A stretch of DNA of 64,000 nt from Chitinophagales bacterium (GTDB lineage: Bacteria > Bacteroidota > Bacteroidia > Chitinophagales > JADIYW01), in NCBI GenBank assembly GCA_041393015.1, contig JAWKKV010000001.1, positions 498,625 to 562,624 on the forward strand, read 5' to 3'. The translations under genes and the position numbers were made by a program. Of the stretch, positions 1 through 64,000 are shown piece by piece. Under the pieces are notes generated by a model. It saw nothing but the letters and a program-made list of their open reading frames with translations. It did no database searches and was not told the DNA's origin. Positions within the stretch are counted from its first letter, which is position 1, and every line of letters begins with the position of its first letter.

Positions 1-215
1 CACCAGCATCTAAAGTTTTGTTCTTAGCTAATGAAATAGATAAAACAGGATTTTCAATCGTCTCATCTAACTTCAATTCTTCTCCTTCGTCTAATTTGTA
101 TTCTACTCCATTGATGTTTAAGATCAATTTGGTCTTAGGTTCTTCCGTTTGTGCTTGTAGAAAATTTAGTTGTGTAAGTAGTAGTGTGAATGTAATTGTG
201 AGAATAAATTTCATA
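1..215 (-). CDS. secreted protein, N-terminal fragment (gene continues past the left edge)
   Basis: Not in the ORF track because it is open at the edge. Minus-strand ATG at 215-213 followed by MKFILTITFTLLLTQLNFLQAQTEEPK, a signal-peptide-like start; the frame stays open to position 1. Confidence 0.45.
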
Positions 216-291
216 GTTGCCAATTTAAAGTGAGACATTTTAAAGCTTTAAAAACCATATATCAAAAGAAACAATTATCGCGCCGAAATGA

Positions 292-915
292 TTATATGAT
301 AGGAAAGCCCCCTGAGCTCAATGCTACAAAACCTATCATCTGACCCATAAAACCAACTAATAATCCGAAGTAGAGTTCGTTTAAAGTGCTAGCTTCTTCA
401 TGAACGCGAGCAGTGCCCAATAAACCCGCAACAACAACAGCTACAACTAAAATATTGGAAACGCTTCCGTTACCCATTAAGGCGAATAGCACTAACAGCA
501 TAATGAAGCCTCCAATACCAACCATATAAAGGTTCAATCGGTAAAAAATATTGATGATAAAAGAAAGGATCACCGAAATAGTAGCACCTAAAATAAATAA
601 CTGAATAAAACCGGGTGCTTGAATTTGTTTAAGCGCCATAAAAGCCCAAACATAGCAAGTTATCACCGCAAAAAATGGGATAATTCTCTGCTCTTTATTC
701 TTCATACTCAAATTAGGAATGAATTGAAGACGCCACATAAGGAAAATACATAAGGCAGGAAAAAAGAAGGTATTGATTAATACAACAATACCCATTTTAG
801 GAATATCTATATTCCCAAAGGCATATTTATTAATGTTACTGAATAAAATAAACACCCATGTGGCCATTAACAAAGGGTGACAAACGGCAGAAATTGTTTT
901 TGAAAATGCTCTCAC
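292..915 (-). CDS. integral membrane protein, unknown function
   Basis: 207 aa with about 6 hydrophobic helices. GTG start shares 1 nt with the rpoN stop, suggesting coupling. No family recognised. Confidence 0.6.
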   Translation of the reverse strand: MRAFSKTISAVCHPLLMATWVFILFSNINKYAFGNIDIPKMGIVVLINTFFFPALCIFLMWRLQFIPNLSMKNKEQRIIPFFAVITCYVWAFMALKQIQAPGFIQLFILGATISVILSFIINIFYRLNLYMVGIGGFIMLLVLFALMGNGSVSNILVVAVVVAGLLGTARVHEEASTLNELYFGLLVGFMGQMIGFVALSSGGFPII

Positions 916-2375
916 TATAACTCTTTTCTTAGTCTTGCTACAGGAATGTTTAATTGCTCTCTATATTTAGCTACCGTTCTCCTAGCAATATTATAACCTT
1001 TGTCTTTCAGCATCTCTGTTAATTTCTGATCCGATAATGGTTTTGATTTATTTTCTGCGGCAATAATATCTTCCAATATTTTTTTCACTTCTCTAGTCGA
1101 CACTTCTTCACCGCTTTCGGTAGTGATAGATTCTGAGAAGAAGTATTTCAACTTAATGGTTCCAAACTCCGTTTGTACATATTTGCTGTTCGCTACTCTT
1201 GAAACGGTTGAAATATCTAAATTGGTAATTTCCGCAATATCCTTTAAAATCATTGGTCGCAACTTAGTTTCATCGCCGGTTAAAAAGAATTCCTCTTGAT
1301 AACCTACAATAGCTTGCATGGTAGATAGCAAAGTATGTTGCCGTTGAACAATAGCATCAATAAACCATTTGGCAGAATCTATTTTTTGCTTGATGAAAAC
1401 AATGGTATCTTTTTCTTTTTTGTCCTTTTTTGCGCCTCTGTTGTAAGCCGACATCATTTCTCTAAATGAATCGCTTATTCTCAGTTCTGGTGCATTTCTA
1501 GAATTCAACAAAATCTCTAAATCACCATTGTTGTTTTTTATGGTGAAATCAGGAATGATATATTGATTCTCAGATCTAGATTGCTGCATCGAGCCACCCG
1601 GCTTAGGATTTAATTTCAAAATCTCTCCTACGGCCTCTTTTAATTCTTCTTCCTCAATATCCAATTGCCGCATTAATTTCTCATAATGCTTCTTCGTAAA
1701 TGCCTCAAAATGATCTTTCAATATTTTATGAGCAATAACTGTCGCTTTACTTTCTACATCTACCCTTTTAATCTGGAGCAACAAGCATTCTTGCAAAGTT
1801 CTAGCTCCAACGCCAGCAGGTTCAAATTTCTGAACCACTTTTAGCATTTTTTCTAATTCCTCTTCAGTGGTACTAACATTTTGAGTAAATGCTAAATCAT
1901 CAATTATAGCTTCTAAATCTCTACGGATATAGCCATCATCATCAATACTTCCTACCAATTGTTCGGCTACTTTCCTTTCATGATCCGACAAACTCAGCAT
2001 ACCCAACTGATCGTTCAAATGATCGTGAAACGTACCGGAAACAGCCACAGGTATCGTTTTGTCGTCATCTTCTTTTTTATTGTAACCATCCGATTGGCTA
2101 TAGCTATAATCGTCTTCATTTAAATAGTCGGATATATCAATCTCTTCAGCTTTAATTTCTTCGTCATTGCCATCATCATCCGATTGCTCTTTAATATCTA
2201 CATCAGCATCTTTATTAAAATCATCATTGCCTTCTTCCAAAGCAGGATTCGCCTCCAACTCTTCTTTAATTCTCTGCTCTAAAACAGCTGTTGGAATTTG
2301 CAGCAACTTCATTAACTGAATTTGCTGTGGAGATAACTTTTGTGATAATTTCTGCGATAAATTCTGTCTTAGCAT
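915..2375 (-). CDS. rpoN: RNA polymerase sigma-54 factor
   Basis: N-terminal MLRQNLSQKLSQKLSPQQIQLMKLLQ region, acidic linker, and C-terminal RpoN box ARRTVAKYR. Confidence 0.95.
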   Translation of the reverse strand: MLRQNLSQKLSQKLSPQQIQLMKLLQIPTAVLEQRIKEELEANPALEEGNDDFNKDADVDIKEQSDDDGNDEEIKAEEIDISDYLNEDDYSYSQSDGYNKKEDDDKTIPVAVSGTFHDHLNDQLGMLSLSDHERKVAEQLVGSIDDDGYIRRDLEAIIDDLAFTQNVSTTEEELEKMLKVVQKFEPAGVGARTLQECLLLQIKRVDVESKATVIAHKILKDHFEAFTKKHYEKLMRQLDIEEEELKEAVGEILKLNPKPGGSMQQSRSENQYIIPDFTIKNNNGDLEILLNSRNAPELRISDSFREMMSAYNRGAKKDKKEKDTIVFIKQKIDSAKWFIDAIVQRQHTLLSTMQAIVGYQEEFFLTGDETKLRPMILKDIAEITNLDISTVSRVANSKYVQTEFGTIKLKYFFSESITTESGEEVSTREVKKILEDIIAAENKSKPLSDQKLTEMLKDKGYNIARRTVAKYREQLNIPVARLRKEL

Positions 2376-2551
2376 ATTAATTCTATCCTTAAGGTTCTCA
2401 AAAATAATATTTTAATCCTCTATTTGTTTGCCAATTTAAATCTCAATTGAGCATTTATAGTTAAGATATTCTTATAACAATTAAATTCCAAGCTATAAAG
2501 TAGTCAACATTTTTCTAAAATAGTAAATTCGTTAGTTCAATGTAACGCACT

Positions 2552-4081
2552 ATGCATACTTATATAAACCAAATACATGCCAAAGTTGGAGAAGTCGTAA
2601 CTTTAAAAGGTTGGGTCTCCAATAAACGAAGCAGTAAAACAGTAGTTTTTATTGTTTTAAGAGATGGCACCGGATACTGTCAATGCGTGATTGGAAGCGA
2701 TGCCGTTTCCGAAAATGAATTTAATGAAGCAGACAGTGCTACGTTGGAATCGGCTATTGAATTAACCGGAACCATTATTAAAGATGATCGTCAAGAAGGT
2801 GGCTACGAATTACAAGCTACTTCTTTTACCATTTTACACAAAGCTGAAGAATATCCAATCGCCAAAAGAAAAGGAGAATCGCATGGTGTAGATTTTTTAA
2901 TGGATAATAGACATCTTTGGATAAGAGATAAATCTCAATGGGCCATTCTTAAAGTTAGAAATAGCATTAAACACGCCATCAATAATTATTTTCAAGAGCG
3001 TGATTTCTTACAACTAGACTCACCAATTTTTACAGGAAACGCTGCAGAAGGATCTACCACTTTGTTTGAGACTGATTTTTACGGTCAGCCGGCATATTTA
3101 GCGCAAACCGGACAATTATATGGAGAAGCCGGAGCTATGGCTTTTGGGAAAATCTATACTTTTGGCCCAACTTTTAGAGCTGAAAAAAGTAAAACTAGAA
3201 GGCATTTATCTGAGTTTTGGATGATTGAGCCGGAAGTGGCCTTTGCGACCAACGAAACCAACATGGATCTTATCGAAGACTTCTTAAGAACCATTGTCAA
3301 CCAGTCTATTGAAAACTGTAAAGTAGAGCTGGAAATATTAAATAGAGATATTGATGCTTTGAAAAAAGTAAATCAAGAATTTCCGCGTATTTCTTATGAC
3401 GACGCTATCAAAATTCTAAAAGGGGAAAAAGAAGTAAATGGACAAACTTCTATTCAATTATTAGAAAAAGAAATTCAAGAAGTGGAAGCCTCTATTGCTG
3501 CTTGTGAAAAAGAAATTGAAGAAAGAGAAGCTGCCAATGCTCAACCGGGTGTAAAAAAGGGCGTTAGAAATTTCAATCAAAATAAAATTGACCGTGCAAA
3601 AGTTGAAATTAAAGATCTTACGGAACAATTGAACAACTTACCACAGTGGTTAAGTTCTGCCAAAAACTTCCAGCATGGAGAAGATTTGGGCGGATCTGAT
3701 GAAACGGTTTTAACCAAGCTTTTTGATGCGCCGGTGATGGTGTACAACTGGCCAAAGAAGATCAAAGCTTTTTATATGAAAGAAGTGGACGGTCAGCCTG
3801 ATTATGTTAAAGGTGTAGATGTTTTAGCACCGGAAGGTTATGGTGAAATTGTTGGTGGATCGGAAAGAGAAAGCAACAAAGAAATTTTAACGCAAAGCAT
3901 TAAAGATCATAACTTGCCTATGGAGGCATTTGAATGGTATATGGATTTAAGACGCTACGGTGCTGTGCCTCATGCCGGATTTGGTTTAGGCTTAGAAAGA
4001 TTAGTCAGTTGGGTAACCGGCGTTAAGCACGTAAGAGAAGTTATTCCATTTGCAAGAATGTATGGCAGATTATTTCCATGA
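2552..4081 (+). CDS. asnS: asparagine--tRNA ligase (class IIb) carrying an internal helical insertion
   Basis: OB-fold N-terminus. Class II motifs FGPTFRAEKSKTRRHLSEFWMIEPE and GFGLGLERLV. AsnRS-type KIKAFYMK and GEIVGGSERE. Confidence 0.95.
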   Translation: MHTYINQIHAKVGEVVTLKGWVSNKRSSKTVVFIVLRDGTGYCQCVIGSDAVSENEFNEADSATLESAIELTGTIIKDDRQEGGYELQATSFTILHKAEEYPIAKRKGESHGVDFLMDNRHLWIRDKSQWAILKVRNSIKHAINNYFQERDFLQLDSPIFTGNAAEGSTTLFETDFYGQPAYLAQTGQLYGEAGAMAFGKIYTFGPTFRAEKSKTRRHLSEFWMIEPEVAFATNETNMDLIEDFLRTIVNQSIENCKVELEILNRDIDALKKVNQEFPRISYDDAIKILKGEKEVNGQTSIQLLEKEIQEVEASIAACEKEIEEREAANAQPGVKKGVRNFNQNKIDRAKVEIKDLTEQLNNLPQWLSSAKNFQHGEDLGGSDETVLTKLFDAPVMVYNWPKKIKAFYMKEVDGQPDYVKGVDVLAPEGYGEIVGGSERESNKEILTQSIKDHNLPMEAFEWYMDLRRYGAVPHAGFGLGLERLVSWVTGVKHVREVIPFARMYGRLFP

Positions 4082-4135
4082 TAAAATTTAAAACCGCTAT
4101 TTTCAAACTTTCAATTCAATAAAAACACTGTTATT

Positions 4136-5086
4136 ATGCGTACGATACCATTAGTTGACCTACAACAATTCACTAAAGGAGATGCTTCCGAAAAATTAGC
4201 CTTTGTTAAAAAATTAGGAGAAGCATACGAAGATATAGGCTTTGTAGCAGTAGAAAATCATGGTATTCCAGAGGCTTTGATAGAAAATTTCTATAAAAAC
4301 ATCAAAGACTTCTTTGGAATGGATACCAAAACCAAGAAGAATTATGAGATTGTTGAATTAGCCGGACAAAGAGGCTATACTTCTTTTGGTAGAGAAAAAG
4401 CGAAGCAAAGTGAAGTAGCCGACTTGAAAGAGTTTTGGCAAATTGGTCAATATGTGGAAGGAGATGATCCGGTAAAGGATATTTATCCAGACAATATGGA
4501 AGTAGAAGAAATTCCGGAATTTAATACCGTTGGAAAGTTATTGTTTAAGAGTTTTGAAAATGCGGGCAGACATTTGTTAAGTGCGATTGCGCTTTACCTG
4601 GAGTTAGATGAAAACTATTTCAACGAGCATATTTACAATGGCAATAGTATTTTAAGAGCGATTCATTATCCTCCAATTACATCTGAACCTGCTTCTGCGA
4701 TTAGAGCGGAAGAACACGAGGATATCAACTTAATTACTTTATTGGTAGGTGCTTCAGCAGATGGTTTGCAATTATTGAATAGAAATAATGAATGGAAAGA
4801 CATCTCTGCAGGTCCTGGACAAATTGTAGTGAATGTAGGTGATATGTTGCAACGTTTAACCAATAATAAAATGCGTTCTACTACACACAGAGTAGTGAAT
4901 CCACCGAAAGAAAAATGGCATTTAGAGCGTTATTCTATCCCTTTCTTTTTACATCCAAGATCAGAAATGAGATTAGATTGTTTAGAAAATTGTGTGGATG
5001 ACGAACATCCTTTGGCTTACGAACCGATTTCTGCCGGTGAGTATTTAACAGAACGATTGATCGAGATCGGGTTGTTGAAGAAGTAG
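4136..5086 (+). CDS. 2-oxoglutarate/Fe(II)-dependent oxygenase (isopenicillin N synthase-like family)
   Basis: DIOX_N-like N-terminus (IPLVDL...GF). HxD...H facial triad context (EEHEDINLITLL, STTHRV) and an RYSIPFF tail. Confidence 0.85.
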   Translation: MRTIPLVDLQQFTKGDASEKLAFVKKLGEAYEDIGFVAVENHGIPEALIENFYKNIKDFFGMDTKTKKNYEIVELAGQRGYTSFGREKAKQSEVADLKEFWQIGQYVEGDDPVKDIYPDNMEVEEIPEFNTVGKLLFKSFENAGRHLLSAIALYLELDENYFNEHIYNGNSILRAIHYPPITSEPASAIRAEEHEDINLITLLVGASADGLQLLNRNNEWKDISAGPGQIVVNVGDMLQRLTNNKMRSTTHRVVNPPKEKWHLERYSIPFFLHPRSEMRLDCLENCVDDEHPLAYEPISAGEYLTERLIEIGLLKK

Positions 5087-5089
5087 TTG

Positions 5090-5153
5090 TTGATGTGCAA
5101 ATGAGTTGATTTGTAGATGTGAAGATTTACAGATGATTAGATAGTTTTACTAT
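5090..5153. repeat. degenerate 16-nt tandem repeat (about 4 units)
   Basis: Units are ttgatgtgcaaatgag / ttgatttgtagatgtg / aagatttacagatgat / tagatagttttactat, starting 4 nt after the oxygenase stop. Confidence 0.6.
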
Positions 5154-5195
5154 TTCAGTTTTAGAGTTGGGAAAATTAAGCATAACAATTTAGAG

Positions 5196-5438
5196 ATGAA
5201 CAACCAATATCAAGTTTTAATTGATGCTTTGGAATTTAAGTCGTTTGATAAATTAGAGATTAAAAGATTTGATGATTTTTCTTATTTTATCATATACGTT
5301 GGCGGTAATGGTCACGTTTTAGTTGATAAAAATGGTATCAGAAAAGAATACCGTCATGCTTGGCAAATAACACAATGGCTTAAGGAAAAATACAAAATAG
5401 GTTCTGGGCAGATTGAGTTTAGTAGTTTTAAACAATAG
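5196..5438 (+). CDS. hypothetical protein (80 aa)
   Basis: ORF only; no recognisable motif. ATG start, isolated between repeats. Confidence 0.4.
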   Translation: MNNQYQVLIDALEFKSFDKLEIKRFDDFSYFIIYVGGNGHVLVDKNGIRKEYRHAWQITQWLKEKYKIGSGQIEFSSFKQ

Positions 5439-5550
5439 CTACATACCATTGAGATTAAATGCCGTATTCAAAACCTCTGCCCTTGTTGGTGTTATCACCA
5501 ACAATAAATTCGGCTACAAGCCTTTAAATATAGCTCACTCGGCTGGAGTC

Positions 5551-5808
5551 TAGAAGTGTTAGGAAGACTTTTTTGACACGAATTTCACAAATTTTTATGA
5601 CTATTTAGGATAGTTAAATTGGTTGACTACTTATAAAGTAGAATTATTATAATCGTTAATTTTGGTGTTTATGTTGTTTTAAAAAAATTACATGGATTTT
5701 TGCCGCCAAAGCGGCAAGTTAATCTGTGTAATTGCATATACTAAAAAATTTAGTAGTTCAAATCATCAATGTTATCTGTGAGAATCTGCGAAATTAGTGT
5801 CTGTTTTT
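5551..5808. repeat. conserved non-coding element, copy A (partner at 31424-31677)
   Basis: Conserved blocks shared with copy B: ttttgacacgaattKcacaaattt, attacatggatttttRccRccaaagcggYaagtYaatctgtg, ttagYagttc.aatcat.aat..tatctg, gaaattagt.tc.gtttt. No ORF. Confidence 0.7.
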
Positions 5809-5846
5809 TTCTTTCTAACAGCAATGGGTAGTAGCCGAGCGAGAGC

Positions 5847-6800
5847 TTAATTAACAATCTTCTGCTTTAAATTCCTCAGCGTCCGTTGCTTGCTATCTTT
5901 CCAAATTTTAAAATACGGTGTGAGTTCTCCTCCAAATTGTCGATAGAAAGATTCTATTGATGGTATCATCGAGCCTTCAGAGTCGAAAGTTTTTAAGCCT
6001 TTTTGTTTTGCCCATTGAATGCCGTTAAAGATCAAAGCTTCGTTGGCCCCATTGTCTGCCGAGCTATCTACACCATTTAAGATTAGGTAAGCAGTTTTAT
6101 GGTCGTAAAACAACCCTAATGCGGCTTGTAATTTATTTTGATCATCATAAGCACCTATCAAATGAAAAGCATTTTGCTTTTTAAGCTCTACGATCAAAGT
6201 AACCAATCGATCTTTTGAAATAGGTAAATCTATACCTTGCCTTTTATAAGTAGCTTCGAAAATGACTAACGCTTCTTGGAAATCATTCAACAATTTAATA
6301 CTGAATGAATTCGCTTTTAAAATTTTATTTCGCAATCGACCATTTAACTGCGCTAATATTTCTTCATCTTTTAAATTCTCTAGCTGAATCAAATACGTAT
6401 ATCTAGTAGTTTGTTTAAATCCTACTCTTTCAAAAGGCATCCAATTGGTATAATTGGGATGAAAAGTATATTCAAAGCTGCCTAATTGATTTAATTTTTC
6501 AACTAATGCATTTTGTACTTCCCTTTGTCTGCTTTCAACGGTATAGCTGTTGCCTTCAAAAGGAGAAAAATAGATGCCTAAATATTTACACAAAACCGGA
6601 TTAATGTAATAGCCCCATCGATCTTTTGTTAAAACAATCCCACCTTTTATCTTTTCTTTTTTTAAGCAAATCAATATTTCAAATGAAACATTTAAAGCTT
6701 GCAGGTACCACGTTTTAGCAAAGAGGTTGCATTGAGGAGAAGTATCTACAAATGCATTCCAATCATCAAAAGCTGCTTCTTGTAAGGTGGTTACCGTCAT
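5847..6800 (-). CDS. FemAB-like / GNAT-fold acyltransferase (Acetyltransf_6-type)
   Basis: 317 aa. Overall layout resembles FemAB/BioF2-like acetyltransferases from polysaccharide loci (W..FV......F....W, C-terminal GxxxFDxxG-like region). Recognised by pattern only. Confidence 0.6.
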   Translation of the reverse strand: MTVTTLQEAAFDDWNAFVDTSPQCNLFAKTWYLQALNVSFEILICLKKEKIKGGIVLTKDRWGYYINPVLCKYLGIYFSPFEGNSYTVESRQREVQNALVEKLNQLGSFEYTFHPNYTNWMPFERVGFKQTTRYTYLIQLENLKDEEILAQLNGRLRNKILKANSFSIKLLNDFQEALVIFEATYKRQGIDLPISKDRLVTLIVELKKQNAFHLIGAYDDQNKLQAALGLFYDHKTAYLILNGVDSSADNGANEALIFNGIQWAKQKGLKTFDSEGSMIPSIESFYRQFGGELTPYFKIWKDSKQRTLRNLKQKIVN

Positions 6801-6919
6801 AAAAGGAGTAAATATTCTCTATTTTTCTTAATGAATGATGAATTTACTGCAATTTGTGGATTTCTACGACAACTCATATATTGTTTATTTTCCTACTTTT
6901 AACCCTCGAACATAATTAT

Positions 6920-8629
6920 ATGGCGAAATACAAAAAAAATAAGCCCTCAAAAAAAGTTGTTGTAAAAAACCCTAAGCGTTTATCGGAGCAAAATAGCACT
7001 CCATTCTTAGAGCGACTCAATCAGTTTCTTTCAAAAAGATCAATGTTTTTCTTGGGATTTAGTGTGCTGCTTTGTGTTGTTGTATCCTTACTGCTTTTTG
7101 ATTTAAAAGTATCCATTGGCGGCGACGATTCCTCTTACATCAGTAGGGCATATAACTTTATTCATAAAGGTCAATTTCCTACTTTTCAAGGACCTGTTTA
7201 TCCTATTCTAATAAGTATTCCCATCGCTATTTTTGGTATTAAGATTACACTGCTAAAATTACTATCGCTAGTCTTTATCATTATACACTTGATATTGTTT
7301 AATAAAGCATTAGAAAAGATAGTTCCCCCAATTATTAGAGTAATTACCATTTTCTTGATTGCCATCAATGGTTATATTGCTTTTTTTGCCAGCTCTACCT
7401 ACAATGAAGCATTCTTTCTCATGCTTCAAAGTATCTTTTTCCTTTATTTCATTAATAATTTTGTGGTTGCCGAAGATCACGATAAAGACAATATTCATAT
7501 AAGTCAGATTGTGCTATTGGGCTTTATCATGTTTATTATGGCCCAAACTCGATTTATTAGTATTGGTGCTGTATCAGCGGTATTGATCTTCTTTTTAGCT
7601 TATAAACAATGGAAAAAAGCGGGAGCAACTGTTGGAATATTTGCTGTTTTTTATTTGGGATTTTCTATGATTACCAAGTTTGTTATAAAAGCAAATGGCG
7701 CAGGAATGTCGAGTCAAATGGAAACGCTTTTGTTAAAACACCCTTACAAGCCAGAAGAAGGAACAGAAAACGTAATGGGTTTTTTAACTAGAATTGTAGA
7801 TAACTCAAATTTATATATCGGACGAACGTTTCTGGTAGAATCAGGATTTAGACCTATTTCAGGAGCTCAATTAAATGGTAGTTTAACTTTATTAGTGTAT
7901 GCCATTTTAATTGGTGGCTTTCTTTACGCAATTAGAAAAAAAGATAAAGGTGTAATATTCTCCTATTTGTATGCCGGTTCTTTATCCTTGCTCACCTTTG
8001 TAGTACTGCAAAAATATTGGGATCAAAACAGAATGATTATAATCATGTATCCTTTTTTATGGATGTTTGCCTTTTATCTGTTGTATCAAATTTTCGATTC
8101 TAAAAAACTACGTGGTTTTCAACCCATTTTTTTAATTGTTTCTGCACTTTTAATTTTACCGGGTGTTGGTAGAACCTTCACTAAAATTGGCGATAATTCT
8201 ACTACTTTAAGAAAGAATATAAGTGGTGATAAATTATATGGTTTCACTGATGATTGGGTGAATTATATTAAAACCGTTCAGTGGGCACACGACAATTTAA
8301 AGGATTACTATATTATTTGCCGTAAACCACAAATTGCTTTTATTTACACCGAAGGCACTCAGCATAAAGGCACGGGATTAAAGGAAACTGATCCCAAAAA
8401 AGCTTTAGAACATTTAAAAGAAAATGGCGTCACCCATATAGTTAGAGCCAGTTTAAGAAGAAATCCAAATGCAAACACTGGACAGGTGATTAATACGGTA
8501 CATAATTACATGGCTCGAATTGAACAGGCTTATCCCGGCACTTTTAAATTGGTACATACTGAAGGTAAATCAGAGCCTGCCTATCTATTTGAAATAAACT
8601 ATTATGGTATTGAACAGCCAAACAACTAA
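6920..8629 (+). CDS. GT-C fold membrane glycosyltransferase (ArnT/PMT-like)
   Basis: About 11 TM helices. Acidic first-loop motif SIGGDDSSYISRAY after TM1 and a soluble C-terminal domain. ATG at 6920 (MAKYKKNKPSKK) preferred over the track's TTG at 6854. Confidence 0.7.
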   Translation: MAKYKKNKPSKKVVVKNPKRLSEQNSTPFLERLNQFLSKRSMFFLGFSVLLCVVVSLLLFDLKVSIGGDDSSYISRAYNFIHKGQFPTFQGPVYPILISIPIAIFGIKITLLKLLSLVFIIIHLILFNKALEKIVPPIIRVITIFLIAINGYIAFFASSTYNEAFFLMLQSIFFLYFINNFVVAEDHDKDNIHISQIVLLGFIMFIMAQTRFISIGAVSAVLIFFLAYKQWKKAGATVGIFAVFYLGFSMITKFVIKANGAGMSSQMETLLLKHPYKPEEGTENVMGFLTRIVDNSNLYIGRTFLVESGFRPISGAQLNGSLTLLVYAILIGGFLYAIRKKDKGVIFSYLYAGSLSLLTFVVLQKYWDQNRMIIIMYPFLWMFAFYLLYQIFDSKKLRGFQPIFLIVSALLILPGVGRTFTKIGDNSTTLRKNISGDKLYGFTDDWVNYIKTVQWAHDNLKDYYIICRKPQIAFIYTEGTQHKGTGLKETDPKKALEHLKENGVTHIVRASLRRNPNANTGQVINTVHNYMARIEQAYPGTFKLVHTEGKSEPAYLFEINYYGIEQPNN

Positions 8630-8641
8630 GACGATATACGA

Positions 8642-9478
8642 ATGAATGTAGTATTACGAAATATGAAGATTACTGCCTTAAAAGTTAGCATTGCTAAAAT
8701 ACTTTATAAGGTGACAAAAATATTTTACAAAAAAGACGTCTATCCTAAAAAGATTGGCAATATCAATTTAGAACTACATTTAAATGAAGGTATTGATCTA
8801 CATCTTTTTCTGTTTAGCAATTTCCAAAAGCATGTTTTTGACAATGAAATTGTAAAAATTAAGAAAGATGCGGTAATATTTGATGTTGGAGCTAACGCAG
8901 GTTATCTTACCTTGTTTTTCGCAGACATTGCAGAGAGAGGACAAGTGCATGCCTTTGAGCCTACACATTATGCTATCAATAAATTGGTAAAAAATGCTTC
9001 TTTAAACCCTTCATTGAAAGAAAGAATCACAGTAAACCAATGTTTTGTTTCCGATAAAGATGATCAAAAAGATTTGGTAGCTTATAGCAGTTGGCCATTA
9101 ACCGGTAATGAAAGCACACATTCTATCCATAAGGGAGTTGCCAAATCAACAGAAGATGTAAAATCTATAACCTTAGACAGCTATTGCATTAAGCACAATA
9201 TTGATCGTTTAGATTTGATTAAAATTGATACTGATGGTCATGAGTTTGATGTGCTAAATGGTGCCAAGGAAACTATTGTGAAGTTTCAGCCACAAATAGT
9301 TTTTGAAGTTGGTGGCTATATTTTAGATGAGCAAAACACCCCTTTTGATGGGTTTATCGATTTCTTTAATAATTTGGGCTATAACATTTATACAATCAAA
9401 GGGAAAGTAATTGAAAAATCAAATTATAGAAATATCATTCCACAATACGGAACCATTGATGTAATTGCATCGAAATAA
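8642..9478 (+). CDS. FkbM-family methyltransferase
   Basis: VIFDVGANAGYLTLFFA SAM-binding motif and LIKIDTDGHEFDVLNGA, typical of the FkbM (Methyltransf_21) family. Confidence 0.8.
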   Translation: MNVVLRNMKITALKVSIAKILYKVTKIFYKKDVYPKKIGNINLELHLNEGIDLHLFLFSNFQKHVFDNEIVKIKKDAVIFDVGANAGYLTLFFADIAERGQVHAFEPTHYAINKLVKNASLNPSLKERITVNQCFVSDKDDQKDLVAYSSWPLTGNESTHSIHKGVAKSTEDVKSITLDSYCIKHNIDRLDLIKIDTDGHEFDVLNGAKETIVKFQPQIVFEVGGYILDEQNTPFDGFIDFFNNLGYNIYTIKGKVIEKSNYRNIIPQYGTIDVIASK

Positions 9479-9506
9479 ATTAATACTTAACCGATCCAAA
9501 TCTAAA

Positions 9507-10256
9507 ATGTCTAACCAATCCAATATAGATCTTGATGCTCCCGCTACCACAATGGCTCATGGAGAGATCATTTTGAAGAAGCCTTTTCTAAAAAAGCTTT
9601 ATATCGAGTGGTATCAACAGTTTAGTGAATTGGCTAAAACACTACCGGAAGGAAAGCTTTTGGAAATTGGTTCCGGCGGCGGATTTATCAAAGAGATTAA
9701 TCCCAATGTTTTAACCACCGATATTTTAGAGCTTCCCAATGTAGATATAGTAATGTCTGCAGAAGACATACCTTTAGAAGATAATTCGGTTAGTGGCATT
9801 TTTATGATCAATGTATTACACCATATAAAAAATAGCGATGCCTTTTTAAAAGAAGCTCAAAGAGTTTTAAAGAAAGGCGGAAAAATATTTATGGTGGAAC
9901 CGGCTAATACTTTGTGGAGTAGATTTTTCTATAGAAATTTTCATCACGAAGGTTTTGACCCTTCTGAGAAAGATTGGAAGGTAGAGGGAGAAGGACCGTT
10001 AAGCGATGCCAATGGAGCAATTCCGTGGATTATATTTAAGCGAGATCTTCATAAATTTCAACAAAAATACCCTGATTTAGTTTTAGAAAAACGCAAAGAT
10101 CATACCCCCATGAGATATACTTTAACCGGAGGTTTATCATTCCCTTCAGTGGTTCCTGGTTGGTCTTTTAAAATAGTTACTTTTTTAGAAAATGTATTCT
10201 CCTTTTTGTTTCGATATTTTGGAATGTTTCAAACTATCATTGTCAAAAAGAAGTAG
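9507..10256 (+). CDS. class I SAM-dependent methyltransferase
   Basis: Motif I LLEIGSGGGFI and post-I/III GGKIFMVEP. ATG at 9507 preferred over the overlapping TTG at 9465. Confidence 0.75.
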   Translation: MSNQSNIDLDAPATTMAHGEIILKKPFLKKLYIEWYQQFSELAKTLPEGKLLEIGSGGGFIKEINPNVLTTDILELPNVDIVMSAEDIPLEDNSVSGIFMINVLHHIKNSDAFLKEAQRVLKKGGKIFMVEPANTLWSRFFYRNFHHEGFDPSEKDWKVEGEGPLSDANGAIPWIIFKRDLHKFQQKYPDLVLEKRKDHTPMRYTLTGGLSFPSVVPGWSFKIVTFLENVFSFLFRYFGMFQTIIVKKK

Positions 10257-10264
10257 ATAAATAA

Positions 10265-11740
10265 ATGAACGTGGAAACAGATATACAACCAACAATAACA
10301 ACTCAAACCAAATATACAGGGCGAACTTTAGCCTTCTACAATCACTTTGAGCAGTTGGCACAGAAATACAAAAGTTATAAGCAGCGATTCAGCTATTATT
10401 GGAAAGATATTGTTAGATATTGTAATTATTTTATCCATGATGAAGACAGTGTAATAGAGATTGGTTGCGGAGTAGGAGATTCCTTAAATGGTTATAAAGG
10501 AATTAAAAAAGTTGGTATAGATTTTAGTCCATCGATGATTGACGTGGCAAAAGCGAACTATCCAAATTTAGAGTTTCACTTAATGGATGCCGCCAACATC
10601 ACGTTAGATCAGAAATTTGATGTAGTAATTCTTTCCAATGTAATTGGATACTTTGATAATATTGAAGATGTGTTGTTGCAATTAAAGAAAGTTTGTCATG
10701 ATAGAACCAAATTAATTGTTTCGTATTATAATCATAGTTGGGAGCCTTTAATCAATTTTGCAGAATTCATTGGATTAAAAAAGAAAAGCCCTGTACAAAA
10801 TTGGTTATCGGAGCAAGACATCAGTAATTTATTATACTTATCAGGCTTTGAAACTTTTAAATCTAAAAGGAGAATGATTATTCCTGTTTGGATTCCAATA
10901 TTATCATGGTTTTTCAATAAGTATATTGCGAACCTTCCTTTCTTCAATCGCTTTGGATTAAGCAAATTTGTTTTTGCTCGTAGAATGGCTTTTAAATCAA
11001 GTCAAGAAGTTTCAGAAAAATATTCTACTACAGTGGTGATTCCGGCAAGAAACGAAAGCGGCAATATTGAGGACGCCATTTTGCGGTTACCTAAATTCGG
11101 AAAGCATGTAGAAATCATATTTGTGGAAGGAAATTCTACTGATGACACTTGGGAAAAGATTCAAGAGATTCAAGCAAAGTATAAGGATACGCACGATATA
11201 AAAATCACTCAACAAGAAGGCAAGGGAAAGGGCGATGCAGTAAGAAAAGGTTATGCGATGGCTACCGGAGATATATTGATGATTTTAGATGCCGACCTAA
11301 CTGTTCCGCCGGAGGATATTCCTAAATTTTATGATGCATTAGCGACAAGCAAAGGCGAATTCATCAATGGCTGTCGGTTAATTTATCCGATGGAAAGTCA
11401 GGCGATGAGATTTTTAAATACCTTAGGTAATAAATTTTTCAGCAAGGTTTTTTCTTGGTTGTTAGAGCAACCGATAAAAGATACTTTATGTGGAACGAAA
11501 GTGATGTTTAGAACGGATTACAACCGTTTAATTGCCAATAGAGCTTTCTTTGGGGAGTTTGACCCATTTGGAGATTTTGATCTCTTATTTGGGGCTTATA
11601 AGCTGAATTTAAAGATTATTGACTTACCTATTCGTTATCGAGATAGAACCTACGGTGACACCAATATTTCTAGGTTTAAACATGGTTTATTACTCTTAAA
11701 AATGTGTTGGTTTGCTTCCGGGAAAATCAAGTTTTGGTAA
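10265..11740 (+). CDS. bifunctional SAM methyltransferase / family-2 glycosyltransferase (polyprenyl-phosphate hexose synthase-like)
   Basis: N-terminal VIEIGCGVGDSL methyltransferase domain, a hydrophobic linker, and a C-terminal GT2 domain (VVIPARNESGNI, EGNSTDDT, LDADLT, DTLCGTK resembling the Alg5/DPM1 DTQCGFK). Confidence 0.85.
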   Translation: MNVETDIQPTITTQTKYTGRTLAFYNHFEQLAQKYKSYKQRFSYYWKDIVRYCNYFIHDEDSVIEIGCGVGDSLNGYKGIKKVGIDFSPSMIDVAKANYPNLEFHLMDAANITLDQKFDVVILSNVIGYFDNIEDVLLQLKKVCHDRTKLIVSYYNHSWEPLINFAEFIGLKKKSPVQNWLSEQDISNLLYLSGFETFKSKRRMIIPVWIPILSWFFNKYIANLPFFNRFGLSKFVFARRMAFKSSQEVSEKYSTTVVIPARNESGNIEDAILRLPKFGKHVEIIFVEGNSTDDTWEKIQEIQAKYKDTHDIKITQQEGKGKGDAVRKGYAMATGDILMILDADLTVPPEDIPKFYDALATSKGEFINGCRLIYPMESQAMRFLNTLGNKFFSKVFSWLLEQPIKDTLCGTKVMFRTDYNRLIANRAFFGEFDPFGDFDLLFGAYKLNLKIIDLPIRYRDRTYGDTNISRFKHGLLLLKMCWFASGKIKFW

Positions 11741-11810
11741 TTTAAAATGATCTAATTCAACTTGTTCAAGCGTCTCGCCAGGACTTACATTCTATATATT
11801 TTTCTAGCCT

Positions 11811-11846
11811 AAAATAAAAAAGTCTATAAAATTGCTTCTATAGACT
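11811..11846 (-). terminator. rho-independent terminator of infB
   Basis: Hairpin agtctata(11821-28)/tatagact(11839-46), followed on the minus strand by a T-run (complement of aaaataaaaa). Confidence 0.6.
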
Positions 11847-11875
11847 CCTTTCTAGTTGTTTAAATGTATTAATTC

Positions 11876-14569
11876 TTAATTCTCTAAAGTTCTTTCGATT
11901 TCAATATGCTCGTAAGCTTCAATGATATCGCCAACTTTAATGTCGTTGTATTTCGCAATTTTTACACCACATTCCATACCTTTCGTAACTTCTTTAGCAT
12001 CGTCTTTGTATCGTTTCAATGCATCTAAAGTTCCATCATAAGCTACAATACCGTCTCTAATAATTCTTACTTTATTGTTTCTATTCATTTTACCATCCAA
12101 TACGAAACAACCGGCAATAGTACCCACTTTACTAATCTTGAAGGTTTCTCGAACTTCCACGTTAGCAACAATTTTCTCTTCGTATTTAGGACGTAACATA
12201 CCCACCATTGCAGCTTTCACTTCATCAATAGCATCATAAATAATAGAGTAAGTTCTAATATCAATAGATTCTTTTTCTGCTAATGCTCTAGCATTGGCTG
12301 ATGGTCTAACTTGGAAGGCAATAATAATGGCATTGGAAGCAGAAGCTAATAGAATGTCTGATTCTGTAATTTGACCAACACCTTTATGGATAATATTGAC
12401 TTGTAATTCTTCAGTAGACAATTTCAATAATGAATCTCCTAATGCTTCAACTGATCCATCCACGTCACCTTTCACAATTAAATTCAATTCTTGGAAACTA
12501 TCTAATTTCAATCGATCTCCTAACTTATCTAGCGTTAATCGTTTAGTAGCTCTAATACCTTGTTCTCTTTGAATTTGACTTCTTCTAGAAGCTAATGCTT
12601 TCGCATCTTGCTCACTATCATAATGTTTGAATTTCTCACCTGCTTGAGGCGCTCCATTCAAACCTAATACTTGAACTGGTGTAGAAGGACCGGCTTTTTT
12701 AACCTTATTTCCTCTCTCATTATACATGGCTTTTACTTTACCATAATGAGACCCTGCTACAATTACATCGCCTACTTGTAATGTTCCATCTTGAACCATT
12801 ACTGTTGCTAAATATCCTCTTCCTTTATCTAATGAAGCCTCAATTACTGAACCGCTTGCATTTTTATTTGGATTACCTTTTAATTCTAGTAATTCTGCTT
12901 CTAAAAGAATTTTCTCTAGTAATGTCTCCACATTAGTACCATGCTTAGCAGAAATTTCTTGCTCTTGGTGTTTACCTCCCCAAGATTCTACCATCACATT
13001 CATTTGTGATAATTGCTCTTTTACTTTATCTACGTTAGCACCTTCTTTATCAATCTTGTTGAAAGCAAAGATCATTGGCACTTCCGCTGCTTGCGCATGG
13101 CTAATAGCTTCTTTTGTTTGAGGCATTACACTATCATCCGCTGCAATTACAATTACGGCAATATCAGTAATTTTGGCACCTCTCGCTCTCATCGCGGTAA
13201 AGGCTTCGTGACCTGGTGTATCTAAGAAAGTTACTTGCTTGCCTGATTTAGTTTCTACCTCGTAAGCACCAATATGTTGTGTTATTCCTCCCATTTCTCC
13301 GGCAATAACATTGGCACTTCTAATATAATCCAACAATGAAGTTTTACCGTGATCAACGTGACCCATAATGGTTACGATAGGTGCTCTTTCAACTAAATCC
13401 TCCGGATTATCTTCCTCTTCTTCTTCTTCGTCTTCATCTTCGTTAACATTAATAAATTCAACTTGGAAATCGAATTCATCAGCTACTAACTCAATTATTT
13501 CAGATTCTAATCTCTGATTAATAGAAACAATTACGCCTAACATGAAACATTTAGAAATTACTTCTGTAGCAGAAACATCCATTAAGTTCGCTAACTCACT
13601 CACGGAAATAAATTCTGTTACCTGTATTACGTTTGTGTCTTCTAATTCCTCCTCGTCCTCACGAATTTTGGCGTGTTCGTCTCTCTTCTGTTTTCTATAC
13701 TTCGCTCCTTTGGCTCCTTTTGACTTTCCACCGGAAAGCTTAGCCATAGTTGCTTTTATTTTTTCTTGAACTTCTTTTTCAGATACTACTTCTTTTTGGT
13801 CGCCTCTTTTATGAGCATTCCCAGCTCTCGGTCCTGTTCCTCTTTTTCTTCCATCATCTTTATTCGCAACAGATTTAGTATCTATTGGTCTAGAAATTCT
13901 CTTTCTCTTTCTTCTTTTCTCGTCACCTGAAGTATCTTTCGATTTCTTTTTAGGCTCTTTTACCGGAAGTTCAATCTTACCAACAATCGTTGGCCCTGTC
14001 AATTTCTCTAGCTTTGTTTTCTCAACAACCTCTTCTTCCTTTTTAGGGGCTTCTTTCTTAGGCTCTTCTTTTGCAACAACTTTTTCTTCGACTTTCTTAG
14101 GCTCTACCTTCTTAGGCGTTGGATCTTCGAGTTTACCGACAACCTTGAGTCCAATTTTTGGTTTTTCAACAACAATTTCTTCTTCTACAGCTTCAACCTT
14201 TTTTTCCTCCTTCTTCTCAACAACCTTCTCTTCTTCTACCTTTTCCTCTTTCTTTTCTTCTTTGGCTTTTCCTAAGTCAACTTTTCCAACAATTTTCGGC
14301 CCGTCAACTTTAACTTTCCTTGTCTCAACAATTTCTTCCTCTCTCTCTTTACGAACCTTACCAATATTGATTTCTTCCGCGCGCTGTTTAATTACAATCT
14401 CTTGCTGAAAATCTTTCAGCAACAGATGATACATGTCTTCTGTAAGCTTAGTAGTAGGCTTGTTATCGATATCGAAACCATTTTTTTTCAAATGCTCCAC
14501 AATGGAAGCCGTACCGACGTTCAACTCCTTTGCTATACTTACTAACCTTTTTGATTTAGCTCCTGTCAT
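11876..14569 (-). CDS. infB: translation initiation factor IF-2
   Basis: K/E-rich N-terminal region. GTPase motifs [21 protein letters not shown]. Conserved C-terminal domains. Confidence 0.97.
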
Positions 14570-14623
14570 TCGCGACGAATATATTTATCTTTTATTGAAA
14601 CTAATGATAATTAAATCATAAGT

Positions 14624-15865
14624 TTAATCGTTTTCAAATTCTCTTTTCAATACTGTTAACAATTCTTCAATTGTTTCTTCTTCCAAATCAGACCTTCTGA
14701 TTAACTCTTTTTTATCTAATTGCAGTACACTTTTAGCGGTATCACAACCAATTGTTTTTAAGGCATCAATTACCCAGCTTTCGATTTCATCACTGAATTC
14801 TTCTAAATCAACATCATCCTCCATGTCTTCTGTATCACGGAAAACATCAATTTCAAACTCCGTTAATTTACTGGCCAACTTAATGTTTAAACCACCTTTT
14901 CCAATTGCTAAAGATACTTGATCCGGCTTCAAATATACGGATACTCTTTTGTCTTCCATTTTAAGATCTATAGAAGTGATCTTAGCTGGAGATAAAGCTC
15001 TCTGTATAAACAAGCTAGTATTATTAGTAAAGTTAATAATGTCAATGTTTTCATTTTTTAACTCTCTTACAATACCATGTATTCTAGATCCTTTCATTCC
15101 TACACAAGCACCTACTGGATCAATTCTATCATCGTAAGATTCTACCGCTACTTTTGCTCTTTCTCCCGGCTCTCTAACAATTTTCTTAATTACAATTAAA
15201 CCGTCAAAAATTTCCGGCACTTCCATTTCTAACAATTTCGCTAAGAAAGAAGTATCGGTTCTTGAAAGAATAACTTTAGGGTTGTTGCCTCGCATTTCAA
15301 CATCTTTAACAACCGCTCTAATCGTTTCTCCTTTTTTAAAGTAATCCGATTTAATTTGTTCTTGCTTTGGTAAAATCAATTCGTTCCCATCGTCATCCAA
15401 ACATAAGATTTCTCTTTTCCAAATTTGATAAACTTCAGTGGTAACGATTTCACCAATTCTATCTTTGTATTTTTTGTACACTTCATCTTTCTCTAATTCC
15501 AAGATTCTTGAAATTAAAGTCTGTCTTGCGGCCAAAATAGCTCTTCGTCCGAAATCCATAAGGGTAATCTCCTCAAAAGCTTCTTCTCCTACTTCAAAAT
15601 CTTCTTCAATTTTCTTGGCATCAGAAATACAAATTTCTTCTAAAGAATCTTCTACTTCTCCATCTTCCACAATTACTCTGTGTCTCCAGATTTCTAAATC
15701 TCCTTTATCTGTATTAACAATAATGTCAAAATTATCGTCAGACCCATATTTTTTTCTCAATAGCGTTTTAAAAACATCTTCTAAAACCTTCATCATTGTA
15801 GGTCTATCAATATTCTTAAACTCTTTAAACTCCGAAAACGAATCTACTAATTCCGCACTGTTCAT
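14624..15865 (-). CDS. nusA: transcription termination/antitermination factor NusA
   Basis: N-terminal domain, S1 and two KH domains (GACVGMKGSRI, AIGKGGLNIKLAS). Sits between rimP and infB. Confidence 0.97.
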   Translation of the reverse strand: MNSAELVDSFSEFKEFKNIDRPTMMKVLEDVFKTLLRKKYGSDDNFDIIVNTDKGDLEIWRHRVIVEDGEVEDSLEEICISDAKKIEEDFEVGEEAFEEITLMDFGRRAILAARQTLISRILELEKDEVYKKYKDRIGEIVTTEVYQIWKREILCLDDDGNELILPKQEQIKSDYFKKGETIRAVVKDVEMRGNNPKVILSRTDTSFLAKLLEMEVPEIFDGLIVIKKIVREPGERAKVAVESYDDRIDPVGACVGMKGSRIHGIVRELKNENIDIINFTNNTSLFIQRALSPAKITSIDLKMEDKRVSVYLKPDQVSLAIGKGGLNIKLASKLTEFEIDVFRDTEDMEDDVDLEEFSDEIESWVIDALKTIGCDTAKSVLQLDKKELIRRSDLEEETIEELLTVLKREFEND

Positions 15866-15871
15866 TGCCTT

Positions 15872-16330
15872 CTATTTAAATGTTATTAATTTTTTTGTCG
15901 TTTTTATATCATCAAAAGGAATATCTAACAAATTGGTAGCTACCACTTTTTTATTTTTTATCGTTTGTGATTCTAATTGAATGCCATCATTATCTACCTT
16001 TTTAAGAATGCCTTTGTACTTGTTACCGTCTTTTTTCAATACTTCTACCAATCTTTCAATTGATTTGTGATATTGTTGAAGGACTTTCAATGGCTCTCCC
16101 ATACCGGGTGAAGAAACTTCTAAGGTGTATTTTTCACCTACTAGGTTTTCTTCTTCTAAATAAGCTTCCAACATTCTGCTTATCTCCACACATTTATCGA
16201 TAGTAATATTTTGTTTCCCGTCTACAAAAAGCATTATCTTTTGCTGTGGTGTAATTTTAACATCTACAAAAAAAAGATCAGTACCTTTTACATACTCGTT
16301 TAACTTATTTTCTATCTTATCTTTTAACAT
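15872..16330 (-). CDS. rimP: ribosome maturation factor RimP
   Basis: 152 aa with LEVSSPGMGEPL motif; conserved position upstream of nusA. Confidence 0.9.
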   Translation of the reverse strand: MLKDKIENKLNEYVKGTDLFFVDVKITPQQKIMLFVDGKQNITIDKCVEISRMLEAYLEEENLVGEKYTLEVSSPGMGEPLKVLQQYHKSIERLVEVLKKDGNKYKGILKKVDNDGIQLESQTIKNKKVVATNLLDIPFDDIKTTKKLITFK

Positions 16331-16340
16331 AATCGTACCC

Positions 16341-16372
16341 TAATAAAATAGGGGACTTTAAAAGCCCCCTAT
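16341..16372 (-). promoter_or_regulatory. terminator-like hairpin in the rimP-nusA-infB leader (candidate attenuator)
   Basis: 7-bp stem atagggg/cccctat (16348-54 / 16366-72). On the minus strand it is followed by tttatta, ending about 10 nt before the rimP ATG. Confidence 0.4.
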
Positions 16373-16499
16373 GAATAGAGAATGCAAAGGTAGAACTTTT
16401 TTATTTGTTAACCAATTCTCTAATCTTATCTATAAATTAAGCTAGTATTTCTTGATTCGTTGCTTTGCTATGCCAATTCTATCATTTACATTTGATACA

Positions 16500-16997
16500 A
16501 TGAAGTCGGTATGCATTATAAGACACGCTAAATCCAGCTGGGAAGATCAAGATCTGCCGGATGTAATTAGGCCTTTAAACAAAAGAGGAAAGAAAACTTC
16601 TGGGTTGGTGGGAAGATACTTAGCACAACTTCATGAGAAACCGGATTTAATTATTTCAAGTCCGGCTACAAGAGCCTATCATACTGCTGTTAATATTGCC
16701 CAAATTTTAGGGTATAGGATGAAAAACATTGTCATCGACCCTACAATTTATTTTGAAGGCGAACAAGGAATTATAAATATGCTGAGGCGTTTAGATGACA
16801 AGTACGATCATATATTTATCATCGGACATGAGCCCACCCTAAGTGATGTTATTGAAACTTTGAGCGGTGAAACGGTTCCTAAATTTCCCACAACGGCTGT
16901 ATTTAAAATTAATTTAGATATGACTTCTTGGAAAGATATTTACGAATCAAAAGGCAAGAAAGCATTTTTCACCATTCCTAAACAAATAAGAGAATAA
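16500..16997 (+). CDS. histidine phosphatase superfamily protein (SixA-like)
   Basis: MKSVCIIRHAKS (RHA/G catalytic motif), KRGKK, and GHEPTLS (second catalytic His). ATG at 16500 preferred over TTG at 16452. Confidence 0.75.
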   Translation: MKSVCIIRHAKSSWEDQDLPDVIRPLNKRGKKTSGLVGRYLAQLHEKPDLIISSPATRAYHTAVNIAQILGYRMKNIVIDPTIYFEGEQGIINMLRRLDDKYDHIFIIGHEPTLSDVIETLSGETVPKFPTTAVFKINLDMTSWKDIYESKGKKAFFTIPKQIRE

Positions 16998-17011
16998 CAT
17001 TACTATCTAGC

Positions 17012-19090
17012 ATGCTAAGAACCAAAATAATTAATAGAGAACTTAGTTGGTTGTCTTTCAATGAACGAGTATTGCAAGAGGCAGAAGACCCAAGTGTTCC
17101 ATTGTTGGAGAGACTTAAATTTCTCGGTATTTTTTCAAACAATCAGGATGAATTTTTTAGGGTTAGAGTAGCTACTATTAGGCGAATGGCCATGTTGGAG
17201 AAAGAAGCTAAGAAAGATCTTGGTATCAAGCCTTCTCAACTACTTATTCAAATTCAAGATAAAATTTTGCAACTTCAAAAGAGATTCGACGAGACCTATT
17301 TGAAGCTTTTGAAAGAGTTGAAAGAAGAGAATATATACATCATTAATGAAAATGAGCTAACAGAGGAGCAAGGCAAATTTGTTAGAGCCTATTTTCATGA
17401 TGAAGTTAGATTAAACCTCTTCCCTATCATGATTGATAACCTTAAGGAATTTCCAATTCTGCAAGATTCTTCGATTTATTTGGCTATTCAATTCTATAAA
17501 AAACAAAACAAAGCAGAATCGGTTATTCACTCCTTAATTGAAGTACCTACCCCTCAATTACCTCGTTTCTTGGTATTGCCAAAAGAAGACGAAAAAACCT
17601 ATATTATTTTCTTAGATGACGTAATTAGGTTTAATCTTCAAGACATCTACAAAATATATGATTTTGATAAAATTGAAGCGTTTACCATAAAGTTTACGCG
17701 AGATGCGGAATTAGATATTGACAACGACGTATCCAAAAGTTTTTTAACGGCGGTAGAAACTAGTTTAAAAAAGCGAAAATCGGCAGATCCATTGCGATTT
17801 ATTCACGATGAGGAAATGCCCGAGAAATTCCTAAATTTCTTATTGAAGAAAATAGGCTTAAAAAAAGGTCCAAGCGTTTTGCCTGGTGTTCGATACCATA
17901 ATTTTAAAGATTTTATGGGTTTCCCTAAATTAGATAGACCTGATTTATGGTATAAAAAACTATCTCAAATCCCACATCCTGATTTTCATGAATGCAGAAG
18001 TATGATGCAGGTAATGAAAGAAAAAGATGTGCTTTTATATTACCCATATCATGCTTTTGATGATTTTTTAGATCTGCTAAGAGAAGCGGCTATCGACCCT
18101 TTGGTTTCTCATATTAGAGTAAATGTTTATCGAGTAGCAGACCAATCTAACGTTATCAAATCACTGGTAACGGCTATTAGAAATGGGAAATTTGTTACCG
18201 TTGTAGTTGAGTTAAGAGCTAGATTTGATGAGGCAGCCAATATTCATTGGGCGACTAAACTTAGAGAAGAAGGCGTAAGAGTAATTACAGGTGTTTCCGG
18301 ATTAAAAGTGCATTCTAAGTTATGCTTAATAACGAGAAGAGAAGCAGGTGAAAAAGTGTATTACGGCACTATTGGCACGGGTAACTTCCACGAAGACACT
18401 TCTAAAGTTTATACGGACCATACGTTATTTACAGCCAATCAAGTTATTACAAGAGAAGTAAGAGAAATATTTACCTTTTTTGAAAAGAACTACGAAATAC
18501 CAAAACACAATCGATTAATTACAGCACCTTTTCAATTGAGGACTAAAATTGTTAGTTTGATTAATAGAGAGATTCGCAATGCAAAAGCCGGAAAAAAAGC
18601 GGAGCTATTCTTTAAAATGAATAGTTTAGTGGACGAAGCTATGATTGAAAAACTATATCAGGCGAGCAAAGCAGGTGTAAAAATTAAATTAATTGTTAGA
18701 GGAATTTGTTCTTTAATTCCCGGTATACCAAAAATGAGTGAAAATATAAAAGCGATTAGCTTAGTAGATAAGTTATTAGAGCATACTCGAGTATTTGTAT
18801 TTCACAATGATGGGAAAGAAGATGTTTATATTGGCAGTGCAGATTTAATGACTAGAAACTTAGATTACAGAGTTGAAGTGCTTTGCCCGATTTTAGATAG
18901 AGGATTGAAGCAGCAATTGATTGACATTTTAGATATTCAATGGAGTGGTAATGTTAAGGTTCGTATCTTTGACCAAGATCAGCGAAATAAATATCGAAAA
19001 TCTAAAGGCAAAGAGATTATTAGAGCACAAGATGTTATTCATGATTATTATAACCAATTTTATATTTCACAAACTGAAAAGAAAGACTAG
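17012..19090 (+). CDS. ppk1: polyphosphate kinase 1
   Basis: NRELSWLSFNERVLQEA N-terminus, autophosphorylation-site region KVHSKLCLI, two PLD-like C-terminal domains; 692 aa. Confidence 0.95.
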   Translation: MLRTKIINRELSWLSFNERVLQEAEDPSVPLLERLKFLGIFSNNQDEFFRVRVATIRRMAMLEKEAKKDLGIKPSQLLIQIQDKILQLQKRFDETYLKLLKELKEENIYIINENELTEEQGKFVRAYFHDEVRLNLFPIMIDNLKEFPILQDSSIYLAIQFYKKQNKAESVIHSLIEVPTPQLPRFLVLPKEDEKTYIIFLDDVIRFNLQDIYKIYDFDKIEAFTIKFTRDAELDIDNDVSKSFLTAVETSLKKRKSADPLRFIHDEEMPEKFLNFLLKKIGLKKGPSVLPGVRYHNFKDFMGFPKLDRPDLWYKKLSQIPHPDFHECRSMMQVMKEKDVLLYYPYHAFDDFLDLLREAAIDPLVSHIRVNVYRVADQSNVIKSLVTAIRNGKFVTVVVELRARFDEAANIHWATKLREEGVRVITGVSGLKVHSKLCLITRREAGEKVYYGTIGTGNFHEDTSKVYTDHTLFTANQVITREVREIFTFFEKNYEIPKHNRLITAPFQLRTKIVSLINREIRNAKAGKKAELFFKMNSLVDEAMIEKLYQASKAGVKIKLIVRGICSLIPGIPKMSENIKAISLVDKLLEHTRVFVFHNDGKEDVYIGSADLMTRNLDYRVEVLCPILDRGLKQQLIDILDIQWSGNVKVRIFDQDQRNKYRKSKGKEIIRAQDVIHDYYNQFYISQTEKKD

Positions 19091-19093
19091 AAT

Positions 19094-19996
19094 TTGAAAC
19101 TTGGAGCAATTGACATAGGATCTAACGCCATTAGGCTTTTATTGATGAATGTATATGAAACACCTGAAGGCCCTGTTTTTGTAAAAGATACTATTTATAG
19201 ATTACCCCTTCGTTTGGGTGAAGAAGCCTTTTTAAATGGCAAATTTTCTACGGCTAAGGTAAATGCCCTTATTAAAGCACTAAAGGCATTTAAAAATATT
19301 ATTGATGTGCATGGCACAGAAGTTTATATGGCTTGTGCTACAAGTGCCATGAGAGAAGCAAGCAACAGCAAAAAAGTTATTGAAAAAATTAAGGCTAAAA
19401 CCGGTATTGATATCAATGTGATTAGTGGTTCTGAAGAAGCAGATATCATATTTTCCAATCAATTAGGCGAAGGCCCTTTTAGCGAAAACACCAATTATTT
19501 ATACATTGATGTTGGTGGCGGAAGTACAGAGTTAGTGTTGATTTCGGATGGTAAATTAGTTGACAAATGGTCGTTTAATATTGGAACACTTCGGTTGAAG
19601 CACAATATGGTTTCAAATGAAGTTTGGCGCGAAATGCGAGTTTGGCTCTATAAATTCAGAAAAGATTATTCCGGCATAAAAGGAATTGGATCAGGGGGAA
19701 ACATCAACCATATCTTAAAAAATCACTCAAAGAATAAGAATAACATTTTAAGTTTAGAAGTGATTGAAGTTTGCTACAGCATGCTTAAAGTGATTCCGGA
19801 TATTGACAAACAAATAAATTTCAGAATGCGACCTGATCGTGCAGACGTAATTGTTCCTGCATTGGAAATCTTTAAAAAGATTATGAATTGGCTAGATATC
19901 GATGAAATTTATGTACCTAAATTAGGCTTACCAGATGGCATCATTAAAAAACTATACGAGGAAAACAAGGATAATAAAAGTAAGAAATCGAAGTAA
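19094..19996 (+). CDS. ppx: exopolyphosphatase (Ppx/GppA family, short form)
   Basis: ASKHA fold motifs AIDIGSNAIRLL and DVGGGSTEL. TTG start 3 nt after the ppk1 stop. Confidence 0.85.
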   Translation: MKLGAIDIGSNAIRLLLMNVYETPEGPVFVKDTIYRLPLRLGEEAFLNGKFSTAKVNALIKALKAFKNIIDVHGTEVYMACATSAMREASNSKKVIEKIKAKTGIDINVISGSEEADIIFSNQLGEGPFSENTNYLYIDVGGGSTELVLISDGKLVDKWSFNIGTLRLKHNMVSNEVWREMRVWLYKFRKDYSGIKGIGSGGNINHILKNHSKNKNNILSLEVIEVCYSMLKVIPDIDKQINFRMRPDRADVIVPALEIFKKIMNWLDIDEIYVPKLGLPDGIIKKLYEENKDNKSKKSK

Positions 19997-20067
19997 AAAT
20001 TGATTGATACTAATGAAACTTAAATAATGATCTCTTTTATTAACTTAGCATCTTCTAAAAAATAACC

Positions 20068-20484
20068 ATGAATAAATTTACTTTCCTTTTAATTGCTATC
20101 GTAATGCTTTTAGCTTCTTGTAAAGATAAGAGTGCTCCTGTTTTTTCTAGTTTCTTAATTAATGGTGCTCCTGTTGATCAAGTAGCCGGTGTTTATTCAG
20201 GAAGTTTCAATGATACTGCAGTGGTTGATATGATTATTCAGGATGATGAAGAGTTGTTTCAGTTTATTGCTTTTATTGATACCACAGGTGTAGGTGACAA
20301 TGAACGATTATATGCAGAAAGCCTAACAGGGAAAGAAGATTTTGTTAGAATGACTTATACTTTCAAAGCACTCGATTCTTTAAGCCAATTGTACTTTTTT
20401 GGGAATGCAGTTCCAGTAAATTTTACAGCTATCGATAACAATCAAAATACAAGTTCGATAATTGTAAACTTCACCGTTCAGTAA
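20068..20484 (+). CDS. lipoprotein, unknown function
   Basis: Signal peptide ending in lipobox LLASC. Confidence 0.55.
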   Translation: MNKFTFLLIAIVMLLASCKDKSAPVFSSFLINGAPVDQVAGVYSGSFNDTAVVDMIIQDDEELFQFIAFIDTTGVGDNERLYAESLTGKEDFVRMTYTFKALDSLSQLYFFGNAVPVNFTAIDNNQNTSSIIVNFTVQ

Positions 20485-20491
20485 GTTTAGA

Positions 20492-20770
20492 TTAATCTTC
20501 TAATTCAGCATCTAAATTCTTAATTTTTTCTAGAATTTCAGACTTCAAACCGTCCGTGCAGCATTTACGGTCTAATTTTGTTTTAACGAATTTTTTAAAT
20601 GCATCATCAATGGCATAATGTTCTAAGCATGATGGACATCTATTTATCTCTTTTATCAATCGAGCTTCTGTTTCCTTATCCAATTCGCCATCTAAAAGAA
20701 ATTCAACCTTTTCAACAACATCTTTACAGTTATGACCTCCAATCCCAAAAATTTTCAAAACTCGTTTCAT
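20492..20770 (-). CDS. soluble zinc-finger (zf-HC2/RsrA-like) anti-sigma factor
   Basis: 92 aa, no TM helix. Sequence HNC...LLDGELD...RCPSCLEHY has Cys/His spacing like ZAS anti-sigma factors. Lies immediately downstream of the ECF sigma gene. Confidence 0.6.
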   Translation of the reverse strand: MKRVLKIFGIGGHNCKDVVEKVEFLLDGELDKETEARLIKEINRCPSCLEHYAIDDAFKKFVKTKLDRKCCTDGLKSEILEKIKNLDAELED

Positions 20771-20847
20771 TTAATAATTATCAGTTATCGCGTTAATAGT
20801 ACAGTGGCTTAAATGAGCATCTAAAAAAATTGAATGCCATTCATTTA

Positions 20848-21414
20848 TTAGGTATAACCCAGCGTTCCTGCGTAATCTTTCAATTTTTCCTTTAATAAAT
20901 TCCTCGCTCTATGCAATCTAGATCTTACTGTTCCGATCGGAATATCAACTATTTTAGATATTTCCTCGTATGTAAAACCTTCCACATCACAAAGTAAAAT
21001 TACGGTCTTAAAATCAACGGGGATGCTATTAATGGCGTTCGACATTTCATCGCCTAACATACCCTGAAAGATTTCTTGTCGTAAATCTACACTGCCTTTA
21101 AATTTATCACTATCAGAATCATGATGACTTACAATGTCTTCAAAATCTACCTTATTAGGCTGCTTTGCCCTTTTGCGATAGTGATTAATAAACGCATTCT
21201 TCAGAATCTTGAACAACCATGCTTTAGAATTCGTTCCCACTTGATAAGAATCAATAAAACGATAAGCTTTCATGAAAGTCTCCTGAACCAAGTCATTCGC
21301 TTCCTCTTCGTTGTAGGTTAAGTGATAAGCAAAGTTGTATAAAGCATCTGCATGAGGAAAAAACTCATTGTGAAATGTTGAATCTCGTTGTTGCTTTGAT
21401 TTGGTAGTTCCCAT
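20848..21414 (-). CDS. ECF-type RNA polymerase sigma-70 family factor
   Basis: Region 2 (DLVQETFMKAYRF) and region 4 HTH (YEEISKIVDIPIGTVRSRLHRAR). ATG (MGTTKSK) preferred over TTG at 21423. Confidence 0.9.
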   Translation of the reverse strand: MGTTKSKQQRDSTFHNEFFPHADALYNFAYHLTYNEEEANDLVQETFMKAYRFIDSYQVGTNSKAWLFKILKNAFINHYRKRAKQPNKVDFEDIVSHHDSDSDKFKGSVDLRQEIFQGMLGDEMSNAINSIPVDFKTVILLCDVEGFTYEEISKIVDIPIGTVRSRLHRARNLLKEKLKDYAGTLGYT

Positions 21415-21507
21415 GTGATGCAAAGTTAAATATATGATTTATTATTTAGTTGAGTTAGATAGAAATTTCACTGTTTATAACAATTGGATTTATAATTTAC
21501 CTTTACC

Positions 21508-22314
21508 ATGCAAATGAAAACATCACTGATTGTTAGCACTTATAATCGACCTGATGCCTTGCGTTTAACGCTTAAAAGCATTGCGCGGCAGCGTCTGCTT
21601 CCCAGTGAAGTAATTATTGCAGATGACGGCTCTACCAATGAGACTAAGTTATTGGTGGATGAATTTGCGGCGAACTTTCCAATTCCTATTCAACATGTTT
21701 GGCAAGAAGATAAAGGATTTAGATTGGCAGCCATTAGAAATAAAGCCATTAAAAAAGCTTCGGGCGAGTTTTTAATTTTTACAGATGGCGATATTATTCT
21801 ACACAAAGATTTTATTCAATCACATATAAGTTTTGCTCTGCCAAAACATTTTTGTCAAGGACATCGCGTTTTATTAAATGCTAGCGCTACAAAAAAAGCT
21901 ATAGAAAATGAGCAACTTAATTTTGGCCTGTTTGATAGTGGCATCAACAATCGCTTATACGCATTTCACCATCTTGGTTTTTCAAAACTAATGTCCAAAA
22001 CCGTTTTAAGCGAAGAAAAAGTAAAAGGCTGCAACTTTTCTTGTTATAGAGAAGATGCTATAAAAATCAATGGTTTTAATGAATCCTTTATCGGTTGGGG
22101 GAAAGAAGATGCTGAGTTTATCGCTCGATTAATCAACTCAGGAGTGAAAGGAATAGATATAAAATTTGCCGCTGTAGCGTTTCACTTAGATCACGGAGAA
22201 AATTTTAAAAAGAAAACGGAAGATGCTTTACCAAACAATCTATTATTTGTAGAAAAAGCTAAAAAAGAAAAGTTGACTTGGTGTGACAATGGAATTCTAA
22301 AGAAAACTTATTAA
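21508..22314 (+). CDS. family-2 glycosyltransferase (LPS/glycan biosynthesis type)
   Basis: SLIVSTYNRPDAL, IIADDGSTNET, TDGD, and a C-terminal GWGKEDAEF motif (galactosyltransferase-C-like). Confidence 0.8.
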   Translation: MQMKTSLIVSTYNRPDALRLTLKSIARQRLLPSEVIIADDGSTNETKLLVDEFAANFPIPIQHVWQEDKGFRLAAIRNKAIKKASGEFLIFTDGDIILHKDFIQSHISFALPKHFCQGHRVLLNASATKKAIENEQLNFGLFDSGINNRLYAFHHLGFSKLMSKTVLSEEKVKGCNFSCYREDAIKINGFNESFIGWGKEDAEFIARLINSGVKGIDIKFAAVAFHLDHGENFKKKTEDALPNNLLFVEKAKKEKLTWCDNGILKKTY

Positions 22315-22334
22315 TTGAGTGAGATTTAAAGAAA

Positions 22335-22874
22335 TTAGTTATCCTTTTCTTTTAACTCCTTTTTTTGTGTAACTTTTCCATAAACAAATACAGTTACCAA
22401 AGATACCAAAGTAGAACCTCCGAGCACTCCTGCAAGAACTGGCTGCCCACTTAAACCCAATACAGTTGAAACACCTATAAGAAGCAGTGCTATAATAAAT
22501 CCAAATATTTGACCATACCTACTCTGTCTTAATTGTTCAGTTACTGCATGAGATTCCAAAGATCTTCTATGTTCTCCTTGCTTTTCTGCCATGACCATAA
22601 TTCTTTCAGCACCATTTTCAATGACATTATTATACTCTTTAAGCATTCTTGGCGGAGGTAAAGGACCTGAAAAAGATTCCTTTTTAAATATAGAAACAAC
22701 TGCACTATATAATTTGGTCTTTTCTTCTTCTGGGATTTCAAGAGCCTCAACAATTGGAATAAATTCATTCTGATTAGAAAGGTTTTCTTTCCTTTTATTT
22801 TTTCCCTTTTGAGGTTTTTCTCCTCCCTTTTTGGAATTATCTTTAGTGGGTTCTAAAGGTTCTATTTCTTCCAT
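22335..22874 (-). CDS. DUF2335-like membrane protein
   Basis: K-rich N-terminus, LPPPRMLKEYNNVIENGAERIMVMAEKQGEHRRSLE motif, then two C-terminal TM helices. Confidence 0.6.
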   Translation of the reverse strand: MEEIEPLEPTKDNSKKGGEKPQKGKNKRKENLSNQNEFIPIVEALEIPEEEKTKLYSAVVSIFKKESFSGPLPPPRMLKEYNNVIENGAERIMVMAEKQGEHRRSLESHAVTEQLRQSRYGQIFGFIIALLLIGVSTVLGLSGQPVLAGVLGGSTLVSLVTVFVYGKVTQKKELKEKDN

Positions 22875-22879
22875 TCCTC

Positions 22880-23239
22880 TTATAATTGTTTAGTCAAACT
22901 AGAATTTAACTGTTTAATTCTTAATTCTAATTGTTTAATCCTAGATTCTAATTGATTAATCTCAATAGAATCTACTTCATGATTAATCTCAATAGAATCT
23001 ATTTGACTAAGTAATTTAGGAGATAATTCTAACCTTAATTTATTCTGAGCTTCTCTAATGTCATCTCCAACCACTCCCCAATCGTTTTTAATGGCTTTTG
23101 AATCAGCTTCTTCCTCAGTTTTCGAATAATTGAAATTATAATAATTCCCAGAAATATTGAAGATACTTCCTAGCCCATCTAAAAATGAACTTTTAGAAAA
23201 AAGGTAGTCAGTATGATATAGTTTTTTCAAATAAGACAT
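22880..23239 (-). CDS. hypothetical coiled-coil protein with an internal 27-bp tandem duplication
   Basis: ATG (MSYLKKLY) preferred over GTG at 23281. Contains DWGVVGDDIREA motif. Repeats DSIEINHEV/DSIEINQLE and RIKQLELRIKQL. 5 nt upstream of the DUF2335 gene. Confidence 0.45.
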   Translation of the reverse strand: MSYLKKLYHTDYLFSKSSFLDGLGSIFNISGNYYNFNYSKTEEEADSKAIKNDWGVVGDDIREAQNKLRLELSPKLLSQIDSIEINHEVDSIEINQLESRIKQLELRIKQLNSSLTKQL

Positions 23240-23609
23240 TCTACCTGACAGTTTTGTTGATAATTTAGTACAATTATACACATTTACACAAACATTTGTT
23301 TCAATAGCTTCATTAATTTATGTTATAACACTTAAACATTTTGCATTAAAACGAAGTTCAAATTCAACTTATTTTGTATCAAATTGAATAATAAGATTAG
23401 TAAGTTAATCATTCCCTTTATGTTTTTGTTCAAAAAATAGAAAAACTATCTTTTCCCTTCTAACTTTATTAAAAGTTGCTTCACTAAACCCAATTTAGTA
23501 TAGTTTCCCAAAAAGTATCAAAATTTACATAAATAATTCCCTCATTTGCATTGTAAAAAAGACTTTTGTATAATTATCTATGAAATTCATAATATTATAT
23601 AAAGAACCC

Positions 23610-24836
23610 CTAATCAGCTAATAATTTCTCTTCTTCCTTTGTTTGAACCAACACAGAAACCACCATCAAAAAAGTTGTTTTTCCAACAATCAACTCAATA
23701 CTCTGCTCACCAATAAAGGTTGAAAATGTGAGCATATAAAAAGGAATGACTAAAGGATGCCTTCGCCAAAAATAAAATAGCGGAATACATAGAAAGGTAT
23801 AAAAAGCGAACATCCCTAAAAACCCAAAACAGGCCAAAGAAAAAACAACCTGATTAATGGGTGAATAGCGCAGATCCATGGGCAAATCAGGATAAGTGAC
23901 TTCAAACTTCTTATCCGTGGCCTCTTCAATATCTCCCACTCCTACTCCAAAAAAAGGATGTTCTTTTGCCAATATCCAACCATTTAAAATGGAGTAAATC
24001 CTTATTCTGTCAGAATTATGATACGCTCCATGTTCATCTAAAGCTGTACTGATATCCCATTTTACATACGACATTTTATTCTTGAAGGAAGGGAAACTAG
24101 TGTAAGCCACAGCAAATATTAAAACCAAAGCAGCAAAACCAGCCAAGCCAAGTTTGTATTTTTTAGTGCGAAATATATAATAGCAACCGGAAAGTATTAA
24201 TGTAAGATACAAGGCTAAAAGACCTGTTCTAACGGCCAAAACATGAATGAATACCATTAAAAACAATGCAGCAAAACCATATAAATATCGTTCCCATTTA
24301 CTAACAAAATAAAATTTTGTTGCGGTTAAATAGATAGAAAAGAGCACGGCTATCGCTACCAAATGGCTATACCAAATATGAATGATGGGCGTTACAATTG
24401 TTTTCCCTCTTAAATAACCATCGTTTATTTCCTCAAAATTTAGAAGATAGCCTACCAGTAATTTTATACTGATGACTAAGTTAACGACTACATAAATCGC
24501 CAAAAAAGCATTGACATATTTCTTCTTTAACGGACCAATTAAATGAAACGCCAAAGGAATCACTAAAAAGATTAAGTTAGAATTGACTCGTCCCAACCAA
24601 TTCGAAGTGTTTTCACTATTGATTCCCGATAAAACATAAATAAGTAGAATCAAGCTTAATCCATAATATTTTGGATGACTTATAAATGATCGCAACTTTT
24701 TCCTTACATCCTTATTAGATAAGCCCAATAACAACAATAAATAAGGCACTACGGATAAAAGAAAAATTGAATAGTATAAGCCTATGCAAATTAGCAAGAA
24801 TAAAAACAATAAGACCTTTCTGTCTACATTCATCAA
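23610..24836 (-). CDS. O-antigen ligase / Wzy-like polytopic membrane protein
   Basis: About 10-12 TM helices with a large loop containing AKEHPFFGVGVGD, typical of the Wzy_C/O-antigen ligase family. Confidence 0.7.
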   Translation of the reverse strand: MMNVDRKVLLFLFLLICIGLYYSIFLLSVVPYLLLLLGLSNKDVRKKLRSFISHPKYYGLSLILLIYVLSGINSENTSNWLGRVNSNLIFLVIPLAFHLIGPLKKKYVNAFLAIYVVVNLVISIKLLVGYLLNFEEINDGYLRGKTIVTPIIHIWYSHLVAIAVLFSIYLTATKFYFVSKWERYLYGFAALFLMVFIHVLAVRTGLLALYLTLILSGCYYIFRTKKYKLGLAGFAALVLIFAVAYTSFPSFKNKMSYVKWDISTALDEHGAYHNSDRIRIYSILNGWILAKEHPFFGVGVGDIEEATDKKFEVTYPDLPMDLRYSPINQVVFSLACFGFLGMFAFYTFLCIPLFYFWRRHPLVIPFYMLTFSTFIGEQSIELIVGKTTFLMVVSVLVQTKEEEKLLAD

Positions 24837-24915
24837 TTGTAATGGGTTGGCTTCTAATTCAAAGGTAATACGATAGATATTAACAGATATTGCATTAAAA
24901 TTATATCTTTCAGTT

Positions 24916-25515
24916 ATGAAAATCGGTCTCTACTTCGGATCCTTCAATCCAATTCATTTAGGTCATTTAATTGTAGCCAATAGTATGCTCGAAACAGCAC
25001 TGTTAGATGAGATATGGTTTGTGCTATCTCCCCAAAGTCCATTTAAAACCCAATCAGAACTAGCGGATGAAGAAGACCGTAAAGCAATGTTGGAATTGGC
25101 GATTAAGGACAATCCTAAATTTAAAATCAGCACTATTGAGTTTGATTTGCCAAAACCATCATACACCATCAACACCTTAAAAGCATTAAAAAAAGCACAT
25201 CCGGAAGAATTGTTTTCCATTGTGATGGGGGCGGATAATTTGATCAATTTCCATAAATGGAAAGCCTATGAAGAAATCATTGAGTTGGTTAATATTCAAG
25301 TATATGCACGAAGCACAAATGCTGCTATTCCTCCCGAATGGAAAACACATGAAATCGTTCATATTCATCCCTTACCATTGATTAATATTTCCTCCACTTT
25401 CATTCGAAAAAAGGTCGCCAATAAGGAAAGCATTAAGTATTGGGTGCGTAAAAAAGTAGAACAATACATTATTAAAAATAAGTTATACAGAACACTTGAA
25501 TCGGAAAACGACTAA
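24916..25515 (+). CDS. nadD: nicotinate-nucleotide adenylyltransferase
   Basis: GLYFGSFNPIHLGHL (HxGH nucleotidyltransferase motif) and ISSTFIRK. Confidence 0.9.
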   Translation: MKIGLYFGSFNPIHLGHLIVANSMLETALLDEIWFVLSPQSPFKTQSELADEEDRKAMLELAIKDNPKFKISTIEFDLPKPSYTINTLKALKKAHPEELFSIVMGADNLINFHKWKAYEEIIELVNIQVYARSTNAAIPPEWKTHEIVHIHPLPLINISSTFIRKKVANKESIKYWVRKKVEQYIIKNKLYRTLESEND

Positions 25516-25542
25516 GCAATTCCATTAATATATATTCACTTT

Positions 25543-25577
25543 AATTAGTTGTTTTGACAACTAAATTGATGTAACTT
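25543..25577 (+). promoter_or_regulatory. candidate Bacteroidota promoter (-33 TTG, -7 TAACTTTG) overlapped by an 8-bp-arm palindrome
   Basis: Palindrome ttagttgt(25543-50)/acaactaa(25555-62). TTG at 25547-49. TAACTTTG at 25570-77, only 6 nt before the ATG at 25584. Confidence 0.45.
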
Positions 25578-25583
25578 TGTTTT

Positions 25584-26135
25584 ATGAGATTAGATCATAT
25601 TGCCTACAGAGTGCGCGATAGAAATAAGACGGCACAGTTCCTAATAAAGTGTTTGGGATATCGCTTAGCTGCTGATTTGCCCGAAGGATTTGATATTCAA
25701 TTTGAAGATGGATCACTAGCCAAATGTTTGGTTTTAGAGCCTTCTGAAAAAACTTTAGAGAATGCTCCATGGACGGCATTGACTTCCATAAATGGCATCG
25801 AAACGCAAGAATACCACATGCCTCCTGAAATTTTTGTTTCTGACGGCAGCAATGGTTCTGTTGTAAAGAGCTGGGTAGAAGCACGAGGTGGCGTTGGCGG
25901 CATTCATCATTTAGCTTATCAGGTAGCTTCTGTAGAAGACACTATGAAAGAATGGATCGAAAAAGGCTATGCTGAATTTACAACAAACGAACCTTTAAAA
26001 TGTCCGGAATTGACTCAGGTTTTCACTAAACCATCAGAGTTAACCGGCGTAATTTATGAGTTCATTGAGCGAGGAAAGCAAGGTTTCTGCAAAGACAATG
26101 TGAAAGACTTAATGGAAAGCACTAAAAATTTATAA
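25584..26135 (+). CDS. VOC (glyoxalase/dioxygenase) family protein
   Basis: [20 protein letters not shown] start and a second [10 protein letters not shown] module, i.e. paired beta-alpha-beta-beta-beta VOC modules. Stop lies 2 nt before the next gene. Confidence 0.7.
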
Positions 26136-26137
26136 TC

Positions 26138-27661
26138 ATGATACAAGAAATATTTAATGCCTTAGGAATTCAAGACAGTAATAATGGCGCCTTTATTGGT
26201 GGAAGCGATTTTCAACCATCAGGTTTTGAGTCTATAATTACTTCTTACAATCCAACAACAGGAGAAAGATTAGCAGAAGTAAAAAGCTGTACCCTAGAAG
26301 ACTATCATACCATCGTTGAGAAATCTGATGAAGTTTTCAAGAAATGGAGAATGTTGCCTGCGCCGGAAAGAGGTTTAATTATTAGAGACATGGCTAACAT
26401 CTTAAGAGAAAACAAAGATGCTTTGGGCAGTTTAGTAAGTCTTGAAAACGGAAAAATTAAAGCAGAAGGCGATGGTGAAGTACAGGAAATGATCGACATT
26501 GCTGATTTTGCAGTAGGTTTATCTCGTCAATTATATGGTTTAACCATGCATTCTGAAAGACCGATGCATAGAATGTACGAACAATGGCATCCATTGGGTA
26601 ATGTTGGCATTATCAGTGCATTTAACTTCCCGGTTGCGGTTTGGGCATGGAATGCATTTTTAGCAGCCATTTGTGGAGACATCAGTATTTGGAAACCATC
26701 ACCTAAAACACCATTAACCGCAGTAGCTATTCAACATTTATGCAATAAAGTATTGAAAGCTCATGGTTGGGAAGGTGTTTTCAATTTAGTCATTGGAGAA
26801 AATAAATCGGTTGGCGATACCATGATCAGAGATAAAAGAATTCCTTTGGTTTCTTTTACCGGATCAACTAAAGTGGGAAAATACATTTCTGCTGTCGTTC
26901 AAGAAAGAATGGGTAAAAACCTATTAGAATTAGGCGGAAATAATGCCTTAATCATTGATGAAACGGCCGATTTAAAATTAGCGATTCCTGCTGTTGTTTT
27001 TGGCGCAGTAGGTACTGCCGGACAAAGATGTACGAGCACAAGAAGAGTATTTATACATGCTTCTAAATTTGATGAGTTAAAAAATACCTTGGTAAAAGCC
27101 TACGATCAAGTTAGAATTGGTGATCCTTTAGATAAGAACACTTTAATGGGACCATTAATCGATGAATCTTCGGTAAAAAATTATCAAAATGCCATTGATC
27201 AAGCCATTGAACAAGGCGGCACTGTATTGTGTGGTAACGAAGTGTTGGACAGAAAAGGTCATTTTGTAAAACCAACTATTATAGAAATACATCACGATGC
27301 AGCCATTGTTTTAGAAGAAACTTTTGCTCCCATTTTATACTTGATAAAAATTGATAGTTTAGATCAAGCGATTGAATACAACAATGAAGTGGCTCAAGGA
27401 TTATCCTCTGCGCTATTTACAGATAGTTTAAAAAATGCAGAGCGATTCTTATCGCATTCAGGTAGTGATTGTGGCATTGCTAACGTTAATATTGGTACTT
27501 CAGGAGCAGAAATTGGTGGCGCTTTCGGTGGCGAAAAAGAAACCGGCGGTGGAAGAGAATCAGGATCTGATGCTTGGAGAATTTACATGCGTAGACAAAC
27601 CAATACAATTAATTGGAGTAACGATTTGCCATTGGCTCAAGGTATTAAATTTGATTTTTAA
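26138..27661 (+). CDS. aldehyde dehydrogenase, alpha-aminoadipate semialdehyde (ALDH7/piperideine-6-carboxylate) dehydrogenase type
   Basis: ALDH motifs [24 protein letters not shown] (catalytic Cys). ALDH7-like N-terminus and length (507 aa). Confidence 0.88.
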
Positions 27662-27720
27662 TCCATCTACATCATTCAAATCTGAAAGACTTTAAATAAT
27701 TTCAGGTTAAAACATAACAA

Positions 27721-29058
27721 ATGAAAAACATCCTTATCATAGGTGCTGGGAGGTCTTGCTCTTCAATGATTCGTTATTTTTTACAAAATGCGGAACAAGA
27801 GAATTGGACGATCCATGTTGGAGATATGGATGTAAAGATGGCACAAGAAAAAGTGGGTAATCACCCCAGAGGAAAAGCTTTTCAGTTTAATGCATTAGAT
27901 CCTGCACAAAGAGATAAGGCATTTAAGAATGTTGATTTAATCGTGTCGATGTTGCCGGCGCATTTGCATATTGAAATTGCAAAAGATTGTATTGCCAAAA
28001 AGATCAATTTGATTACTCCTTCTTATATTTCTCCTGAAATGCAAGCTTTAGATAAAGATGCCCAAGCTGCCGATATCATTATCATGAATGAAATTGGTGT
28101 CGACCCGGGAATAGATCACATGAGTGCCAAAAAAGTATTGGATAAAATTGAAGCGGAAGGTGGAGAAATTACTTGCTTTGAATCCTTCACCGGTGGATTA
28201 GTCGCGCCAGAAAGCGATGACAACCCCTGGAATTATAAGTTTACTTGGAATCCTAGAAATGTCGTTTTAGCCGGACAAGGAAGTGCTTCCAAATTTATTC
28301 AAGAAGGACAATACAAATACATTCCCTACCATAAATTGTTTAGAAGAACGGAGATTATTGATATTGAAGGATATGGTAAATTTGAAGGCTATGCCAACAG
28401 AGATTCTTTAAAATATAGAGCAGTTTATGGCTTGCATCATATTCCAACCATTTATAGAGGAACTTTAAGAAGAGTAGGTTTTTGTAGAGCATGGAATGTT
28501 TTTGTTCAATTGGGTGCTACTGATGATAGCTATATTTTAGAAGGCTCAAAAGATATGACCAAAAGGCAATTTATTAACTCCTTTTTGTCTTATAACCCAC
28601 ACGACTCCGTAGAGCTAAAGCTGCGTTATTATCTTAAAATTGAACAAGATGATATCATTTGGGATAAATTAGTTTGGTTAGGCATTTTTGATCACACACC
28701 TTTAGGTATTGAAGAAGATAAAACGCCCGCACAGATCTTACAAAAGATTTTAGAAGAAAAATGGACGTTAGCTCCACACGACAAAGACATGATTGTAATG
28801 TGGCATAAATTCGGTTACACTGTTAAAGGAGAACGAAAATGGGTAAACTCCTCAATGGTTTATATTGGAGAAGATCAAACCTATACCGCCATGAGTGAAA
28901 CGGTAGGATTACCGGTAGCCATTTGCGCTAAGATGATTTTAAATGGCACCATTCAATCAAAAGGCGTTCATTTACCGATAACGAAAGAAATCTACGATCC
29001 GGTTTTAAATGAATTGGCTGAGCATGGTGTTCGATTTGTTGAGCAAGAAGTGAGTTAA
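27721..29058 (+). CDS. saccharopine dehydrogenase family protein
   Basis: Rossmann start ILIIGAGRSCSS, GVDPGIDHM motif; 445 aa, typical of the NADP-type Sacchrp_dh family. Confidence 0.85.
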   Translation: MKNILIIGAGRSCSSMIRYFLQNAEQENWTIHVGDMDVKMAQEKVGNHPRGKAFQFNALDPAQRDKAFKNVDLIVSMLPAHLHIEIAKDCIAKKINLITPSYISPEMQALDKDAQAADIIIMNEIGVDPGIDHMSAKKVLDKIEAEGGEITCFESFTGGLVAPESDDNPWNYKFTWNPRNVVLAGQGSASKFIQEGQYKYIPYHKLFRRTEIIDIEGYGKFEGYANRDSLKYRAVYGLHHIPTIYRGTLRRVGFCRAWNVFVQLGATDDSYILEGSKDMTKRQFINSFLSYNPHDSVELKLRYYLKIEQDDIIWDKLVWLGIFDHTPLGIEEDKTPAQILQKILEEKWTLAPHDKDMIVMWHKFGYTVKGERKWVNSSMVYIGEDQTYTAMSETVGLPVAICAKMILNGTIQSKGVHLPITKEIYDPVLNELAEHGVRFVEQEVS

Positions 29059-29159
29059 ATCGAAAATACTCCTCAATAAATCGATTCTATAGCTTTTTTA
29101 AGTATGATTTTTCTATTTTGGCATGTAATTTGAAACAACTAATGCAAAAACAACTAATC

Positions 29160-29729
29160 ATGAGAAAATTAATTATGACATTTACAATGCTAGCTTTTGT
29201 GGCAATGGGCTGCATGAATGCACAGCAAGGACAAGGTCAATACATGCATACTGGCACCTATACCTTACAATTTGACGATAACGTAAAAATTAAAATAGGT
29301 GGAGCAGCACAGGACCAATCTTCTAAACAATGGCAAAATGGTGGCAAAGTAGGCAACACTGAAATTAGTGGTGAAGACTTCAAGAAAATGCAAGAAGCTA
29401 CCTCTAGCCAATTTAAGTTTGAAATTGAAAGCAAGTCAATTGGAACCTTACACAAGATTAAAGTAACTGACCTTAGCAATGGTAAAACTGTTAACGGTAT
29501 TTACGATGAAAGAAAAAATGAATTTACTTTTGGATCATCTAAAAGTACTAATGCTGGAAACGGTGCTGGTAAAGTTGAAATTGGAGTGATCAAAGGGAAA
29601 CTAGATATTGATTCAAGTACTATTACAGATGGTAAATACGAAGTTGGATTTATTGCAGGTAAAGCTCCTGTATTAGTTTCAGCAAGTGCAACATTTACCT
29701 TTACAGGTTCAGCAAAAGCTGCAAAGTAA
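29160..29729 (+). CDS. secreted hypothetical protein
   Basis: MRKLIMTFTMLAFVAMGCMNAQQ signal sequence. The start is chosen inside a TTG-initiated ORF (29118). Confidence 0.5.
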   Translation: MRKLIMTFTMLAFVAMGCMNAQQGQGQYMHTGTYTLQFDDNVKIKIGGAAQDQSSKQWQNGGKVGNTEISGEDFKKMQEATSSQFKFEIESKSIGTLHKIKVTDLSNGKTVNGIYDERKNEFTFGSSKSTNAGNGAGKVEIGVIKGKLDIDSSTITDGKYEVGFIAGKAPVLVSASATFTFTGSAKAAK

Positions 29730-29754
29730 ACAAACTAAAATATTAAAAATTGAA

Positions 29755-29786
29755 AAGCATCCGTCATTTGGCGGATGCTTTTTTTT
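29755..29786 (+). terminator. rho-independent terminator
   Basis: aagcatccg / cggatgctt stem followed by a T7 run. Confidence 0.7.
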
Positions 29787-29817
29787 GTTCTTAAATTAAT
29801 ATTTACTCTTGCCCACA

Positions 29818-30327
29818 CTATTCCATTCTATCTTTTGTTTTAGCATCCAAGATTTGCAACATCGTAGGAATTCTAAAATTTCCATGCATTGATTGAATAA
29901 GTTTTTTCGCTTTTAGCAAATCAACTCCTTTAGCCGAAATATATAAGGGCTTTTTACTCTCTCCTCTGAAAAGCTCCACGACATTCTTATCATTACCGAA
30001 GAAGCTAGTTTTAGCGACTCCAATGATTGGAATTTTCTCATCCAATGCTTCATAGAGATAGCCACCCAAACCGAGTTTCCCATCATCATCTAACACAACA
30101 AAACTATCTACAATAATGTATTTTACTTCCTCCAATGCAACTCGTTTCAATAAACTAAGGATACAAGGTAATTCTCGTTTATAAAATGCTCCAGGTTCAT
30201 ACTCTTCTACATCTTTTAAGATCTCTCGATAGACAATCATTGGCGTTTCATCTGACCAATTTGCCAAACCCAAACCAACCGTTTTTGCTTTATTATTGTA
30301 ATAGTATGTGTCAAAGGCTAAGATCAT
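29818..30327 (-). CDS. endonuclease V family protein (short form)
   Basis: Aligns by eye to Nfi: AFDTYY (catalytic Asp region), YEPGAFYKRELP (like YIPGFLSFRE), IIVDS, PIIGVAK. Lacks about 40 N-terminal residues. Confidence 0.65.
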   Translation of the reverse strand: MILAFDTYYYNNKAKTVGLGLANWSDETPMIVYREILKDVEEYEPGAFYKRELPCILSLLKRVALEEVKYIIVDSFVVLDDDGKLGLGGYLYEALDEKIPIIGVAKTSFFGNDKNVVELFRGESKKPLYISAKGVDLLKAKKLIQSMHGNFRIPTMLQILDAKTKDRME

Positions 30328-31337
30328 TATTCAATCGCATCAATATAGGCCAAACACAAATCAATAGTGGCTTCAATGCCTTTGATATGCGTTCTCTCTG
30401 TACCATGCGATGCAGCAACGCCCATTCCAATCAAACCTACTCTGAAATCCTTTCCTGCTCTTAAAGCAGCAGAACCATCTGAGCCATAAAATGGATAGAC
30501 ATCAACTTTATAAGGAATATTATTTTTCTCTGCTAAGTCAACCAACTTTTTTCTAAAGTTATAATCGTACGGACCGGAAGAATCTTTCGCACAAATAGAA
30601 CAACTCACTTCATTGCCTTGACAATCATCCCCTAAAACGCCCATATCAATGACCAAAAGTTCTTCAATCGCATCAGAATAACCGACGGTGCCACCATGTC
30701 CAACTTCTTCGTAATTTGAAAAGAATATTTCTACAGGTGCTTCTTTGCCTTGCTCTTTTAATCGCCTGGCAATTTCAAACAAAACAAAACAACCTGCTTT
30801 ATTATCTAAAAACCTTGATTTAATAAATCCACTTTCTAATTGCTGATACTTTACATCTACACAAATAATATCACCGACACCAATACCTAATTTTTCAATA
30901 TCTTCTTTGGTATACACTTCTTCATCCAATCTAACATGCATGCTTTTGGTAGACCGTTCCGTTTTTTCCTTTTCTCTGTTGGCATGTACAGAAGGGTTGT
31001 TCAATAGAATCGTTCCGGTAAAAGTTTTTCCAGAATGTGTGATGATCTTTACATATTCTCCTTCTGCACCAGTTAAAGACAAACCACCTAATAATGAGAA
31101 AGCCAAAGTTCCATTCGCTTTAATACCAGAAACGATGGCTCCTAAAGTATCTACATGACCGGCAATGGCAGCTTTAGGATTTTTACCTAACGCGCATCTT
31201 ACTGCGCCTTTGTTGGTATATTCCGGTTGATAACCATAACTGGTTAACAAATCAAAAATGTATTTACAAGCATTATCTGTGTAACCTGTTGGCGAATCAA
31301 TAGCAATTAACTCTTTGAGTGTATTGTAGTTATTCAT
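30327..31337 (-). CDS. M42 family metallopeptidase (glutamyl aminopeptidase / FrvX-like)
   Basis: LKELIAIDSPTGYT, AGHVDTLG, FLDNKAG, EEVGHGG motifs. ATG (MNNYNTL) preferred over TTG at 31358. Confidence 0.85.
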   Translation of the reverse strand: MNNYNTLKELIAIDSPTGYTDNACKYIFDLLTSYGYQPEYTNKGAVRCALGKNPKAAIAGHVDTLGAIVSGIKANGTLAFSLLGGLSLTGAEGEYVKIITHSGKTFTGTILLNNPSVHANREKEKTERSTKSMHVRLDEEVYTKEDIEKLGIGVGDIICVDVKYQQLESGFIKSRFLDNKAGCFVLFEIARRLKEQGKEAPVEIFFSNYEEVGHGGTVGYSDAIEELLVIDMGVLGDDCQGNEVSCSICAKDSSGPYDYNFRKKLVDLAEKNNIPYKVDVYPFYGSDGSAALRAGKDFRVGLIGMGVAASHGTERTHIKGIEATIDLCLAYIDAIE

Positions 31338-31423
31338 AGTTTGAAATTCTACCCTCAAAATTAGAACAATTATGAGAAAAAGAATGCCAATCTATTCTGT
31401 TGGTTACTTGTTGGTGATAATAT

Positions 31424-31677
31424 TAGAAGCGTTATGAAGGCTTCTTTTGACACGAATTGCACAAATTTCTATGATTACATAAGTTAGTTTGATTGACATT
31501 TTACTTCAATTGGCAATCATTTCTCTTCTGTCTTCTAGTTTTTACATTAAAAAGATAATTACATGGATTTTTACCACCAAAGCGGTAAGTCAATCTGTGA
31601 GATTGAAAAAGCTTTTAAAATTAGCAGTTCTAATCATTAATAATATCTGAGTAATTTGTGAAATTAGTATCCGTTTT
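31424..31677. repeat. conserved non-coding element, copy B (partner at 5551-5808)
   Basis: Same block order and orientation as copy A; the variable middle is about 80 nt. No ORF. Confidence 0.7.
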
Positions 31678-31775
31678 GGAAGAATTAATTTTTGGGTCTA
31701 TTTATAATACCGAAAAGGAAATCTATTGACATAATTAACCTCGTCATTATAAATTCCTAGTAAAATCAGTTGGAT

Positions 31776-32078
31776 TTATGCTGCCACTATTTTACCAATT
31801 GTTTTGATCTTACTGAGTTCATCTTTTTTAGAATGGCTCTCCGTTTCTATATCAAATTCAATTTGCAGCCAAAGCCAATATTTGGCAGAGTTGCCGAAGA
31901 ATCGGCTTAATCTTAAAGCGATATCTGCATTGATCTTATCATTTCCTTTGAGCAATGCATCCACTCTCGTTAATGGCATAAAAGTGCTTTTTGAAAGTTC
32001 ACAGCTACTTATTTTAAAAGGCTCTAAAAATTCCTTTGAAAGCACTTCTCCGGCATGTTTATAATTAGGGTTTATCAT
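31776..32078 (-). CDS. higA: HigA-family antitoxin / XRE-type HTH protein
   Basis: HAGEVLSKEFLEP...LA..L.....I..LL.G...I....ALRLSRFFGNSAKYWLWLQ pattern typical of HigA. Confidence 0.8.
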   Translation of the reverse strand: MINPNYKHAGEVLSKEFLEPFKISSCELSKSTFMPLTRVDALLKGNDKINADIALRLSRFFGNSAKYWLWLQIEFDIETESHSKKDELSKIKTIGKIVAA

Positions 32079-32090
32079 GTTTAATTTTAT

Positions 32091-35000
32091 TTATCTAATA
32101 AGCACCAATGTGCCCACTGTATGTACTTCCTTTTTTTCTTCGATACTATTCTCGTTGCCTCCCCATGAAAAACCGTTGTCGAACATGGCTCTGATTTTCC
32201 AAACGTAATTATCTTGCGGCATATCTTTTCCTTTATAGGTTCCATCCCATCCTTCTACCGGTTGTCCATCTTCTAATAAAGTAGTTCTAAACAACAACTC
32301 TCCATAAGTAGAATAGATTTCCATTTCATACTCAATTAGTGCTACACCTTTGGGTTTAAAAATAGAAGCCTCACTCATATCTCCTAAAATTGGACTCAAT
32401 GCATTCGGCACAAACAACTTCCCAAAGAACTCCACCATAACAGGTTTGATAATGGAATCAATACATCCAAAATCATTTTCAGCCACTAATAAAACAGAAT
32501 ATGGCCCCGAATGAACATATTGATGGGTTGGATTTTCTTCTTCGTAAGAAAAATCATCATCGCCAAAATTCCATATAAAATCTGAAGCATCTGTACTTAA
32601 GTTATTAAATGATACAATTCCTTCTAAAATTTCTGTTTCATTTTGAGAATATTCAAAATCTGCCGTTGGCGTACCAAATACTTCAATTACATCTTGCTTT
32701 ACAATAGTATCGAAACAAAATTTATCATTGTCAGTAATCAGTGATACATTATAACTCCCACTTTCTTGATAAAAATTGACAGGATTCTCTACAAATGATT
32801 TTTTACCATTTCCAAAATCCCATTCAAAATTCTCACCTGTGCTTTGATTGATAAATTGAATACTAGATCCTTCACATATTCTATTTTCATCGGTATCAAA
32901 TTGAGCAATAGGTTTATCTACTATTTCAATTGATTTGGTGACCGTATTCTCACATAAGTTACCGCCAGTAGCCGTTAATGAAACATTGAATAAACCATCG
33001 CTTGTAAATATGTGTTGTGGATTTTGTAAATCGGAAGTAATGCCGTCATCAAAACTCCATTCGTATCCAATACCGCCTTGTGTTTGGTTCGTAAATTGAA
33101 CCGATGACAACTCACATACTCTATCCGGCATTGTAAAATTCGCTTCCGGACTAGTAAAGACTTCAATTTGAAAAGTAGAAGTGTCTTCGCTACATCCATT
33201 ATCAACCGCTAATTGAATGTTATAAAAGCCGGCATCTGTATAAGTATGAATAATGGTATCCGCCAAAGATGTATTTCCATCTCCTAAATCCCAATAAGGT
33301 TGTGCTCCAAAAGATGAGAAATTAATGAGCGTGACATCCAAAGGCTCGCATCCTCTGATATTATCGATATTAAAAAAAGATCTTACATCAACGGATTTAA
33401 CAATGATATCCTTTTTAGCCGTATCGGTTCCACAAACATTGGATGCAAACAACGTTATTGTATAAGTCGTATCACTGAAGCTCGTTTCATAATATTGCGG
33501 TTTAGGATCTTTAGAATTAGATGTTTTACCATTTCCAAAATCCCAGAAATAACTAGTTGGTGAATTGTAACTCACATTATTGATTAATACTGAATCTTCT
33601 TGACAGTATTGATTAAAATTGGTTCCAAATCGGGCTTCCGGTGCTTTGGAAACTAAAATACTATCGGTAAAAGAATCCTCTCCGCACTGATTTATACTAG
33701 TTAAGGTTACATAGTAAGTTGTATCAAAAAATGTTCCCGGAAGGAAAGCGATATTTTGTGGATTTTGTGCCGTAGAACTTTGTCCGTTGCCTAAATCCCA
33801 TTGCACGTTTTCAATATGTCCTGACGATGTATTGGTAAAACTTACTTGTAAAGCATTACATCCATTCGGCACATCAATAGTATAGTTAGATGTTGGGATA
33901 GTAATGATCTCAATTTGAATAGAATCTGACACTACACAACCACTTTGAATTACTTCCGCTGTTACTGTAAAAATTCCTGCTGTTGAATAGCTATAGTTTA
34001 CACTTGCTCCCGTTAAAGAATTGCCATCACCAAAATTCCAGTTAACAGTTGCAGCTGGATCAACATTTAAGGTAAAATCAATGCTTTCATTTAAACAAGC
34101 AGTATCTGGCAAGTTAAAAGTTATTGTTGGAATGTCTAAAACATCAACATTTTTGAAAATAGTATCTCTACAGCCAAGAATGGGTTCAGCAAATGTATAG
34201 CCCACTTCATTTAATCCTACTTGACTTAAAGCAGGATCGAATATTCCAGTTGTGCCATTTGTTACCGCATCACCAATCCATGTTCCACCTGCTGGTGTAT
34301 TCCCGGTTAAAATCAATTCATTTGCATTGATACAAGTGGTTTGATCAGTGCCGGCACTTAAATTGTCTACACTTATCACCTCCACATTTATATTATCCGT
34401 GAAAAAGCAAATGCCATTATCATAAGTATAGGTCAACTCTACATTGCTTTGACTTACTAAGGAAGGATCAAAAATATTAGTTCCTACCACTCCTTCTCCA
34501 GACCAAACGCCACTTGCGGGACTTCCCACTAGAGTTATTGGTGCATCGTTAAAACAGATTTGAAGGTTTGCTCCTGCATCAATATCAACCGGTTCAGATA
34601 GGTTAAAAGATTCTGATTTGGTAGTTGCTCCACAAACATTATAGGCAGATGCTGAAATAGTATAATTTCCAGAGCCAGTAAAAGTAACCGGTGGCGGATT
34701 TGTTCCTGTATAAGTAGCAGGTATTCCACCTGTAAAAGTCCAAACAACAGAATCGGGATTGCCTGTAAATACAAATGTTTCGTCATAAACAAAGGTGTCT
34801 GCACAAACATTTCCTAATGCAGGAATATCAAACAAAACTTTAGCATTAATATCAAAAGTAGTATCCCATTGTGGATTGCCACAAGCATTACTCACCGTTA
34901 ATGTTACTGTATATTGTCCATTATTATTAAACTCAATGTTAGGTTCAAAAGAACTGCTAGAAGTTCCATTTAAGAAATTGACTCCACCTGATGGGGAAAC

Positions 35001-36350
35001 ACTCCAATTGTATGTCACAGAACTATCTTGCGTAGATAGATTAGTAAATGTTGCGATTGTTGGTGCACAACTATTAGGATCATCTAAAACAGCAATTGCG
35101 TCTGCAAAAGGGAGCTCACTAACTTCAATCGTTTTAGTTTTTTCTAAGGTATCACAAGAGTTTGCTGCTTCAATGGTTACTTCATAATTGGCAGGATCAT
35201 CAAACGCTACTTGAATTTGGTAGGCGCCATTCATATCTCCGCTGACCAATGTCCAACCTGAGGCTGGTTCAATAGACCATTTTACTTTATCAATAAAAGC
35301 ACAGGTTAATGCATCTTTAGTTCCTTGAGTTGTATTGGTAAAAGTGATGACTTCATTAACGCAAACAGGATCCGGATTATAGATAAAATCAGGTTTAACG
35401 GTATCGCCAATAATTATTGGACCCAACGTAGCAAAATCAGGTGGTGCCGGGCAAGGACTGTAAGCTTGGATCATTACATCATAAGTATTGTTAACACCAT
35501 TACTAGCGGTTTTACCACAAGATGTTTCTGTAAACTCATATGAAAAAGTCGAAGGTGCCGGATGGTTAAAAGTTTCTACCAGCTCCCCTGCAATGTACAT
35601 TTCATAAACCGTTCCCGCTACATTTTGACCTGTGTTGACGATATTAAAAGTAGCAAGTACCGGAGGACATAAATTTGCGCTTCCAATAAAATTGAAAGGA
35701 TCTTCTAAACCTACGCTTGGTGATGAACCGTTATATATTTTATATTCTGTTGTTGTAGGAGTACATTCAGAACTTCCTTCTCCATGAACAGTTAATGCCA
35801 AAATATGAAGTCCTAAACCATATGTATGACTTAAATTAGTAAAAGTAGCCATTGTTTCTACCGGAGAACCATCTCCCCAATCAATTACATATTGGGTATT
35901 GGTTGCAATAGTTGTTGAAGCATTTGCAATTTGCACCGTAAAATTCGGATTGGTAATAGTTCCATTACAATTGGTTACAACACCATCTGCATTCACACTA
36001 CCATTTAAAACGGTCAATTTAGCACTCGGAGTTGCTTTAACGATTACTTGCCGAGGTGTTCCGCAGTTCACAAAATTCCCAATTGGTCCTTTTCTTCTAG
36101 GTGTTAAATTGATTACATATTGAGAGCCGGTTCCAGGAGGAATAATAACAACGCTATCGCCATCAAACACTTCACTGTAGTTAGGTCCATTTGCCACTAC
36201 TTGGTAAGCATAATTATTACTGGTTGATGAAAAATAAGCCACAATAGCTTCTCCCGCACAGACTTCTGTAGGGTTAACAACCAAATTGCATTGTGCATGA
36301 GACACAAATGATAAAAATATTGTAAATAAAAATGTAAAAAGGATTCTCAT
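32091..36350 (-). CDS. T9SS type B (gliding-motility-associated C-terminal domain) cargo protein with many PKD/Ig-like repeats
   Basis: Signal peptide, more than 10 PKD-like modules (WDFGDG/WNFGDG motifs). C-terminal VPNALSP...FKPKG...GWDGTYKGKDMPQDNYVWKI, a CHU_C-type sorting domain. Confidence 0.85.
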   Translation of the reverse strand: MRILFTFLFTIFLSFVSHAQCNLVVNPTEVCAGEAIVAYFSSTSNNYAYQVVANGPNYSEVFDGDSVVIIPPGTGSQYVINLTPRRKGPIGNFVNCGTPRQVIVKATPSAKLTVLNGSVNADGVVTNCNGTITNPNFTVQIANASTTIATNTQYVIDWGDGSPVETMATFTNLSHTYGLGLHILALTVHGEGSSECTPTTTEYKIYNGSSPSVGLEDPFNFIGSANLCPPVLATFNIVNTGQNVAGTVYEMYIAGELVETFNHPAPSTFSYEFTETSCGKTASNGVNNTYDVMIQAYSPCPAPPDFATLGPIIIGDTVKPDFIYNPDPVCVNEVITFTNTTQGTKDALTCAFIDKVKWSIEPASGWTLVSGDMNGAYQIQVAFDDPANYEVTIEAANSCDTLEKTKTIEVSELPFADAIAVLDDPNSCAPTIATFTNLSTQDSSVTYNWSVSPSGGVNFLNGTSSSSFEPNIEFNNNGQYTVTLTVSNACGNPQWDTTFDINAKVLFDIPALGNVCADTFVYDETFVFTGNPDSVVWTFTGGIPATYTGTNPPPVTFTGSGNYTISASAYNVCGATTKSESFNLSEPVDIDAGANLQICFNDAPITLVGSPASGVWSGEGVVGTNIFDPSLVSQSNVELTYTYDNGICFFTDNINVEVISVDNLSAGTDQTTCINANELILTGNTPAGGTWIGDAVTNGTTGIFDPALSQVGLNEVGYTFAEPILGCRDTIFKNVDVLDIPTITFNLPDTACLNESIDFTLNVDPAATVNWNFGDGNSLTGASVNYSYSTAGIFTVTAEVIQSGCVVSDSIQIEIITIPTSNYTIDVPNGCNALQVSFTNTSSGHIENVQWDLGNGQSSTAQNPQNIAFLPGTFFDTTYYVTLTSINQCGEDSFTDSILVSKAPEARFGTNFNQYCQEDSVLINNVSYNSPTSYFWDFGNGKTSNSKDPKPQYYETSFSDTTYTITLFASNVCGTDTAKKDIIVKSVDVRSFFNIDNIRGCEPLDVTLINFSSFGAQPYWDLGDGNTSLADTIIHTYTDAGFYNIQLAVDNGCSEDTSTFQIEVFTSPEANFTMPDRVCELSSVQFTNQTQGGIGYEWSFDDGITSDLQNPQHIFTSDGLFNVSLTATGGNLCENTVTKSIEIVDKPIAQFDTDENRICEGSSIQFINQSTGENFEWDFGNGKKSFVENPVNFYQESGSYNVSLITDNDKFCFDTIVKQDVIEVFGTPTADFEYSQNETEILEGIVSFNNLSTDASDFIWNFGDDDFSYEEENPTHQYVHSGPYSVLLVAENDFGCIDSIIKPVMVEFFGKLFVPNALSPILGDMSEASIFKPKGVALIEYEMEIYSTYGELLFRTTLLEDGQPVEGWDGTYKGKDMPQDNYVWKIRAMFDNGFSWGGNENSIEEKKEVHTVGTLVLIR

Positions 36351-36390
36351 GTTAGGGTTTTTATGAGTTTGTAAGATTTATTCGTAGTAC

Positions 36391-37470
36391 TTAAAATAGT
36401 CTAATAGAGCCTTTGCCTTTAAACTTGTAACATTTTGTAGGGTTATTGCCTTTATTGGTCTTACTGAAAAGCTCAGCATTCTCGAAGTTAAATTTTACGG
36501 CTAATTCATGCACACCGCCTGATACATTTGTTACGCCAGATAAGTTAAGATCATAACTATAGCCCAAAGTAAAATTGGTATGTTTCCCCATTGACGAACT
36601 AACGCCTCCGGTAAAAATCAATGCTCTTGTACCGCCAACACTAGTAAAGCCATTATCTTGGTAAAGAACACCAACAAATAATGGTTTAAATGTATTGAAG
36701 AAACCACCGGTGAAAATATCCACTCCATTTTGAATTTCATATTTAACAATTGGAGAGATATAGTAAACAGATCTTTTCTTAAGTATGTTTTCTGTAACAG
36801 GAATCATCGCTCCATAATGAAAAGTATATCTTCTTGGCACTCTACTTTCTTGTGCCTGAAAACTCTCGATAGGTGTAGTTAAGTGGTGAACAGCAAAACC
36901 AGCCGAATTGTGAACATATCGTTTAGCTATTTTAAATGAAAATTGAAAAAGCACTCCCGCATCAATATCTACAAAATTTACTTTGTCATTTACTACAACA
37001 CCCTCAACATCATTTCCCGTTACACCATAAATAGCATCAAGATCTGATGAAAAAATAAGGCTATTTCTATCAATTGATTTATGAACGTAAGATGCGCCCA
37101 ATCCAAAGTTGATGTTAAAATTGTCGTTGATTCTTAAAATATAGGCATAAGTTAAACCTGCCATATTAGTTCTTAAAGAAGCTGCTCCTGCAGCATCGTA
37201 CATAGCATGCACGCCAAATCCAGAAGAAAATCTAGGAGATTGAGCATCTAAAGAAAAGGAAGCAGTATTGAAGCTATTATCAATGTTAGCCCATTGGTTC
37301 CTGTAATTTAGAAATACTGTTGTGCCTTGCTCCGATCCTGTTGTAGCCGGATTAAGATAGATTCTGCTTAAATAAGATTGTGAAAATTGTGGGTCCTGAG
37401 CATACCCATTGACAGAAAAAAATAAAATAACACATAGTGCTATTCCATAATAGAATACATCGCGTTTCAT
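36391..37470 (-). CDS. PorP/SprF family type IX secretion system outer-membrane protein
   Basis: Signal peptide followed by AQDPQFSQSYLSRIYLNPATTG, the family signature. Beta-barrel-like alternating pattern. Directly upstream of the type B cargo gene. Confidence 0.85.
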   Translation of the reverse strand: MKRDVFYYGIALCVILFFSVNGYAQDPQFSQSYLSRIYLNPATTGSEQGTTVFLNYRNQWANIDNSFNTASFSLDAQSPRFSSGFGVHAMYDAAGAASLRTNMAGLTYAYILRINDNFNINFGLGASYVHKSIDRNSLIFSSDLDAIYGVTGNDVEGVVVNDKVNFVDIDAGVLFQFSFKIAKRYVHNSAGFAVHHLTTPIESFQAQESRVPRRYTFHYGAMIPVTENILKKRSVYYISPIVKYEIQNGVDIFTGGFFNTFKPLFVGVLYQDNGFTSVGGTRALIFTGGVSSSMGKHTNFTLGYSYDLNLSGVTNVSGGVHELAVKFNFENAELFSKTNKGNNPTKCYKFKGKGSIRLF

Positions 37471-37705
37471 CAGGTTTTTATGTTTATACGCTGAGACTCG
37501 TTACTTTCTCAACAAGGGTTTTTGACAAAAGTCTTTTAAAAATAGTTATAAAGAATAGAGAAGTCAAGTGGTTTTCAATAAATAATTGAGCAAATGTTGT
37601 TGTATTAAAAAAAACAAATATGCATCCTTTTTAAATTTTGTTAAATCATAAGTGATTTACTCCATCAATTATTTATTAGGTTTGTAAAAAATAAATCATC
37701 CTATT

Positions 37706-38098
37706 ATGGAATCTGCATTAAAACATGTTCACTACGTATTTGTCGTACTCTTTTTGATCTCCTATTTCATTAAGTCGACTTTATTTTTATTAGGTAAAAA
37801 TGAAGCATTTGCCAGCTATAAAAAGAAAAGTATTTTAACGGAAACGCTTTTTGCTGTTGGATTTTTAATCACCGGCATCGCAATGATTATTCAAAACCAG
37901 AATATTTTTGATGGAGCATGGTTAAAAAATAGTGGTTGGTTTCATATAAAACTAACCTTAGTTATTTTAGCTATTCCACTAGGAATTATAGGATTTAAAA
38001 AATCAAACAAGTTATTGGTATTAATTTCCGTTTTGTTCTTTTTATACGTATTACTTTTAGCGCTACCTGCAACAAGAAACACTTTCATGATCTTTTAA
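37706..38098 (+). CDS. small 4-TM membrane protein
   Basis: 130 aa with four hydrophobic helices. A TAGGTTTG -7-like box lies about 22 nt upstream. Confidence 0.5.
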   Translation: MESALKHVHYVFVVLFLISYFIKSTLFLLGKNEAFASYKKKSILTETLFAVGFLITGIAMIIQNQNIFDGAWLKNSGWFHIKLTLVILAIPLGIIGFKKSNKLLVLISVLFFLYVLLLALPATRNTFMIF

Positions 38099-38214
38099 CA
38101 CTTTTCAAAGAACTAAAACTGACTTAAATACGTTTAAGAAGTTTAACTATATTTTACATGCAGGTTTAAAATAATCTGCTTAATTTTATTGAACAATAAC
38201 TTAAAAAATAAAAG

Positions 38215-38691
38215 ATGAAGAATTTTTTGAATGTACTATTAATATGCTTTTTAACCACAGGTGTTATTATGGCATGTCCACCAGAAGGAAGTGATGCTAC
38301 TGGCTCTAAAGTTGAAAAAGTAGAATCGGGTGCCATGGTTGAAGGAACATTTGTTACTTTAAACCTAGGTGTTAAAGGAATGACTTGCGGTGGTTGCGAA
38401 AACAAAGTTAAAGCTGCCTTAGGTAGTATTGATGGAGTGGTTGAAACTAAAAAAGTTAGCTCTGAAAGCGACGAAGCTGTTTTAACTTATGATCCTTCAG
38501 TAACAAATGAAGAAACAATTGTAAAAGCGTTAACTGAAAAAACCGGTTATGCTATTGCTGTTTCTAAAGATGGAGCAATGACAGGAGAAGGTGCTACTAA
38601 AGCATCTTGTGCTAAAACTTGCACTAAAGAACAAAAAGCTGCTTGTAATAAAGCAAAAGATGGTGCTGAAGAAAAATTAGAAAAACAATAG
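38215..38691 (+). CDS. exported heavy-metal-associated (HMA) domain protein
   Basis: Signal sequence ending in Cys (IMAC), GMTCGGCENKV metal-binding motif, and a Cys-rich tail CAKTCTKEQKAAC. Confidence 0.75.
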   Translation: MKNFLNVLLICFLTTGVIMACPPEGSDATGSKVEKVESGAMVEGTFVTLNLGVKGMTCGGCENKVKAALGSIDGVVETKKVSSESDEAVLTYDPSVTNEETIVKALTEKTGYAIAVSKDGAMTGEGATKASCAKTCTKEQKAACNKAKDGAEEKLEKQ

Positions 38692-38733
38692 AATCAGATA
38701 AATAGCAATTCATTGCTACAAATTAAATACAAG

Positions 38734-38764
38734 GCCTTTCTCTTTATGGAGAAAGGCTTTTTTT
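38734..38764 (+). terminator. rho-independent terminator
   Basis: gcctttctc / gagaaaggc stem followed by a T7 run. Confidence 0.7.
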
Positions 38765-38788
38765 GTTATTCTAAACTGCTCGATAAGT

Positions 38789-38898
38789 CCTAACGCTTTC
38801 AGGAGCTATACCTACGTAAAAACTTCGGAATATAAATACGCACGCTGAAAGGTTGTACTAACCTTTCAGTGTTCACAAAGTGATCCTGAAAGCGTTAG
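38789..38898. repeat. REP-like nested-hairpin element, left copy
   Basis: Outer stem taacgctttcagg / cctgaaagcgtta. Inner hairpin ctgaaaggtt-gtacta-aacctttcag. Carries a 33-nt insert relative to the right copy. Confidence 0.7.
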
Positions 38899-38910
38899 TT
38901 ATCAATTTAT

Positions 38911-39507
38911 TTATATTTCTTCAAGTTGTTCTATCCATTCACTAAAAGCTATATCATGATAGTTTTTGAATCCTTCAATTCCACCAAACCATTCCAATAC
39001 TTGTTCTCGTTCTAAGAATGTTTTACTATTAGAAGCAAGAAAATTATATGATGAATGTTTCCATTGAGTTCGAGAATTTACTATTTGGTGATGAACTGGA
39101 TTTCGATGTATGTAATTTATAATTTGAGTAAAGTATTCATCACTGTTAATGTGTTTTCTTTTAAACGACTGAATAAATAGTCGGCCCTTTCTTTTATATT
39201 TTAGATTGTGCCATTTGGCAAAGGCATTGAAAAAATGTGAAAACTGAGTTGTTACAAAAGTTTCAATACTAGTTCTCTTTAAAGAAGGCAATTTAACTTC
39301 CATTATCCTTAAGAGGCTTACTTCATCTCTTATCTGAACTAGCCAATGAAAGTGATTTGGAATTAAACAATATGAATAGATTTTTGAAATTGGATAAATG
39401 TACTTCTTCATGAGTTTAATGAAATGTTCGTAGTCTTCATTATTATGAAAAAGAAAAACATTATCAATTGACTTATTATAGATATGATAGCATAGTTCAG
39501 GTTCCAT
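38911..39507 (-). CDS. HUH/Y1 tyrosine transposase, REP-associated (RAYT) or IS200-like
   Basis: HUH motif in LIPNHFHWLV and catalytic-Tyr region IINYIHRNPVHH. N-terminal CYHIYNKS. 198 aa. Confidence 0.85.
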   Translation of the reverse strand: MEPELCYHIYNKSIDNVFLFHNNEDYEHFIKLMKKYIYPISKIYSYCLIPNHFHWLVQIRDEVSLLRIMEVKLPSLKRTSIETFVTTQFSHFFNAFAKWHNLKYKRKGRLFIQSFKRKHINSDEYFTQIINYIHRNPVHHQIVNSRTQWKHSSYNFLASNSKTFLEREQVLEWFGGIEGFKNYHDIAFSEWIEQLEEI

Positions 39508-39590
39508 ATATAGCGATTGTTATACAATAGATTCAAATTTTAAACAAATTCCATAATTCTGAGGAGAAAAAATTGAGATAAAAATCTGGG

Positions 39591-39699
39591 AACAACGCTT
39601 TCAGGAGCTGCGCACGCTGAAAGGTTGTGCTAAATAATGAAAGGTTGTACTAACCTTTCAGTGTTCACAAAGTGATCCTGAAAGCGTTAGAAGTTAAAT
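39591..39699. repeat. REP-like nested-hairpin element, right copy
   Basis: Same outer and inner stems as the left copy. Internal duplication gaaaggttgtgcta / gaaaggttgtacta. Ends 7 nt before the tag stop codon. Confidence 0.7.
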
Positions 39700-39706
39700 A
39701 GGCTCT

Positions 39707-40318
39707 CTATCTCTTATCTAACTCCAAACCTATTTGCTTGGCTTCTTTGATACATTCTTGGTGGCGAAAACAGGTAGTTAAATGATCGTTTACCATTCCA
39801 ACAGCTTGCATAAATGCGTAGCAAATGGTGGACCCGACGAATTTAAATCCTCTCTTCTTCAAATCTTTACTCATAGCGTCTGATTCAGGAGAAGTAGCCA
39901 TAAAATCACCTTTGTCTTTTATATGATTGACAATGACTTTACCATTTGTAAATTGCCATAAATATTGGCTAAAGCTACCTTCTTCTTCCACTAATTTTAA
40001 ATAAGCTTGTGCGTTGGTTACGGCAGCATTTACTTTTAGTCTGTTTCTTATAATTCCGGCATCTTGTAATAGCAACTCTATTTTTTCTGCGTTATAAAGT
40101 GCCATTTTTTCGGGATCTAATCCATCAAAAGCATCAAAATAATTTTGAGTTCTTCTTAGAATAGTGATCCAACTTAAACCGGCTTGTGCGCCATCTAAGA
40201 TTAATTTGGCAAATAAAGCTTTGTCATCTAATTCAGGAACGCCCCATTCTTTATCATGGTAACGAACATACAGCTCGTCCTTACCTGGCCATGGACATCT
40301 ATCTTTCTCGTTACTCAA
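39707..40318 (-). CDS. tag: DNA-3-methyladenine glycosylase I
   Basis: RCPWPGKDELYVRYHDKEWGVP, GLSWITIL, and the C-terminal zinc-ligand context (H..TC). Confidence 0.92.
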   Translation of the reverse strand: MSNEKDRCPWPGKDELYVRYHDKEWGVPELDDKALFAKLILDGAQAGLSWITILRRTQNYFDAFDGLDPEKMALYNAEKIELLLQDAGIIRNRLKVNAAVTNAQAYLKLVEEEGSFSQYLWQFTNGKVIVNHIKDKGDFMATSPESDAMSKDLKKRGFKFVGSTICYAFMQAVGMVNDHLTTCFRHQECIKEAKQIGLELDKR

Positions 40319-40836
40319 TTGTTTTCAATTACTTTTTTAAGATCAACGTACATTTCTTGTTTGCCTTTATGAATGGCCTTATTGAAAATTTTAGTGATTG
40401 CTCTAGCCAAAATGCCTTTCCCGTGAAAAGTGTGGGTCTCCGTTACTAATGTTCCATCATTTTTTGCTTTAAATTCCATTTCAATATGGCCATCAATCAT
40501 TTTATCATTTAAATCAAATCCTATCTTCTGATTAGGTACAATGTCTGTAATTTTTTCCGTCATTTCCATTGGCTTTCCTTTCTGCATAAAAACCATTGCA
40601 TACTCACTCCCAACAGCACCCTTTTCGCCTTTTACCAATTCTGCACTAACAAAACCTGATAACCATTCTTCGTTGTTATCCATATCCAAAACGTAGCTAT
40701 ATACTTCTTCTACCGGTGCATTAATTTCTATTTCTGTAATCATTTCATGCTTTGTATTGGGAATTCCTAATATTAAAAATACCAAGAAGGAAAGCAATAC
40801 CAATCCAATAAATGACTTTAATACTTTATTCAACAT
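40315..40836 (-). CDS. SRPBCC-fold (polyketide cyclase/START-like) protein with an N-terminal anchor
   Basis: N-terminal TM helix, then about 140 aa with an SRPBCC-like beta/alpha pattern (INAPVEEVYSYV...). Weak pattern-level call. Confidence 0.5.
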   Translation of the reverse strand: MLNKVLKSFIGLVLLSFLVFLILGIPNTKHEMITEIEINAPVEEVYSYVLDMDNNEEWLSGFVSAELVKGEKGAVGSEYAMVFMQKGKPMEMTEKITDIVPNQKIGFDLNDKMIDGHIEMEFKAKNDGTLVTETHTFHGKGILARAITKIFNKAIHKGKQEMYVDLKKVIENN

Positions 40837-41122
40837 AATTGTAGTTTTGCCGCGTGATTAATGGATACTAAGTTAAAAAACTATTTTTTGGAAAATTGCT
40901 TCTTTATTGGATATTGATGCACAAAAAATAATAATTGTTGGCATGAGTGGTAGATGCAAAACAACTTTAGCTTCTATAATTAACCATCAAAACAATATCC
41001 CTTTCCATATCTCTTGATAACATAAAGAACAAATTCTATTAGTTCTTTGTAAAATTTGCAAGTCTATAATATTTGGCTCGTTTTTTGATACAGTTAACTA
41101 AGTCAAAACATTAATAACTACC

Positions 41123-41671
41123 ATGAAAAAACTTTTACTATTTACATTTTTGACATCCTTTGGTTTTTACTTAAACCTTGATGCCCAGGTCTATTCCACT
41201 GAAGATTTAAAACTTAAAGAAGAAAAACACATTCTTGAGAAAAATCAAAAATCAGGTGATACAACACCAATTCCAAAAGTTGAGAAAGAAAATTTTAAAT
41301 CACCATTAGATGCCAATGCTCTTCTTAACTCATATAAAATAGTCAGAATAGAAGCGTTTGATTATCAATCAAAGCATACTGAATTAGAAATGAAAAATTT
41401 TCAGCAAGAAATGTTGGAGGAATTTCAAACAAATGACATGAGCATTACACATGATTGCTCAATGATTTATTTGATTAACAGAGGAGATCACTCAAAATAT
41501 TTAGCAAGAGCTATTAAAATTGAAAATAATAAATTGGTTTATACCAATTGCGAAAAATGCAATATGGAACCAATGACAATTATTGAGCATAATAATTATG
41601 ATTTAATTGTAGAAATGCCGGCTCAAGATGGTGAGAGTTTCTATACTGTTCGTTTAACTTTTAAAAGATAA
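41123..41671 (+). CDS. secreted hypothetical protein
   Basis: Signal peptide MKKLLLFTFLTSFGFYLNLDAQ. Its stop lies 3 nt before the giant adhesin gene. Confidence 0.5.
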   Translation: MKKLLLFTFLTSFGFYLNLDAQVYSTEDLKLKEEKHILEKNQKSGDTTPIPKVEKENFKSPLDANALLNSYKIVRIEAFDYQSKHTELEMKNFQQEMLEEFQTNDMSITHDCSMIYLINRGDHSKYLARAIKIENNKLVYTNCEKCNMEPMTIIEHNNYDLIVEMPAQDGESFYTVRLTFKR

Positions 41672-41674
41672 GCT

Positions 41675-44600
41675 ATGAAAAGGTATTTCAATTTTATAAT
41701 TATAGTTTGTGCTATTGTGTTTGGATCAGACTTATTTGCACAAAAAGCGAATATTAGTTTAACCATGTATGTTACCAAAACTGCCCATTCAGAATATGGA
41801 ACGACAGGTGGTGATTGTTGGGAAACGGGAACTGAAGATTATACGGGAAAGATATGGTTTTGGACGGAAGCGGACGGTACTTGGCGAGGTGGAACGTGCA
41901 GAACATGTGATAATAATGGCGATTGTACGAATGGCTCCTGGACAGATGGTTATACGTATTCTAATACACCTGCAGAGGTTATGGATGCTTATTTAGATGC
42001 CTGGGAGGACGACGGTGATAGGTGTAATTATGGTAGTGGTGATGATTGTAGAACCACCGACTATGTGAGTAGTACAGGCGCCAATAGATATTTTCGAGAA
42101 GTATCCTACCCAAGTAATGGAAGTTATATGTACTATGGCGGAAATCAACACGACTTTGGCGATGATGATAACTGGGGACAAGTTGGCTTAACTTGGAAAT
42201 ACACTGGTAGCAGCAGTGCCATTTCAATGACCTGTAATGCCCAAACTGCCACCCAATACAGCGGTAGAATTCGATCTCAATCTGTATACTTAAATGCAGG
42301 GAGCATATACAGGTTTCAAACAACATCCGGACCTGATACCTACCTTAGATTGTATGGACCTGACGGATACTCTATTGTTGCTGCTGATGATGATGGTGGA
42401 GGTTCTCTATTATCAAAGATTACTTATACTGCGTCAAGTACGGGTTGGTATTATATTGAAACAGCAATGTACCTTTCTGGCACGAATAGAAATCCCTTAA
42501 ATGCCAATACCGTTTTAGAATATCAATTGGTTCCCCCTGTTCTTGGAAGTCCATCTACCACACAAGTGAATTTTTGTGATAGCGGTGGAAACTTTATCAC
42601 TGCGGTAACCGCAAATAGCACACAATATGGAACAGTTGAATGGAACTGGGGAAGAAACAATGGAACATGGAGTGGTCTTTGGACAACGGGCACAAGCTCA
42701 GGAGTGTGTTGTTTTCCTAAAAAGACAAGCAATAGTGATGGGAACGCTGATAGAATAAGATACAGAGTAAACAATGGAGGTTGTTATAGCGCATATTCAC
42801 CCACCATTTTAATTACCAATAATTGGAATGAAGCGCCTACAAGTATGAGTGTAAATAATGCTTCCTATTGTTCTACCAGTGTACCGAGCACCATTACTTT
42901 AACTGCAACATTTCCTTCAAATATCAACATGAATGGAACGGTTAAGTTTTACAGCGGCTCTTGTGGTGGAGTCCTTGTAGGAACTGTTAATCCGGGTGAA
43001 TTATCATCTACTGCTTCGTTAACAATTTCAGCACCAAGTGCTTCCACTACCTATTATGCGAGGTATGAAAGTTCATGTGAAACAACCTCTTGCGCGTCAA
43101 TATCTGTGTATGTACCGGTTGTTTCGCTAACAGCAAATGTCACTCAACCAACTTGTTTTGGCAGCACAAATGGAGCAATAGATTTAGATGTGAATGTAAC
43201 TGTTCCAAACTTTGGTAATAGCTTAAGATTATGGACGAAAGCCAATGAAGGCATTGAAATTAATGCCTCGAATGACGTAACCAAATGGAATGATTTAAGT
43301 GGATACAATAATCACTTTACCACAACCTATGGAAGCAATACAAAAATCCAAGAAAGCTCAATTAATGGCAAACCGGCTATAAGGTTTAATAATGCCAGTG
43401 TAATGGAAACGCCAAGTTTTGCTACTAACCCATATACCATGATTGTTGTTGGTAAGATGAATAGCGGCACAAATGCTAGATTAGTATCATCCGGCACTAC
43501 CAACTGGCTTATGGGCTGGTGGGGAGGCTATAGAGATAGAATGTATGCGGATGGTTGGGTCAACTCAGGCCCCAACACAAATATTTTGGATCCTTACATT
43601 TATTCTGTAAGTGGTAGCGGAAGTTTAACCTCGTTTTATAGAAATGGTTCATTAGTGGCAAGCAATGCATCCGGAGTGAGTGCCCCAGGAATAATATCAC
43701 TAGGTGGATGGGGAACCGGAAATACTGAATTATCTAATGGTGATGTAGCTGAAGTTATCGTTTACAATAAAGTATTAACTAATGAAGAAAGACAAATTGT
43801 AGAAAGATATCTTGCTTCTAAATATGCCATCAGTGGTCCTTCTCCGTTATATACATATGCTTGGTCTCCGGGTGGAGCCAGTACTGAAGATCGTACCGGA
43901 CTTTCAAATGGCACTTACTCTGTAACTGTTACAACAGAAAGTTGCCCAACAACCTTACCCGGTATTGCCGTTACCCAACCCTCTGATATTGCCATAACAG
44001 CAACTACAGTAAATGAAGGTTGCCCTTCAGATGATGATGGATCAATTGATGTTACATTAACTGGTGGCATTACCAACATTCGATACATAAAAATAACGCA
44101 ACGAAGACCGGCAACTGAAAGCTGGTTGAATATCAATGAAATTCAAGCCTATGAAATATTTACCGGAACCAACGTAGCACTTGGTAAAACAGCCACTACA
44201 AATAATCCGCATGGATCATATCCTGCTTCTAGATTAACTGATGGCATAATCAACAATGGATCAGGAATGTTTCACACCGGAACCCCTGCATATAAAGGTG
44301 ATTGGGCTCGCGTAGATTTAGGTGCTGCTTATCATTTAGATTATATAAGAATTCAAAATAGAACAGACTGTTGTCAATATAGAGCAGATGATCTATTGTT
44401 AGAATTTTTTGACGCTAGTAATAGTTTAATTTATTCGTCAAAGATAAATGCAAGTGCAAACACCTATACGCACAATGTATTAGATGCTGCTTGGAGTGAT
44501 GGTGGTACAACCTTAGATAGGACAGACTTAGATGGAGGAACCTACAGTTTAACGATTACAGATGTAAATGGCTGTACCAAAACACAAGGTTACACACTAA

Positions 44601-46015
44601 CCACTAAAACCCTATCTACAGCTCCTATAGGGGCAACCGCCTCAAGTTCCTTTTTTTGTTCCGGCGACGCGGTAACCTTAACGGCCGTAGGAGGAAGTTT
44701 GGGAACAGGTGCCACATGGAAATGGTACTCTGATGCCGGATTTACAACCAGTGTGGGAAGTGGTTCACCACTAACAGTATATCCTACCGGAAATACAACG
44801 TTTTATGTTCGAGCAGAAGGAGATTGTAACAATACTTTAGATCGATCAGTAGCCGTAATAGTAAATGGCAGTAGCACTGCTCCAAGTTCTACTGTTTCAT
44901 TAGCAAGCAACTCCAGCACAAGTACTTGTGTGGTGAATGACAATAATTGGCACTATTTCTATAATAATTTTGGAGAATTGTTGGCAGCAGTTAACTCAAA
45001 CGGTCAAAATTTGGGTAATGTTACAGTTAGCATTACCGTTGGAGATAGCGGTCCATTTCTTACTTCAATACAAGGAGAACAGTGTTTTAACAGCGGAGCC
45101 AATCAAGGCGAATATGCTATGCCAAGATACTGGGATATTACTACAACCAACGCACCGAGTTCGGTAGTAGATGTCATCTTCTATTATAAAAATTCAGATG
45201 TAGCGAGCTTGGTAGCCACTGTCAACAGTCGAGATGCAGATTACTTGTGGTGTTGGGGTGATGTTAATGGGGAATCGGATTTGATGATGACAGTAAGACA
45301 TTCAGGAGGCAGTACAGAAATATTTACAAGTTTGGCCTTTGCCAATGGACCCAATACAATTGATGGACAAAGACAAATTGCTTTTCAGTTATCTGAATTT
45401 TCCGGCGGTAAACTGCATTCAAATGGAGGCAGATATGGTGCCAATCCTTTGCCTGTTGAATTAATCAACTTTACTGCTGAGGCAATAAATAATAAAAAAA
45501 TTCAATTGAATTGGACGACTGCTTCGGAAATTAACAATAAAGGCTTCGAAATAGAAAGAAGTTTAGATGGGATTAATTTTGAGACAATAGGATGGGTCGA
45601 TGGTAATGGCAATAGCAACGAAATTCATACTTACGAAACCATTGATAGTGAAGTTTCAGTTTCTGTAGGCACTTATTATTACAGATTAAAACAAATTGAT
45701 TTTGATGATGCGTTTGAGTATAGTGATGTAGCTTCTGCCACCATTACAAGTCTTAATGTGTTTGAAGCGAGTAATTTTATACCCAACCCTTCATCTCACG
45801 CCACTAAACTAGACTTTGAACTACCCAACAATACCGAAGTGCAAATAGAACTATTTGATAATTTAGGTAGATTGGTCACTACCAAAGTCGTTCATTTAAG
45901 TGCAGGTAAACAATCCATTGAATTTAACACTACCGATTATTCAGCCGGAGTATACTTTGCCAATATTTACATGAATAGTCACGTATTTTCTAGAAAGTTA
46001 GTGGTGGAAAAATAA
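41675..46015 (+). CDS. giant multidomain T9SS type A cargo protein (PPC-like, LamG-like, SprB-repeat, discoidin/F5-8C-like, Ig-like modules)
   Basis: Signal peptide; YRFQT...YLRLYGPDG...ADDDGGG (pre-peptidase C-like); LRLWTKANEG...WNDLSG (LamG-like); INEIQAYE...WARVDLG...IQNRTDCC (discoidin-like); C-terminal Por_Secre_tail-like NPSSHATKLDFELPNNTEVQIELFDNLGRLV. Confidence 0.85.
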   Translation: MKRYFNFIIIVCAIVFGSDLFAQKANISLTMYVTKTAHSEYGTTGGDCWETGTEDYTGKIWFWTEADGTWRGGTCRTCDNNGDCTNGSWTDGYTYSNTPAEVMDAYLDAWEDDGDRCNYGSGDDCRTTDYVSSTGANRYFREVSYPSNGSYMYYGGNQHDFGDDDNWGQVGLTWKYTGSSSAISMTCNAQTATQYSGRIRSQSVYLNAGSIYRFQTTSGPDTYLRLYGPDGYSIVAADDDGGGSLLSKITYTASSTGWYYIETAMYLSGTNRNPLNANTVLEYQLVPPVLGSPSTTQVNFCDSGGNFITAVTANSTQYGTVEWNWGRNNGTWSGLWTTGTSSGVCCFPKKTSNSDGNADRIRYRVNNGGCYSAYSPTILITNNWNEAPTSMSVNNASYCSTSVPSTITLTATFPSNINMNGTVKFYSGSCGGVLVGTVNPGELSSTASLTISAPSASTTYYARYESSCETTSCASISVYVPVVSLTANVTQPTCFGSTNGAIDLDVNVTVPNFGNSLRLWTKANEGIEINASNDVTKWNDLSGYNNHFTTTYGSNTKIQESSINGKPAIRFNNASVMETPSFATNPYTMIVVGKMNSGTNARLVSSGTTNWLMGWWGGYRDRMYADGWVNSGPNTNILDPYIYSVSGSGSLTSFYRNGSLVASNASGVSAPGIISLGGWGTGNTELSNGDVAEVIVYNKVLTNEERQIVERYLASKYAISGPSPLYTYAWSPGGASTEDRTGLSNGTYSVTVTTESCPTTLPGIAVTQPSDIAITATTVNEGCPSDDDGSIDVTLTGGITNIRYIKITQRRPATESWLNINEIQAYEIFTGTNVALGKTATTNNPHGSYPASRLTDGIINNGSGMFHTGTPAYKGDWARVDLGAAYHLDYIRIQNRTDCCQYRADDLLLEFFDASNSLIYSSKINASANTYTHNVLDAAWSDGGTTLDRTDLDGGTYSLTITDVNGCTKTQGYTLTTKTLSTAPIGATASSSFFCSGDAVTLTAVGGSLGTGATWKWYSDAGFTTSVGSGSPLTVYPTGNTTFYVRAEGDCNNTLDRSVAVIVNGSSTAPSSTVSLASNSSTSTCVVNDNNWHYFYNNFGELLAAVNSNGQNLGNVTVSITVGDSGPFLTSIQGEQCFNSGANQGEYAMPRYWDITTTNAPSSVVDVIFYYKNSDVASLVATVNSRDADYLWCWGDVNGESDLMMTVRHSGGSTEIFTSLAFANGPNTIDGQRQIAFQLSEFSGGKLHSNGGRYGANPLPVELINFTAEAINNKKIQLNWTTASEINNKGFEIERSLDGINFETIGWVDGNGNSNEIHTYETIDSEVSVSVGTYYYRLKQIDFDDAFEYSDVASATITSLNVFEASNFIPNPSSHATKLDFELPNNTEVQIELFDNLGRLVTTKVVHLSAGKQSIEFNTTDYSAGVYFANIYMNSHVFSRKLVVEK

Positions 46016-46071
46016 GTTAAGTTAATATGCTTGACAAAGCATCAATACTAGTTAACAAAAAACGATTAAAA

Positions 46072-46108
46072 AGCGGGATGTCCAATTTGGGCATCCCGCT
46101 TTCTTTTT
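46072..46108 (+). terminator. rho-independent terminator
   Basis: aagcgggatg.cc / gg.catcccgctt stem followed by tcttttt. Confidence 0.7.
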
Positions 46109-46290
46109 AAGTTGTGTTTCTATTTTTTCTATAAGTTGATTCACTTCTTTACTTTTCTCTTCCTTTGGTACTATCTCTAAAAAAATTCTATCTAAGGACA
46201 TTAATGTAATGATAGGAAAAAGGGTAAGTTTAAGGATGAAAAATGGGTGATATTAAAATATCAATTGGAAGAAGGATTTGTACTGATAAA

Positions 46291-46326
46291 ATTAAAAAAG
46301 CAGTAACCCAAAAATGGATTACTGCT
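46291..46326 (-). terminator. rho-independent terminator of the PfkB-family gene
   Basis: agcagtaa / ttactgct stem; on the minus strand it is followed by ttttttaat. Confidence 0.6.
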
Positions 46327-46352
46327 TCTACATTATTTATTATCTCTTAAAA

Positions 46353-47276
46353 TTACTGTAAAATGATATCGAAATCTACTAGCTCTATAAAAACACTTAC
46401 TCTGTCTTCTAATTCTTGTCTTGTAACCGTTTTTAAACGCTCCGGACCAAATTTTTCTACACAGAATGAAGCCATTGCTGAACCATAAATTACGGCTCTC
46501 TTCATGTTTTCAAAAGACAAATCTTTTGTTTTAGACAAATACCCCATAAATCCACCTGCGAATGTATCGCCTGCACCTGTTGGATCAAATACATCTTCTA
46601 ATGGCAATGCCGGCGCAAAGAATACTCTATTGCCATGAAACAATAAAGCACCATTCTCTCCTTTTTTGATAATCAAGTATTTAGGTCCCATTGCTCTGAT
46701 TTTAGCCGCTGCCTTTACCAAAGAATGCTCTCCTGATAATTGACGTGCCTCTTCATCATTAATGGTTAAAAGATCTATCATGCCAATTACCTTATTTAAA
46801 GGCTCAGGCGTATTATCCATCCAAAAATTCATAGTATCTAAAGCAATCATTTTCGGACGCTTATTCATTTGCTCAATTACTTTGATCTGTAATGTTGGAT
46901 CAATATTTCCCAAAATAACAAACTCGCTATCTTTAAAATGGTCCGGTAAAATTGGGTTGAACTCCAACAATACATTTAAATCTGTTACCAAAGTATCACG
47001 GCTATTCATATCCATATGATACTTACCCGACCAGAAAAATGATTTTTTTCCTTCTTTGATTTCTAATCCACTGATATCTGTTCCAATAGACTCTAAATAA
47101 TTTAATTCTTCTTTAGAATAATCATCTCCAATAATGGAAACTAATTTCATATCGTTGGTAAATTGTCCTGCAGACTGGCAAATATAGTTGCCCGAACCAC
47201 CGGTAATCTTATCTGTTTTACCAAATGGTGTTTCAATTGCATCATAGGCTACTGTGCCAATTACTAGTAAACTCAT
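46353..47276 (-). CDS. PfkB-family carbohydrate/nucleoside kinase
   Basis: N-terminal GGSGNY motif and C-terminal DPTGAGDTFAGGF (PfkB signature 2). Confidence 0.85.
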   Translation of the reverse strand: MSLLVIGTVAYDAIETPFGKTDKITGGSGNYICQSAGQFTNDMKLVSIIGDDYSKEELNYLESIGTDISGLEIKEGKKSFFWSGKYHMDMNSRDTLVTDLNVLLEFNPILPDHFKDSEFVILGNIDPTLQIKVIEQMNKRPKMIALDTMNFWMDNTPEPLNKVIGMIDLLTINDEEARQLSGEHSLVKAAAKIRAMGPKYLIIKKGENGALLFHGNRVFFAPALPLEDVFDPTGAGDTFAGGFMGYLSKTKDLSFENMKRAVIYGSAMASFCVEKFGPERLKTVTRQELEDRVSVFIELVDFDIILQ

Positions 47277-47304
47277 TCTTTTTTTAAATTTAGTTTCGCA
47301 AATA

Positions 47305-47334
47305 TTGCATAATTATAGATAATACCATAGATTT
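47305..47334 (+). promoter_or_regulatory. candidate promoter (TTG-20 nt-TAGATTTG) reading toward a structured non-coding region
   Basis: ttgcataattatagataataccatagatttg. The -7 box fits the TAnnTTTG consensus exactly. No ORF follows. Confidence 0.35.
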
Positions 47335-47507
47335 GCGCTCCCTTTTCAGGGAAAGTTCATAAAATTTACAACTCCTTTCACTCCTCCCGAATCTTTCGGG
47401 GAGAGTTTAGGGTGTAAATTCCTTCAGTGTTTATTGAAAGATTGAATAGAATTAACTTTTTAACCATTCATAACACGAAATTAATCAATAGATAAAGAGG
47501 AATTAAG

Positions 47508-47515
47508 TAAATTTG
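47508..47515 (+). promoter_or_regulatory. -7 box (TAAATTTG) of the tRNA-Asn promoter
   Basis: Exact TAnnTTTG match 19 nt upstream of the tRNA 5' end. Confidence 0.4.
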
Positions 47516-47533
47516 CAGCCGATTAAAAAACAC

Positions 47534-47607
47534 TCCTTCATAGCTCAGTTGGTTAGAGCGGTTGACTGTTAATCAATAGGTCCCTGGTTCGAGTCCAGGT
47601 GAGGGAG
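47534..47607 (+). tRNA. tRNA-Asn (anticodon GTT)
   Basis: Hand-folded cloverleaf: acceptor tccttca/tgaggga, D arm gctc/gagc, anticodon stem gttga/tcaat with loop ctGTTaa, T arm cctgg-ttcgagt-ccagg. Discriminator G, then genomically encoded CCA (47608-10). Confidence 0.93.
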
Positions 47608-47640
47608 CCAAAAGGTCGCAATGCGGCCGAGCGATTACAA

Positions 47641-47673
47641 AGCCTTTTCGAATTTTTCGGAAAGGCTTTTTTA
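47641..47673 (+). terminator. rho-independent terminator after tRNA-Asn
   Basis: 12-bp stem agccttttcgaa / ttcggaaaggct followed by tttttat. Confidence 0.7.
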
Positions 47674-47797
47674 TTTCTATTAGAAAATAAATACAGTAGC
47701 TAGTCATATTTCAAACCATCCAACTATAAATTTTCAATTCTATTTTGATAAATGACGTTCAAAAAGTCAAACTTTTTACCTTTACGCAAAAATCAGC

Positions 47798-48370
47798 ATG
47801 AGTATTGATAATGTATTACAAAAAAGAAGTGGGTTGGTTTGTGAATTATGTGGCTCAACCGATGATATAGCAGCGTTAGAGGTTAATGGTGGACCCAATT
47901 CGGATATAAATGAACAGATTGTAACTTGTGCTACTTGTAGACAACAAATCAATGAGGAAGTTCCTTTAGATCCCAATCATTGGAGATGTTTGAATGATAG
48001 TATGTGGAGTGAAGTGCCTGCCGTTCAAGTAATGGCTTATAGAATGCTGAACAGATTAAATGCTGAAGGTTGGGCGCGCGATCTTTTAGATATGATGTAT
48101 TTAGATGATGACACTAAAGCTTGGGCAAAAGCTGGAATGGCTGCTAATAATGCTATTGTCCATATAGATAGCAATGGTAATATTCTTCAAAGAGGAGACA
48201 CAGTTGTCATAACAGAAACGCTAAAAGTAAAAGGATCAAGTGTTACGGCTAAAAGAGGCACTTCTGTAAGAAATATTTCTTTGGTACACGATAATGCTGA
48301 ACAAATTGAAGGTAGAGTGGATGGACAGCAAATTGTGATCTTGACAAAATATGTCAAAAAGTCAAAGTAG
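47798..48370 (+). CDS. phnA: PhnA-family zinc-ribbon protein
   Basis: N-terminal CELCGS...CATC zinc ribbon and a C-terminal PhnA domain (DSNGNILQRGDTV...KVKGSS...IEGRVDGQQIVILTKYVKK). Confidence 0.85.
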   Translation: MSIDNVLQKRSGLVCELCGSTDDIAALEVNGGPNSDINEQIVTCATCRQQINEEVPLDPNHWRCLNDSMWSEVPAVQVMAYRMLNRLNAEGWARDLLDMMYLDDDTKAWAKAGMAANNAIVHIDSNGNILQRGDTVVITETLKVKGSSVTAKRGTSVRNISLVHDNAEQIEGRVDGQQIVILTKYVKKSK

Positions 48371-48390
48371 AAAAGATCTGTTTAGACTTA

Positions 48391-48687
48391 TTATTCGCTT
48401 TTCAAAACAAACTCAATTTCTTTAAATAATGGAGATGACTTACTTGCTTCCACTTGTTTAATATTCCATGCTCCGTTTTTAAAAAGTGTACTATTTATAC
48501 CTTCTTCATTTTTAATGGTGAAGGAATGTAGGTTACGATTGACTTTGTAATTGATATGCAAATGAGGCAATTTTGTCCAAGGTTCTTTATGATTATCTAA
48601 AGCAAAAAACAATTCTGCCGGAAATGTCCAAAACAATTCTTTCCAACCTCTTTTCAGCAGTTTTTGTTTATCAATTTTTGTTTTCAT
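48391..48687 (-). CDS. hypothetical protein (98 aa)
   Basis: ORF only; no motif recognised. Confidence 0.4.
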   Translation of the reverse strand: MKTKIDKQKLLKRGWKELFWTFPAELFFALDNHKEPWTKLPHLHINYKVNRNLHSFTIKNEEGINSTLFKNGAWNIKQVEASKSSPLFKEIEFVLKSE

Positions 48688-48996
48688 CTCGAGAAGCTAA
48701 GACTGTCTAATTTTACGCTTTTTAAGCTAATTCTTTTTTATGAATTGAATACATTTTATTCTAAAAATGAAAAGAGACTGTTTTAGTTAAAAACAGTCTC
48801 TGGACACCAGGAATAACGCGATGTAATTCCTGTCACAAAATATAAAAACCCCTTTTTTATAGCGTACTTTTTCTTCGATTTACGATGTGCCAAAGTTACA
48901 TGTAGAAGTGCTAAGATAACATAGGGGATACTACTCATATACTGATAAAAATGAATGTTTTTTACCGTAGATCGGCTTATATAAGTGAAAAAGGAG

Positions 48997-49635
48997 TTAC
49001 TGCTTTAAGCTCACAGCATATCTATATAAGCTATTCACGTCGCCTTCTAATTCTAGTTTTTTACAAATGTTGTAACGGTGATTTTCTACTGTTCTTGGAC
49101 TGATAAAGAGTAATTCAGCAATCTTTTTAGAGGTCAATCCTTCACCAATTAATTGAAATACCTTTTTTTCCATTCGGGTAAGCAACTTAATGGGTCCCAG
49201 CTTTGCCTCATTTTCTATTTGAATTTTTTCGAGACTTTTACTTAAATATGTTTTACCGGAAACAACTGCATTAATACAAGGCATTAATTCATCTAACACA
49301 ACATCTTTGAGCAAATACCCTTTAACGTTCAATTGTTTAGCCTTTTCAAAAAAGCTCAATTCATAAAACATCGTTAAAAGAATAATTGAAGTTGGCAATT
49401 CGTTTTTATAGGCTTCTTCAGCAATCTCTAAACCACTCATTCCTGGCATTTGGATATCTAAAATAGCAATATTGGGTTTACGTGATTGTATTTGCTGCCA
49501 AGCGGCAATGCCATCATTTGCTTGCCCAATAATCTGTATATTTTGATGAACGACCAATTCTTTCTCTAACCCAGAAACTATTAAGGGGTGATCGTCGGCA
49601 ATTAAAATGGTAGTGTGATTATTTTGTGCCATCAA
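48997..49635 (-). CDS. NarL/LuxR-family response regulator
   Basis: REC domain (ILIADDHPL, ILDIQMPGMSG) plus a LuxR HTH (LTSKKIAELLFISPRTVENHR). Overlaps the kinase gene by 17 nt. Confidence 0.9.
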   Translation of the reverse strand: MMAQNNHTTILIADDHPLIVSGLEKELVVHQNIQIIGQANDGIAAWQQIQSRKPNIAILDIQMPGMSGLEIAEEAYKNELPTSIILLTMFYELSFFEKAKQLNVKGYLLKDVVLDELMPCINAVVSGKTYLSKSLEKIQIENEAKLGPIKLLTRMEKKVFQLIGEGLTSKKIAELLFISPRTVENHRYNICKKLELEGDVNSLYRYAVSLKQ

Positions 49636-51529
49636 TATTAGAAAGTGGAATGTGAATGATGTACTTATTACCTTTACCTTTCGAAGGTAACTCTTTTACT
49701 TTTCCTTTTAAAATACTAACCCTATCCATAATAGTTTTTAAACCTAATGAGTGGGAAGTCATTAGTTTATTTTGAAAATCAAATGGATTACCACTGTCTT
49801 GATAAGTCATAATTAAATAATTATCATCCTTAGATAGCTTTACTTGAACAGATGGCGCCCCTGAATACTTAAGCGTATTACTAAAGCACTCTTGAACAAT
49901 TCTAAAAACATGCAAACTCGACTCTATGGATAACTCAGGCAAATCCTCAAATCCTTCGGATACAACTATAGAAGAGCTATTTTCTATTCTATCAATTAAA
50001 TCTTCTAAGGTGGTTTTTAATCCTAAATATTTTAATTGATATGGGTACTCGTCTCTACTGATGGCACGCACTCTATCAATAGCCTTTTGAAGCATTATCT
50101 TACTTTCTTGCAGATCGCTATTGTTTTCGATCATTTGTTTCATTAGCACCAATTGTTGTCCAATATCATCGTGCAATTCAGCTGCTCTATTTTTTCTATC
50201 TTCTTCTAATTTTTTAGTGGCTTCCAACTGATAAAACTCATCCAATTCAAGTCTTTCTTTTGCTCTTTTATTTTTAGTATATAAGTAGCCAATCAACAAT
50301 GATAAAAATGCTAACAAACTGATTAGGAAAATTATACGCTGATTGTTTCTCCTGCCTATTTCCAACTTTTCAATGGCTGATTTTTGTTCTAATGTTTCCT
50401 TTTCAAGAATTGCTTTTTCGTAAAGCGTTGTTGCTCTTAAAAGTTGTTTGGACAAATTTCTATTGTAAAAATTCTCTTTGCATTCAAACAGGCTATCTGC
50501 CAATTGCGAGGCTAAATCATAATTACCACTTTGGCTTTCCGCTTTATATAAATATTCGTAAGCATAACAGATATCATCATCTAAATTTAGTTTTTGAGCC
50601 AGCTGAAGTGATTCCCTAAGAAAGGGTCTTGCTAAATCGGGTTGATTATTATCAACATAAAATTCTCCTAAATGCCAAGAGGTCGTTACTAGACCATATT
50701 CCATTTTTTGGTCGTGATAATAATTATAAGCTTTCTTCAGATAGTATTCGGCGCTATCGGGTAAATTCATTTTATGATAAGTAGCTCCCAAATTAGAATA
50801 GGTTCCGCCAATTTGGTCATGATCTGCAATTTCTCTCGCTAATTTATTGGACATTCCCAAGTATTCAATGGCTTCATCAAATCGTTTTGTATGGCGGAAA
50901 TAACTACTTAAATTGTTATAAGCCCACACTTTCACTTGCTTATCATCTTGTTTTTTGGCTTCTTCTAATGCCTGCTGAAAATATTCATAAGCCTCATCAT
51001 TTTGCTCTAAATCCATATGCCCCAATCCAATAAGGTTGAGCAAATCCGGTTTGAATTCAGGATAATTTAAGCTATCAATTTTTAACAGTAGCTGTGTAGA
51101 ATATTCTACGCATTTAGAAAAGTCGCCAAACATTCCATACGTTCTTGCTTTTAATAAATAAGCCTTTATTTCTGCATATGCATCTTTTGATTTTTGATAT
51201 AAAGTAACCGCGCTATCTATGTAAATATGAGCATTAACTGCTTCTCCCTGTTTTCGCGCCATTAGCGTCAAAGTGTAATAACAATCACCTTTTAAGTCAC
51301 TGTTACTCAATTTTTTCGCTTTATTCAATGCAGTTCTGCAAATTATAATTCCAGTGTCCGGCAGTGTTTTAAAATATTCTAAAGCAATTTGATTGAGTGT
51401 GGCTATTTTAACACTGTCGAAAGAAGAATTATTTAAAATCTGATGTAAGGAATCTACTTTTTCATTATTACTTCGCCCAACAAATGGAAGGCTTAATAAT
51501 AGAACAATGAAAATGATTATGATTCGCAT
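49619..51529 (-). CDS. TPR-repeat sensor histidine kinase (HisKA_3/NarX-type)
   Basis: Signal peptide, multiple TPR-like repeats, one TM helix (IIFLISLLAFLSLLIGYLY), H-box AAELHDDIGQQL, and a C-terminal HATPase. Confidence 0.85.
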   Translation of the reverse strand: MRIIIIFIVLLLSLPFVGRSNNEKVDSLHQILNNSSFDSVKIATLNQIALEYFKTLPDTGIIICRTALNKAKKLSNSDLKGDCYYTLTLMARKQGEAVNAHIYIDSAVTLYQKSKDAYAEIKAYLLKARTYGMFGDFSKCVEYSTQLLLKIDSLNYPEFKPDLLNLIGLGHMDLEQNDEAYEYFQQALEEAKKQDDKQVKVWAYNNLSSYFRHTKRFDEAIEYLGMSNKLAREIADHDQIGGTYSNLGATYHKMNLPDSAEYYLKKAYNYYHDQKMEYGLVTTSWHLGEFYVDNNQPDLARPFLRESLQLAQKLNLDDDICYAYEYLYKAESQSGNYDLASQLADSLFECKENFYNRNLSKQLLRATTLYEKAILEKETLEQKSAIEKLEIGRRNNQRIIFLISLLAFLSLLIGYLYTKNKRAKERLELDEFYQLEATKKLEEDRKNRAAELHDDIGQQLVLMKQMIENNSDLQESKIMLQKAIDRVRAISRDEYPYQLKYLGLKTTLEDLIDRIENSSSIVVSEGFEDLPELSIESSLHVFRIVQECFSNTLKYSGAPSVQVKLSKDDNYLIMTYQDSGNPFDFQNKLMTSHSLGLKTIMDRVSILKGKVKELPSKGKGNKYIIHIPLSNIDGTK

Positions 51530-51610
51530 TCAACAAATATGGTAATTCTTAAGCAACTAAAATAGAGTACTCGTCACTCAATTTGATTTAGGCTATTATA
51601 ATTGACTTTA

Positions 51611-51649
51611 AACTAAAAAAAGAGACTACCATTAATAAGCAGTCTCTTT
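51611..51649 (-). terminator. rho-independent terminator ending the lgt/hydrolase unit
   Basis: aaagagact / agtctcttt stem; on the minus strand it is followed by tttttttag. Confidence 0.55.
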
Positions 51650-51692
51650 CACAAAAAAAAGTTAGAGTATTAGTCTCATTAAAACATTATCA

Positions 51693-52976
51693 TTACTCCC
51701 ATGCAGCATCATAGGAACTTATAATCATTGATTGCAATGTACTGTTATCATAATCTGAAATGGCTGGATGGGTACTATTCGTCATTACACATATAGAAAT
51801 ATTTTCTGGAAGGTGGCACAAAATGGCTCTTAATCTGTCGCCAATCTGCCCACCATGTCCTTGTCCAGTTCCTCTAGTAGTTGCGATAGCTCTATTGAAG
51901 CCAAACCTCCAATTTAAGGTTGGATGACCATACATTAATGCTCTGTTTCCTGAAGAAAGAACAGCATCGTTATTTTGTATAGTTTGCATGTATTTTACCA
52001 AATCACGAGCCGAAATCCACCAGCCACCGCCACCAGAGATATATCTCCAGTCTAAAGTATATGGCGTACCTTCGCTATCTAAGTTAGAAGCATCATAGTA
52101 TAAAGTAGCTTCTTGAGCTCCACTCGGCATATTTAAGGTTGCATCAAAAACGCCGCTAGGATTTAAGAGCTCCTTTGTAATATATTCATCAAAATATCTT
52201 TGAGAAAGATAGTCTGTAATTTCAGTTGCTTGCTGTAAGTCAACAATTTGAACACCTGTGTTTTTCCATAACTGAGGAATAACAACTCTCATCGTAGCAA
52301 AATTGGCATTCTTATAGACATACATATTTTCATCGGGATTAGCTGGATTTATAACTTGAGTGTCGACCGGTTCTGACTCAATAAATGTTTTCAACCCATC
52401 ATAACTTAAAGTGTTATCAAAATCACTGTTAACACTTGGCAGTGCAGTTCTATGCGCTAAAAAATGTCTAAAACTTAAAGTTTTGGCATAGTCTGAAGGT
52501 TCCCAAGAATCAGGAAGGTATGGTGCCACTAAATCATCGACTGTTAAGTTGTTTGCTTCCAATAATTTTAATGTTGCCGCTGCAGTTAAATTCTTAGCTA
52601 TACTCGCCCCATTCATACGGTTACATTCATTGAATCTTAAAATACAGTCATTTTCATTTCGTGCATTCCCAACTGATCGAAGTCCAACAATTTGTTCATT
52701 CCATCCAACTGCAACCTGATAACCTACTATGCCGTTTAATAAGCTGTCCATCATATTTAAAAAGACATTAGTATTAAAAGTCCCTCCGGCTATGCCAATT
52801 GGATTACTCCCAATTACAGCACTCTCGCAATAAACATATTCACTGGTATTTCCGCCCGCTCCTCCGTCGTCACCATCACGTGGGCAAAGCGAAACATCAT
52901 CTGAATGGCAAGATTGTGAAATCCAACCCATGGCAAAAATGCAAACGACAATTAGTTTGTTGATATAATTTCTCAT
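51693..52976 (-). CDS. beta-lactamase-fold serine hydrolase, probable lipoprotein (paralog 2)
   Basis: MRNYINKLIV...ISQSC signal; SxxK (SIAK), YxN (YKN), HGG motifs; acidic residues after the Cys (CHSDD). Confidence 0.8.
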   Translation of the reverse strand: MRNYINKLIVVCIFAMGWISQSCHSDDVSLCPRDGDDGGAGGNTSEYVYCESAVIGSNPIGIAGGTFNTNVFLNMMDSLLNGIVGYQVAVGWNEQIVGLRSVGNARNENDCILRFNECNRMNGASIAKNLTAAATLKLLEANNLTVDDLVAPYLPDSWEPSDYAKTLSFRHFLAHRTALPSVNSDFDNTLSYDGLKTFIESEPVDTQVINPANPDENMYVYKNANFATMRVVIPQLWKNTGVQIVDLQQATEITDYLSQRYFDEYITKELLNPSGVFDATLNMPSGAQEATLYYDASNLDSEGTPYTLDWRYISGGGGWWISARDLVKYMQTIQNNDAVLSSGNRALMYGHPTLNWRFGFNRAIATTRGTGQGHGGQIGDRLRAILCHLPENISICVMTNSTHPAISDYDNSTLQSMIISSYDAAWE

Positions 52977-53044
52977 GATTTTTATCTTTTCAATGTGTTT
53001 TATAAATGGTTATTGTTGATATGAAATGAAGATTAATATTGACC

Positions 53045-54313
53045 TTAATTAAAGGCATTTCTATAGTGATTTAGAATAACTTGTGTGACGCCAAAGCTAT
53101 TGCATTGATTTCCTTCTGTTACCGAACCATCTACCTGAAAGCAAGAGTTAACACCTAGCGATACAAATAGATTTCCTGGCAAGACTAACGTATTAGAAAA
53201 ATAGTTACTAATTGTTCCTCCATGGCCGTAGTACTCTTCATTAATAGGCCCACCTGTAGTAAAACCAAACCTATTTATACCTAATTCTGAACCATCTTCA
53301 ACCATATAATTTTTTACATTAGGACTAATAATACCTTTTGTTCCATTCCATAGCTCCATATAAAATTTAACCATGTTTACAACTGAAATCGATAACGTTC
53401 CAGCGCCTATGTTTTGAAAATCTCTTTGTTCTCCGTCATTGTCATTTATGTCATCAAAATAATAGACTCTACTTCCATCGTCTGGCCAAGAAATAATAGG
53501 TTCTGGATTACCCAAAGGCTGTATAAACTCGTTTTCAAGAAAGTTGACAAGTAATGCACTTGTTTGCTGATGCGTACTTACCTCTTCCTCGGTAAAATCT
53601 ACATCTCTTACTTTTTCATAAATTTTTGGGAAAAGTTCTCGCATGAAAGAATAATGCGCATTTAGATATACCCATTCAAATGGTGCGTTTGTTGGCCCAG
53701 CAACATACCATGCTTTTACATCATCTTTTGTATTGCCTGCCGCATTAACTTCATATCCACTTCTATGGCCTAATACACTACCAAATGTCATAAAATCTGA
53801 GCCACCTTGATCTGCCCAACCCGTTGGCAAATAATCTTTAATTACTTCGCTAGATGGATCTAAGCCTGCTTCATCTAATAGATTTATGATAGCAGCACAA
53901 ATGATAGCTTTTGTTTGACTTCCAATATTCATTTTAGTGCAAGCAGTCATTTCTAGTTCTGAAGGGCAATCTTTTGATCCTGAACGCAATCCTCCTGCAG
54001 TAGCTCTAATCACTTTATCATCATAACCCACTGCTAATTGCCATCCTTTTACGCTTACATTTAGTTCTGCAGCTATATCTGCAACAAATTTGTCTACATC
54101 AAAATTGGCAACTGTAGTAGCATTTGTTAACGGTAAAATTTGGTAGCTCTGATCATTCACACCAATACCACAAGGGTTGCTTTCTGGAGCTTGAAGTGCT
54201 GCTCCTTCGCCGTTATCATCAAATTTACAGACCATATCTTCTGTACAAGACATAGCAAACCATGCACCTGCACAAATTGCCAATACAATTAGCTTATTGA
54301 TATAATTTCTCAT
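53045..54313 (-). CDS. beta-lactamase-fold serine hydrolase, probable lipoprotein (paralog 1)
   Basis: MRNYINKLIV...FAMSC signal; SxxK (SQTK), YxN (YLN), HGG motifs; CTEDM after the Cys. Start overlaps the lgt 3' end by 20 nt. Confidence 0.8.
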   Translation of the reverse strand: MRNYINKLIVLAICAGAWFAMSCTEDMVCKFDDNGEGAALQAPESNPCGIGVNDQSYQILPLTNATTVANFDVDKFVADIAAELNVSVKGWQLAVGYDDKVIRATAGGLRSGSKDCPSELEMTACTKMNIGSQTKAIICAAIINLLDEAGLDPSSEVIKDYLPTGWADQGGSDFMTFGSVLGHRSGYEVNAAGNTKDDVKAWYVAGPTNAPFEWVYLNAHYSFMRELFPKIYEKVRDVDFTEEEVSTHQQTSALLVNFLENEFIQPLGNPEPIISWPDDGSRVYYFDDINDNDGEQRDFQNIGAGTLSISVVNMVKFYMELWNGTKGIISPNVKNYMVEDGSELGINRFGFTTGGPINEEYYGHGGTISNYFSNTLVLPGNLFVSLGVNSCFQVDGSVTEGNQCNSFGVTQVILNHYRNAFN

Positions 54314-55139
54314 AATTGTTTGCTTTAATAATTGTTTTATGTTTAGTAAAAAATGATTTTGATAGAATGAATATTCCGGCTATTATAAATGGAAAACTTA
54401 GCCAATAACTGAAGGGCAAAGTGATGCCTGCAAAAGAGGTAAAAACCATATCTTCTTTAAATAGATCTACGAATAGTCTCCAACTAAACAGAAATATCAA
54501 TGCCCAAGCCATTCGATTTCCTTCTTTTTCTTGATACTTTTTTGGAAGAATAAACAGTAGAAAAAGCATGATGACTAGATAGCCAATACCTTCTATCAAC
54601 TGAATTGGAATTCTTGGTATAGGAAATTGACCTGAGTTGTAATATTTAAAAAATACTCCCCAGAATTGTGATGTTGGTATGCCTACAATTTCATGATTAA
54701 AAAAATTTCCTAATCGAATACAAAAGCCTGCAAAAAAGATTGGAATTACTAGTTTATCTGCTAGCCATCCCAATGAAATTTCCTTTCGGAAATAGGTGTA
54801 AGTTATTGTACCTATAGCTACTGCAATATAAGCTCCATGTCCAGTCATTCCGCCTTTCCAAAACATCGGAATTTCCAGCAGATGATCTTTGAAGTAATCC
54901 AGTTTATATATAAAAACATAGGCTAATCTTGCACCAATAAAAATACACAAAGCCATGTAAATAAATACTTCATCGGCAATCGCTATTGGTTTACTTTCTT
55001 TTTTTAATGCTTGTCTTAAATAGCTATATCCAAATATTAAAAACAGGAAGAAGAAGAAACCATACCAGCGTAATTCTATTCCATCATTTAGAGGGAAAAT
55101 TTCCGGATGTATATTCCAATGTATGGCTAATTGAGTCAT
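54294..55139 (-). CDS. lgt: phosphatidylglycerol--prolipoprotein diacylglyceryl transferase
   Basis: LRWYGFFF, GARLAYVF, WKGGMTGHG, RLGNFFNHE, all matching conserved Lgt motifs; 7 TM helices. Confidence 0.9.
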   Translation of the reverse strand: MTQLAIHWNIHPEIFPLNDGIELRWYGFFFFLFLIFGYSYLRQALKKESKPIAIADEVFIYMALCIFIGARLAYVFIYKLDYFKDHLLEIPMFWKGGMTGHGAYIAVAIGTITYTYFRKEISLGWLADKLVIPIFFAGFCIRLGNFFNHEIVGIPTSQFWGVFFKYYNSGQFPIPRIPIQLIEGIGYLVIMLFLLFILPKKYQEKEGNRMAWALIFLFSWRLFVDLFKEDMVFTSFAGITLPFSYWLSFPFIIAGIFILSKSFFTKHKTIIKANNYEKLYQ

Positions 55140-55220
55140 ATTGATTTGCTTAGCTTATGCTATAATTACATATACAAAGGTTACCATATGACAAAAGAAT
55201 TTTATTCTCTCAATTATCAA

Positions 55221-55240
55221 AAAGTGTAAAAAAGTGTAAA
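55221..55240. promoter_or_regulatory. perfect 10-bp direct repeat aaagtgtaaa x2 upstream of lgt (candidate regulator site)
   Basis: Read directly from the sequence. Closely resembles the gtataaaaa(a) x3 array at 59251-59278. Confidence 0.4.
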
Positions 55241-55259
55241 AAGCAGGAGTAATAAAAAG

Positions 55260-55580
55260 CTATTCTGATAGTATTTGTTGCAACTTAGCTTCTAGATCTA
55301 TAAATGTGTTGTTGGGATCTATCTCCCAAATTAATGACTCTGTTTGTCTCTCAATCTTTAAAGCAAGTTCTGCGCAAGCATCTAATCCCATATATTGACA
55401 CTGTGACTTTATACTATGTGCCACTACCGATGCTTCTGTGTAATTTTTAGCATTAAGATGCCTTTTCAGCTGATCTAATTCTTTTGGAATTTCAACTTGA
55501 ACCAAAGCCATATATTTATCGACCATTTCTTTGTCTCCCAATAATTGAAAAAGTTTGGTGTAATTGATCATTTTATTCAC
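55260..55580 (-). CDS. stand-alone histidine phosphotransfer (Hpt) protein
   Basis: 106 aa, four-helix pattern, phospho-His motif VAHSIKSQCQYMGL. Lies 24 nt downstream of the hybrid kinase. Confidence 0.8.
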   Translation of the reverse strand: MNKMINYTKLFQLLGDKEMVDKYMALVQVEIPKELDQLKRHLNAKNYTEASVVAHSIKSQCQYMGLDACAELALKIERQTESLIWEIDPNNTFIDLEAKLQQILSE

Positions 55581-55604
55581 TTTTATATCTAAGTCTCATT
55601 TTGG

Positions 55605-58600
55605 CTACAATAAATTCTTTTTAGACATTACAGCACTTATTTTATTGGTTAATTCGTCAATGTTAATCGGTTTTGTTACACACTCATTCATGCCAGCATT
55701 AAAACAAGCTTCAATTTGTTGAGGTATAGCATTCGCCGTTAATCCTAAAATAGGAATGTTTTTATAGTAATTTTCTCCTTTTGCTCTTATCAATTGGGTG
55801 GCTTCTAATCCATCCATAATTGGCATTTTTATATCCATTAAAACTAAATCGTACGATTTATTTTCTATTTTATCCAGTGCCTCTTTCCCATTGTTCGCCT
55901 TTTCAATTATCGGATTTTTTAAATGTTTTTGAAGTAATTCAACTGCAACAAATTGATTCATGGGAGTGTCTTCAACCAATAAAATTTTAAGTCCTTCAGG
56001 AATGTATTGCTGCTCCGTTTTTTCATTTTTAAGCGTTTCTTTAGCAATTTGAAAAGGAAGCGTAAAATAGAATTTTGATCCCTGATTAAATTCAGACTCC
56101 ACTTTAATTTCTCCTCCCATTAATTCCACTAATTCTTTGGCAATAGACAACCCTAAACCCGTTCCTTGATTTCCAAAATTCTTAGTTTTAGTGCTTCCAA
56201 CCTGCTCAAAACTTTTAAATATTGATTCTAGCTGATCTTTTTGAATACCTATTCCTGTATCTTCTACTTCAAATAATAGATTTGCTGTTTCATTTTTTGT
56301 TTCTTGCTGAGTAACGCTAACTGTAATGCTTCCTTCTTCCGTAAATTTTATGGCATTTCCAATAAGATTGGTGAGCACCTGAAAAATACGAATGGGATCG
56401 CCTATAACGCTTTCGGGAATAGTCTCATCGAGTTTCAAAATAAACTGTATGTCTTTTTCCTGGATTTTATTGATCAACAATAGCTTTACTTGATCGATTA
56501 CTGCTTTGATATTAAATGGCTCAGACTTAATTTTTAGTTTGCCACTTTCAATTTTTGCCTGATCGAGAATGTCATTGATGATCCATAATAAATTTTCGCA
56601 AGACAAATGGATGGCTTTTGTGTATTCCTTTTGTTTTTCGTTCAACTCTGACCCTAACATCAAGGTAATTAAACCCATAATTGCATTCATGGGCGTTCTT
56701 AACTCATGACTCATATTGGTCAGAAACTTGGTTTTATATAGTGCTTTTTGATCTGCAAGTTGTCTTTCTTGTTTTAGTTTCTCTGTCCTTTTCCAATTTA
56801 GAAAAATCAAATACATAATTAGAAAAATTAGACCAACGATACTTGCATAAAACCAATTGGTCTTCCAAAATGGAGGCGTAACTACAATTTCCAACTCTAA
56901 AGTATCTGTAACTTTAAAACCATTCTCGTTGGTTGCCTCCGCTAAAAAAGTATAATTCCCTGGAAATAAATTGGTAAATGTTACAGTTCTTCTATTCTCT
57001 ACATCCACCCATTCTTCGTTAAAACCAATCAATTTATACCTATAAGTTAAGTTATCTTGATTGGTATAATTTAATGCCGTGTATTCAATTTCAAAGACAG
57101 TTTCCTTAGGTTGAAGTTTTATTTTTTTAATATATTCTATTGCTTTGTCAAACTTCTTTTCTTTATACGATACTGAAAATTTAGACAAAACGATGGCAAC
57201 TTTATTGGTATCAAAGTCTTCAATTTCGGGATTGATTACTAGTAAACCATCACTTCCTCCAAAATATAGCTTACCATTTTTACCTTTAAATCTTGACCCT
57301 GTTATAAAGCCTTTTGTTTCTTTGTTTAAATTGTAGAATACAAAACTATCTGTTTGGGGATTATAAGCTCTTACATTACTTCCACCGGCCATCCAAACAT
57401 TTCCATCGTTGGCTAACAGTACCGCTGTAGCACCAGTAATTTTAGGATAATTCTCATTTGTATAATTAACAAACCGCTCTTTATTTATATCAAAATATGA
57501 AAAATCACTACCTGATAAATATATCCTATCAACATCTGCCACTAAATTATAGGCAACACCTGAACTCCAAGCAGTTGCATCTTGTTCATCTGTTTTATAT
57601 GCCTTTAATTTGTTTGTTTGAGGATTATAAGAACACAGCCTTCTCGAGTTTGTAAACCACAAAGTACCATTCGCTTGTTGATCTAAAATGGATAACTTAT
57701 CATTTGCCAATGTGGTATCTAAGATGGACGGATACACCCAAAATGTATCTTTTGTAACCATATTGTACCTGCATAAACCGCCTAATGTTGCCAACCAAAC
57801 TATAGAAGAATTTTCCTTATCAAAAAGAAATTCTTCAAGGTAGTTTCCTTTGAAAAATTGGCTTGTTTCAACCTCAACTATTTCTTCTGATTGATTAATT
57901 GTTTTATACAATCCTTTTCGTTGAATGGTAAACCATATATCACCTTCTTTATCTTCTTCAAAATCTCGCACAGAGGTTAAATCTTCATAAGCTGTATTTA
58001 CCCCTGAAAAATGTCTAGAAACTGATTGAATATTATCTTTTAAGTAGATTCCTGTAATGGTTGACGTCCAAACCCTTTTTTTTGAATCTACTATAATATC
58101 TAATATGGTATTGCTTAAATTATTAAGACCATATTCGTTATAGAACACTTTAAATTTTTCTGAGGATTTACTTAATATATCAGCATTTCTAAACATGCCA
58201 ATCCAAATATTATCTTGGTTATCTCTCATTAAAGAATAGATATTATCGACAGTAATGCCACCTGGATTATTACTTGAATAGGCATGATGAATAATAGGTT
58301 TCCTAAGTTTAACATCCCAGTGAACCAACCCTAATCCACTGCCAATATAAAACGTATTATTATCTCCTAAAATAAGGGCTTTAACATCTGGTTTAATTAA
58401 TTTGTCTGATATGGGAACATGCTCAAATTTACCCTCGTTTAAATAAAAAATAAATAAGCCATCATCCGTTGCTAACCAATAATTATAAGATGAATCTTGC
58501 ACAATTCTTCTCACTAAAATTGGATTCCCTTCTTCATTTATAAGGGGAAAATAATCTAACTTATTTTCTTTTTCATTTACTTTATAAATACCATTAATAC

Positions 58601-59177
58601 CTGCTGCCCAAAAATCATTATTGTGATCTTTGTATAAACGTGGTGAATGCCTTTCGTATCCAAATTTTGGGTGCGTAAAATGTTCGAATTTATTTGTTGT
58701 TGGATCAAAAAAATCAACACCAATTCCAGTGGCTAAAACTATTTTGCCATCGTTTGTCTCAAGTATATCACGAACATTATTGCTACTTAATGATTCAGCA
58801 TTATCTTTTATATGGTAAAACCTTTCAAAGCTTCCTAGTTCTCTATTAAACTTATTAAACCCGTTGTTTGTAGCTACATAAAACCGGCCTTTACTATCTT
58901 CAAAAAAACCATACACCCAATTAGAAGATATACTAGTAGAATCTGAGGCATTATAGCGATAATTGATAAATTCCTTCCCATTATACTTGCTTAAACCATA
59001 CATGGTTCCAAACCAAATATATCCTTTACTATCTTGAGTAATTGAGAATACATGTGAATGTCCAAGTCCATCTTCAACACCTATTTTAGTAAATTGAAAT
59101 TTCTCTGTTTGACCATTGCAAAATAGGGTTATGCCAAAAAATGCACTAATAAATATGATTTTATAAAAGCCCTTCAC
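55605..59177 (-). CDS. hybrid sensor histidine kinase with periplasmic beta-propeller (Reg_prop) repeats, Y_Y_Y domain and C-terminal receiver
   Basis: Repeated propeller motifs (IWFGTMYGLSKYNG, YWLATDDGLFIF and others); YRYKLIGFNEEW (Y_Y_Y); TM helix; H-box SHELRTPMNAIMG; GTGLGLSIAKELV; REC (ILLVEDTPMNQ, LMDIKMPIMDG). GTG start. No AraC domain. Confidence 0.9.
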   Translation of the reverse strand: MKGFYKIIFISAFFGITLFCNGQTEKFQFTKIGVEDGLGHSHVFSITQDSKGYIWFGTMYGLSKYNGKEFINYRYNASDSTSISSNWVYGFFEDSKGRFYVATNNGFNKFNRELGSFERFYHIKDNAESLSSNNVRDILETNDGKIVLATGIGVDFFDPTTNKFEHFTHPKFGYERHSPRLYKDHNNDFWAAGINGIYKVNEKENKLDYFPLINEEGNPILVRRIVQDSSYNYWLATDDGLFIFYLNEGKFEHVPISDKLIKPDVKALILGDNNTFYIGSGLGLVHWDVKLRKPIIHHAYSSNNPGGITVDNIYSLMRDNQDNIWIGMFRNADILSKSSEKFKVFYNEYGLNNLSNTILDIIVDSKKRVWTSTITGIYLKDNIQSVSRHFSGVNTAYEDLTSVRDFEEDKEGDIWFTIQRKGLYKTINQSEEIVEVETSQFFKGNYLEEFLFDKENSSIVWLATLGGLCRYNMVTKDTFWVYPSILDTTLANDKLSILDQQANGTLWFTNSRRLCSYNPQTNKLKAYKTDEQDATAWSSGVAYNLVADVDRIYLSGSDFSYFDINKERFVNYTNENYPKITGATAVLLANDGNVWMAGGSNVRAYNPQTDSFVFYNLNKETKGFITGSRFKGKNGKLYFGGSDGLLVINPEIEDFDTNKVAIVLSKFSVSYKEKKFDKAIEYIKKIKLQPKETVFEIEYTALNYTNQDNLTYRYKLIGFNEEWVDVENRRTVTFTNLFPGNYTFLAEATNENGFKVTDTLELEIVVTPPFWKTNWFYASIVGLIFLIMYLIFLNWKRTEKLKQERQLADQKALYKTKFLTNMSHELRTPMNAIMGLITLMLGSELNEKQKEYTKAIHLSCENLLWIINDILDQAKIESGKLKIKSEPFNIKAVIDQVKLLLINKIQEKDIQFILKLDETIPESVIGDPIRIFQVLTNLIGNAIKFTEEGSITVSVTQQETKNETANLLFEVEDTGIGIQKDQLESIFKSFEQVGSTKTKNFGNQGTGLGLSIAKELVELMGGEIKVESEFNQGSKFYFTLPFQIAKETLKNEKTEQQYIPEGLKILLVEDTPMNQFVAVELLQKHLKNPIIEKANNGKEALDKIENKSYDLVLMDIKMPIMDGLEATQLIRAKGENYYKNIPILGLTANAIPQQIEACFNAGMNECVTKPINIDELTNKISAVMSKKNLL

Positions 59178-59250
59178 CTAATTTACTTAGTCATCAAAGA
59201 ATCCTGATTGTTTTAACATACTAATATCAGCACAATATTAGCCTATAGCG

Positions 59251-59301
59251 TTATATGAATGTATAAAAAGTATAAAAAAGTATAAAAATACATTGTATTT
59301 A
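59251..59301. promoter_or_regulatory. direct-repeat array gtataaaaa(a) x3 plus an imperfect palindrome in the divergent kinase/regulator promoter region
   Basis: gtataaaaa gtataaaaaa gtataaaaa tacattgtatttattttgtatac. Related to aaagtgtaaa x2 at 55221-55240. Confidence 0.4.
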
Positions 59302-59339
59302 TTTTGTATACTTGAAAGCATTTGAATACGAATATCAGA

Positions 59340-60050
59340 ATGGCTGAACCTCAAAAGAAACATATATTAATAGTTGATGACGATAGAGCATTAAGTCCAT
59401 TAGTAGCAGAGTATTTACAAGCTAAAAATTTTGAAACAACTTTGTGTCATAATGCTGAGGAAGGTTTGAAAAAGTTTAGAAGTTTAGATATTGATTTGTG
59501 TGTTTTAGATATTAAAATGCCTATTAAAAATGGATTTGCATTAGCGCATGAGATAAGAGAATTTTCGAGCGACATTCCCTATCTTTTTTTAACCAGCGAA
59601 TCTGCTAAAGAAATGCGAATAGAAGGCTTAAAAATGGGTGCTGACGATTATATTCTCAAGCCTTTTAGCATGGAGGAATTGTTTTTGAGGATACAGCTTA
59701 TCTTAAAAAGAAGCTTTTATCAATACAATCAAAAAATAGAAAATAGATCTCATTTTTCAATTGGTAAATTCAACTTCGACTCTAATTCCAGGCTATTAAG
59801 TGATGGTGACAAGACGATTAGTTTAAGTGCCATAGAATCACAATTACTTCAAATGTTTTGTGAGTCAAATGATGGTTATGTAGAACGAGAAAATGCCCTA
59901 AAACTAATTTGGAATGATGATGATATGATTAGAACCAGAAGTTTAAATGTTTATGTAAGTAAGCTTAGAAAACACTTGGAATCTGATCCAAATATTTCTT
60001 TTTTAAATGTGCATGGAAGCGGTTACAAAATGGTTGTTAAGGACAACTGA
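59340..60050 (+). CDS. OmpR/PhoB-family response regulator
   Basis: REC domain (ILIVDDD, VLDIKMPIKNG, ADDYILKPF) plus a winged-helix domain (LSAIESQLLQMF...RSLNVYVSKLRKHL...GSGYKM). ATG at 59340 preferred over TTG at 59322. Confidence 0.9.
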   Translation: MAEPQKKHILIVDDDRALSPLVAEYLQAKNFETTLCHNAEEGLKKFRSLDIDLCVLDIKMPIKNGFALAHEIREFSSDIPYLFLTSESAKEMRIEGLKMGADDYILKPFSMEELFLRIQLILKRSFYQYNQKIENRSHFSIGKFNFDSNSRLLSDGDKTISLSAIESQLLQMFCESNDGYVERENALKLIWNDDDMIRTRSLNVYVSKLRKHLESDPNISFLNVHGSGYKMVVKDN

Positions 60051-60110
60051 TCAATTAATACCATTTTAATAGTTATTTTCTTTCTACAAAACGATTTCTA
60101 AAATTTATAT

Positions 60111-60137
60111 AAGCATCTTGAATGATGCTTTTTTTTG
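60111..60137 (+). terminator. rho-independent terminator
   Basis: aagcatc / gatgctt stem followed by a T7 run. Confidence 0.7.
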
Positions 60138-60243
60138 ATGATTGATATAAGTATATAGAACCATCACTGCATAAATTGAACTTTTCTTATTAATGAAAAC
60201 AAATAATAGTTACTATCTTTTCACCCAAATTTATTAATCTATA

Positions 60244-61500
60244 ATGAAGTACTTACTACTCTGTTTAACAATGATTTTCTCATCTTCCACTTTTGCTCAA
60301 ACTTGGGTAGATACTCTAGATAATTTTGTTCGAAAATCATATATGCCACCACAAAATTATGGCTGGACATGGCAGAATGCTCCTTTGCTACACGTAATGG
60401 AAATTCAGTATGAAATGATGCCTGAAGAAGAAAAAGCGAAATATCTTTTATATGTAAAAAGAGCAGTTGACAAAAATATAGTTTGGGTGAGCGGTGCATT
60501 TCCAAATGCCGTTGCTTCGTCCAATGGATTGGCTTTTTTATATAGAGCTACCGGCAATGAACTTTATGGTGATTTGGCCAGAAATGTTTACTACGAATAT
60601 TTAAATATTAGAAGAACATCCAATGGTGGTGTATCTCATTTGGCTTGGACGCCAGAATTATGGGACGATACCGTTTACATGATTGGTGTTTATTTATTGG
60701 CCATGTATCGTGCAACCAATGATGAGAAATATTTAGATGAAATTATTGAACAATTTAAAGCTCACAAAGAAAAATTAGTGGATGAAGCATCTGGTTTATG
60801 GGTGCATGGCTGGGATGGTGACGACAAGAATGATTTTGATTTTTGCTCACAGATCAATTGGCCAGACCCTATTACAAGAAGAAGCAGTGAGTTATGGGGC
60901 CGTGGTAATGGTTGGGTTGTAGTAACTTTAAGTGAGTTATTAAACAACATGGATCCATCTCATCCAGAATGGGATTATATTGCCAATTCTTTGAAAGAAA
61001 TGATTGAGGATTTGCCAAGTGTACAAGATGAAGCTACCGGACATTGGTATCAATTGCCTTACAGAAATGAAGAAGAAGGAAATTACATAGAAAGTTCTTG
61101 TACTGCGATGTTTGGTTATGGTATTCTTACCGCTTTAAAGCATGAAATAGTAGCCGGAGAAGTGTATGAAAATGCCGTAAAAATAGCCTATCACGGCTTG
61201 AGAGCTCACAGTACTTTTCCGGTTATTAGAAACGACATTGAATATTATAATGTAAAAAATGTAGCGCAAGAAACCTGTATTGGCGACAAAGACTATTACT
61301 TTAATATCACATCTGGCCAAGGTAAAGTATATGCCATCGCCATGTTTGTTTTGTTTGGTCGGACTTATGAAGCCTATATTAATCCTCCAGTTGTTATCTC
61401 CAATTTAAACCATGAATATTTAAGTTCTTTCAAAATCTATCCTACGGTTCTCAAAAACTCTCAAGTTTTGCAATTATCAATTAATGCTAATAGAGCATAG
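60244..61500 (+). CDS. GH88/GH105-family unsaturated glycuronyl/rhamnogalacturonyl hydrolase, ended by an in-frame TAG inside its T9SS sorting domain
   Basis: Signal peptide. (alpha/alpha)6 hydrolase motifs DDTVYMIGVYLL, GLWVHGWDG, WGRGNGWVVVTLSELL. The C-terminus begins a sorting domain (FKIYPTVLKNSQVLQLSI) and then stops. Confidence 0.8.
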   Translation: MKYLLLCLTMIFSSSTFAQTWVDTLDNFVRKSYMPPQNYGWTWQNAPLLHVMEIQYEMMPEEEKAKYLLYVKRAVDKNIVWVSGAFPNAVASSNGLAFLYRATGNELYGDLARNVYYEYLNIRRTSNGGVSHLAWTPELWDDTVYMIGVYLLAMYRATNDEKYLDEIIEQFKAHKEKLVDEASGLWVHGWDGDDKNDFDFCSQINWPDPITRRSSELWGRGNGWVVVTLSELLNNMDPSHPEWDYIANSLKEMIEDLPSVQDEATGHWYQLPYRNEEEGNYIESSCTAMFGYGILTALKHEIVAGEVYENAVKIAYHGLRAHSTFPVIRNDIEYYNVKNVAQETCIGDKDYYFNITSGQGKVYAIAMFVLFGRTYEAYINPPVVISNLNHEYLSSFKIYPTVLKNSQVLQLSINANRA

Positions 61501-61686
61501 GAATTTACATTGAATATTGTAGATGTAATGGGAAGAAAAGTTGATAGTCAACCGATTTATGTTCAAGCGGGTATCAACAACCAATCAATTTCATTGAAAA
61601 CGTTACAAAGCGGACAATACTTTATAATGGTTCAAACCAATAAAGGAGAATCAGTAACTAGTAAGTCATTTGTTATAAGTGATTAA
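61501..61686 (+). pseudogene. severed remainder of a T9SS type A C-terminal sorting domain (in frame with the upstream hydrolase)
   Basis: The frame continues after the TAG as EFTLNIVDVMGRKVDSQPIYVQAGINNQSISLKTLQSGQYFIMVQTNKGESVTSKSFVISD*, which fits the Por_Secre_tail pattern. Confidence 0.65.
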
Positions 61687-62090
61687 AATTACGCTCGAAT
61701 TTAGTTTGAAACTTCACATTTAACGGTCATCAACAACCTGTTTAAAGTCTATTTAACAGACTGAATATGTATGATTATATCCATTAATGATATAAACTAT
61801 GTGTCTACACAAAAAATACAACACAAAATAGAAGTCATGTTTACAAATGATTCTCCTCAGTTAAAAACTTTAATTTCTAACTTAATTTACGCCCATTAAT
61901 TTATTAAAAGATGTATTTTCCGGTTCACATAAAGAACACAAAGCGAAATAATATCAATTGCTGCTTTTGATTTTTGTCTACTTAAATCATTTTGTGTTTT
62001 GAACCGTTACAAAATTAAATTAAAGGGCCATACTTCAATGTGAGAAGTATCCATCTTAATATTTTTATTTAATCAACTAAACAGAAAATT

Positions 62091-62255
62091 ATGTCAAAAA
62101 AAGACGACGAAAAGAAAAAAGAGGCGAAAAAAGCCAAGAAAAAAGTTGAAGCAAAAAAGAAAGCTAAAAAAGCGAAAAAGAAAAAGGCATCAAAAAAGAA
62201 AGATGCTAAAAAGAAGAAAGATGCTAAAAAGAAGAAAAAAAAGAAAAAGAAATAA
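62091..62255 (+). CDS. 54-aa lysine-rich basic protein (below the ORF-track size cut-off)
   Basis: MSKKDDEKKKEAKKAKKKVEAKKKAKKAKKKKASKKKDAKKKKDAKKKKKKKKK*. ATG start; a strong terminator begins 24 nt after the stop. Confidence 0.55.
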   Translation: MSKKDDEKKKEAKKAKKKVEAKKKAKKAKKKKASKKKDAKKKKDAKKKKKKKKK

Positions 62256-62278
62256 GCTCATTTAGGCTTTCAATTTAA

Positions 62279-62321
62279 AGACTATCAATTCAAAAAGACG
62301 GGTGAATTGGTAGTCTTTTTT
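62279..62321 (+). terminator. rho-independent terminator (13-bp stem)
   Basis: agactatcaattc / gaattggtagtct stem followed by ttttttatt. Confidence 0.7.
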
Positions 62322-62335
62322 ATTACATGGAATGA

Positions 62336-63247
62336 CTAATGTTTAAAATCAATATTCAACACTTTAAACACATGAAATAAATAAGGGAATAAAGCATCAA
62401 AAGATTCTGAAGCGCCTTTAGTAGAGCCTGGCAAAGTAATAATCAATGTATTGCCTTTAAATCCTGCAACTCCTCTCGATAGCATGGCATAAGGCATTCG
62501 CTGTTGACCGTAATTTCTAGCGGCTTCCATTATTCCCGGAATTGCTCTATCAATTATTTTAGCCACTACATCAGGTGTAATATCTCTTGGCGACAAGCCG
62601 GTACCACCAACCGTTAAAATCAAATCTGTTGATTGATAACACAATTCATTAATTAACTTTTCAATTGGCTCGGCTTCATCAGGAACAATATGCTTTTGAA
62701 TATTTTTCACCTCTAAAACTTGTAATTTTTCTACAATCGCTTTTCCAGCAACATCTTCCTTTTCTCCCGTTGAAACAGAATCAGAAACCACTACAACAGC
62801 AGCTTTAAAATTGGCAGGAGCTTTTGGTTTAAAATCTGACTTTCCTCCTTTTTTACTGATTAAACCAATTTTTTGAATTTCAACTTCTTTGTCTATGGGT
62901 TTTAGCATATCGTATATCGTCAATGCCGTAATGGATGCCCCAGTCATCGCTTCAACCTCTACTCCGGTTTTGTAGATTGTAGCCACTTCTACTGTAATTA
63001 TAATTTCTAAATCCTTGCACTCAAAACTGATGTCGGTAAACTCTATCGGCATAGGATGGCAATCTGGAATAAAATCAGACGTTCTTTTGACGCCGAACAA
63101 ACCAGCCGTTTTCGCCATGCTTAAAACATCTCCTTTTGGAACTGTTTTGTTGACAACCGCTTCAATGGTTTCCTTTTTTGAAACCTTAACAATCGCTTGC
63201 GCTGTGGCTATTCTTAAACTACTTATTTTATGCGTGATGTCTACCAT
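62336..63247 (-). CDS. moaC: bifunctional molybdenum cofactor biosynthesis protein MoaC / MoaB(MogA-like)
   Basis: N-terminal MoaC half (HKISSLRIATA..., DCHPMPI, GVEVEAMTGAS) and a C-terminal MoaB/Mog half (AAVVVVSDS, TVGGTGLSPRD, PGSTKG). Confidence 0.9.
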   Translation of the reverse strand: MVDITHKISSLRIATAQAIVKVSKKETIEAVVNKTVPKGDVLSMAKTAGLFGVKRTSDFIPDCHPMPIEFTDISFECKDLEIIITVEVATIYKTGVEVEAMTGASITALTIYDMLKPIDKEVEIQKIGLISKKGGKSDFKPKAPANFKAAVVVVSDSVSTGEKEDVAGKAIVEKLQVLEVKNIQKHIVPDEAEPIEKLINELCYQSTDLILTVGGTGLSPRDITPDVVAKIIDRAIPGIMEAARNYGQQRMPYAMLSRGVAGFKGNTLIITLPGSTKGASESFDALFPYLFHVFKVLNIDFKH

Positions 63248-63250
63248 TTG

Positions 63251-63391
63251 AAGTGTCTAGAGTTTCAAGTGAGCTAAAGTGCCTAAAGTTATTTAAAAAA
63301 AGAGTGTCTAGCGTTTTAAGTACTTAAAGTGCCTAAAATTATCTAATTAAAATCAACTTTAGTCACTTGTAATTTTAGTTCACTTGAAACT
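63251..63391. repeat. about 50-nt tandem repeat x2 plus an inverted partial third copy, between moaE and moaC/B
   Basis: agtgtctagAgtttCaagtgagctaaagtgcctaaaGttat versus agtgtctagCgtttTaagtacttaaagtgcctaaaAttat. 63371-63389 is the reverse complement of agtttcaagtgagctaaa, with the mismatch a for g. Confidence 0.7.
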
Positions 63392-63829
63392 TCATAAATT
63401 TACCTTCCAAATATGTGCGCCATCTTCAAATATCTCCTTTCCAAAAATGGGCACTTTAGTTTTTATCTCTTCTACTAAATAATGAATGGCTTTATAACAT
63501 TCCTCTCTGTGTTTGGACGACACAAATACAATCAAACATATTTCTCCGGCTTTTACTTCTCCTAAACTATGGTAAATATGCATGCACGATAAATCGTATT
63601 TTTCAAAAGTGGCTTCTCGAATGTCATGGAAAACATTTTCAGCCATTTCATGATAGGCAGTATAGTCAATGGCCGCTACCGTTTTTTTTTCGATTACATC
63701 TGCCCGAACTTGTCCTAAGAAAATCTGATGTGCACCGATATCCGTTTTAGAGCTGTGTTTCGCTATAGAATCAGCTATAAATTCAGGTTGTATGGGTCCT
63801 TCTACAAATACTTTTTTTGGTTTTTTCAT
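63392..63829 (-). CDS. moaE: molybdopterin synthase catalytic subunit
   Basis: GAHQIFLGQVRAD, IDYTAYHEMAE, GEICLIVFVSSKHREE, PIFGKE motifs. ATG (MKKPKKV) preferred over GTG at 63868. Confidence 0.88.
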   Translation of the reverse strand: MKKPKKVFVEGPIQPEFIADSIAKHSSKTDIGAHQIFLGQVRADVIEKKTVAAIDYTAYHEMAENVFHDIREATFEKYDLSCMHIYHSLGEVKAGEICLIVFVSSKHREECYKAIHYLVEEIKTKVPIFGKEIFEDGAHIWKVNL

Positions 63830-63868
63830 TTTATCAAGCTGTATTTTTTCTAATTTAAGGCTAACCAC

Positions 63869-63968
63869 AAAGTACTCAAAGAAGTCACGAAGTACACAAA
63901 GAAAAATGAGAATCTTAGTGACCTTTGTGCAACAGCCTTTGTAACCTTAGTGGTAAAAAGTAGCAATC
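63869..63968. repeat. short-word imperfect palindromic repeat region between moaD and moaE
   Basis: gaagtcacgaagtacacaaag ... cttagtgacctttgtgcaacagcctttgtaaccttagtgg (cacaaag/ctttgtg; cttagtg twice). Confidence 0.5.
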
Positions 63969-64000
63969 TCAACCGCCCGCAAATGGAGGTAATAAGGCAA
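63969..64000 (-). CDS. moaD: 3' end of a MoaD/ThiS-type sulfur-carrier gene (partial)
   Basis: The minus strand reads ...LPPFAGG*, a C-terminal Gly-Gly immediately upstream of moaE. Only 10 codons are visible. Confidence 0.45.
   Translation of the reverse strand, partial: ALLPPFAGG

Follow-up and report, generated by a model that had tools for sequence, protein, structure and literature searches.

The 64-kb window (the whole stretch of DNA analysed, 64,000 nucleotides from a Chitinophagales bacterium) carries a small reverse-strand gene, encoding a REP-associated tyrosine transposase (RAYT), in the spacer between two convergent genes, with one repeat element on each side of it (Table 1). The neighbours are a gene for an HMA-domain protein and tag, the 3-methyladenine glycosylase gene. 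A terminator scan placed the stem of the HMA terminator at 38731-38760, directly followed by the T run; this terminator, which is also present at two related loci (L024 and L107), bounds the inserted unit on its left side. A preliminary description of the locus had set the unit just after the HMA terminator, where it indeed begins, and 7 nt from the tag stop codon, where the gap is in fact 16 nt. Only one copy of the RAYT gene is found within the window, and a search of the same 64 kb for a second full unit returned none.

Table 1. Coordinates of the RAYT gene, its flanking repeats and the neighbouring features, numbered from the first nucleotide of the window
Feature	Position	Strand	Remarks
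HMA-domain gene	38215-38691	+	
Intrinsic terminator of the HMA gene	38731-38768	+	Terminator scan; 13-bp stem and T run
Left REP doublet, REPIN-like	38790-38898		109 nt; 3' of the RAYT stop codon
Left REP-a	38792-38854	+	Broken by an insert of ~32 nt, 38808-38839
Left spacer	between REP-a and REP-b		5 nt, GTACT
Left REP-b	38860-38896	-	Pattern match
RAYT / TnpA_REP-like HUH-Y1 gene	38911-39507	-	198 aa; ORF list and NCBIfam REP_Tyr_transpos
Right REP doublet	39593-39690		98 nt; 5' of the RAYT start codon
Right REP-a	39594-39626	+	Pattern match
Right internal duplication	about 39632-39651		~20 nt
Right REP-b	39652-39688	-	Pattern match
tag (3-methyladenine glycosylase gene)	39707-40318	-	Stop codon 39707-39709

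The two elements have an exact block of 53 nt in common (38846-38898 and 39638-39690), for which none of 100 shuffles gave a match; the identity of the block had been recognized earlier, with a length of 52 nt that is one short. In both elements a hairpin unit of 33-37 nt, AACGCTTTCAGGA-N10-14-CTGAAAGGTT, occurs as an inverted doublet. This pattern matches three of the units directly, the fourth (left REP-a) being broken by the insert. The 12-nt outer stem AACGCTTTCAGG has four perfect occurrences in the 64 kb, at 38792 (+), 38885 (-), 39594 (+) and 39677 (-), all of them inside the two elements, where about 0.21 hits would be expected by chance; a fifth match, with one mismatch, is located at 56406. 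The inner hairpin CTGAAAGGTT-GTACT-AACCTTTCAG is likewise present in both elements, so that the architecture of an outer stem around an inner hairpin is as first described. The single unit can be written as a bulged hairpin, AAC-G-CTTTCAG-apical stem-loop-G-CTGAAAG-GTT. Even under relaxed matching no copies of the unit were detected elsewhere in the window, and no Rfam family was matched by the elements, either in the region at E ≤ 10 or in the whole window at gathering scores.

Folding of the elements as single-stranded DNA gave -28.3 kcal/mol for the left one (z -9.5) and -25.9 kcal/mol for the right one (z -6.7), and none of 200 shuffles folded as well. The minimum-energy structure is a long hairpin with a three-way junction (-20 to -28 kcal/mol, z -5.5 to -9.5), and each doublet can fold in two ways, as two hairpins side by side or as one such long hairpin. 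The elements thus display what defines a REPIN, i.e. two inverted REPs, a short spacer and a fold into one hairpin. The signature of canonical GTAG-type REPs is missing from them, as the foot of the hairpin reads (CT)AACG, or CGTT(AG) on the other strand, with no GT[AG]G.

Relative to each other the whole doublets lie in direct orientation, an arrangement that had been taken to resemble the two ends of an IS200/IS605 element more than REPIN doublets. This argument is not supported, since each element is itself a REPIN. With a doublet on either side, the gene has as its immediate neighbours two mutually inverted units (left REP-b on the minus strand and right REP-a on the plus strand), and the direct orientation of the doublets therefore does not favour an insertion sequence. 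In the arrangement originally described, the RAYT gene is flanked by REPs in inverted orientation (PMC2817692), and the E. coli REPtron is likewise made of REP pairs (PMC6006769). The outermost 13-15 nt of the 0.9-kb unit form terminal inverted repeats.

The closest homologous locus (L024), which also lies between tag and HMA and encodes a protein of 97% identity, has an uninterrupted doublet of 77 nt on one side and, on the other, the same insert as the left element here. Measured against the 77-nt form, the insert of about 32 nt on the left and the internal duplication of about 20 nt on the right, both noted at the outset, are confirmed, and the comparison indicates that the duplication is recent and the insert older. 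The 53-nt block has the loop GTACT in its two copies here, as against GTGCT in the two copies of L024; blocks that are identical within a genome yet different between genomes indicate recent exchange between the flanks.

The translation of the 198-aa ORF reads CLIPNHFHWLV and INYIHRNPVHH, bearing out the HUH motif and the region of the catalytic tyrosine that had been pointed out. The HUH motif corresponds to H52-F53-H54, and Tyr132 lies within YIHRNP, which is the class-2 (RAYT / TnpA_REP) motif Y-x-x-x-N-P; the class-1 motif Y[IV]ENQ of IS200 is absent. An HUH motif and a single tyrosine on an HUH fold assign the protein to the HUH-Y1 (TnpA_Y1) superfamily. In an alignment of 26 relatives H52, H54, Y132, N136 and P137 are invariant, and the core is followed by an SS motif (S152, S153).

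With curated profiles the protein scores low. Pfam Y1_Tnp, the model by which its identity was initially to be judged, gives 15.1 bits (E 0.027) and thus stays below its threshold of 23. NCBIfam REP_Tyr_transpos (NF047646) is the better match, with 48.1 bits and an E-value of 1e-12, which is significant yet below the cutoff of 80. Significant but sub-threshold scores on both profiles indicate a divergent clade. REP_Tyr_transpos matches all 26 aligned relatives (best 3e-20), and Pfam Y1_Tnp at E 0.01 is reached by 7 of the 26.

In the PDB the sole match of the family profile was 4ER8, the E. coli TnpA_REP (E 1.5e-6), with no match to IS200/IS608 chains; a search with the single sequence gave no match, 4ER8 being reached by the family profile alone. 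The AlphaFold (AF2) model has a pLDDT of 94.2, and in Foldseek its best match was again 4ER8 (E 1.1e-7), followed by the TnpA proteins of ISDra2, IS608 and IS200 (IS200/IS605) at about 4e-4 or weaker. Judged from the profile and the predicted fold, the protein is nearer to REP-associated transposases than to IS200 transposases.

The resemblance to the E. coli REPtron (TnpA_REP / RayT, yafM; subclass 2.2; 4ER8) covers a single HUH-Y1 gene with REP pairs (REPINs/BIMEs) on both sides, the Y---NP motif, the best profile and fold match, and doublets that are heterodimers of two REP variants (Y and Z2 in E. coli). However, identity in the structural alignment is about 14%, and the host here belongs to the Bacteroidota. 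In the alignment of the family profile to 4ER8, F111 occupies the position of the conserved W94 of E. coli, and the residues that read GTAG in the E. coli protein (W94, Q95, E100 and R104) are replaced (4ER8 alignment; PMC6006769). Likewise, the hairpins are AT-rich, carry bulged Gs and lack a GT[AG]G foot. The loss of GTAG-contacting residues, as read from the alignment, would fit hairpins of this type.

The association of gene and hairpin is not confined to this locus. The family comprises about 1,700 representatives (50%-identity clusters) at E ≤ 1e-30 with the family profile; named homologues are almost all from Bacteroidota and Balneolaceae, and most relatives are called hypothetical or have no Pfam domain. 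Among 57 related metagenome loci, chosen for sufficient flank, 33 have a repeat shared between the two flanks that scores above the maximum of the control, for which mismatched flanks were used. Most of these shared repeats are hairpins of ~33 nt, ACC-N5-GGTTTT..AAAACC-N5-GGT, situated 10-60 nt upstream of the start codon and 0-40 nt downstream of the stop codon. In the 250-nt flanks the density of this class of hairpin is 57-fold that found at more than 600 nt from the gene. Four typical copies occur 0.7-2.4 kb away from the gene, among 5 pattern hits where about 0.7 are expected. In three loci the hairpin is found within the ORF itself, in the part that separates the HUH from the Tyr motif, and in one of these (L025) the reading frame remains open.

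The sequence of the repeats varies with the protein. The next-closest homologue after L024 (L106, 68% identity) bears the same REP units as those described here, and a more distant one (L059, 34% identity) carries a compensated variant, AACGCTGTCAGG...CGCTGACAGGTT. Some relatives, such as L059, have asymmetric single hairpins, and their flanks are direct rather than inverted. In the P0034 lineage (L109-L116) the hairpins are organized as tandem arrays of AACCTTTCAGG...CCTGAAAGGTT, with the same stem core as here; the array unit is a 32-nt hairpin, AACCTTTCAGGTTTTTTCCAACCTGAAAGGTT, with constant spacers of ~16 nt. Upstream of the gene, which occupies about 3001-3627, the arrays hold 2-3 copies, and downstream of it about 4-10, with the number varying between samples, and the aconitase-RAYT-nusB context is fixed across L109-L116 despite the variation of the arrays.

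Two of the homologous loci have further features. In a Balneolaceae genome (GCA_034521835.1; L025, 1-6615) the RAYT homologue P0009, with 44% identity, is located between cas6b and cas1 in a type I-B-like cas operon; the hairpin GACCTTCCAGGTTT..AAACCTGGAAGGTC is present there in 5 copies within 6.6 kb, the sites including a cas3-like ORF and, in frame, the RAYT gene. In L106 a direct repeat of ~52 nt lies outside the REPs on both sides (52-110 and 891-950), and its copies, although they differ at three synonymous positions, encode an identical C-terminal peptide, NKIFQTNTMAFCEMYFV*; the 3' end of a gene could have been duplicated here, or two strains could have been joined as a chimera in the assembly. 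A kinship of the clade to the "orphan" CGTC-tagged REPs (Di Nocera et al., PMC3733652) was considered for those relatives whose hairpins end in ...CAGCGTC. It was rejected as unsupported, the polarity of the tag relative to the stem being opposite; the published CGTC stems, which start with AT, span 8-9 bp and have a CCA tail (PMC3733652), also counted against such a link.

The REP unit is also encountered without the gene. A scan of species-representative genomes, a set to which the source genome does not belong, yielded 26 occurrences of the 33-nt unit, spread over 23 loci, and a RAYT homologue is encoded in 0 of the 23. The carriers are several Bacteroidota MAGs, several Gracilimonas and Balneolaceae genomes and one MAG labelled Cohaesibacter, with 9 of the 23 loci held by one Bacteroidota MAG. 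Nearly all unit sites (24 of 26) are outside ORFs of at least 90 aa. The hairpin, with bulged G4 and G23, shows two-sided changes at 5 of its 14 pairs. Two of these, the apical pairs 14-20 and 15-19, were not fixed by the search pattern, and pair 14-20 is found as CG (12), GC (8) and GU (2). Overall, 92% of cells are paired, compared with 18-49% for slid registers.

Within this set, a Balneolaceae contig (PWWL01000334.1; L005, 425-2166) contains five 33-nt units, four of them in tandem ~175 nt apart within a larger repeated module, and one copy with compensatory stem changes, GCTGTAAGG/CTTACAGG. In the MAG Y22_45dBSe2.bin.130 and in a Bacteroidales MAG (L001-L021) the unit is part of a composite extragenic element of ~150 nt, whose other half consists of another type of hairpin, GACCTGACAGCGTC..GACCTGTCAGCGTC, enclosed by the outer arms GTCCAAAAA/TTTTTAGAC. 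The latter composites suggest mosaic (BIME-like) repeats assembled from several related REP types.

The HMA-tag spacer of a relative, HKST-UBA60 (85% identical Tag), provides an unoccupied counterpart of the locus. There tag and HMA are adjacent, with the same terminator and with neither the gene nor a REP between them. The comparison with relatives that had been suggested thereby shows a site lacking the unit, but a clean empty site has to be rejected: the spacer is filled by about 110 nt of unrelated sequence, and on account of this sequence insertion and replacement are indistinguishable. The absence of the unit from this relative points to some mobility or loss, as does a solo REP-like unit elsewhere in the HKST-UBA60 assembly, which has no homologue near it. 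At its left edge (38790-38794) the unit of the window bears the pentamer CTAAC, which recurs at the aligned position of the unoccupied site (L107, about 2866-2870); it might be a target or cleavage motif, although this is a single case and may be due to chance.

Taken together, these data make it very probable that the locus is a REPtron, that is, a chromosomal and probably single-copy class-2 RAYT / TnpA_REP gene bracketed by two cognate repeats. Weighing against this reading are the lack of further REP units in the 64 kb, the scores below the curated cutoffs of both profiles, the hairpin foot without GT[AG]G together with the replaced GTAG-reading residues, and the direct flanks of relatives such as L059. 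The core of the preliminary description, an HUH/Y1 protein with its own hairpin repeats on both flanks, is accordingly supported. The alternatives it had left side by side, a compact mobile unit or a domesticated RAYT with its REP source, are no longer equal, as the evidence favours the latter.

By analogy with E. coli TnpA_REP and IS608 TnpA, a mechanism can be proposed in which the protein would bind the REP hairpin in single-stranded DNA, e.g. on the lagging-strand template, with H52 and H54 holding a divalent metal. Tyr132 would cut beside the foot of the hairpin to give a 5'-phosphotyrosine link, and the cut strand would then be rejoined to another REP end. REP units or doublets would be moved or copied in this way, but not the gene itself. 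From these parallels we infer that the protein is catalytic, that cleavage would take place next to the hairpin and that repeats may currently be mobilized in the source genome.

The most serious competitor of an active REPtron, although rather unlikely, is a REPtron without a repeat population, in which the gene and its two doublets would be all that the genome contains, as a result of recent acquisition or decay, with nothing being mobilized at present. REPtrons lacking a matching REP family have been reported (PMC3733652), and the window indeed holds no further copies; still, 64 kb is too small to exclude tens of copies. The insert in one flank and the duplication in the other, together with the variable presence of the unit among close relatives, could be regarded as traces of such a history. 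Conversely, the ORF is intact with all catalytic residues kept, the 53-nt blocks that agree within and differ between genomes indicate recent flank exchange, and the solo unit of HKST-UBA60 lies far from homologues. The window sets the same scope for a comparison with the REPINs of Pseudomonas fluorescens (Bertels and Rainey 2011, PMC3116915), which share the inverted REP pair, the short spacer, the long hairpin and the position next to a RAYT gene. What defines those REPINs is a population of tens to hundreds of copies throughout the genome, whereas for the elements here the source genome is covered over 64 kb.

An autonomous insertion sequence of the IS200 type that comprises the entire 0.9 kb (38790-39690), with the elements as its ends and the gene moving along, is improbable. 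Such a reading can draw on the size, which is that of IS200, on the direct orientation of the doublets, on the terminal inverted repeats, on the absence of the unit from the tag-HMA spacer of the relative with the 85% identical Tag, and on the CTAAC common to the occupied and the unoccupied site. With IS200/IS605 elements (IS200, IS608 and ISDra2) the locus also shares the HUH-Y1 fold (E about 4e-4), hairpins on both sides and a unit of about 0.9 kb. However, the tyrosine motif is Y---NP and not Y[IV]ENQ, the best profile and fold match is TnpA_REP with no profile match to IS200-type chains, and the unoccupied site is not clean. Nor is any multi-copy behaviour seen: neither multiple contexts nor near-identical copies, both of which were sought, were found. 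The window contains no second copy, and among 80 loci there are no near-identical pairs at 85% nucleotide identity over at least 300 nt. The two most widely sampled homologue clusters are each in one fixed gene context, on 24 and 19 contigs, and the REP unit is found alone in other genomes.

Least probable is that the hairpins are mainly transcription or RNA elements (terminators or insulators) that neighbour the gene independently of protein activity: the elements do lie between convergent gene ends, one inner hairpin is terminator-like on the minus strand in the terminator scan and effects of REPs on mRNA stability and termination are known (PMC3733652), but the HMA gene has a canonical terminator of its own upstream of the element, the pairing of gene and hairpin recurs in unrelated contexts (33 of 57) with the hairpin sequence changing alongside the protein, hairpins are inserted within ORFs, and Rfam gives no match.

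As a REPtron, the locus belongs to a group of systems that was thought in the preliminary description to be characterized mainly in Proteobacteria. This view is outdated, since RAYT subclasses 2.4 and 2.6, both rich in Bacteroidetes, were described in 2018 (Quentin et al., PMC6006769). Subclass 2.6 has atypical flanking structures without GTAG and with copies elsewhere in the genome; proteins of subclass 2.4 have NH[IFV]H and are about 194 aa long, and REPs are inserted in frame in their genes, between HUH and Tyr (PMC6006769). The motifs listed for them are WQ and YIH[QN]NP or YIxNNP, and the tabulated REPs combine GCTRG with GC-rich stems in 2.6 and GTAG with GGAC... in 2.4 (PMC6006769).

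Compared by these published motifs and the REP table, the present system shares its phylum and class-2 motif with both subclasses (2.6 being Bertels group 5 and 2.4 group 4). The SS motif (S152, S153) and the non-GTAG flanking structures are as in 2.6, while NHFH and, in relatives, hairpins within ORFs between HUH and Tyr are as in 2.4. On the other hand, the clade has an invariant LF instead of WQ, together with YIHxNP, and the REPs tabulated for the two subclasses (Table S1) resemble neither AACGCTTTCAGG nor the ACC..GGTTTT..AAAACC..GGT hairpins. The hairpin class of this clade is absent from the 2018 table of manually identified REPs (PMC6006769). The survey of Quentin et al. was filtered by Pfam Y1_Tnp (PMC6006769), and the clade may be under-sampled in it because only 7 of 26 members reach this profile at E 0.01.

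Tentatively, and with the odds somewhat against it, the ~200-aa Bacteroidota clade may represent an undescribed RAYT subclass between IS200-type elements and classical REPtrons. Such a subclass would be marked by an invariant F in place of W94 and the loss of the GTAG-reading residues, and its proteins would recognize AT-rich hairpins whose foot is ACC...GGT (here of the bulged AACGCTTTCAGG type). Its flanking hairpins would often be direct or in tandem arrays of variable copy number, and hairpins would occur within ORFs, at least once in frame. The subclass, if real, would have been largely missed because Pfam Y1_Tnp fails to detect the clade.

The system is of a known kind, in a little-charted branch, with no new mechanism, and the understanding of how such systems work is unchanged. 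Its value lies in a clear, well-delimited RAYT with repeat doublets in the Bacteroidota, where such systems are barely annotated, and in a pair of hairpin and protein that is offered for the biochemistry of DNA recognition by RAYTs not using GTAG. The unoccupied site, the concerted flanks, the variable arrays and the hairpins within ORFs point to ongoing repeat dynamics in the clade.

Apart from the RAYT locus, the window contains two intergenic regions of about 260 nt each (5550-5810 and 31424-31680) with a mutual identity of roughly 80%. Neither of them matched an Rfam family at gathering score, and the pair could correspond to a small RNA, to a regulatory region common to both sites or to a further repeat.
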